Source: Prorocentrum cordatum (lineage: Eukaryota). From it: a stretch of DNA of 54,897 nucleotides. The position numbers and the translations under genes are program-made. The notes under the pieces are model-generated. The model saw only the letters and a list, made by a program, of their open reading frames with translations. It was not told where the DNA came from and did not search any database. Positions within the stretch are counted from its first letter, which is position 1. Each line of letters starts with the position of its first letter. This document shows positions 1 to 54,897 of this stretch, one piece after another. Location of the stretch: contig CAUYUJ010000202.1 in assembly GCA_963575745.1 (NCBI GenBank), positions 62,001 to 116,897 of the forward strand. The letters run 5' to 3'.

Positions 1-1239
1 CCGCGTCGCCCACGCTGGGCGGACCACCCGGGCGCAGGGGGCGGCCACCTCGGCGGCGCCGTGCCCGTGGTAAGCAGGCGGCCTCTGTGCCGACCCAGCC
101 AGGCGGTGGCAGCGTGGAGGTGGACGTCGGCGGCGGCCTCGAGGATGGTGCGCGGGCCTCCAGCTCGGCGCCCTCGGCTGCTCTTGCTACCTCCCCGGCC
201 GCCGCGTCGATGGCCCCCGCCCGCTGCAGAGCTCGGCGCCCGTGGCCGTGGCGTCGGGGCTGAGCTGCGACGAGAAGGTTGCGGGCCGACCTGGTGGTCA
301 TGAAGATCGCGCGCCCCTTCCGCTCCTGATGCTCGCTGGCGCCCCGGGCCTCCTCGGGACCTTGCACGGCATCCGCGGCGGCCCGCTGCAGGCGGTGGTG
401 CAGGCCTCTCCGTGGGGGAGCGGCTGCGCCAGGGGTGTCGGCCTCAGGGTTCGGCCCCGCGCAGTATCCTCGTCGAGGTCAGCCGCCCCGGCGTGGTGAG
501 AGATTCTGCGCAGGAGTGTCGGCATCGTGTTGCGGTTTCGTGTGGTGTCGGCTTCGGGGTGCGGCCACGGGCGCTGACCTCCATGGGGGAGGCAGTGCGT
601 GGGGCGTCGGCCTCAGGGTGCGGCCCCATAGAAGTTTTCCTTCGGCACGGCGTTGGGGGGCAGCGCGGGGCGGGCGCGGGGGGGCTCCGCGGCCCCGCGG
701 CGGGGATCGGCGCGTGCCGAGGCCCTTGTGGCCTTGGGACGCGTCAAACGGTGTGCGGAGAGACGGGATATTTGTGCGTGTATATATATATATATACACA
801 CGCACACGTATGCATGTATGCATGTATGCTTGTACGTATGTGTGTTTACACAGGGGGAATGAGAGATGTATAGGTTTACCTGGTTGCGGACCCAACCTTT
901 TCTCAACACATGACGAAATATACATACATACATACGTATACATATACATAAGGACGCATATATACATACATGGCTGTTCACTGCAAAGAAACATGTTGAA
1001 GGAACCGCAAGGCACACGAGCTCCTTGAAATACACGAACACATGCAGGTCTGTAATTAGCAAAGCAGCCCGTCGCGCTCAGCGAGGCAGGTGCACGGGGT
1101 GGCATGGCGAGCCAGAGGCAGCTGAGGATGGGGGGCCACGCGAACAAAAGACAACGCCACGCGCTGCGTGGCGCAGCGGTTCCCTGCGGACTGCGATGCG
1201 GCAGCGCCGAGCGCTGCGTGACGGGCCAGTGCTGCGCCG

Positions 1240-2265
1240 AGACCACGAAAGTAGCGGCAGTTGCGCAGTTAGCAGTCCCCCAGGGGAGCCGCGAGGTCCC
1301 AACGTGGCCTGCGTACCGCTCCACTTCGCTGGATCCCCCAGGCGCTCATGAAAGTGGCGACGCTTTTGCAGGCTGTGCAGCTTACTAGGGGAGCCGCGAG
1401 GTCTCCTCGGGGTCTGCGTACCACTCCACTCCTCCGGATTCCCCCCTGGAGCCCACGAAAGTAGCGACAGTTGCACACCAAGCAGCCCCCCCCCGGGAAC
1501 CGCGAGGTCCCGACGGGGTTTGCGCCCCACTCCGCTGGACCTCCCAGGGGCCCACGAAACTGGCGACACTTGCGCGCACGAAAATGGTGAGACAGTTGCG
1601 CACTTCGTTGCCCCCCCTACAGGAGCCACGAGGTCCCAACGGGGTCTGCTTACCAGGAGCCCACGATCTTGGCGACAGTTGCGCAATTCGCAGCACCCCT
1701 AGCGGAGCCGCGAGGTCCCAACAGGATTTGCGTAACCTTCCACCCCGCTGGATCTCCCAGGAGCTCACGACAGTGGCGACAGTTGCGCACGTCGCAGCAC
1801 CCCAGGGGAGCCGCGAGGTCCCAACGGGGACTGCGTGCCATTTCGTCCCATTGCACCTCCCAGGAGCCCACGATAGTGGCGATAGTTGCGCAGAGGGGAG
1901 CAGAGGCGCACCAGCGGGGTCTGTGTACCAATCCACTCTGCTGGACCTCCCATGGCCCTGCGACGCTGGCGACGGTTGCGTCCAGGGGAGCCGCGAAATC
2001 CCAATGGGATTTGCGTACCATTCTACCCCGCTGGACTTCCCAGGAGCCCACGACAGTGGCGACAGTTGCGCACGTCGCAGCACCCCAGGGGAGCCGCCAG
2101 GTCCCAACGGGGTCTACGTACCACCCCATCCCGCTGGACCTCCCACGAAAATGGAGACAGTTGCGCAGTTCGCAGCCACCCAGGGAACCGCGAGGTCCCG
2201 ACATGGTGTGCGTGACTACCGACCCCGCTGGACCTCCCAGGAGCCGACGAAAGTGGCGACAGGGA
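1240..2265. repeat. Degenerate tandem repeat, ~100-bp unit, about 10 copies
   Basis: Recurring GGGAGCCGCGAGGTCCCAACGGG...GCTGGACCTCCCAGGAGCCCACGA...GGCGACAGTTGCGCA. Confidence 0.85.
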
Positions 2266-2439
2266 GTGCCTCGCACGAGAGTGAAAAGGCGGCGTAAGCA
2301 GGACGAAAAGCGAAGTGATGAGGAAGATGATGATGAGGAGACATGAGGCAGGACATCGGAGGCAAGAGGCAGGAGGAAGGGGAGGATGTTGGAGAGCACA
2401 ATTCTTGATTCAAAGCGAGAGCCCAACATATGATAGTTG

Positions 2440-2525
<86 letters not shown>

Positions 2526-2975
2526 AGAGAGAGAGAGGGAGAGAGAGAGCGATATAGAGAGAGAGAAAACACATAACAGAGAGAGAGAGAAGGAGAGAGA
2601 GAGAGAGAGAGAGATACATCAATACATATATAGACAGAGACAGCGCGCGCGAGAGAGAGAGAGAGAGAGAGCGAGAGAAAGAGAAAGAGAACGAGAGAGG
2701 GAGAGAGAGCGAGAGAGAGACAGAGAGAGAGAGAGAGAGAACGAGAAAGCGAAAGAGAGAGAGAGAGAGAGGTACGATCTAATCATATATACACACCATT
2801 ATTTATACATGTATGTATCTTTATACAGGCGGGCAAGGAGAGGACGAGAGAGATTGAGAGAGAGAGGGGGAGAGAGAGAGGCAGAGAGAGAGAGACAGAA
2901 CAAACAATGGGTGCGTACGCTGTGACGGGGTGGGGAGAGAGAGAGAGAGAGAGAGAGAGACCAAAGAGAGAAAGA
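2440..2975. repeat. (GA)n microsatellite region
   Basis: Long AG dinucleotide tracts. Confidence 0.95.
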
Positions 2976-5049
2976 GAGGCCCTCTTGGACCCCGCGGGCC
3001 CCCCTTTCCAAATCGACTGGACCAGACTTCCGGGGGAGGGGGGAGCATCTCGCACGCCGATGAACCTACGGGGTCGGCGGGTTCTGGCCATGAGACCAGA
3101 GGCAGTTTCAATCTACACGTTTACTTTGAAAAAGAGCCGCCTTCCATCCGTGTAGCTGCTGGAAGCTGTAAAGACATTGTGCGCGGCGCAGGAACGGGAG
3201 CCAACGATTGTCCTCCACCCCCGTGATTAGTGGAAGCTTGAAGGTGGATATGTGTGGCGCTGAACCGACAGCCACAATTGGAAAGCAAGTCTCAATCCGT
3301 CCATGTAGCCGTCGGCAGCTTTGAAGACGAGTAGGCGCGGCGTAATTGTCAGAGCATCGTTTTCAAAAACATTCGCCCTCCATCTGTGTAGCTGTAATCG
3401 TTTACGACGACAGTGCGCGACGCAAAAGCGAGGGCGACATTTCGAACACGTCTCGCTCTCCATTCGCGTATCATAGGGTATTCTTCGTGTATCTCCACCA
3501 AACCGCGGCGAGTTGTCTTGAGCATGGGATTGTAGGAGCATTTAGTGGAACAAGTGCCAGGGGTAGCCGTGAGATCGAAGCTGGAAGGCAGCCGGGGCAG
3601 ACTCAGGAGTCAATTGTCAAGGTCGTCGCAGATGTTTTGACTTTGCAGTCCTTTGACGTTTGCTTGGGTAATTTTTTGGAAGCTCCTGAGAACATTTTGG
3701 AGTCTAGTGGGGCAATCTTGGGGCTCTCTGGAGCCTTTTGGGGTCCTTCTGGGGTCCTTCTATGGGCGCTTAAAGGCCACCTAGGGGGCTATCTTGGAGG
3801 GCCATCCCCGTCCGAGTCCGACAAATCGTGTTCTCTGCCTCCTCTCCCTCCTCTCCCTGGTCCTCCCTTCTCCTCCTCCCGCTTTCCCTCGTCCTCCCCC
3901 CGTTCCTCCTGCTCTGTCCCCCTCCCCCTCGTCCACCCCCTGTGCCAGCTCCTCCCCTTCCCCTCCCTCCTCTTCTCCTTCCCCTGCTCCTGCTCCTGCT
4001 TCTAACTCCCCGTGGCACCGCCAGGCGTGGCCTTTAGGTCAGGGCGTTTCGGTGGAGACTTTCCCGGTCGGCCTCAGACGGCTGCGGCAGCTTCAGGGTC
4101 GGACGGGCGGTGCGTTCTCGAAGCTGGGCTCTCGCCTCCTCCTCTGCGCACAGTCGTTCTGCACGAACTATTGCGAGCGTTTTCAGGGATGGAGGCCTGT
4201 ACACCTTAGGCGATGCTTAAGAAAACCTAAGTTTTCGGCCAGAGTCTCGATTATTCTTAACGTTTCAATGTAAATCCTAAGATTTGAATGGAATTTTTGG
4301 GTTTTTATTCAAGTTCTGAGACTATGAATTTCTTAACCCATGATTTCTAAAGCATTTCGCAGGGTGTACCTGTTTTTTCGGCATGGGGCACTCGCCTGAG
4401 AGGTTTTCGCACCTAACCTAGCGAGTCGAAGGTTTAGCACATGTGGCAGCGAACGTATGGAGGCCGATTCCTTCTCACTCCTAGGCTTTCACATGATGCT
4501 CCCTCGATTCTAGCGACAAGAAGTGTAGACCTGTGCAGCAGTTGCACGGGTTGGGGGACTGCCTTTTTTGCAAACCAAGGCTCTCGATGTACACCTCGTT
4601 GAACTTGATGATCCTGTCTTGCCGCATTCCTCATGTTTCGCGCTAGACGGATGCACGTCAGTTCCAGTTGAAAACATGGTTCTCGTCCGAGTGGAAGGCC
4701 CTCTAGGATGTTCGTCTTTCAAATGGGGTGCTTCTTGCAGTGACACGGAAGGATTGTTGGGACTGGTAAGGATGGGATGTGGGATGGGAGTGTATATTGC
4801 TTCGCTGTTGCATCATGGTTTTTTAGGTCCGCCTCCTCCTCCGCCTCCTCCATCTCGGTACTTCTTCTCCTCCTCCCTCTCCTTGCCCTCCAGCCTCCCC
4901 CCCTTCCTCCTGCCTCCTCCTCCGTACCCTCGCTGCGCTCCTCTCCCCTCTCCTCCCCTCCTGCCTCTTCCTCCCCGCCCCCCCTCACCCTCCCGCATCC
5001 TCCAAGACGACCGCGCCGAGCAGGACGACGCCCCTCTTCCCCCCCTTGT

Positions 5050-5205
5050 TCAGGAGGGAAAAACACACACAGACACAACGAGTCGTCGATTCCCCAGAAA
5101 GTATGGGAAGCTATGGGAAGTGGGGGGAAGACAAAAACCCAGAAAACATGGGAGAACATGGGGGATCCTGTTGCTTGTGTGTATCTGTTTGCGTGTCCTT
5201 GTCCC
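5050..5205 (+). repeat. Dispersed repeat; copies at ~10430-10545 and ~52320-52480
   Basis: CCCCAGAAAATATGGGAAAATATGGG...GGGGGGAAGACAAAAACCCAGAAAA...TTTGTGTGTCC shared by three loci. Confidence 0.8.
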
Positions 5206-5238
5206 CCCCCGAGCGCGCGTCGGGAGCGAGCCGGGCAG

Positions 5239-5279
5239 GCCGCGATCGTCATGCAGCAGGTCCTGCGGGCGATCTTCTA
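5239..5279 (+). CDS. Ser/Thr kinase (CAMK/CDPK-like) exon, subdomain VIa: AAIVMQQVLRAIF(Y)
   Basis: AG acceptor at 5237-5238 and GC donor at 5280. The peptide continues in frame into the HRDLKPE exon. Confidence 0.8.
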
Positions 5280-5734
5280 GCGGGGGACGCCTGCTGGCTG
5301 GCACCGCCGCGCTCCCCCTCCCGTGGGGTCCGCCTCGGCTTAGGTCGGGCCAAGGTAACCTCCAAGATGGCTCAAGATAGCACAAGATCGCTCAAGATGG
5401 CTCCCAAGATGCTCCAGAGGGCTCCAAGACCGCCCCAAGACGGCTCCAAGTGGCCAAAGAGCTCCCCAAGGAGGCCCCTGACGCGTCGATTGCGCAATTG
5501 GCCGTCTTCGGTTTGCGAGAGGGCGTCGCGGCCGTCACTGTGGCGGGTCCAGGTCCGTCGGTTTCGGTCCCAGGCCGTTTTCACCAAGGGGAGGTTTACT
5601 AAAGGGAAGTTACGTCCACCGCCGGCTAATACTATCTCTGCGTCGCCCTCCCCCCAGGGGCGACGCGCGCACCGAGGCATCCTGCAGTATATGCGTCATG
5701 GCCCCCCCTCGGCGCGAGGGGGGGGCCCCGCGGA

Positions 5735-5774
5735 CCTCCACGAGCAGCACGTCTGCCACCGGGACCTGAAGCCG
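5735..5774 (+). CDS. Kinase exon, catalytic loop: (Y)LHEQHVCHRDLKP
   Basis: HRDLKPE motif and GA donor at 5775. The acceptor reads GA rather than AG. Confidence 0.88.
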
Positions 5775-6139
5775 GAGCGCGGGCGGCCCGGGCCCGTGCG
5801 GCGGGGAGGCAGCAGGATCGAGCTCCCCCCCCCTCGAGATGAAGGCGCGGCAACTTTTTCCCGCCTGCACCGGAGAGCAACGGCTGAGGCTTCGCGGATG
5901 TAGGCAAGTCTGGCCCAGTCGAGCGCCACTTAGCGTTAAGTCGGGCGTGTCGTTTTGTACAGATATAGTAGTTATACTTAAGATATGAACAATCTGTATT
6001 TGAAGAATGATCAGAGGTTTGGGGGAGAGATTGCAGTTGGAACGGAGACCCCCAACCGGGAAATTGTTTCGTTTCGTTCGCGTCGTGCGTGCGGGCGAGG
6101 CGAAGCTTCGTGGGCGCGCGAGAGGAATGACCCCGCCTT

Positions 6140-7180
6140 TGCTAGGGCGAAGTCAAGACAAATTATTCTCCCCCGCCCGCCCGCCCGTCCAGCGGTGGCC
6201 CGCGATGTCCCGCGGTGTCCCGTGGTGTCCCGTGGTGTCCCGTGGTGTCCGCCGTTGCTAGGGCGAAGTCTAGATACATGATTCTCCCCCACCCGCCCGT
6301 CTGGCGGTAGCTCGCGGTGTCCCGCGGTGTCCCGTGTTGTTCCGTGGTGTCCCGTGGTGTCCGCCGTTGTTAGGGCGAAGTCAAGACAACTGATTCTCCC
6401 CCGTCCGTCCGTCCGTCCGTCCGTCCGGCGGTGGCCCGCGGTGTCCCGCGGTGCTCCGTGGTGTCCCGTGGTGTCCCGTGGTGTCCCGTTGCGTGAGATA
6501 GATAGTGAGATCGATAGTGAGATCGATAGTGAGATCGATAGTGATATCGGTACTGAGATCGATACTGAGATCGATGTGGTGCCCCGAGATGTCCCGTAGT
6601 GTCCCAAATAGTGAGATCGAACGTGAGATTGATAGTGAGATCGACAGGTGTCCCGTGGTGTCCCGTGGTGTCCCCGTGGTGTTCCGTTGAGTGAGATCGA
6701 TAGTGAGATCGATAGTGAGATCGATAGTGAGATCGATACTGAGACCGATGTGGTGTCTCGAGGTGTCCCGAGGTGTCCCGAGGTGTCCCGAGGTGTCTCG
6801 TTGAGTGAGATCGATCGTGAGATCGATAGTGAGATTTACAGGTGTCCCGTGGTGTCCCGTGGTGTCCCGTGGTGTTCCGTTGAGTGAGATCGATCGTGAG
6901 CTCGATAGTGAGATCGATAGTGAGATCGACGTGGTGTCCTGAGGTGTCCCGTGGTGTCCCGTGGTGTCCTATGGTGTCCCGTTGAGTGAGATCGATAGTG
7001 AGACCGATAGTGAGATCGAGAGGTGTCCCGCGGTGTCCCGTGTTGTCCTTTGGTGTCCCGAGCTGTCCCGTGGTGTCCCGTTGAGTGAGATCGATAGTGA
7101 GATCGATAGTAAGATCGACAAGTGTCCCGTGGGGTCCCGTGGTGTCCCGTTGTGTCCCGTTGAGTGAGATCGATAATGAG
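6140..7180. repeat. Compound minisatellite of GTGTCCCGTG 10-mers and GAGATCGATAGT 12-mers
   Basis: Alternating blocks of the two units. Confidence 0.9.
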
Positions 7181-7545
7181 GTCGATTGGGTCAGATGTTG
7201 GTTCCCCCCCTCCCCCTCCCACCCCCACAACCTCCTTACCACCCGAAGGTTTTGATGCTCCAGCCTACTTTAGCCTCGATCACCAGGAGGATTCGAGCGG
7301 CCAAAAAAGTACCGAAACTCAAGGGTTTAAACGTGTCGGGCCCTGGGAGACACTCGCCCGACACTGTTTCGACACTGTCTCGACACTCTTTTTGACACTT
7401 TTCTGGGTGCTGGAAATTATTTCTGGGATGTGGTCCTTAAGTCGGATGGGAACAGCATAACCCGAAGGGTGGTCGTATAGGTAATACGGGAGTCTCTTTT
7501 GGTTGAGACTCTCTTTGATTTTTCGTCCAAACTCTGCCTGCAGTC

Positions 7546-7748
7546 AGAAGGCGAAAACCCACCCCCACCCCCAGTCCCGACGCCCATCCCCAAACCCGCG
7601 ATTCAAGGGGCCGGGACTGGGGGTGGGGGTGGGCCTTCTCCGTTCCCTAGACCCCGCAAGCCCACCCCCACTCCCAGTCCCGACTCCTTGAATCGCCGGC
7701 TCGGGGATGTGTGTCGGGACTGGGGGTGGGGGTGGGTTTTCGCCTTCT
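7546..7748. mobile_element. Foldback MITE (long imperfect palindrome)
   Basis: AGAAGGCGAAAACCCACCCCCACCCCCAGTCCCGAC at the left end and its reverse complement at the right end. Confidence 0.8.
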
Positions 7749-8104
7749 CATACCTTGACGCGTCGATTGAGGAATTGGCCGTCTTCGGTTTGCGAGAGGG
7801 CGTCGCGGCCGTCACTGTTGCGGGTCCAGGTCCTTCACAACCTGAGACGCTGGTATCGTGCCCCGCTTGGGCCCACGACAGCATCCACGACTACGTACCA
7901 TATTGAGGGGCCCCCCTCGGCGTGCGTGTGCGGCTCCGACGCGAGAGGGCCAATTCTTGCGCGCGACTCCGGGGGCACGTCGTTGCCACGGAGACCGGTC
8001 TCAAGCGGCACGCCAGTCAGTGGACCACCACCGCGCCCAGGCGAGCCCGCGATGGGCGCAGGCCTCGCGATCGGCGCAGGCTTCGTTTGGTAGATTGGAG
8101 ACAG

Positions 8105-10085
8105 ATGGCCGCGCAGTGGGCAGCCCACCGGCCCGACGCCTATTGGCACAAGGGCGCCGGCAATGGCGCCGAGGGCGCCAACGGCAAGGGCAAGGTCAGC
8201 TTTCCCAAGCCGCGCAATGACCACATTGAGGGCGCCAGCCAGCCGTGGTAGTGCAACGACAAGGAAAAAAGGGCGATGGCAAAAACACCAGCCCATGCCA
8301 GAGCAGGACACCGCAGCCAAAAAGAAACAAAGGAAATCCAACCACGATCATGTCGACCACCACAGCAACAGCATTGACAAAGTCACGCCCGTGCGCAAGG
8401 TCTACGCCGCCAGAAGGCACGATTGGGAATTGCCGCCCGACGACCCAAAACTCAGAGAGGAGTGGGGGAGCATCGAGACAGTTGAACAGCGACGAGCAGC
8501 AGTTGCGGTCATGAAGGCTGGCGCCGCTGGCCTACCTACAACAGACTCAGACCCACGCACGTGCCGCCTTCATCAAAGCGATGATCGTCAGCAGCGTGCC
8601 AGTTCCCAGCAGGCCAGGAATATCGACCGCAACGAGCAGACCATGAAGGTCTTCCACGAGCCACGAGCGCACCAAGGCGCAACGCAATTACGTCAACAGC
8701 GACCTGGTCACATTTTGAGGGGGAGATCAACGGGCCCCACATCGCCCACAAAGAGATCAGCTTCGCGCGGGGCGACTCGCGCAACGAGGTCGGTGCAGCC
8801 GGCGACGGGGCAGACGCCCATCAAATAGAAGGCGCCCAGAGGGGGAGCCCCGCGCCAGTTCCAAGAGGGTAAACAAGGGCTTAGGGGACCAGTGAGGGCC
8901 AAGCCGTTTGTGCACGACTCATTTTCCTGAAGGAGGTCAACCAGCGCCTCCCTCAAGGCGCAGAGAAACACGCGCTAGAGGCCAAGGATGAGTTCGACAG
9001 CGTCTACCAGAGCAACAAGGAGGGCGAGAAGGCGAGTGATCAATCAGCGACAGAACTGCGGGAACTACAACGACGCTATCGAGCAGTTGCAGGGGCCGCG
9101 CAGGAGTGGCAACATAAGCAAAGACGTGCAGCCATGCAAGCGCGCATAATTACCAGAAAGATCTGAAGGAGGAGCTGACCAAAGGAGCTCGACGCCAACG
9201 TGGGAAACAACCGCCGCGGCGGCAACGGCCTCCCTCGAGACGGGGCTGCGCGCGCCGCGGACGTGCAGAAACCGCTGAAACAGGGTCGGCAAATGCTCGC
9301 CGAGCACGGCGCAGACCGGGAGCGCCGCCCACGACAGCAACGACGCATGGCGCAGACAGCCAGGGGGAGGGATACCTACCACCGCGAAATGTGAGAAGCG
9401 GAACAACGCATCTCAGTCATCGAGGCGCAGGAGGTTAGCGATTCCAGCGTTCAGGCCCAGCTGTGCTGTCACTGGAGACAATCCGACGGGCTGCCCCGCG
9501 GCGCCCGCCTCCAGCTGCGCGGCTAGGGGAAGCGCGCGGGGCCGCTATCGAGGCCGCCCAGGCGGAGTGCCGACAGAGGGTCTCCAGCGCCGAAAGGATC
9601 GCGCGAGCCAGAGACGCAGAACAAACCCAAGAGCGCGAACATCATGTCCGAAGCGTGCTCGCGGACGCCGGCAGCTACCAGCGGCAAGCGCGAGTGCGCG
9701 CGGCCCGGGCTGGAGGCTAGCAACAACTGGTACTGCGACGGGTGGAGATCGGCAAGACAGGAAGAAGCCCACAAGCATGATCCAGGTATACCAGCAAACA
9801 GAGGCCACTTGGAGTAAATGGAAAGCCATGCGCGACAGGCGTGCCGAGGAGGCGACCCGAGAGCATCTCTGCGCGCGACCGGCAGCGCCTCAATCGCGAC
9901 AGCGGCTCGGCAACGCGGAGATGATGGGCGCCGTCGAGAAGGCCCCGGTCGCTGGGGTCCCCGGCGACGAGAAGGAGACCGACATGTCCTGGCAATTTGC
10001 GGCACCCATGACTGCGCGAGACACTTCCGGGCTGGCCCGGGCCGCCCGATCTCGACGCGGCCGGGCAGCGCGATGGGGGCGCTGA
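8105..10085 (+). pseudogene. Decayed coding-like region, possibly an old retroelement ORF1
   Basis: MAAQW...NGKGK...W*CNDK...GKN (possible zinc-finger relic) followed by frameshifted Q/E/R/A-rich fragments. No RT motifs seen. Confidence 0.3.
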
Positions 10086-11155
10086 CGAGGGGGCCTCGCA
10101 CTTCGACCGCGACGCGCGACGCGTGTGGGGGCGAGCTCCCGCCGGGAGATCAAGAGTGCGACGCGCCTCTTGCCGCCGGCGCCCAACGCGTGGGCGCCTG
10201 GGTCGATGTCGGCAGGGCAGCCCCGCCGACCGACATACCGCGGCATGCGGGGCTACCTATCGACGCCCCATCGGCTAGCGCAAAGAGCGGCGACGGTCTC
10301 GGCGCCGCAGAGGAGATTCCCCCCTCTGGCGCGATTGCCGCGCTGCATCTCCATCGGCCTTCTCGGCATGGGCGCTTCGTTACCGCCAGTTCGCAAACGC
10401 GCGGCGCCATCGACGCGTGGCTCCAGCTCCCCAGAAAATATGGGAAAATATGGGCAGTGGGGGGGAAGGCAAAAACCCAGAAAATATGGGAAAATATGGG
10501 GGATCCTGTTATTTGTGTATATTTATTTGTGTGTCCCAGTTCCCCTTCATTGCCCTCGTTGCCCCCGCGCTCCTTCGCCGTCGTCGCGCTGTCTTGGGTT
10601 TTTCTGTGCTCATCAATGGTTCGCCCGCTCCCCATCGACAGCATCAGGGGCAGCTTCCCGGAGCTTTGGTCCGCCTCCGAAAACGAAGGAGAGAGAGGAA
10701 GAGACAGAGTTTGACAGAGATGGAAGAGGAGAAGGAGATGGAAGAGGAGAAGGAGGAGGAGGAGGAGGAGGAGGAGGAGGAGGAGGAGGAGGAGGAGGAG
10801 GAATGAGGAGAGGGCGTCCCGCCGTCCTTCCTCGGCCGCCTCGTCGCGCTCCTCGGCCTTCTTCTCCTCCCCTCCCCCCTCCCCCTCTCCTCCCTGCCGG
10901 GCGGCTCTCCAGGATCGCCCAGCCTTCTGAGGACCCCCCTCGCCTCCTTGAGGGCGAGCCTGGTTCCCAGGGGGCCCCAGCGGGGCCCAGAGCCTGCGAC
11001 ACCGCGGGCCCCCGATCCTCGATCCTCGATCCTCCTCCTCCTCCTCCTCTCCTCCTCCTCCTCCTCTCCTCCTAATCCTCTCCTCCTCCCCTCCTCGATC
11101 CTCAGCCCCCCCCCCTCGGCCCTGCCCCCCTCGCGCTGGGGGCGCGCGCCCCTAG

Positions 11156-11248
11156 GAGAACTTCCTGTTCCAGAGCAGGGACCCGATCGAGGGCAACGTC
11201 CTCAAGCTCATCGACTTTGGCCTCTCCGACAAGTTCAGGGACGGCGAG
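11156..11248 (+). CDS. Kinase exon: ENFLFQSRDPIEGNVLKLIDFGLSDKFRDGE
   Basis: ENFL and KLIDFGLS (DFG) motifs; ctag acceptor and GC donor; 93 nt in phase 0. Not in the ORF track. Confidence 0.9.
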
Positions 11249-12315
11249 GCGTCCCTCCTCCGGCTCGCCGGCGGGCTGCCCGGCGTGGGGAGTGGAGCCT
11301 TGAGACGGGGGTCCATGCAAGCGGGGGTCAGCCAGAGCGCCCGATCTTGCAGGATCCTGCAGGGCCAGGCTCGCACCGACCCGGGTCTGGGTGCAGGATC
11401 CTGCAGGATCCTGCAGGATCCTTCGCACTGACCCGGCTTTTGGGTGCAGGATTTTGCAGGACCACGCAAGGCCCGACTGACCCGGGTCTGGATTGACCCG
11501 GGTCAGAGGCTCCCCGAGGGAGGGCTCCGGCCGGCTCTGACGGGTCCCGTGTGGCGCTCCGTGAGTTCCTCGGGGCTGTGGCGGGATGGTTAAGTCGGGC
11601 ATGTTCCTCGACAGGTGGACGGTTCAGGATTGGTCGAGCAATCGTCAGGGGATGACTTTTCGTGCCACTTTCAGCATGCTTCAGGATTTTGATATAGTTT
11701 TTCTTCCCAAGTCCGCCTGTCAGCGGATATGCCCGACCTCAGCAGGAGGGCGAGGGGGATGAATCCGTCGAGTCGGAAGAGGCGGCACGGGCGCCATTCC
11801 GCGCTTGGCATTTCCACTCTTCGGGCTTCCCACGTCACCCGCGCGCAGCGCGAGGAGAGCTCCAGAGGCGGCCCGTTGTTCGGATCGCTCGCAGGTGGGC
11901 GCCCTGGCGCGGCCGGCACTCTGTGCGCGGGCGGGCCCCGTGTTGAGGAGGAGGCGCTCTGCAGAGGATGCCCTTCGCCCTTCGCCCTGTCGGCCCGTCC
12001 TCGGCCAGTGCCGCGGGCTGGTTGTTACGATCGGACGCCTGGGGGCCTCGCATCGTCGCCCTGCGTCCTCGTGGCTGGCTCCAGCTGTGCCCGCAGCCTG
12101 CGCCACCGCGCCCGCAGCCTTCCCGGTGCCTCGCCTCTGCAGGCTTCCCCTCCAGCGACCCAGACCAGTCGGTGCCGACGCGGTTCGTGCCGTATCGGGC
12201 CCCTTTGCCGCGCCGCGTCCTTTGGCCTCGGAGTGTCCTGCCTGAGCAGCTGGTGCTCTGCCCTGACAGCTCAGCCGTGCGGCGTTCCCGCGCTTTTGAA
12301 CACAGGCACTGCGTA

Positions 12316-12488
12316 CAGTCAACCCGCATAGTAAGGATGGGCAACCTTCCCAAGGGTACCCTTGCATCCTTGCCTCCTCGGTCCATCCTTGGCCACTTTC
12401 GTCGGCCGCGCCCCGCTCGGAAAGCTTCGAAATGGGCGTCCAAGGCCCTTGCATCCTTCTCGCGCATCCTTACTATACTGGTTGACTG
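12316..12488. mobile_element. Tc1/mariner-pogo-type MITE
   Basis: 24-bp TIR CAGTCAACCmGyATAGTAAGGATG (22/24 match) with TA on both sides (12314-12315, 12489-12490). Confidence 0.85.
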
Positions 12489-12699
12489 TATGACCTCCAG
12501 CGTCTTGAGGCGATCAGGACCTTTCTTGACGCTCCCATTTTTTGCTCTCCCTCTGGGGGCCCTCTCCTGGCCCCAGAACCGTCGAGCGAGCGGGTCCTCG
12601 GGAGGGGGCCGAGGCTCCTTGGGAGGGAGCGGGGAGGAGGAGAAGGAAGAGGAGGAGGAGGAGATTTCCGAGATTTCCCCCCAGGACGAAGTCCCAAGG

Positions 12700-13047
12700 A
12701 AGAGGAGGAGGAGGAGGAGGAGGAGGAGGAGGAGGAGGAGGAGGAGGAGGAGGAGGAGGAGGAGGGAGGAGGAGGAGGAGGAGGAGGAGGAGGAGGAGAG
12801 GAGGGGAGGAGGAGGAGGAGGAGAGGAGGAGGGGGAGGAGGGGGAGTGGGAGGAGGAGGGGGAGGGGGAGAGGATGGGGGAGGGGGGAGGGGGAGAGGGG
12901 AGAAGGGGAGGAGGAGAAGGAGGAGGAGGAGAAGGAGGAGGAGGAGGAGGAGGAGGAGGAGGAGAGGAGGGAGGGGGAGGAGGAGGAGGAGGAGGAGGAG
13001 GAGGAGGAGGAGGAGGAGGAGGAGGAGGAGGAGGAGGAGGAGGAGGA
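12700..13047. repeat. (GGA)n/(CCT)n tract; similar tracts at ~10750, 13785-14110, 15853-16100, 18300-18410, 34290-34445, 41840-42045, 44095-44620
   Basis: Trinucleotide runs that generate the poly-E/G/R/P/S/L pseudo-ORFs. Confidence 0.95.
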
Positions 13048-13349
13048 ACAGTGTAAACCCAAGGGCCATCATCGATGTTTGAGTACACCCTCCCTCCAAG
13101 CTTCCTCTTCATAGGCCCCTACAACGGTTCATTTCCATAAGGAATCTGCCTCGTTGGAAGACAGCCGTTTGAAGACCCAGAAACATGCCAAATCATTGTT
13201 CTCGGGATTCCAACGCCACGAATCACCTTGACTGCTGCGTCTTGACGATCCTGGATCGTGCCAGAACACCGTTCTCGGGATTTCAACACCGCGCACCCGC
13301 AAAATTCGGGATTCTTCCAAAATGCCATTTCTGGTACGTTGATCGCTGG

Positions 13350-13700
13350 AATCCGTAAACTCTTGCACAGTTTACGAGCGAATGTGCGCGGCGCTAAGGC
13401 GATAGCCACATCTTGCAAAATGAACCGCCCTCAATCCGTGAAACTCTTGCAACTCTTTAAACCGGCTGTGCGCGGCGCGCAGGCGAGAGCCACATTTTGA
13501 AAAAGGGGCTATCATCAATCCGTGAAGATCTTGCAAGTTTTTAAGACGAATGTGCGTGGCGCTGTGGCGAGAGTCACATCTTGAAAACGGGTTATCCTCA
13601 AGCCGTAAGGCTCTTGCAAATTTGGAGAACGAATGTGCGCGGCGCTAAGGCGAGAGCCACATATTGAGAACCACCCGCCCTCCATCTGTAAAACTGTCGC
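13350..13700. repeat. Tandem repeat, ~84-bp unit x4
   Basis: AATCCGTxAA.CTCTTGCA...AATGTGCGCGGCGCTAAGGCGAGAGCCACAT repeated. Confidence 0.8.
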
Positions 13701-14194
13701 CAATTTTCAAGCTTCAGAGTCATCATTGGCGAGGAAGTCTCAGGCGAAACGCCCGGCCCGCCCTGAAAACTTGCCTAAGCAAGAGCAGGAGGAGGAGGAG
13801 GAGGAGGAGGAGGAGGAGTAGGAGGAGGAGGAGGAGGAGGAGGAGGAGGAGCAGGAGGATGAAGAGGCGGAGGAGGAGGAGGAGGAGCAGGAGGGGAGGA
13901 GGACGAGGAGGAGGAGGAGGAGCATGAGGAGGAGGAGGAGGATGAGGAGGGAGGCGGAGGAGGAGAAGGAGGCGGGAGGAGGAGGACGAGGAGGAGGGGA
14001 GGAGGAGGAGGAGGAGCAGGAGGAGGAGGAGGAGGAGGAGGAGGAGGGGAGCAGGGGCAGGAGGGAGGAGGAGGAGGAGGAGGAGGAGGAGGAGGAGCAG
14101 GAGGAGGATGAGGTGAGGGGGGGGGGCGGGACGAGGGAGGAGGGAGGAGTGGCCTCGGGCGGGCGGAGGCCTGCGCCGCCGCCGCCCCGCGCAG

Positions 14195-14239
14195 ACCATG
14201 TCCACCAGGGCGGGGACCCCGTACTACGTGGCGCCGCAG
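14195..14239 (+). CDS. Kinase exon, activation segment: TMSTRAGTPYYVAPQ
   Basis: GTPYYVAP motif typical of CDPK/CAMK kinases; gcag acceptor and GC donor. Confidence 0.88.
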
Positions 14240-16388
14240 GCGGCCTCGGCCAGCGCGCGCCGGGCCACCTGCGCGGCGGCCCTCCGCTCTCCGCCCCCTG
14301 TTTTGCTGCTCCTCCTCCTCCTCCTCCTCCTCCTCCTCCTCTCCTCCTCCCTCCTCCTCTCCTCCTCCTCCTCCTCACTCCTCCTCCTCCTCCTCCTCCT
14401 CCTCTCCTCCTCCTCCTCCCCCCTGTTTTGCTGCTCGGATTGGGAAAGGGGGGGTTACGAAATTTGCTGCATGCAGCTGGTTTCGGCCTCACCGAGTGGC
14501 CCATTCCTCGACACATAGCCGCCTCCGGCGCCGGGAGGCGCCGGGAAAATCAGCTACGTGGGCTGATTCTCAACCCCCCCCTTTGCTATCCCCCCCTTTT
14601 GCCGGACCCGAGTACAGTCGGACCGAGGTGCAGTGGGGACGCGCATCAAGAAGCCAGGTGGTTTTCATCAGGGTACCTCGGGATTCTTCGCTCCGCGCGC
14701 TGCGCGGCGACTTCCCGCGGCCGTCAAAAACGCTGCTGCGCTCAGGGTGCTCAGGGTTCCCCCCCGGGCGCGTCATCCACGCGGGTTTTCAGGGCTGGGT
14801 TTCTTGCGAGGGTTTCTTGTGGCCGCGCCCGCACTTTGTAAGATCGAGGTCCTTCCGGGGAGGGCACCCCACTGTTCGCGTCGCGTCGACCAGCGGCGAC
14901 CCCGCCGCTGGCGTTCAACATTGAGCGCCCGCGACCCAGAGCCGGCCGATGCTGACCCATCTGTCGTGCCTCCGGTGCTGCTGGGGGTCGGAGGAGACGA
15001 GGCATCTCTTGTCCAGGGCAGCAGTCTCCCGCCTGGCCTGGCGTCGCATTTTCTCGCACCGGGCACGTCCGCCAGGACTCGAGCCCTGGGACTCTCAAAG
15101 GACGATCGGGCTCGAGAGGTGCTGCAGACACGGCCGTGATTTCCCCCCCCCCCCCCCCCCCCCCACATCACAATTTTTCCCGACGTCGGATCTCTGGGGG
15201 TTGACCCTTCTCGACTGCACGCGTCTTTTGACGGTTTCGCGGGTTGCCGCGTGAGCTCTCCAGCAGCCGCGCCTCTCTCCGAAAGTGCCCTTGGGGTGCC
15301 CAGCTCTTCCCTGGACGGCCGCCCGAGATTCCCAAGTGATGGCCCAAAGGCCGGGCGAAATGATCTCCGTTGCACGTCTGTCGGGGGCGTGGTCTGATGG
15401 GGCCAGGACGGGGATAAATCCGTTCCAGAGCGTTCCGGAACGACTTCGGAGCCTTCCGAAGCGCTCTGATAAGGCCGCGGCGCCTGACACATCCTCTAGA
15501 ATCGCCAGACCTCACACAGGCTAGGCACCTGCAGCCCCAGGAAGGGGCCCAAACTCGTCAGCTTCCCTACTGCTTCGTCGGAGCCCTTTCGCCCATTCGA
15601 CCGCCGAATCGGGCGAGGAGAAACCGTGCAGGGAGGCGACCTTATAGATAGTGGTCAAGCATGGGGACCTCAGTCCCGTACTTCCAGGGGCTGTCGGGCC
15701 CCCTAGGACCCGCACCCCCAACCGCCCAAGAGAGCCCGCCCTCGGGACCATCCACGGGTCCCCCCTCGGCCCCAGGACCGCCCCCAGGAGGCCCGCACGG
15801 AACATCAGGGGGGAGCCCGACAACCTCTCGTGCAGCCATTCTTTGTCACTCCAGGAGGAGGAGGAGGAGGAGGAGGAGGAGGAGGAGGAGGAGGAGGGAG
15901 GAGGAGGAGGAGGAGGAGGAGGAGGAGGAGGAGGAGGAGGAGGAGGAGGAGGAGGGAGGAGGAGGAGGAGGGGAGGGAGGGAGGAGGGGAGGCGGAGGAG
16001 GAGGAGGAGGAGGAGGAGGAGGAGGAGGAGGGGGAGGAGGGAGGAGGAGGAGGCGGAGGAGGAGGAGGAGGAGGAGGAGGAGGAGGAGGAGGAGGAGGAG
16101 GATTTATCCCCACCTGACAGTTGTCCTCGTCCTGGCTTCGTCCTACAGTAGGGGGGGCCCCAGGGCCAGGCCCGAGCACCCAGAGGCCGCCGCTGGTCGC
16201 ACATGACAAGGCCACGACCGGCAGGCCCTGCGCACCGCAGGGCACTCTTAGGCTCACGGGTCGCGCTTGCGAGTCGCCGCCCTGCCTTTCTAGGCCACTC
16301 GCAGGAGGGGGGAAGGCTTCTAAGGCGCACCCCTGCTTCTTAGAAGCCTTCCCCCTCCCCCTACCCCCTTGTGCGCGCCGCCAATCTC

Positions 16389-16565
16389 AGATGGGGTCCG
16401 AGCAGATGGGATCGGAGGATCACGCCGCATCACCGATGCCCCGCCGATGCTGCTCGATGCGGAGCCCGATTCTCCCCGCGTAGGCGTCGCCGATGTACCG
16501 CCGACGTCGCCGATGCACTGGCGACGCGGCGCGATCCTCCGACCCCATCTACTCGGACGCCATCT
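16389..16565. mobile_element. MITE with ~45-bp TIR
   Basis: AGATGGGGTCCGAGCAGATGGGATCGGAGGATC ... GATCCTCCGACCCCATCTACTCGGACGCCATCT. Confidence 0.75.
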
Positions 16566-17161
16566 TGGAGGCCTCTAGTCTTCGTCGTCGTCGGATCCAG
16601 GGTTCTGGATGTCTTGAGGCCCGCGGAGGCCTCGTGGGGCACCCGGGGACCTCCCCGGAGACTTCCCGAGAGCTATGCGCGCGCTGGACCCGCGCCTCCC
16701 CTCAGCCTCGCCCTCCCCCTCGCCTCGCCGTCGCCCTGGCCCCGATCCGCCCTCTCCGGAGGGAGGGAGGGAGGGAGGGAGGGAGGGAGGGAGGGAGGGA
16801 GGGAGGGAGGGAGGAGGAGGAGGAGGAGGAGGAGGAGGAGGAGGAGGAGGAGGAGGAGGCAGGGCCGCCTAAGATCCAACTCGACGCGGCTCGATTCGCT
16901 GACCGGGGCGCGACTTCGATTTGATTCGCTTCGGTTCGGTTCGATTCGCCCAGGTCGGCCGGGGCCAGCCAGAGCCAGGCGCGGCGATCCGATTTCGGGC
17001 CGATTCGGGACGATCCGCTGGCGATCCGATTCGTTTCTGATCAGGTCCAAGTTCGCGATTCGGTCCAGCTCAAGGCCTGGGAGGCGGGAGAGCGGGGTTG
17101 GAGGAGGAGGAGGAGGAGGAGGAGGAGGAGGAGGAGGAGGAGGAGGAGGAGGAGGAAGAGC

Positions 17162-17176
17162 AGCCCTTGGCTCAAG
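17162..17176 (+). other. Spliced-leader-like relic upstream of the PPR ORF
   Basis: AGCCCTTGGCTCAAG versus AGCCATTTTGGCTCAAG; it ends 39 nt before the PPR-frame ATG at 17216. Confidence 0.55.
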
Positions 17177-17215
17177 GAGGATGGCCCGAGCCGTCGTGGT
17201 TCAACACGATGGCGG

Positions 17216-17569
17216 ATGCTAGGCAGCCGGCGAGGGCCTCAACGAGGTACGGTGCTCCTCGAAGAGGCGGTAAAGAAGTGTGGACGCACGGAACAGTGGA
17301 GCGCAGCATTGCACTTACTCCGTGAGGGCATTCTGTTAGGTGTACAACAACCTCCAGCCCTTTATATGGCGACCGTCAGCGCGTGCAGCAAAGGAGGGCA
17401 ATGGCAACGGGCACTATCCCTGATCAGCGAGATGTGGGAAGCGAAGGTCGATCCAAACGTCATTAGCTACAGCGCTGGGATCAGCGCCTGCGGAAAGGGC
17501 GAGCAATGGCAGAGTGCATTATCGCTACTCAGAGAGATGTCGGAGGCGAGATTGGAATCCAATGTCATA
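17216..17569 (+). CDS. PPR protein, N-terminal segment (about 3 repeats)
   Basis: LYMATVSACSKGGQWQRALSLISEMWEAKVDPNVISYSAGISACGKGEQWQSALSLLREM..., with 35-aa periodicity. Confidence 0.85.
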
Positions 17570-18445
17570 TCCTCTACGGTGCTGGTCGCAGCGCGCGCGA
17601 ATTGGGCGAGCAGTACTTGCGCTCTCAAGGGGGGCAAGCCAGCCTGGCCAGCTCAAATACGGTCCCAGAGGCATCCGAGGGCCGGAACATTTCCCGAAGA
17701 GACCCTGGATGCGGGAGAACCCTGATACGGTCCAAGTGCTCTGTGAGGGGGTTCCAAGATGTCCCGATGGGCTTCCAAGGCGTCCCCAAGACACCCGAGG
17801 GGCACTGGTTTATGCGGCCTCTGAAGCTGATCCACGCGGGCCCTCCACGAAGCGAAAACTTGCTGGAATCCGTTTTTCCATAGACAGTTTTGTCTGCAAG
17901 AACCCCATCTCGCTCCTCTCTGCAAGAAACTAGCACTTGCGCGCTGCTGGGTCCAGCATCGGGCGGGCGACGTTGAGGTGTTATTGTGAGAGGTTCTAGG
18001 AGGTCTCTTGGGGCCATCTTCGGGTCCTCTTGGGGTCTTCTTGGGGTCTTTTGGGGCCATCTTGGGGCCCTCTTGGGGCTCTTTGGGGAGGTCTGAGAGG
18101 TCTCTTGGCGCCGTCTTGCGCCCCGTGGCTAAAAGACGAGGAAAGCTTTCTCCAGCGGCCTCCCGTGGCCTCCCGTGGCCGCACGTGGTCTCCTCGGTGG
18201 CCTCCCGCCGGCCGCTGCCTCCTCGGTGGCCTCCTCCCGTGGCCTCCTCGGTGGCCTCCTCCAGTGGCCTCCCGTGGCCGCCCAGCATTGCGGTCCCTCG
18301 TCCTCCTCCTCGTCCTCCTCCTCCTCCTCCTCCTCCTCCTCCTCCTCCTCCTCCTCCCTCCTCCTCCTCCTCCTCCTCCTCCTCCTCCTCCTCCTCCTCC
18401 TCCTCCTCCTCCCTACCCCGGTCCCTGCTTCCCGCAATCCCTCTA

Positions 18446-18473
18446 CTCAAGCCATATAGGCTCAAGCATTTTG
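18446..18473 (+). other. Tandem dinoflagellate spliced-leader relics at the LINE 5' end
   Basis: CTCAAG|CCATATAGGCTCAAG|CATTTTG compared with DinoSL DCCGTAG-CCATTTTGGCTCAAG. The middle unit matches 13/15. Confidence 0.8.
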
Positions 18474-18583
18474 CCTGGGCCGACTCTCGTACCTGCTCGT
18501 CGGTGCTTGAGGCATTCCGAACCAACAGCCCTCAGAGTGAGGTCGCTTTTTTCGGCAACCAAAGCGAGAGTTTCAGAAAGAAG

Positions 18584-19681
18584 ATGGCTCGTGGCTCTGT
18601 CGCCGCCGCCTTGCACAGTGATTCTCAGATCAGTGGCTGGAGCCGCTGCGCCAGCTGCGGGCGCTACGAATGGAACTCAGTCCTCTTGGCCAGTTCCTGC
18701 AAGTGCCCCAAGTGCTCGCGCAAGGTGAAGTTGTACCAGCCCAAAGGCACCAGCCAGTCCCAGAATCAGCAGGGCGGCGCCAGTGTCTCCCAGTCGCCTA
18801 GCCCCGTTAACGAGCTCGCCGCGCTGAAGAGCCTGGTGGACTCCACGGCCAACTCGCAGCTCAAGACCTTGATGCTGCAGGGCATCGCCCACATCGAGTC
18901 CAACACCTCCTCCGAGACGTGGGACCCGTCGGCAGGGGCAGCCTTAGAGGCGGCGCGCAAGGCCATGGGAGCCTGGAAGGACGCGGACCACAAGCATACT
19001 CAGAGTGTCAACAACGTCATCAAGCTCAGGACCGCCCTAGCTCACGCGGAGGAGAAGGAGCAGAAGGCAGCAGAGGTTCTGGCAGCGGCTGAAGAAGCCA
19101 AACAGCAAGCAGCAGCCTTTTTCGCCAAGATAGAGGGCATCACCAACGTGGAGCAGCAGGCCGATTCAAAGGGGAACGGCAACGAGCAGCAGCACACGCC
19201 GAACATGACCTTGACCTGGGACGAGTCGCTCTTCCAGCAGGCTGAGGACATGGAGATCGAGCAGTCCGAAAAGGATCAGCTGAAGCAGTTGCACTCAGAC
19301 CTTCTGGCGTTCCGAGAGTTGTTGGACTCCAAGAACACGGAGGTCAAGCAGAAGTTAGAGCAGGCCGCTGCCATCAACAGGAGCGTCGCAGAGCGCATGA
19401 AGAAAAAGCGTCGTGGTGCAGACGGTGAGGCCCAAGCTCCTGAGCCTCAGGGGCCCCAGCCTGCGAAGGAGGCCTCGCCCAAGACGCCCGAGCAGATCGC
19501 CAAGGAGACCGAGGAGGTCAAGTCAGCCGCCGAGGCCAAAGAGAGGCAGCATAAGGAGACCGCCGCCAAGATCTCCCGTGCCAAGTTCGAGGCCCAGGCC
19601 ATCGCCAAGGGCAAGGGAGCAGCTGGTGGTGCAGGCATGGGCGCTGGCAAGGGCCCATCGCCGCCTCAGGCCGCGGCTTGA
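18584..19681 (+). CDS. LINE ORF1 (365 aa): N-terminal CxxC...CxxC zinc finger and coiled-coil region
   Basis: ATG at 18584 (MARGSVAA...). Motif W-SRCASC-x13-CKCPKC, then A/E/K/Q-rich helical sequence. The upstream part of ORF 18008..19681 is (CCT)n noise outside the TSD. Confidence 0.85.
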   Translation: MARGSVAAALHSDSQISGWSRCASCGRYEWNSVLLASSCKCPKCSRKVKLYQPKGTSQSQNQQGGASVSQSPSPVNELAALKSLVDSTANSQLKTLMLQGIAHIESNTSSETWDPSAGAALEAARKAMGAWKDADHKHTQSVNNVIKLRTALAHAEEKEQKAAEVLAAAEEAKQQAAAFFAKIEGITNVEQQADSKGNGNEQQHTPNMTLTWDESLFQQAEDMEIEQSEKDQLKQLHSDLLAFRELLDSKNTEVKQKLEQAAAINRSVAERMKKKRRGADGEAQAPEPQGPQPAKEASPKTPEQIAKETEEVKSAAEAKERQHKETAAKISRAKFEAQAIAKGKGAAGGAGMGAGKGPSPPQAAA

Positions 19682-19693
19682 CTAGGCACCTCG

Positions 19694-22600
19694 ATGCCAG
19701 TCGCCGCCGCCGCCGAGGCAGGCAGCCCTGCCCACCAGGCCGGAGAGGCGGCGACGCTCGAGGACCAGAGGGATAGTGACCAGCACACTAGCCACTTCTT
19801 TTTCGCCAGTGTAACTGCCATGGGGGACAAGTGCTGGCGATTCGTTGAATCATGTGAGAATTCCAAGTTCGACTTCTTCGGCTTCGTAGAAACACACATT
19901 CCTGCAGGAGGATTGAAAAAATGGGATAGGAAAGCTAGACAATCGCATCTTAGGCTGATCAGCAATCGAGCTAGACCGTCTGCAAAAGTAGTTAGCAGTG
20001 CACGCCAAGCACATTCGAATGAGGGAGGAGAATGGTTGCTCGCGCGAGGCCATTTGCAGGCGCACCAGCTTCTGTCGGCCGAGAGTGGAAAAGCCTTGCA
20101 TGCTCAGGGGTGCGCGTGCTGGGATGGATTCGTCCCCACTCTCATTCATTTCAAAGGGTTCTCTCTTGCAGTGATATGCTTCTACGGTCACCCTTCAGTA
20201 GGAATGACAGGAGCCAACATCACCCGTTTCCATAGATTAGGCTCCTTGCTCACAGGTCTCCAGGTCCCCTGGGTAGTAGCAGGAGATTTCAACTTGTCGG
20301 CTCAGACGCTGGGGCGTTCGGGCTTTCTAGACTCCGTAGACGGCCAGGTAATCCAGGCTCCAGTAGATGTCACGTGTAGCTCTGGTAAGGAGGGCTCTCA
20401 CATTGACTACTTAGTGTGCAGCCTGGCAGCCAGGCCCTATATCAAACAAGTTTCACCAATTCACTCAGTGCCTTGGAAGCCCCACTTGGGGCTAGCGGTA
20501 CAGTTTCATTCGTCGGGAACCCAGCTGATAACCAGAATGTTGTCTTTGCCTGGCAAGCTCCCTCAGCAGGCTCGGCCAGTTAAGTCTGCCACTCCTGGTT
20601 CAAAAGCATCCAAGAAAAAAGCAGAGTCTAGGGCTAAGCGTGCTAATTCGAAACAGCGTAGGTGTGAAGTTTATCAGTCTATGTTTGGGGATCGCCTGGA
20701 CCCTGTTCCGTCAGATGAGCCTCCCGAGAGCTCTCCGACGGGAACATGGGCATTTCTTGGCTCCCCTGAAGGTGAATTCGATGAAGACCTGGAAGCCTGG
20801 CCAGAACAGGAAGACTGGCCCATCCAGGTCCCAGGACCCCCCTCGTCCTCGGCCTCGCCTCCCTCCCCTTCGTGCGCGTGTATCACACCCAACCCCCTAA
20901 GCCAAGACGAGCCCCAGGAAGGATGCCCGAGCTATTGGATCCCAGAAGACTTGTGGTCCAGAGTGCGATGCAGAGTTGGTTTTGTCCCGTCTTCTGTCTG
21001 CAATGTCACTGAGTACTACAGGGACTCCCTCAGTAGCCGTTTTGGCTCCAACCTGGCTCAAGAAATTTCTGGCTTGTATGCTTCCTGGATCACCACAGTG
21101 GAAGCGGCCATTTGCGAACACCACACTACTCAGGCCTCTTCGGGCCCCAGCCGCGCGCAGGGGCACCGATTCCATGTGGGAGAGGTCCATCAGGCAGCAC
21201 ATGCCAGGACACAGCCTTTCCAAGATGATGTTGCGAATTGGTGGACACGGGCATCAACGCTGCTCTCTGCCTTTGTCCGACATCGGTTGCGAAAAAATGG
21301 ACAACGTCAATGCCGAGAGTTGCAGGACTCCATGAGAGCCCTAACTGGTGATATACCTGATAATGCTGAATCTTTGTTGAGGCCTTATGAGCCTCCCTGG
21401 CAGGAGCTCTTGATAGGGCTCCGTTCGCTCCAGCCCATCTCGGACGCCAACTTGGACAAGCTCGACGGCCTCCTGCGCAAGGTAGCCAAGAGGTCGCAAA
21501 ACCAAGCTATGCGTGCGTCCATGCAGCGTTTCCGTGAGTGGGTTGACAGCCCCCAAGCCCTTGGTCAGCTCCATCAGAATCTCAAGGATGAGCCGTTGAC
21601 CAAGCAAGAGTTGGTTCTGCCAGGCCGGGTCGTTTTTAACCCAAAAGATATCATGGACGAGAAAAGATCCCATTGGGCCAACATATGGGCCCCCACTGAG
21701 CCCAAGCTCAGTGACCTCGACGCTGCATTTGATGAAGTACGTAATGCAGCTGAGGACGAGGTGCTCCCCGACCTGGACGCCGCAGCCATTCGACGTGCAA
21801 CTAAGAAAATGCGGCCCAAGTTGGGTCAGGGCGTTGATCGCCTCTCGCCCTTAGACATCGAGAGGCTGCCCGACTCAGCCCTCACAGAGTTGAGTTCGTT
21901 ATTCGAGACCATCGAAGAAGCGCTGGCGTGGCCCATCCAGACCCAGCTGGTCATAGGGCACATGATGCCCAAGCATCGTGGCAGCGGCGACCGCATCATC
22001 GGCATACTCACCATGTTCGCGAGAGTGTGGTCCATGTGTCGTGAACCAGAAGTTGCAGAATGGATGGAGAATGATAATGCCAATGCTCCCTGGGATGCAG
22101 CAATCTCAGGCAATGCAGCGTTGCGAGAAGCATTTCTCAGAGTACTTGATGAAGAGCTAGCTCAACATCTCTCAGTTGATATCGGTAATGGCCTCTTGGA
22201 CATCAAGGGGTTCTATGACGCAGTTCAGTTCGACTTGCTCATCAAAGGAGCGCTCAAAGTTGGGTTCTCCCCAACAATCTTGTACCTTGAGCTTCTCCAA
22301 TGTGCTGCTCCCAGGACGCTGCGCCAATCAGGAGCATATTCAGAACCCATAGTTCCATTTCAGAGTATAGTCCAAGGACTTAGATCAGGAACAAGATTTG
22401 CGAGAATTATGGTATTTGCAGTGCTGAAAAAGATAACAACAGCACATCCCTCGTTTTCACATCGAATTTGGATCGACGACCTCAGCCAGAGTACGAAAGG
22501 ATCTCGTGCCCACATTCGCAGAGCCCTCACTCGGGTGATCGTCGACACTTGTAAGGAGTTGAAAGAGCAGAAGCTACAAGTGGCAGTCAAATCCGCCGTC

Positions 22601-24928
22601 CTCTGCACACACATGGCCGACTCCAAGCACATCGCCAAAGCCGTCAGAAAGGCCGGCTTCACGATTGAAGCTAAAGCTCAAGTTGCCTACTTAGGCACCG
22701 ACCTGGGCGGAGGCAGACGCATGGCCAGAGCTATTTGACGGCAAAGGTTGGCAAAATCGGCATTGATGAGTGCAAAGATAGCAAGATTCACCAAAGTTTC
22801 GCGGAAGTATAACATCATGAAACGACTCGAACGTCAAGGGTCACAAGCTGCAGGAGCCTATGCCCATCAAATCCATGGGGCCTTTGGCTATGCGATCACG
22901 GCCTTCAGAAGGAGATTGGGCCATGCAAGTGCAGCAGCTTCTACTGGTAGATGTTTGACGACGCTCCTGGCCCTTCAAGGGCCCACAGGGGATCCAGGCG
23001 TCAAGATGGCAAGTGACTGCCTTCAGCTATGGTTCCGTATGTGGGCCCATGAGGCGTCGCACCTCAGAGCGGCCATCAGACTTGCATGGCCAAAGGTGGT
23101 GTCCAAGTTCCAGCAGCTGGACCCAGCCCAGAGGCCTAGACACATTCGTGGGCCCATGGGCGCGGTCATCTGCTACCTGCTGGAGACAGGATGGACGCCC
23201 GCATCCGCTGAGTCGTGGGATCGCCCTGCAGGTCCTGATGGCAACGTCATCGAGTGGAACTTTCCAGAGAGCATCTTTATTGAGCAGAAAGGAGTTGATT
23301 TATCTAGAGACCTTGTGCGTGAGTTTCAGGAAGATAGATCCAGAATGTTGTGGGAAAAAGCAAGCTCTCACTTCTGCGGTGGAGGAGCTGAACACGGGGT
23401 AGACATGTCGTCGTATATCAGCCTCATTCGCCAACTTCGTGACGTTCCGCACGGCCACAGATTGGCAGAGCTAATGACAGCAGTCGCCACAGGCGGCACC
23501 TGGCCGCGAGACAGGCGAGTACAGCAGAAGCCAGGAGTCTGCTCGCCTCTCTGCCAGCGGTGCCGCCAAGCACGTGAGACCCCGTTTCACAGAGTTTGGG
23601 CCTGCCCCGAAAACCGAGGGTCCCTGGCCTACGAAAAATCTGAAGAGTTTGTGCCCGAGGCTTACTCCCAATGGGAGTCGGCCGAGTGTTTTTGGTTGCG
23701 GGGCCTTTTACCTAGCTCTTGGGTTGAGGCCCCCCCGCCTGTCATGTCTGACGACTGGCGCTGCTCAGGAACTTTTAGCGAATTAGCCAAAGGTGTAGCT
23801 GGACAGGGTTCACAAGAACACCCCCTCCATTTTTTCGGGGACGCTAGCGGGGGCCCTGAGTCGGCCTGTCCTCGTCTCAGAAGAGTTGGAGTAGGATTGG
23901 TTTTAGCTGCCGAACCAGCCGCAAACGATGAATTTAGGACACTAGCAACTGTAGAAGGGCCTCTTTCAGGGCACCGTCAGGTTGTTGGCAGGGGAGAACT
24001 CACTGCCCTGTGGCTAGCCCTGTATGTAAGTTCTGGGTACATAGTTTTCGCGTCCGATAATTTCAATGTGGTAGACGGCTGGTATTCGAATCGATTTGAG
24101 TCGCCTTCAGGAGAAGAGGCGGACCTCTGGGCTAAAATCGGCCGCGAGGTAAAGCTCAGAGGTAAAGAGAAGGTTTTAGTTTTATTTATAAACTCACATC
24201 TGTCTGGTGCTGACGTTTTCCATCAACGTTTTCCCGAATGGATGATTGTAGGCAATGACACAGCTGACGCTATTGCAGAAATAGCCGCCACCCGTTCGCG
24301 CGTTGACGAACAAACCAGAGCTCGTATCCATCGGCACGAAAGGCGAGCCTTCTTAGTTCGCCATCGCTTGCTTCGTGCCAACTTAGATGCAATCGAAAAC
24401 GAGAGAGCTCTTGGAAATGTTGTGAAAAAGAAAGAGGCCGTCAAGGCCCCTGCACCTCCTGGTCCGTTGCAAGTTTCAGTTTTCACCAGCGGCCATCAGC
24501 TGACAGAGAACGGCCGAGGGTGCACGCGCTGTCGAGGGTCTGCCACGCAAGCTTGTGTCGTAGCGTGGAGACAATCGCCATGTTTTGAATTAATACCGCT
24601 CGGAGGAATTTATTTTTCCCTTCCCCAGGGGGCTCGTCTGCACTTGGCTGGGGGGTGGGTAGACAACAGCCATTGTCTCCGCTACCATTCAGGACTTAAC
24701 CTTTGGTTCTGTATGTGTTGCGGCCACTACGGCCAGTCCAAGAAGGGCCAATTGCACAGTATATGCAGTAAGCCTTCTGTCCCAACCCCTCACTGTCAAG
24801 AATATTTATCAAGAATCCAGGCCCATCAGTGGCCTAAGGTTCTTAGTAAGGCAGAGAAAGCTGCCCGCCTCAGGAATGCGAGTGTCGGCGAGGGACCTAC
24901 AGAGGGTTGTGCGGGGTCCCCAGGGTGA
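19694..24928 (+). CDS. LINE ORF2 (~1744 codons): APE endonuclease, reverse transcriptase, zf-RVT, RNase H, C-terminal Cys/His finger; one in-frame TGA at 22736-22738
   Basis: APE: FGFVETH, VVAGDFN, SHIDY. RT: GQGVD, MMPK, DRIIG, LLDIKGFYD, IVQG, WIDD, YLG. zf-RVT: CQRC..ETPFHRVWACP. RNase H: FGDAS, GELTAL, ASDN, NSH, GNDTAD. ORFs 19694..22738 and 22748..24928 are in the same frame. Confidence 0.93.
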
Positions 24929-25989
24929 GGAGGAGAAGGAGGAGGAGCGGCGAGCGCGGCGCCTCTCTCGCGCCCGCGCGTGCGGCCGCCCCCTTCAACA
25001 ACCTCGACACCAAGGACCGCCGCCCCCCTTCCCCTGCCCCTTTTCCCATGTCCTTGATCTTGACTCGCTTAGCGATTGCCTCACTCACTCCCGCAATCCC
25101 TCTATTCCTTCATACCTAGCCCTCTATCGCTCTATCCCTGTCCCTTCTATTCCCATCCCCATCCCCATCCCGAGCTCTATCGCTGTCCCACTATTCCTAT
25201 CCCTACGTCCCAAGCCCCGTATAGCTATCCCTACCCGCATCCCTACCCCAATCCCTATCCCTGTCCCTATCCCTATCTCGATCCCTATCCCGATCCCCCC
25301 ATCGGGGCCCCCCAGCATGGCCCCCCCATCGTGGCCCTCCAATCGTAACCGTGTAAAGCTGCGCAGGGTCTTCTGCCGCAAGCTTGGCATCGCTCGGACG
25401 TGTGCACTTTTCCTTCGGCGAGGACCATCGAGGAGCATCCTTGATCATTTGGCGAAACAACCACGCACGAAACCGAACAAAAACACATGGAATGGACGTC
25501 CGAGCGATGCCCAGCAAGGGTGTCATGGTTTGCCAGCATTCCGGGCATCCGCCACTTTCCCTCACAAGAACGTTCCGAGCTGGGATCCGCAGGCTTCGAT
25601 AGCGCCGGAGAGGCCCTCAAGCGGCTCCAGGAGGGCCCCCGGCGCTCACAAGATGGCTCAAGATTTGTGCCTGGCATCCAAGCCATCCCCGAGGCAGCTC
25701 CATGGTGGCCCAAGGCCGCCTCAGCATGATCCCAAGAGCTCTCCAGACGGTCCCCGCTCCCCCAAAATGGCCACCCAGGAGTCCCGACTGACGCCTAGGA
25801 AACCCCAAGAGAGCACACGAGAACCCCGAGAGAGCTCAAGAGGTCCTCAAGCAGGCCCCGAGCAGGACCCAAGCTGCCCTCCAGAGCGCCCCAGGATTCC
25901 GATTTGTGCAGAGTCCCTGCAGTCTGTGCAGGACCTCCGAACCACCTGGCGTCTCTAAATGTGCTCTGTCAGCACGCTCGGCTGCCAGC

Positions 25990-33914
<7,925 letters not shown>

Positions 33915-35385
33915 CTGTCGAGCAGAGGCCGATGCGGGGCGACGGGGGGAGACCCGCGGCCCCCTTCGCTTCGCCCCCCCCCCCCCCCCCCCCCCCCCAC
34001 CCCTCCCAGCACGAGCGGCGCAGGCACCCTTCAAGGCTTCTGGGACCTCCCCGCTCCTCCCCCCTTTCCCGTCCGTCCTCCTCCCCGTGCTCCCCTTCCT
34101 CCTCGTTCCTCCGCCTCACCTTCCTCCTCTTCCCGCTGGGGGCACCTGCACCGCCGGAGCCCCTGCCTGTTTCTGCGCCCTCCTGGCTCTTCTCTCGGCT
34201 GCTCCCGCCACTCTGGGTCCCCCCGCTCTGCCTGCTAGGGGCGACGTGGGGGACCTGCAGACACTTCGCGCCCCCTCTTGCCTGACCCCTCCTCCTCCTC
34301 CTCCTCATCTCCTCCTCCTCCTCCTCCTCCTCCTCCTCCTCCTCCTCCTCCTCCTCCTCCTCCTCCTCCTCCTCCCCCTCCTCCTCCTCTCCTCCTCCTC
34401 CTCCTCCTCCTCCTCCTCCTCCTCCTCCTCCTCCTCCTCCTCCTCTCTTCTCCCGGCTCCGCCCATTGGGCCCTCCACTTCGCCGGTCAGGGGTGGGGGC
34501 GGGGGGGGACCTGCGGCCAACCCGGGCCACCCACACGAGCATCATACGCATTCTCACGGCCCTCGGGCGCCCCCTCCACTTGGCATCGCTCGGACGTGTG
34601 CATCTGTTCTCGGCGAGAACCATCGAGGGCCATCCTGGACCATCGAGCAGAAAAAACACGCACGAAGCCGACAAGTGCACGGGACATGGACTTCCGAGCG
34701 ACGGCAAGTCCGCGCTCCAGCCTCCCCTCCCTTCTTCCAGCGGCTCCTGGTCCTTCCCGTAGCAGCTCAGAACCACGTTTTTCCCTCGTGTCGCCTACCG
34801 GCCAACAGGAGCGAGCTTCGCCCTGTCGGCAGTGCACTTTCCACGGGCTCACGGGAAGTCTCTGGCGTCACTTGGCATTCCGAGGCCCCCCAGGGCGCCC
34901 TGGGACCTGGGAGCTCCCAGGGCGCGTCGCGACGACCAAAAGGGGGCCCCACGACGGTCCAAGATGACCCGAAGCGCCTGCAGACGGTCCCAGACGGCTG
35001 CCAATATGGCTTTCCGATGGCATAGCAGGGCCCCAAGACGGCCCAAGAGGGCCCCAAGAGGCCCCCCCCACGAGTGCGCCGAGATGCCCACATCATGAAT
35101 TTCTCACGGGTTTTTGAAGGTTTTTGGCGTTTTCGCCTTTTCGGGCTTCCGACGCTCCAAGACGGCCCAAGATGTTTCAAATATCACCAGCAGGCCCCCA
35201 AGCTGCCACCCACAAGCCACAGGAGGCCCCCAAGAAAGAGGTCCAAATCAGGCTCCAAGAGACCGCCGAGAGGCCCCCGAGAGGCCCCAAGGCACCCCCA
35301 AAACCGCCTCCAAGAGGCTTTCGCGAAAATGCGGCACCCACGCGCTTCTTTGTTCCTCCCTTCGTTGGAGCCGCTGCGGTCTGAA

Positions 35386-35567
35386 TACTCCAGATTTCGT
35401 AATAAAGGGAGGGGGGTCTCATTTCGGGGGGGGTCTCTTCCAGCCTATCTTGGAGGGCCTGGGGGGTCTGGGGACGATGTTTTGGAGGGTTCTCCCACGG
35501 GGGAGGTCTGAAATGGCTTGTCTTGGAGGGTCCAGACCCCCTCCCTTTTATTACGACATCTGGAGTA
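35386..35567. mobile_element. TA-flanked MITE
   Basis: TIR TACTCCAGATkTCGTAATAAA at both ends. Confidence 0.8.
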
Positions 35568-37064
35568 ACGAGAAATAGAACCCTGCAGCATCAAGCAGCA
35601 GCAGCAGCGAACGACAGCAGCACGCTGCACGAAGCAGGTAGCAGCAGCGGCAGCACACGGCAACGGCAATCAGCAGCGGGCAGCGGGCAGCAGCACGAAC
35701 CAGGCAGATTTGGCCATCACCATCACCTTGGAGCCACGAGCAGTAACAACACGCTGTATCTGTAAGACTTAACATCAGCACGTAGCAAGTAGCAGCATGC
35801 AGTAGCCTGCGCGAGTTGCGAGGGTCGAGTCTCGCCTCATAATTTCAGCCTTTCGGCAACATGTCCACAACCTCATGCCAGTTTGTTTAGATTTCGTTGC
35901 GAGTAGGCCACGGGTCAGCCCTTGTCATCTATACTATATGGATATGGCCGGAGGAACCGCGTGCCGGAAGGAAAAATCGCCAAATGCCGGGAAACGGCTC
36001 CGAGACGCTCCGGAGGCCGCCCCGACGGCCCAAAGACGGCTCCGAGCCGCTCCAAGACGGCTCCGACCCGCTCAAGATGCCCCGAAGGCGGCCCAAGAGG
36101 GCCCCGAGACGCGCAATGATCCGGCCAAGACGCCCGAGATTGGCCCAAGACGGCCCACGAGCCCCCCAAGACGGCCCAACAGGCCTCCCAAGAGGCCTCC
36201 CAAGAGAGCCCCGAGAGGCCAAAAACGTTGATTTACATTGTTTTTTTCCAAGGTTTTTTGCCAAAGACGGCTCCGAGCCGCTCCACGACGGCTCCGACCC
36301 GCTCAAGATGCCCCGAAGGCGGCCCAAGAGGGCCCCGAGACGCGCAATGATCCGGCCAAGACGCCCGAGATTGGCCCAAGACGGCCCACGAGCCCCCCAA
36401 GACGGCCCAACAGGCCTCCCAAGAGGCCTCCCAAGAGAGCCCCGAGAGGCCAACAAATTTTGATTTTCATGTGTTTTTCCAAGGTTTTTTGCTTCCTCGC
36501 TTTTTCGGCTTCCCGACGCTCCGAACCCCTCCCAGAGGTATCCAAGACCGCTCCAAGACGGTCCAAGACGGTCCAAGGCGGCCCCAGGACGGCCCCAGAG
36601 GCGCCCAAGACAGGCCAACGGGACCCCAAGATGGCCCGAAGAGCGGCCCAAGATGGCTCCAAGACGGCCCGAGGACCGCCCAAGAAGGCCCTCGGGGGCC
36701 CCAAGACAGCCCAATGGGCGCGATAAACGAGCCCAGAGAGGCCCAAGAGGCCCCCAGGAGCCCAAAAGAGGTCCCCAAACGGCCTGAGAGCTCCCCAAGA
36801 CGACCCGACAGGCCTCCCAAGAGGCCTCCCAAGAGAGCCCCGAGAGGCCAAAATTGTTGTTTTTCATTGTTTTTTCCACAGGTTTTTTTGCTTCCTCGCT
36901 TTTTCGGCTTCCCGACGCTCCGACACCCCCCCGGAGGCATCCAAGACCGCTTCAAGACGGTCCACGAGGCCCCCCAGAGGACCCCCAGACGGTACAAGAG
37001 AGCCCCAAGACGGTCCAAGGCGGCCCCAGGACGGCCCCAGAGGCGCCCAAGACAGGCCAACGGG

Positions 37065-38335
37065 ACGTTCCGTCCTGGCGCCCTCGAGGCCCTACCGAGA
37101 CGGCCTTGAAGCCGCGAGGACCTTCCCACAGGAGCCCAAGAAGATCGCAGACGCTTCGAAGAGAGCCCGAGAGAGGCCAGGGAAGGCTCCACCAGGGGCT
37201 GGGCACTGTTCGTTTTGAGCGCCCCTCAAAACGAACACCTCGAAGCTCATTTTGGTTCCGTTCTGGCGCCCTCGAGGCCCCTGCCAAGAGGGCCTTGGAG
37301 CCGCGACGACCCCCCCAAACGAGCCGAAGAAGATCTCAGACGCTTCGAAGAGAGCCCGAGAGAGGCCTGGGAAAACCCCACCAGGGGCTGGGCACTGTTC
37401 TTTGAGCGCCCCTCAAAACGAACACCTCGAAGCTCATTTTGGTTCCGTCCTGGCGCCCTCGCGGCCCCTACCGAGACGGCTTTGCCGCGAGGAGCTTCCC
37501 AAAGGAGCCCCAAACAATCTCATGAGCCTCGAAGAGAGCGCCCCCCAGAGGCGTAAGAGGGGCCCCGCGAAAGGCCGCGCTCTGTTCGTTTTGAGCGCCC
37601 CTCAAAACGAACACCATGAAGCTCTTCTTGGTTCCGTCCTGGCGCCCCGGAGGCCCCTACCAAGAGGGCCTTGAAGCCGCGAGGAGCCACCCAGAGGGGC
37701 CCAAGAAGATCTCAGGAACTTCGAAGAGAGCTCCGAGAGAGGCCTAGGAAGACCCCGCGAGAGGCCACGCACTGTTCGTTTTGAGCGCTCCTCAAAACGA
37801 ACACCTCGAAGCTCATTTTGGTTCCGTCCTGGCGCCCTCGAGGCCCCTACCAAGACGGCCTTGAAGCCGGGGGGGGCTTCCCAAAGGAGCCCAAGAATAT
37901 CTCAGACGCTTCGAAGGGAGCCCGGGAGAGGCCTGGGAAGGCCCCACCACGGGCTGGGCATTCTTCGTTTTGAGCGCCCCTCAAAACGAACACCTGGTAG
38001 CTTTGTTTTGTTCCGTCCTGGCGCCCTCGAGGCCCCTCCCGAGACGGCCTTGAAACCGCGAGGAGCCCCCGAAAGGAACCAAAAAAGATCTCAGGAATTT
38101 CGAAGAGAGCCCCGAGAGAGGCCTAGGAAGACCCCGCGAGAGGCCGCGCTCTGTTCGTTGTGAGCGCCCCTCAAAACGAACACCACGAAGCTTTTTGGGG
38201 TTCCGTCCTGGCGCCCTCCAGGCCTTTATCGAGACGGCCTTGAAGCCGCGAGGAGCTTCCCAAAGGAACCCAAGAAGATCTCAAGAACTTCGAAGAGAGC
38301 CCCGAGAGAGGCCCAAGGAAAACCCCGCGAGACTG
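37065..38335. repeat. Tandem repeat, ~189-bp unit x ~7
   Basis: GTTCCGTCCTGGCGCCCTCGAGGCCCC...TTTTGAGCGCCCCTCAAAACGAACAC recurring. Confidence 0.9.
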
Positions 38336-38775
38336 GGCCCTGCCGACGCCTTCGACGCAATCGCATTTTTTTGACGCCTTGCCGAAGGGTGTTGTCGCGC
38401 TGCGTTACAGCGCTGCAGAGGGACAGGCGGGAGAACCCGAAGGAGAGGAAAAAGAAGAGGAAGATGAGGGACAGGATGAGAGGGACGAGGATGATCAGGA
38501 GGGCACTGAGAAGGATGAGGGAGTCAGGAGGAGGAGGGGGAGGAGGAGGAGGAGGAGGAGGAGGAGGAGGAGGAGGAGGAGGAGGAGGAGGAGGAGGAAG
38601 AGGAGGAGGAGGAGGAGACGGAAACGGAGGAGGAGGAGGAACAGGAGCAACAGAAGGATAATGAGGTGGATGGGAAGATGTTCTTCTCCCCCGGCTGCTC
38701 CATCGCGCCTCCGTTCCCAATGCGTTTTGCACATGGCCCGATCGAGCCTCCTCATCTCCCATGCTCCCCAATCAG

Positions 38776-39000
38776 GCGGCGCTCAAGGTGCTCGGCGACA
38801 TGTGGAAGGCGAACCTGACGCCATCCATCGTGATCGCCTAACGGCAGCGCCTCATCACTTCGCAAGTGGACGTAGTCCACGGGTACACCCTAGTCAGCTA
38901 CAACGCCGGGATCAGCGCGTGCGAGAAGGGCGAGCAGTGGCAGCGGGCACTATCGCTGCTCAGTGATATGCGGGGGGAAAAGTTGGAGTCCGACGTCATC
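38776..39000 (+). CDS. PPR segments AALKVLGDMWKANLTPSI and SYNAGISACEKGEQWQRALSLLSDMRGEKLESDVI, separated by a 66-nt putative intron
   Basis: AG acceptor at 38774-38775. Removing GA...AG 38832-38897 keeps the frame. Confidence 0.75.
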
Positions 39001-40105
39001 GTCCCTTCAATTCTGGGACGCGTGCGTGCGGAAAGGGTCTCTGGGCAAATTGTGTGTTCTCGCCCCCCCTGGGGCTGCCCTGAGCGGCTTCGGCGCCACT
39101 CTGCGGGCCCTGGGCGGGCCTGGGGCGCCTCAGGATTACCCCTGAGACTTAGGATGTTCCAACCTACTGTAGCCTTGATCGCAAGACAGAGTTTCGGGCA
39201 CCAAGGAAGGACTGTCACTTTTCTGGGTGCTCGAATTTCTTTCTGGGATGTGGTCCTTGAACACGATGGGATCGGGATAGCCCAAGGCGTCCCCCAACGA
39301 CCCGAGACGGCCTTCGACAGGGTCCGAGAGGGCCAGAGTTGGCTCCAGAATGAGGCGGCCCGACGGGGCCCCCTATGAGGCCCCGAGCGGTTCCAAGAGG
39401 CCCCCGAGGGGTCCCCGAGCGCGCCAAGAGGCCTTGCAGGGGCTGTCCCGCCGTCCAGCAGACCACGGGGCGTTACAGTGGAAACCCATGTCAAGAAACT
39501 CGCTTCTTGCCTCCAGGATGCCTTGGGTTTTTTGACGTTCGATGGTTTTGCTATGGAAAGCGTAATGCCCCCACACCAAACATCGATGGACGTCCTGGGG
39601 TCACAGTTTTTTTTGTTGTGGAAGGTTTCTTGTGGACTGGCCTCCACTGTACAACACACCCGCTACGAGAAGGGCGTTTGTACTCGTTGCTTCTCAAACC
39701 TCTCGACGCGAGGCAGCTCCAGGACGGCCCTGGTGGAGCCTCTCGGGCTCCGGGAGGACCCCGTTTCTGTCCTCATGGTGATCGTTTTCTTTTTCGTTGT
39801 TTCACCGATCCGCGCGGGCCCTCGCACCCCCCCTCCCCTCCCGGCAAAAGGTGTTTCTGTGTCCAGATGGGGGTTTCGGTGTCCTCGATGAGTGTTTCTG
39901 TGTCCAGATAGGGTGTTTCTGTGTCCCAGTGTATGTGTGTCTTGGAGTGGGTCTGGGTTGGGAGCTTCTGTGTCCCAGCGCGCCTCTTGGACTTCCCGAG
40001 CGCTCCTCTTGGACTTCCCGAGCGCGCCTCTTGGACTTCCCGAGCGCGCCTCTTGGACTTCCCGAGAGAGCCTCTTGGACTTCCCGAGAGAGCCTCTTGG
40101 ACTTC

Positions 40106-40552
<447 letters not shown>

Positions 40553-41046
40553 CCACAAGCATGACATACACACGATGCCACAAGAGCACAAGGTGGCGGA
40601 CACAGAAACTCCAAAGTGTCCCGCGTCCACAAAATCCTGGACGCAAAAGTTTCCCCTATTGGACAACGGTTTGATTTCCACGAGATGATGGGTATCGTCG
40701 CACAATACGAAACGCATTAGAACGGCATCATAGCGGACATAGAAACACTCATCCTGGGGACCCCCGGGCGGCGCGGGACACAGAAACACCCAACGGGGAC
40801 ACAGAAACCCCCAGTTGGACACAGAAACAACCTGTCGCCTCCCCTCCCCCCCCATGGAGTAGATCTTGGCTGTTTTTGGCGCCTGTTTCGAGCAGGTGAA
40901 GTCCCTCCCATAGGACAAATTGTTGCAAGCAGTCGCGCTAAGCAGAGGTCCCGAGCCAGACCCCGCTCCTTCTCTCCCCTCCCGCCCGATGTCGGAACGT
41001 CGAATCAGACAACGCTCACCTGTGGGCCCTCCTCGGGGCCTCTTGG

Positions 41047-41260
41047 GTTACGATGTTCCAACCTACTTTGGCCTTGATCACCAGAAAGAATTACGAGCCC
41101 GTCCAGAATTGCCGAAGCTCAAGGGTTGTCACACGTCGGGCCCTGAAAGACACTCGCCCGACACTGTTTCGACACTGTTTCGACACTCTTATGACACTTT
41201 TCTGGGTGCTCGAAATTATTTCTGGGATGTGGTCTTCAAGTAGGATAGGAACGACATAAC
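41047..41260. repeat. Dispersed MITE-like repeat; related copies at ~7250-7460 and ~39150-39280
   Basis: Shared GATGTTCCAACCTACT...TTTCTGGGTGCTCGAAATTATTTCTGGGATGTGGTC and imperfect inverted ends. Confidence 0.7.
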
Positions 41261-44200
41261 TCTTGGACTGTCGTCTTCGGCGCCTCCTCGGCCGTGTCGG
41301 TCGGTCTTCAGGCCTTCTGGACCGTCTTGGGCTGCCCCAGAGAGCTCCTGGACGACCCTTGAGGCCCCCCAAAATGCCGACGACTGCCTCGCAGAGCCCC
41401 TGGACGGCCCGACGCGTTCTACGGAGAGCGCCACGACGGTTCATCAGCCCGCCGAGAGCCCCGAGACGGTCCAGGACGGCCCCGAGAGGGCCGCGCGACT
41501 TCTCTCAGCACGGCCACAAAGAGTCCCCCAGCACGGCCTCCAGCACGTTCTGCCACGGGCCTGGTGGTGCCCTTCCGTCAATTCCTTGAAGTTCCAGGCT
41601 TGCGACCACACTCCTCCCGGACCCCGAAGATTGTGATTTCTCATGAGGTGCTGAAGGAGTCGTATCAATAACGACCTCCAATCTCGAGTCGGCATGGCTT
41701 ATGGTCAAGACTAGGACGGTATCGGCTCCTGGCGCTCCCGGGGCGCTTCCCGGGCGCCCCGGCGCTCCCCGGGCGGTCCAGGACGGCCTTTGGCGGTCGC
41801 CTCGGGGGCTCCAAGACCTCCAGCGACGGTTCAGAGGCAGGGAGGAGGAGGAGGAGGAGGAGGAGGAGGAGGAGGAGGAGGAGGAGGAGGAGGAGGAGGA
41901 AGGAGGAGGAGGAGGAGGAGGAGGAGGAGGAGGAGGAGGAGGAGGAGGAGGAGGAGGAGGAGGAGCAGGAGAGGAGGAGGAGGAGGAGGAGGAGGAGGAG
42001 GAGGAAGAGGGAGGCGGAGGAGGAGGAGGAGGAGGAGGAGGAGGAGCGAGCGAGCGAGGGAGCGGAGGGGAGGAGGAGGAGGAGCGCCCTCTTCTCCCCT
42101 CCCCTCCCCTCCCCTCGCACCTCCACCTCGAGAGAGCGCCGGGATGGTCCCAGGCAGCCCGAAGCGAGCCTCAGAAGGGCCCGAGAGACGGCCCCAAGAC
42201 AGGCCAGGCCTCCAAGACTGCCCAAGAAGAGGACCCTGGTGGAGGCCCCCCGGTGCCGCAACCGTAGATTTCCTGCAGTTTTTGGCGGATTCTCAGGTTC
42301 TCCCCATTGCGCTCCAAGAACGGCTTCAGACGGCTCCCAGCGCCTCCTAGATCGCCCAATCACTGCTCATCAGGCTCCCAAGAGAGGCCCTCGACGGCCC
42401 TAAAAGTCCCAAAGATTTCCCAAAAGCGCCCGAAGACGGCCCCAGAGAGCCCCATGTGCCCTCGAAGACGGCTGCAAGAGAGTCCTCACAGAGCCCTTGA
42501 GAGCCCAAGGACGTCCCAGGAAGCCAGGGCGCTTCCAAGAAATTCGCTTCCCTGGCTGTCCTCCAGAGGGAGCTCGGGGGGACAGCCTGGGGGAACGGCC
42601 CCGGAGGCACCCAAGGTGCCGTAAGAGGCACCTCCGAGGCCCCAGGCAGCCTCGCAGGAGGACCCGAGAGGTCCCCAACGCGGCCCAAAGCGACCCAACG
42701 AATCCCGAGAGCAGCCCCCGGAGGCGCCAGACAGGCTCCCCCAGGAGGCCCCGAGTGCCGGGGAGGTGCTGCGGAGGCCGCGTGCGGAGCCTGCGCCCCA
42801 GCCAAAACGTCATGCCGGAGTTCTGGTCCCCGGTCATCGTGGGATCGGCCGATGTGAACTCCTTGCACGAACGAAATGGGCACGGAGAGAATGGGTACAA
42901 TGCCCAACAGCGGTTCCTGTTCATTTTGAACAGGACTCGCTGTCCACGCCGCCGCGGCCTGTGTCCATTCGAGACAAACGGCCGCCTGCCCAACAGCGGC
43001 CGCTGTTTGTTTGGGACAACATTTGTTGTTGGGCATAGTGCTCATTCTTTCCGTACCCATTTCGGGCGTCGCGGCGTCCCCAAAGAATCGGCCGATCTGA
43101 ACGATCTCGCGAACTCAGAGCTGCCGATCGTGCAGGCTCGAGCGTTCCACGCGGTGTCAAAGGCAACAGCGCGTCTCGTCACGACAGGAGCTCACACCGC
43201 ATTCCCTCCACGGAGTCGCCGCGGCACGCTCATTCGCTCCGAGGTCCTTCACCTGCACTCGTGTCCTCCCCCCGTCCTCTCCACGAGCTCCACGAGCTGG
43301 CTTCGACGCCCTGTTCTGCAGGTTAAGCCTACGGTTTGCGAATCACATGTTCAGCAAATCATAGTCTCTTCTACAATGCAGGGACTTATGCGTGCGAGAA
43401 GGTCCTCTGTCTAATCCCCCAGTCGCTCTGCGAGTCCCCTGGGCGCTCCGAGACTGCTCCGGGAGGTCCCAGGATGCCCCAAGACGGCCCCAAGACGCTC
43501 AAGAGGGCGCCCAGACGTCCCAAGAGGACCCCAAGCGAACCCCAGGATGCCGCCAGAGGCCTCTCAGGCAGGCCAGGAGGCTCCCGAGACGGCCCAGGAG
43601 GGCTTCCAGGAGAGCCCCAAGAGGCAAGCATCGTCCCATTCCATTTGGAAAACGTATATTTTCATATGCTCGTTTTTTCCGTGTGCACAGTCTCCAAACT
43701 GCTGTACAGGCCCCCAGATCGCCCCAAGCCGCCCCAAGACGCCCCCAGACGCCCCCAGGAGGGCCCCAAGACGGCCCGAGATGGCCTCTGGGACGGCTCC
43801 ACAGGCGCCCGAGATGGTCCAAGATCAAGATGCACCCAAGACAGCCTCAAGAGCGCCCAACAACGGTGCAAGATGGCCCCAAGACGGCCCCAAGATGGCC
43901 CGAGAGGCGCTCAAGACGACCCCAAGTCACCCCAAGGCGGCCCAAGAGGCACTCAAGACGGCCCAAGAGGGCCCCGAGAGATTCCCAGGAGGATGACAAC
44001 AGGCCCTCAAACGGCCCCAAAGAGGCCTGCGATGCCTCCCTCTTGGGGAGCGTCGACGACTGACGATCGAAGATCGACGGGATGAAGAATCGAGGGAGGA
44101 GAAGGATGAGGAGGAGGAGGAGGAGGAGGAGGAGGTGGAGGAGGAGGAGGAGGCGGAGGAGGCGGAGGCGGAGGCGGATGATGATGCTGCTGATGATGCT

Positions 44201-45541
44201 GCTGCTGATGATGATGATGATGATGATGAGGAGGGGAGGAGGAGGAGAGGAGGAGGAGCATGAGGAGGAGGAGAGCAGGAGGAAAAGTAGGAGGGAGGCG
44301 GAGGCGGAGGCGGAGGCGGAGGCGGAGCGGAGGAGGAGGAGGAGGAGGAGGAGGAGGAGGAGGAGGAGGAGGAGGAGGAGGAAGAGGAGGAGGAGGGGGA
44401 GGAGGAGGCGGTGGGCGGCGGAGGAGGCGGAGGCGGAGGCGGAGGAGGAGAAGGAGGAGGAGGAGGAGGAGGAGGAGGAGGAGGAGGAGGAGGAGGAGGA
44501 GATGAGGAGGAGGAGGAGGAGGAGGAGGGGGGGGGAGGAGCAGGAGGAGGAGGAGGAGGGAGGAGGAGGAGGAGGAGGAGGAGGAGGAGGAACAGGAGGG
44601 CGAGGAGGAGGAGGAGGAAGACGAGGAATTTCAATTCTAATACCAAGAACAATCATACCCCGAATAAGAAAGATACTACGACGAATCATTCTCATACTAG
44701 TAAGAACAATTTGTTTCATAGTCGTGATAAGGATAATCAATGCTACTCCTAAGAATACCCATTCTAAGAGTAATGATAATAACAATAATAATCATATTAC
44801 GACGAATGATAGTACTAATACTAAGAATAATACGAATCATGCTAATACGAATAATAAGAAGAAGGAGAAAGAGAGGAGGAGTAGGAGAAGGAGTACGCCC
44901 CAAATGGAACCCCCAAATCGATCGAGCTTTTCCGAGAGTATCCCAAGAACGCTTCTTGGGATACCTTCGGAGAGCTCTCGGGAGCCTCCAAGGGAAGCAC
45001 TTGTACGGCCTCTGTGAGCCTGTTTGAATTTCCAGTGTCGTCTTGGTGGCCTCTAGGACCCTCTGAGAGCCATCTGTGGGCCTTTGGGGAACGTCTTGGG
45101 GCGGTGAGCTCGAAAGGTCGATTCGTGTCCTCGCACTGGGGTCCGTCTTAGGGAGTGAAGGGCCATCTTTGGCCGTATTGGAAGCCTCTTGGCCCGTCTT
45201 GGAGACCTCTTGGGCCGTCTCGGCGCTCTCTTGCGGGCGTCTTGGGCCGTCGAAATTCCAGACGAACGATCAGGAACATGCCCGCGCCCATTGGCCCCAT
45301 TCTCACCACACTACCAGATGAGATTATCATACGGCCCCGGCGAATAGCAGATAAAATGATCAAGGCAACTCGCCCAGCAGAAGCTATGATGAACACAGGG
45401 CGCGGCGTGAGAAACAGCTTCTGTCCACACCATGTCGTGCCTACATGGGGTGTGCTTCCACTGACACCCCCTCCAGCGGCCACCTCCTCCATCCACACCG
45501 CCCCCTCCAACCTCCCACCCCCGCGCGGGTCAGCCCTACTC

Positions 45542-46276
45542 AGCTTCAACGCTGGGATCAGCGCGTGCGAGAAAGGCCTACAATGGCAGCGGGCATTGTT
45601 GCTGCTCAGAGAGATGTGGCAAGCGAAGCTGGATCCCACCATCATCAGCTATAACGCTGGGATCAGTGCGTGCGAGAAGGGCGAACAGTGGCAGCAGGCT
45701 TTGGCCCTGCTGAGCGAGATGAGGGAGGTAAAGTTGGAGCCCAGCATCACCAGCTACAACGCTGGGATCGGCGCCTGCGCGAAGGGCGAGCAGTGGCAGC
45801 GTTCTTTGTCGCTGCTCAGTGAGATATGGGAGGCTATGTTGGAGCCCGACGTCATCAGCAATAGCGCTGGGATCAGCGCGTGTGTGAAGGGCGAGCAGTG
45901 GCAGCTGGCTTTGACGCTGCTGAGCGAGATGCGGGAGGCGGCATTCGAGTCCAGCATCATCAGCTACAGCGCTGGGATCAGTGCTTCCGAGAAGGGCGAG
46001 CAGTGGCAGCGGGCTTTGTCGTTGCTGAGCGAGATGAGGGAGGTGAAGTTTGAGCCCGACATCATTAGCTACAGCGCTGGGATCAGCGCTTTCGAGAAGG
46101 CCAGGCAATGGCAACGGGCACTACTGCTGCTTAGAGATATGTGGGAGGCCATGTTGGAGCCCGACGTCATCAGCTGCAGCGCTGGGATCAGCGCTTGCGC
46201 GAATGGCGAGCAGTGGCAGCAGGCGCTGTCGCTGCTGACGGCGGTTCGGGGGGCGAAGATTGAGCCCAACTCCATC
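45542..46276 (+). CDS. PPR array of exactly 7 tandem 35-aa repeats
   Basis: 735 nt = 7 x 105 nt with consensus SYSAGISACEKGEQWQRALSLLSEMxEAKLEPDVI. Confidence 0.93.
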
Positions 46277-47399
46277 TTGGACTATTTGGTCCCATCTTGG
46301 AGCCATCCCGGGCCATTCTGGACCCTCCAACGACCCGCGCTGGGGAGGGGTCCACGACCAGGGAGGGGGTATGAAGGGGAGAGGCAAACCTCTCCCCGAA
46401 AGGGCACAAGGAGTCTGGAAGCACCAACTCCCCCAGACCACCTGCGCCCCGCGCGCCCTGGAAGGTGGCGTGCCTCGAGCCCCCCGCCCTCCCCGCCCCG
46501 GCACGGCCGGAACAGGCCCCAGGGCCCCGGCGAGCTCCGAGGGTACCTCCAAGACTCGCGCCGGACGACATCGGGGGTTGGGGTATGGGGGGGGTCAAGC
46601 TAGCCAGCTCGAGCGTTCAAGCATGGCATGCCCATTCCCACCCGCCCTCCCACAACATATGAAACAGTGATGGCACAACGGACAGGCTGCTGTCTTCCCC
46701 CTCGCCGTACCCCTAAACCCCCCAAATCCGTTCCGAAGGTAGCCTTCGGACTCCTCCCGGGTCCAAACGCACAACTTTTTCGAGTCGCGTCCAGCCGTGA
46801 CTTAGAGGAGGACCCCGAGGGCCAGAAAGCTTCGAACACCGATTCTCGAGGCAACGGACAGGCTGCTGTCTTCCCCCTCACCGTACCCCCAAACCCAGAT
46901 CCGGTCCGAAGGAAGCCTTCGGACCCCTCCCGGGTCCAAACGCACCATTTTTTCGAGTCGCGTCCAGCCGTGACTTAGAAGAAGACCCCGAGGGCCAGAA
47001 AGACTCGAACACCGATGCTCGAGGCGCAAAGTTCGAGCACCTCACTGAAACACTCCCCTTCGGCGCGCCGCCGACCATGACCTGTGGGCGGCGCCGGCGC
47101 CGTTCGCCGCGACGGGCCCTCCCGGTTCGGGCTTCGAGGCTCCTCGGAAGCTCTCGCGGCTCTGGCGTTTTTCCGTCGACTTCTCACGTTTTTCCTTCGA
47201 CTTCGCCCTCCAGGGAACAATTTCGAAAGTGCGCCAGTGGATCTCCCTGAATACACTAAAAGGGGGGGGTCCGGACTTAATCCCCCCCCTCCCCTCCCTC
47301 CCTTGAAGGGGGGGGGGGGGGGGGTCCGGAACCCCCCCCCCCCCTCTCTCCCCCTTGGCGCTGGAAAGGGGGGGGGGTGTTCGGACCCCCCTCCCCAGT

Positions 47400-48715
47400 G
47401 TAGGGAGTACGGAGTTGGGAGTAGGGAGTGGTGAGTAGTGAGTAGTGAGTTAGTGCGTAGTGAGTAGTGAGTATTGGGTAGTAAGTAGTAGTGAGTAGTG
47501 AGTATGAACAGTGGGTAGTGAGTGGCGAGTAGGGAGTAGGGAGTAGGGAGTGGGGAGTAGTCAGTAGTGAATTGTGATTAATTAGTGTGTACCGATAAGT
47601 GAGTAGCGAGTGGCAAGTAGTGAGTTGTGAGTAGTGAGTAGCGAGTAGCGAGTAGTGAGTACTGAGTATGGAGTAGGGAGTAATGAGTACTGGGTAGTGA
47701 GTAGTTGGTAGTGAGTAATGGGTGGCGAGTACTGATTCGTGAGTAGTGTGTTGTGGGTGGTGTGTAGTGCGTAGTGATTAGTGAGTAGTGCGTAGTGATG
47801 AGTGAGTAGTGAGTAGTGAGTAGTGAGTAGTGAGTAGTGAGTAGCGAGTAGTGAGTAGTGAGTAGTGAATAGTGAGTAGTGAGTAGTGAGTATTGAGTAG
47901 TACGTAGTGCGTAGTGAGTAGTGGGTAGTGAGTAGTGATGAATAGTGACTAGAAAGTAGTGGGTAGTGGCAGTGGGTAGTGAGTAGTGAGTAGCGAGTAG
48001 CGAGTAGTGAGTAGTGAGTAGAGTGTAGTCAGTAGTGAGTACTGGGTAGTGATTAGTGGGTAACGAGTAGGGAGTAGCGAGTAGTGAGTAGTGAGTAGTG
48101 AGTGCTGATTAGGGAGTAGGGAGTAGGGAGTGGGGAGTAGTGGGCAGTGAGTAGCAAAAAGTGGGTAGCGAATAGTGGGTAGTGAGTAGCGACTGGTGAG
48201 TAGTGGGTAGTGAGTAGTGACTAGTGACTAGTGAGTTGTGACTAGTGACTAGAGAGTATGTAGTGACTAGTGAGTAGGGGGTAGTAAGTAATGAGTAGTG
48301 AATAGTGAGTAGCGGTGAGTAAGTTGTGAGTATTGATTAGCGAGTATGGGGGTAGCGAGTAGCGAGTACTGAGTACTGTGTAATCAGTATTGTGTAGGGA
48401 GTAGGGAGTAGCGAGTAGCGAGTAGTGGGTATTGAGTAGTGATTTGTGGGCAATGAGTAGTTAGTAGTGAGTAGTGAGTAGTGGATAGTGGGTAATGAGT
48501 GGTGATTATTGAGTAGTGAATAGGGAGTAGTGAGTAGCGCTTACTGAGTAGTGAGTATTGAGGAGTGAGGAGTGAGTAGTGAGTAGGGAGGAGGGAGTAG
48601 TGAGTAGGGAGTAGTGAGTAGCGAGTAGGTGGTGGTGGGTAGTGAGTAGTGGATAGTGAGTAGTGAGTCGTGAGTAGCGAATCGCGAGTAGTGAGTAGGG
48701 GGTAGTGAGTAGGGG
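47400..48715. repeat. Degenerate 7-bp satellite (GAGTAGT / GAGTAGG / GAGTAGC)n
   Basis: About 1.3 kb with 7-nt periodicity and a G-rich + strand. Confidence 0.95.
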
Positions 48716-50261
48716 GCTGGGGTTAGTGGTTAGGGGGTAGGGGGCCCCTCGTGACTCCCTTTGGGGCTGGGGTTAGTGGTTAGTGTTCGGATTCGGCTTT
48801 TTGGTTCGGGTGAGGACTAGGGGTAGGGTGGCGGGGTTTGGGTTCCGGCGTCGGGGGGCGCGTGCGCAAGGGGGGGAGGGGGGGGAGGAGGGGTTCGGAC
48901 CCCCCCTCCGTTTTGAAAGGGGGGAAGGGGGGGGGGTTCCCGACGACGGTCGTGGAAAGGGGGGGGGGGTCCCCGACGACGGATCGGGGAAGGGGGGGGG
49001 GGGCCCGAAACGGATCGGGGAGGGGGGGAAGGGGGGGGGGGGGTCCCTAACCCCCCCCCCCCTGGGAGATCCAGCGGCGCACCCTCTGGCCCCCCGGACC
49101 AATGAGAAAATATCCAGGACGCAAAACTGCCCCCGAGAAAGGGGTCGAGATCTCAGAAAGGCTTGGGACAAATTCGCCGGCCCAACGGGCCAGAGGCGTG
49201 CAAAGATCTCCGGTAAATAGTTAACAATCTTCTAATTTGCGCGCGCGGGGCGACCCCTGGGGGCCCCCAGACGAAAAGTACCCCGAGCAGGTCCCGGGCC
49301 AGCCCGACGGGCCAGAGGCGTGCTAAGATTTCCGGTAACTACTTAACAATCTTCTAGTTCGCGCGCGCGGGGCGGCCCCTGGGGGCCCCCGGACGAAAAG
49401 AACCCCGAGCAGGTCCTGGGCACGTCGGTCCCAGCGATGGTTTTCTTCTTCGGCGTTGACTTCCAGGTCCCAGAGCGCCCCAGGAACGGCCCAAGAGAGC
49501 CGAGACGCCCCCGAGACGATCCGAGGGGCCCTGAGCCGCCGAAAGATCGTTCCAAGACGCCCAAGATTGCTTCCAGACGGCCGAAGACGCCGCCAAAAAA
49601 CCGCGGGGAACCTCAGGAGGCCCTCCAAGAGCCTGAACAAGCAGAAACCTCCCAGGCATTCGTCACCCCAGGGCCTCCTGGAACGCCCCGGCGCCCAATG
49701 AATTGGCGAGCGAAAAACGTGCGCCGAGCCAAAGCGGGAGCGCAACTTTGAGAACATTTCGCTCGGCGCCCAAGCGGGAAGGTCATTTCATTCACTTCGA
49801 GCGGGGGGGAAGGGGGTGTGCCGCGCCCAATTCTTGCCATGCACTTTTGCGGGGTGGACGATAAGAACAGCTATGTGGGCAGGGAAAATCAGCATGGCAT
49901 TGTTTCTGACAAGTAAGGTGGCCCTTCCCGCCTTGGGGTTGCCCAAGAAATCCGCGCGCGATGTGCGCCGCGCCCCATTCCTGCCACGCATTTCGCATCG
50001 TCGACGACAAGACAGGCCATGATGAAAGGAAAAACGGCAACTCTGTATTGTTGTTTTACAATCAGGATGGGAGGGCCTGCGGCCCGCATGGACGTCCGCG
50101 CGCGATGCGCGCCGCGTCCCATTCTTGCCACATATTTCGCACCGTCGGCGACAAGGTAAGCCATGCTGAGAGAACATGATCGACCCACGAACCCGGAAAC
50201 GAATCTAGAACCGTAACACATGGCAGCGTTTTCAAAGACACCCGACTGGGTGACGGGCAAA

Positions 50262-51020
50262 TGCAATGCTGAGTGTATCGATCTTGATGTGCCCTGCCGA
50301 GGGCTGTGCTGTGCTGCACCGTGCTGAATTGCGATGTGGCGTGCCGCGGTTGTGCTCTATAGCGTCGTGGATCGAGTCCCCCTTTGCATCCGAGTCCTGA
50401 CCGAACTGATCTGGATCTTAAGCTCGAGCTGCCTGAACACATAGTAGCTGCCCCACAGCTAATTGACAGGGGAACATGCCAGGAGGACGCGCCGCGAAAA
50501 GTCCCAAGGGATGCGCCAGGCGACGTGCCAGGGGACGTGCCATGGGGACGCACCGCGGGACGTGCCAAGGGGACGCGCTACGGAACGTGCCAATGGATGT
50601 GCCACGGGATGTGCCAGGGGACGCGCCGCGCGACGTTCCAGGTGGACTCGCCAAGGGACGCCCCACGGAACGTGCCAAGGGACGTGCCAAGTGGCAATGC
50701 TGAGTGTATCGATCTTGATGTACCGTGCCGAAATCTGTGCTGTGCTGCGCCGTGTTGAGTTGCGAGGTGCTATGCCGCGATTGTGCTCTATAGCCTCGTG
50801 GATCGAGTCCTCCTTTGCATCCGAGTCCTGACCGAACTGATCTGGATCTTAAGCTCGAGCTGCCTCAGCACATAGTAGCTGCCCCAGAGTTAATTGACAG
50901 GGGGACATGCAAGGAGGACGCGACGCGGAACGTTTCAAGGGACCCGCCAAGCGACGTGCCAAGGACGTGCCATGGGGACGCACCGCGGGACGTGCCAAGG
51001 GGACGCGCTACGGAACGTGC
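50262..51020. repeat. ~430-bp direct duplication, followed by CGTTTCGCTCGAGACATCCTC repeats up to ~51565
   Basis: GCAATGCTGAGTGTATCGATCTTGATG...GATCTGGATCTTAAGCTCGAGCTGCC occurs twice. Confidence 0.85.
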
Positions 51021-54000
51021 TGGGGACAAACGTTTCGCTCGAGACATCCTGCCAACATCCTCAGAATTCCTGCGCGCGGGACGCGGCACGCGCGAGACCT
51101 CCTCGGAATTCCTGCGGGCGGGACGTGAAAACAATCATTTCGCCTGAGACATCCTCTGAATCCTGGCACCCCACAAAGCATCCCACGAGGCCCCCGCTCG
51201 AGACATCCCCCAATTTTGCAAAACCAGCGTTTCGCTCGAGACATCCTCAACAAATGTTGAAACAACAAGCGTTTCGCTAGAGACATTCCATCAAAATCCA
51301 AAGAAATCCTGACAAAACAAGCGAATTAGTCGAGACATCCTCGAAATCCCTGCGCGCGCGAGACATCCTCGGAATTCTTGCGCACGGGGCGCTTTTCCGC
51401 GTCGCGGTCAGCTCTGCAAAACCAGCGTTTCGCTCGAGAGATCTTCAACAAATTCTGAAAACAAGCGTTTCGCTTGAGACATCCCCAACTCTGCAAAACC
51501 AGCGTTTCGCTCGAGACATCCTCAACAAATTCTGAACAACAAACGTTTCGCTAGGGACATCCTCAAAAATATATCCGCCGGCCCTACTCCCGCATGTAAT
51601 TTATCGAAGAAAAATTTCGCCGGCCCTACAGCCGTCGAAACCGGGGGGTAAACCATCTAAAAGAGAACCCTGGGCTCGAGCCCTTTCCGGGAAAAAACTG
51701 AGACTTTGTATTGATTTTTTACAGGCAGGATGGGCAGGCCCGGATTGACGGCCGCGCGCGATGTGCGCCACGTCCCATATGTGCGCCGCGTCCCACTGCT
51801 GCCACAAATTTAGCACCGTCGGCGACAAGGCAGGCCATGCAAAAAAAACGAAGACTTCGTATTGATTTTTAATTGATTTCTTACAGTCAGGATGGGCGGG
51901 CCCAAATTGACTGCCGCGCGCGATGTGCGCCGCGTCCCATTCCTGCCACGCTGTTCGCATCGTCGACGACAAAAAAGACGATGCTGAGAAGAAAAACGGC
52001 CAATTTGTATTGATTTTTTTACAGTCTGGATGGGAGGTCCCGGATTGGGTCGCTATCGGCCGGAATACGAGGTAGGTGGGGGTATATAATAATAAGGAAC
52101 AAGGATTCGGGTGCAGCCTTTGGGAGGCCAAGTTCTGACTTTGCCCTGGTCCGAAGTCTGGCTCCATCCGGCTGCGTCCCGCCTGAATCCGGCTTGGGCC
52201 CGTCTAGTCCGGCTTACCCCGCGGAATCCGCTGCTTAATCCGTCGTAGCGGCCCCCCAATGGGGCTGAGTTCTGCTTAATCCTTCCGACGGAGACCTTCC
52301 AGTAGTTGCCTCCTAAGATCAGGAGGGAAAAAAGCACACAGACACAATTAATCGGCGATCCCCCAGAAAATCTGGGAAAATATGGGAATTGGGGGGGAAG
52401 ACAAAAACCGAGAAAATATGGGAAAATATGGGGGTAATTTTTATTTGTGTGTATTTATTTGTGTGTCCTAATTTCCCTTTATCTTCGGAAGGCTCGCAGG
52501 GGCCTCGGGGGAGGAAGCCTGGCGCCCACGGCGCTGGGCGACGCAGGGAAAAGCAGCTGTTTGAGCTGACTCGCTACCCCTCCCGTTGTTACAATTGCTA
52601 TCCCCCCCGCCTATCGTCTGGGCCGAGAGGCGGCCCCAAACGGTCGTGGGGAAGCCTCGACGTGCTTGCTTCGGCCCCACGGGCCCCCCCCCCAAGGCGC
52701 CCTGAGACGACGCCGAGGTGGTCCCGAGCAGCTCCACGATGGCTCCGCCGAGAGCCCCTGACGGGCGACAGCATACCAGAGTTTCTAGAAGGGTTTTCGT
52801 GCGCCTTCAACACTCCCGCAGAGGGCTCCAGACACCTCGGACAGGGCCCCGGCAGCCCCCCCAGCGGCCACATGGCGGTCCAACAGGCGCCTCCTGGGCT
52901 GGGCCCTGCTGACCTCCCTGCTCGGGCTCTTCACGGACCTCAGGCAGCTCCGTGGGATTTCGGGAGATGCCACGCGCGAAGCGCTCGTGGACCTCCGCCC
53001 CGCCTTCCTGGACACGCTTGGCCCGAGCAGCACGGAAGTCCACCCGGTGGCCGCGAGGCGGCCCCCAAGGCGGCCCGAGACCGCCCCGAGGGGGCCCGAG
53101 GGCGCGGCCTCCCCGAGCGCTGCCAGATCCCTGCGCTGCAGCGCCCAGAGTTCCCAAGGGAGGATTATGTCGGGCGTGTCCCCCTACAGGGGGATTTTCG
53201 ACGAGAAAAATAAAAGATACCCCAAAAATGCCCCAAAGAGGTCAACAAGTAGTCAAAACATAGTCCCCACACTATCTTTTGATAATTTGTTGATTGTTTT
53301 TAGGGTATTTTTCACTTCTCGTCGAAAATCCCCCTGTAGGGGGACAGGCCCGACTTAAGGCTAAGTCCGAGCAGCACGGAAGTCCGACGAAAAATAAAAG
53401 ATACACCAAACATACCCCAAAGAGGTCACAAAACATAAAAGACATAGTCCCCGGACTATTTTTGGATTATCTATGCGATTATTTTTTGGGGTATTTTTAA
53501 TTTCTCGTCGAAAATCCCCCTGTAGGGGGACACGCCCGACAGAAAGGGAGGAACAGCAGGACGCCGGAGGCGCGGACGGGCACCGAGGGAGCGCAGGGCA
53601 CCCCCAGAGGATGTGCCCCGCAGAAGGGCCCCCCCCCCGGCGGGCCCCAGGCGGGCCCCGCGGGCGACCCCCGGGGGAGGCCAGGCTTAAGTCGGGCCTG
53701 TCCCCCTACAGGGGGATGTTCGACGAGCAATAAGAAAATACCACCCCAATAGTCAAACAAGTAACCCCCCAAATGGTCTGGGGATTATTTTTGGGGTATT
53801 TTTTATGCCTGTTTGGAATATGTTTGGTGTATTTTTGATTTTTCGTCGAAAGTCCCCCTGTATGGGGACAGGCCCGACTTAAGACCAGGCGCTCTGGGCC
53901 ACACGCGCGCCGAGGCCACTCTGGCAGACTCGTGCGCTGCCCACTCCGCAGGCCTCCCCTCGCTCCTCGCTCGCTCGCTCCTCGCCCGCGGCTCGCCCCT

Positions 54001-54897
54001 CGCCCCGCTCTCGCTGCTCCTCTCTTCTCGCTCCCCACCCGCTGCAACTCTCTCCTGGCCCCTGGCTCCTTCCTCCTGTCTACTCGCACCTCCCTCCAGC
54101 CTCGCCAGCTCTCGCACATCTCTCCGTGCCGCCCCCCCCTCTCTCCTCGGCCGTCGCTTCTCCAATCTCGCTCCTTGCTCCTCGGGGCTCCGCGATCCCC
54201 GCCGATCGCTCCTCTCGCTTCGTTTCGCTTTTCGGGCCTTTGCTCGTTCCCCGCTCTTCGCTTTGCGATGTGGTGCGATGGAGTTAGCGCTGCACTCTGA
54301 CCCATGTCCAAATAAAACGATCCTGACTCACCGCTCCTGGCTCATCGCCCCTCGATCGTTCACGAGCAGCTGACTGCATCAGCTAGCAGGAGTGGCGAGA
54401 AGCAACACCCTGCAGCATCAAACGGCAACAGCAATCAGCAGCAGCACGCAGCACGAAGCAGGCAGCAGTAGCGGCAACACACACAGCAACAGCAAGCATC
54501 AGCATGCAGCAGGAAACAGCATCCTGCAGCAGCGCGCAGCAAGCAGCACTGGCAAGCAGCAGCACCCTGCAGCCACCAGCGGCACCATCAGGCAGTCACG
54601 GCAATCATTACCAACATCACGCAGCATCGACGACAATCAGCAGCACACAGTAGTCATAACCAGCGCCAAAGAGCAGCACGCAGGAGCGCCAAGCTGCATC
54701 AGGCAGCAGCACGTAACGGCAAACCCCACGCGGCACCGGCGAGGCATAACAACATGTCTGTCGACAGTAGACATTTATGGCAGACGCCACCAAGCATCAG
54801 CAACTGGCTGGACGTGGCAGCGAGGTGTAGGGCAAACAAGGCAGCAGCAGAGAAAGCATATTAGCGGCCAACAGTTAACAGGGCACCAGGCAGCAAC

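What the first reader, a model, noticed from the sequence alone, without database searches (positions are those of the whole stretch)
18430..18473. LINE whose 5' end is built from stacked spliced-leader relics, suggesting a retrotransposon that cycles through SL trans-splicing
Seen: the first base after the 16-bp TSD begins CTCAAG (the last 6 nt of DinoSL), followed by CCATATAGGCTCAAG (13/15 to SL nt 8-22) and then CATTTTG. Established: dinoflagellate mRNAs receive the 22-nt SL DCCGTAGCCATTTTGGCTCAAG. Retroposed genes accumulate tandem relics cut after the SL-internal AG, and that is the register seen here. Inference: this element's RNA is trans-spliced, reverse-transcribed into the SL and re-inserted, so each copy carries its own trans-splice acceptor. 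It could then be cut out of any host read-through transcript as a capped mRNA without needing an internal promoter. This differs from SLACS/CRE/NeSL, which insert into SL RNA genes.
Basis: partly seen in the sequence, partly recalled or inferred. Interest (0 to 1): 0.9.

Follow-up and report, generated by a model that had tools for sequence, protein, structure and literature searches.

The report
Dinoflagellate LINE capped by spliced-leader relics
A young jumping gene (LINE) in a dinoflagellate genome starts with leftovers of the short leader that these algae splice onto their messenger RNAs, which indicates that its own RNA is leader-spliced, copied back into DNA and re-used over several generations.

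Summary
An exact 16-bp target-site duplication (18430-18445 and 25089-25104) brackets a 6,643-bp non-LTR retrotransposon. Its first 21 bases are CTCAAG plus CCATATAGGCTCAAG, a 19/21 match to the DinoSL suffix plus one 15-nt relict. This is the only such hit in the window, and 0 of 100 shuffles gave one. A degraded third unit (CATTTTG...) follows.

The host is a dinoflagellate: the neighbouring PPR gene is closest to Prorocentrum cordatum proteins. ORF2 (1,744 aa when read through a private CGA>TGA stop) has an APE endonuclease, RT, a CCHC knuckle and RNase H. A profile of its relatives hits LINE-1 ORF2p at 3.8e-19.

I could not see the 5' junctions of other copies of this family, and no RNA run was listed. 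However, three other LINEs in public contigs also begin with DinoSL. Two belong to the same superfamily: L037 has a 22-nt SL plus a perfect relict, and L133 has a 21-nt SL. L078, from another clade, has a 17-nt SL plus relicts.

The element's RNA therefore passes through the known dinoflagellate mRNA-recycling cycle. That it needs no promoter of its own is a reasonable inference, not a demonstrated fact. No paper I found describes this. I rate it a new variant of a known kind.

The parts
18290..18429 (+). Upstream flank: (CCT)n microsatellite running into a CT-rich minisatellite. This is the pre-insertion target region.
   Evidence: Families D1, D2 and D6 show the same CTATCCCTGTCCCT-like units at 18413-18426 and again at 25132-25268.
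18430..18445 (+). 5' copy of the 16-bp target-site duplication, TCCCGCAATCCCTCTA.
   Evidence: exact; 2 sites only; 0.06 expected, family D9.
18446..18451 (+). CTCAAG: the last 6 nt of DinoSL and the first bases of the insert. I read it as the newest leader, truncated at its 5' end on insertion.
18452..18466 (+). Relict SL unit 1, CCATATAGGCTCAAG (13/15 to SL nt 8-22).
   Evidence: the only hit with up to 2 mismatches.
18467..18479 (+). Probable older, degraded relict unit 2, CATTTTGCCTGGG: an exact 7-mer of the SL, then diverged sequence, with the first C missing.
   Evidence: read by eye. Similar decay of the inner units is seen in L078 and many other loci and is described in PMC3229502.
18446..18583 (+). 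5' UTR of the element (138 nt). It is open in the ORF1 frame from the first base.
18584..19681 (+). ORF1, 365 aa. It has an N-terminal CxxC...CxxC motif followed by a charged, helix-like region. No Pfam family matched.
19694..24928 (+). ORF2, 1,744 aa when read through one in-frame TGA. It lies in the same frame as ORF1, 12 nt after the ORF1 stop codon (TGA).
   Evidence: 3,110 relatives at E<=1e-3. Profile A1 hits LINE-1 ORF2p at 3.8e-19.
19781..20563 (+). APE-type (EEP) endonuclease domain.
   Evidence: Profile A1 positions 1-232 match the L1 endonuclease structures 2v0s (5e-7) and 8sp5 (1.6e-5). Conserved D198, D238 and H264. Pfam Exo_endo_phos is only E 0.087 for this copy alone.
21686..22696 (+). 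Reverse transcriptase domain, with the invariant DD at aa 928-929.
   Evidence: RVT_1 E 2e-4 to 5.5e-4, below Pfam's cut-off for this copy alone. (family profile against L1 ORF2p and R2)..
22736..22738 (+). In-frame TGA that breaks ORF2 in this copy. Another copy reads CGA at this codon.
   Evidence: TGA. table 3 (22736 T>C in an X1 contig).
23552..23605 (+). CCHC zinc knuckle (C1287, C1290, H1299, C1304), invariant across the family.
23840..24268 (+). RNase H domain (D1383, E1435, D1455, D1525).
   Evidence: Profile hits to RNase H structures at about 1e-9 to 5e-10.
24929..25088 (+). 3' UTR. It has no poly(A) and ends ...GCCTCACTCAC.
   Evidence: An X1 contig of the family stops at 25090 (record 8). 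Its predicted fold is not unusual (z -0.81).
25089..25104 (+). 3' copy of the 16-bp target-site duplication.

Best explanation
The element at 18446-25088 is a recently inserted APE-type non-LTR retrotransposon in a Prorocentrum-like dinoflagellate. Its 5' end is copied from its own trans-spliced mRNA.

The proposed cycle has four steps.
1. A genomic copy is transcribed.
2. The transcript receives the 22-nt DinoSL by trans-splicing.
3. Target-primed reverse transcription copies the RNA up to, or into, the leader. The new copy therefore begins with an SL or an SL suffix next to its target-site duplication.
4. When that copy is expressed, a new SL is spliced onto the AG inside the old one (SL nt 6-7). 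This leaves a 15-nt relict.

The window copy records at least two such rounds, probably three: a degraded unit, then a 13/15 unit, then the newest leader, of which 6 nt survived 5' truncation.

Shown: the TSD-defined boundary, the SL suffix and relict register, the LINE protein domains, other near-identical copies in another data set, and three other LINEs with SL-derived 5' ends.

Inferred: only 5 nt of an SL lie upstream of its internal acceptor. A precursor that was re-spliced there must therefore have started in DNA upstream of the element. Successful ancestors were thus transcribed from outside, and SL trans-splicing gave them a capped, defined 5' end. In that sense the relict works as a portable acceptor that can stand in for an internal promoter. 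I rate the SL-derived origin and the cycling at about 0.8, and promoter-independence as a working strategy at about 0.45.
For: Exact 16-bp TSD. A 19/21 match to SL suffix plus relict starts at the first inserted base; it is the only hit in the window and 0 of 100 shuffles gave one.

The host is a dinoflagellate. The best named hits of the PPR ORF at 45152-46600 are Prorocentrum cordatum proteins (up to 68-73% identity), followed by Effrenium, Durusdinium, Polarella and Symbiodinium.

LINE identity. A profile of 32 family members hits LINE-1 ORF2p at 3.8e-19, L1 endonuclease at 5e-7, R2 at 1.1e-6 and RNase H at about 5e-10. There are no LTRs.

The family exists as other copies. X1 contigs cover 18758-25090 with 30 differences in 3,868 nt and 9 in 1,491 nt. 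One contig ends at the element's 3' boundary and one reads CGA where this copy has TGA.

Independent LINEs with SL 5' ends:
- L037: TCCGTAGCaATTTTGGCTCAAG plus a perfect 15-nt relict, then ORFs matching the family profile at 2.7e-35.
- L133: a 21-nt SL directly after an (AG)n repeat, then an ORF matching the family profile at 3.4e-71, with RVT_1 at 3.7e-11 and Exo_endo_phos at 3.8e-9.
- L078: a 17-nt SL, a perfect relict and a degraded relict, then ORF1 and an ORF2 with RVT_1 at 5e-16.

The three 5' ends align only over the SL-derived block. Decay of the inner relicts matches published descriptions (PMC3229502 passages).
Against: No 5' junction of another copy of this same family was seen. The first bin had depth 1.2, no piece over the junction was listed, and the tables were cut.

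No transcript evidence exists.

L037, L078 and L133 were found by searching for the SL motif. They prove that such LINEs exist, not how common they are. None of the three includes its 3' end or a TSD.

This copy lacks the canonical internal acceptor (SL nt 6-7), and its ORF2 carries a stop, so it may itself be dead.

Relict 1 has two changes (TTTT>TATA), and the third unit is only a 7-mer plus scattered matches.

What a dinoflagellate trans-splice acceptor needs upstream is not established. The argument that transcription must start upstream rests on general knowledge of spliceosomes.
Confidence: 0.75

Rival explanations
1. Passive scar. Dinoflagellate nuclear mRNAs generally receive an SL, so a full-length LINE cDNA carries it by accident. 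Under this reading the relicts play no part in the element's life cycle. Expression would depend on something else: an internal promoter, or the TTT(G) motif of the relict acting as a core promoter, as proposed for retrogenes.
For: Song et al. propose that the relict TTT(G) motif acts as a promoter and explains retrogene survival (PMC5585692 abstract and passages; PMC6050394 passages). L133 has one SL and no relict, which fits transcription that starts at or inside the SL. Nothing here measures expression.
Against: Stacked units in the window copy, L037 and L078 require a precursor that included the old SL's AG and was re-spliced there, so its transcription started upstream of the element. The review itself says that an upstream promoter is what would produce tandem DinoSLs. 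In the window copy the relict's TTTT is changed to TATA.
Confidence: 0.17
2. Chimeric 5' end. The SL block did not come from the LINE's own mRNA. It was added by template switching of the reverse transcriptase onto another SL-bearing RNA, or by 5' transduction from a host retrogene that lay just upstream of the parent copy.
For: LINE reverse transcriptases are known to make chimeric insertions with other RNAs (recalled for L1/U6; the listing of PMC13174262 names such recombination). Retrogene 5' ends with the same stack are common.
Against: A switch onto another RNA would copy from that RNA's 3' end, not pick up only its first 6-37 nt in perfect relict register. A switch onto SL RNA would bring intron sequence (GTAC...) between the SL and the LINE. 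Four different LINEs show the same arrangement directly ahead of their own UTRs. 5' transduction would in any case still involve trans-splicing of a LINE-containing transcript.
Confidence: 0.05
3. Chance resemblance, or insertion into an SL RNA gene or SL array in the manner of SLACS, CRE or NeSL.
For: None beyond the small size of the motif.
Against: 0 of 100 shuffles gave a hit to the 21-mer. The block starts at the first base after the TSD. The flanks carry no SL 5' half and form a CT-rich satellite on both sides. No full SL occurs anywhere in the window at up to 3 mismatches. The endonuclease is APE-type. That SL-gene-specific elements use a restriction-like nuclease is recalled, not tested here.
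Confidence: 0.02

Closest known systems
Dinoflagellate mRNA recycling: retrogenes with relict DinoSL (Slamovits & Keeling 2008, as cited in the papers read; Jaeckisch 2011 PMC3229502; Song 2017 PMC5585692; PMC12014239)
   Same: The 5' architecture is the same: an SL or SL suffix, then 15-nt relicts cut after SL nt 7, with older inner units more degraded. The pattern CTCAAG followed by CCATTTTGGCTCAAG is reported as the commonest start of retrogene transcripts (PMC12014239 passage).
   Different: Here the recycled mRNA is that of the retrotransposon itself, delimited by a TSD. The papers read treat retroelements only as the presumed source of RT. Song 2017 notes that the GO term 'RNA-dependent DNA replication' is enriched among relict-bearing genes, but reads this as a sign of the driver. 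The 2018 review favours LTR elements.
SL-gene-specific non-LTR elements: SLACS, CZAR and CRE1/2 of trypanosomatids, NeSL-1 of C. elegans (recalled, not tested against sequences)
   Same: These are non-LTR retrotransposons in organisms with SL trans-splicing, and their sequences sit next to SL sequence.
   Different: Those elements insert site-specifically into SL RNA genes and carry a restriction-like endonuclease (recalled). This element carries the SL as part of its own cDNA, lies in a CT-rich satellite, and has an APE-type endonuclease.
L1-like APE-type LINEs (solved: human LINE-1 ORF2p, entries 8uw3, 8sxt, 8c8j)
   Same: Two ORFs, an APE endonuclease plus RT, a TSD of about 16 bp, 5' truncation on insertion, and best structural-sequence hits to ORF2p.
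   Different: It has no poly(A) tail in the DNA copy. It has an RNase H domain and a long Cys/His-rich C-terminus. It is very divergent: RVT_1 falls below Pfam's cut-off for this copy alone. Its clade was not determined, because no repeat library was available.
Dinoflagellate +ssRNA virus (dinoRNAV) genomes and transcripts reported with a 5' DinoSL (Levin 2017, as cited in PMC9651163 and PMC10235124)
   Same: A selfish genetic element whose RNA carries the host leader. Its endogenous copies have DinoSL nearby.
   Different: That case is a virus. Its leader is interpreted as mimicry, or as acquired on integration by host retroelements. It is not a retrotransposon regenerating its own 5' end.

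Membership tests
Non-LTR (LINE) retrotransposon, APE type | Reverse transcriptase domain of the LINE type | tested here: met
   The family profile A1 hits LINE-1 ORF2p at 3.8e-19 and R2 at 1.1e-6. The DD motif is invariant. For this copy alone, Pfam RVT_1 gives only E 2e-4 to 5.5e-4, below its cut-off.
Non-LTR (LINE) retrotransposon, APE type | N-terminal apurinic-like (EEP) endonuclease | tested here: met
   Profile positions 1-232 match the L1 endonuclease chains 2v0s (5e-7) and 8sp5 (1.6e-5). The relative L133 passes Pfam Exo_endo_phos (37.1 bits against a cut-off of 24.5). This copy alone gives E 0.087.
Non-LTR (LINE) retrotransposon, APE type | Target-site duplication and no terminal repeats | tested here: met
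   Exact 16-bp TSD. No LTR-like or inverted terminal repeats apart from low-complexity matches.
Non-LTR (LINE) retrotransposon, APE type | 3' poly(A) or simple-repeat tail | tested here: not met
   The 3' end is ...GCCTCACTCAC with no A-run. Not all LINE clades have a poly(A) tail (recalled), so this does not exclude membership.
Recycled (retroposed) dinoflagellate transcript with relict DinoSL | SL or SL suffix at the 5' boundary of the inserted DNA | tested here: met
   CTCAAG is the first 6 nt after the TSD.
Recycled (retroposed) dinoflagellate transcript with relict DinoSL | Relict units truncated after the AG at SL nt 6-7 (15-nt units starting with CC), with older units more degraded | tested here: met
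   Unit 1 matches 13/15 in register. Unit 2 is degraded and lacks one C. The definition comes from PMC3229502.
Recycled (retroposed) dinoflagellate transcript with relict DinoSL | Host uses DinoSL (is a dinoflagellate) | tested here: met
   The best named hits of the PPR gene are dinoflagellate proteins, Prorocentrum cordatum first. No SL RNA gene lies in the window itself.
Recycled (retroposed) dinoflagellate transcript with relict DinoSL | Mature transcripts carry a fresh SL joined at the relict | not testable with these tools
   No RNA holder was listed. No genome or transcriptome of the host was at hand.
SL-gene-specific non-LTR elements (SLACS/CRE/NeSL) | Insertion at a fixed site inside an SL RNA gene | tested here: not met
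   The upstream flank ends ...CCCGCAATCCCTCTA, not with the SL 5' half. The target is a CT-rich satellite on both sides. Genuine SL genes in L127, L128, L132, L138 and L139 show SL followed by GTAC.
SL-gene-specific non-LTR elements (SLACS/CRE/NeSL) | Restriction-enzyme-like endonuclease C-terminal to the RT (recalled definition) | tested here: not met
   The endonuclease is N-terminal and APE-type. C-terminal to the RT lie a CCHC knuckle and RNase H.

The most novel reading that the evidence does not exclude
A large, divergent superfamily of dinoflagellate APE-type LINEs (3,110 relatives in public protein data) has replaced the internal promoter with SL trans-splicing. Every full-length daughter copy would carry a portable acceptor in its relict SL. 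Wherever it lands inside the long one-directional transcription units of these genomes, it would be cut out as a capped, translatable mRNA. The same elements would also be the long-sought engine of dinoflagellate mRNA recycling. Their own insertions and those of retrogenes share the SL-at-junction architecture and a liking for microsatellite targets.
Probability: 0.35. Interest if true: 0.85.

Novelty: new variant of a known kind. Interest (0 to 1): 0.65.

Why it matters
How a LINE keeps a working 5' end and promoter despite 5' truncation is a central problem of its biology. A lineage that receives its cap and defined 5' end from the host's SL machinery, and re-creates the acceptor with every full-length insertion, would be a distinct solution.

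The finding also bears on an open question in dinoflagellate genomics: which reverse transcriptase drives the massive retroposition of SL-bearing mRNAs? More than 20% of genes carry relicts. The papers read leave this open or favour LTR elements. Here an APE-type LINE with a clean TSD carries the same scar as the retrogenes. That makes this LINE superfamily a concrete candidate that can be tested by comparing TSDs, target sites and junctions genome-wide.

A practical consequence follows. Counts of 'retrogenes' based on DinoSL relicts will include LINE ORFs.

Tried and rejected
- No whole genome is held for the window.
- No RNA holder was listed among the 11 runs.
- Reads were laid once. The 5' bin 18411-18635 had depth 1.2 in X1 and 0 in the other runs. 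No listed piece crosses 18446, and tables 7 and 8 were cut (16 and 24 rows not shown). The 5' junctions of other copies therefore remain unseen.
- ORF1 as a query in metagenome contigs: 340 pattern matches, none a relative.
- ORF2 in genome contigs: 11 pattern matches, none a relative.
- Alignment A1 was too divergent for the search for related loci. I did not pursue this.
- The family-specific 24-mer from 18452-18475 gave 0 hits in genome contigs. The SL+relict motif gave 0 hits in viral contigs.
- Word-index protein searches with ORF2 and with the translated 5' end 18446-18745 found nothing.
- A search for SL translated in the three frames among the 275 proteins held printed nothing.
- Earlier-findings look-ups returned nothing.
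- ORF1 shows no significant similarity to the ORF1 of L037 or L133, nor to any other SL-bearing locus.
- L009 has an ORF with DnaJ plus RNase H/RVT_3 937 nt after an SL stack. It did not match the LINE profile, so I did not count it.
- TSD hunt around retrocopies: the one candidate, L052, is part of a longer duplicated block and not a clean TSD.
- The 3' UTR fold is unremarkable (z -0.81). There are no Rfam hits in the window.
The PDB profile search answered the question instead.
- Literature searches and the passages read found no description of a LINE whose 5' end is made of DinoSL relicts. CCMP1952 appears in no held paper.
- Supplementary tables of Song 2017 and Gonzalez-Pech 2021, which list relict-bearing genes, were not opened and may name RT genes.

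Full report
**Observation.** The 16-mer occurs exactly twice in the window, at 18430-18445 and 25089-25104 (0.06 expected, 0 of 100 shuffles with two hits). The bases just outside the repeat differ. The duplication is therefore exactly 16 bp, the insert spans 18446-25088 (6,643 bp), and CTCAAG is its first six bases. With up to 2 mismatches the 15-nt relict unit is found only here. The 21-mer CTCAAG+CCATTTTGGCTCAAG with up to 3 mismatches is found only here, with 2 mismatches, and in 0 of 100 shuffles. The register is the published one. Relicts are truncated after the AG at SL nt 6-7, and inner units decay (passages of PMC3229502; PMC7245778). The third unit is a 7-mer of the SL followed by diverged sequence, and it lacks one C. 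I read it as an older relict, with less certainty.

**What the element is.** Three long ORFs lie in one frame.
- ORF1 (18584-19681, 365 aa) has a CxxC...CxxC motif and no Pfam family.
- ORF2 starts 12 nt after the ORF1 stop codon (TGA).
- ORF2 is interrupted by a TGA at 22736-22738.

Read through with X, ORF2 is 1,744 aa. On its own it is very divergent: RVT_1 at E 5.5e-4, Exo_endo_phos at 0.087, and no PDB hit. An exhaustive HMMER search found 3,110 relatives at E<=1e-3 and 111 at E<=1e-30.

I aligned 31 near-full-length relatives with ORF2 (A1). I picked these 31 from the 150 listed hits for their length. The alignment shows these conserved motifs:
- the DD of the RT
- a CCHC knuckle
- a D-E-D-D RNase H set
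- the D, D and H of an EEP nuclease

The profile of A1 hits LINE-1 ORF2p (3.8e-19), RNase H structures (about 5e-10), L1 endonuclease (5e-7) and R2 (1.1e-6). There are no LTRs, no poly(A) and no notable 3' UTR structure. The element is an APE-type non-LTR retrotransposon with an RNase H domain. Its clade was not determined.

**Host and age.** No genome is held. A PPR ORF at 45152-46600 has Prorocentrum cordatum proteins as its best named hits (up to 68-73% identity over part of the query). Other dinoflagellates follow. The window therefore comes from a dinoflagellate near Prorocentrum.

Eleven runs were listed for the 5' 1,255 nt, none on record as RNA. The best holder had 0.43 of the sampled words, and several marine and estuary metagenomes had small shares.

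Four runs were laid on 18411-25140. X1 contigs cover 18758-25090 with 30 differences plus one inserted base in 3,868 nt, and 9 differences in 1,491 nt. One contig stops at 25090, which is the element's 3' boundary. At 22736 the X1 contig reads C, giving CGA, so the stop in this copy is not shared by that copy. These contigs show that other, very similar copies exist. The tool warns that X1 may be the source sample and that depth is not copy number. Further attempts to find such copies also failed.

**Comparative test.** I scanned public contigs for the generic SL+relict motif (2 MAG contigs, 0 viral contigs, and 120 metagenome stretches with the scan stopped at its limit). I also scanned MAG contigs for the 21-nt SL (20 stretches).

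Pfam on 74 of the 96 downstream ORFs listed found one clear LINE, L078. It has a 17-nt SL, a perfect relict and a degraded relict. These are followed by a 458-aa ORF1 and a 1,049-aa ORF2 with RVT_1 at 5e-16 and Exo_endo_phos_2.

An HMM built from A1 and run over all ORFs of the loci found two members of the window element's own superfamily:
- L037 has a full 22-nt SL with one change, plus a perfect relict, then ORFs matching at 2.7e-35 and 4.6e-15.
- L133 has a 21-nt SL directly after an (AG)n repeat, then an ORF matching at 3.4e-71. It passes Pfam's own cut-offs for RVT_1 and Exo_endo_phos.

Of 20 SL matches with at least 2.5 kb downstream, 4 are SL RNA genes (SL followed by GTAC). Of the other 16, 3 are these LINEs. 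L009, with an RNase H/RVT_3 ORF, was left uncounted.

The 5' ends of the window element, L133 and L037 align only over the SL-derived block. So four LINEs, in at least two clades, begin with SL suffixes of 6, 17, 21 and 22 nt against unrelated flanks. These loci were retrieved by the SL motif. They show that such LINEs exist and recur, not what share of LINEs carry an SL. None of them includes its 3' end.

**Mechanism.** The simplest reading is that the LINE's own mRNA goes through the mRNA-recycling cycle known for dinoflagellate genes: SL trans-splicing, reverse transcription into the leader, reinsertion, then re-splicing at the old leader's internal AG.

The stack in the window copy records at least two rounds, probably three. 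The outermost leader was cut to 6 nt by 5' truncation.

One inference goes further. Only 5 nt of an SL precede its internal acceptor. A precursor re-spliced there must therefore have started upstream, in flanking DNA, so ancestors that left progeny were transcribed from outside the element. It remains an inference, for three reasons:
- the requirements of a dinoflagellate trans-splice acceptor are not established
- no RNA was seen
- Song and colleagues propose instead that the relict's TTT(G) acts as a promoter

They also note that tandem relicts are what an upstream promoter would produce. This particular copy has lost the canonical acceptor and carries a stop in ORF2, so it may be inactive.

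**Rivals.**
- Chance is excluded.
- Insertion into an SL gene, as in SLACS, CRE or NeSL, is excluded by the flanks, the TSD and the APE-type nuclease.
- A chimeric 5' end made by template switching does not explain the exact relict register or its recurrence in four LINEs.
- The serious rival is that the relicts are passive scars with no role in expression.

**Novelty.** Relict DinoSL on retrogenes is well known. Song 2017 even found the GO term 'RNA-dependent DNA replication' enriched among relict-bearing genes, but took it as a hint to the driver. The 2018 review favours LTR elements. In six full-text searches and in the passages read from 13 papers, I found no description of a LINE whose TSD-delimited 5' end consists of DinoSL relicts, and no proposal that trans-splicing replaces its promoter. 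I did not open supplementary gene lists, which may name RT genes. I class the finding as a new variant of a known kind and rate it of good but not extreme interest. It is a predictable outcome of known biology. It still gives a concrete LINE candidate for the retroposition engine and a testable promoter-free life cycle.

Noticed in passing
window 22736-22738: The only break in ORF2 is a TGA where an X1 contig of the family reads CGA. This is a nonsense change at a CpG not shared by that copy. The same X1 contig has one extra A after 21291, which would shift its own frame.
   Followed up: partly
window 19679-19696: ORF1 and ORF2 are in the same frame, separated only by a TGA and four codons. 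In L133 the endonuclease and RT lie in one 1,926-aa open frame with about 1,190 aa ahead of them. ORF2 may be made by read-through or as a fusion in this superfamily.
   Followed up: no
L003, L017, L021, L027, L029, L049, L074, L095, L097, L101, L110, L118, L122, L125, L133, L135 and others: Many retrocopy 5' junctions have the SL butting directly against a microsatellite, such as (CAT)n, (TA)n, (CCT)n, (GT)n, (ACAG)n or (AG)n. By eye this holds for roughly 20 of about 65 junctions with upstream sequence. The LINE L133 does the same, and the window LINE sits in a CT-rich satellite beside (CCT)n. This suggests a shared target preference.
   Followed up: partly
proteins P0002, P0041, P0063, P0072, P0087, P0090, P0093, P0132, P0149: Nine of the 20 closest LINE fragments looked up carry the EukProt label Pyramimonas sp. 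CCMP1952, a green alga. One is 99% identical to window ORF2 aa 654-786, and protein numbers in that set run above 450,000. Yet the window's PPR gene is closest to Prorocentrum. That data set probably holds dinoflagellate sequence, or is mislabelled.
   Followed up: partly
L129 (minus strand), around locus position 7000: A solitary 21-nt DinoSL is flanked on both sides by the same 19 nt (TTTTGCTTGCAGGCGTGAG). It looks like an SL-only insertion with a target-site duplication.
   Followed up: no
L127/L139, L128, L132, L138: These are SL RNA genes (SL followed by GTAC...), some in tandem about 870 nt apart. They sit on contigs filed as bacterial MAGs. L001, L002 and L122-L139 show dinoflagellate DNA mis-binned into prokaryote genome bins.
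   Followed up: no
window 24929-24947 and 18300-18410: The element's 3' UTR opens with GGAGGAGAAGGAGGAGGAG, which is complementary to the (CCT)n run just upstream of the insertion (21 nt at 95%). This may be chance between low-complexity sequences.
   Followed up: no
window 45152-46600 (+): An open frame encodes PPR repeats (PPR_2 at 2.6e-25), with close paralogues annotated in Prorocentrum cordatum.
   Followed up: partly
window 17980-18283: Two short tandem arrays lie just upstream of the (CCT)n run: an 11-nt unit GGGGYCNTCTT at 17980-18119, and a roughly 10-nt GTGGCCTCCC-like unit at 18145-18283.
   Followed up: no
window 21037-21062: Inside ORF2 there are two overlapping 3-mismatch matches to the relict unit (CCGTTTTGGCTCCAACCTGGCTCAAG). 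This is coding sequence and probably chance.
   Followed up: no
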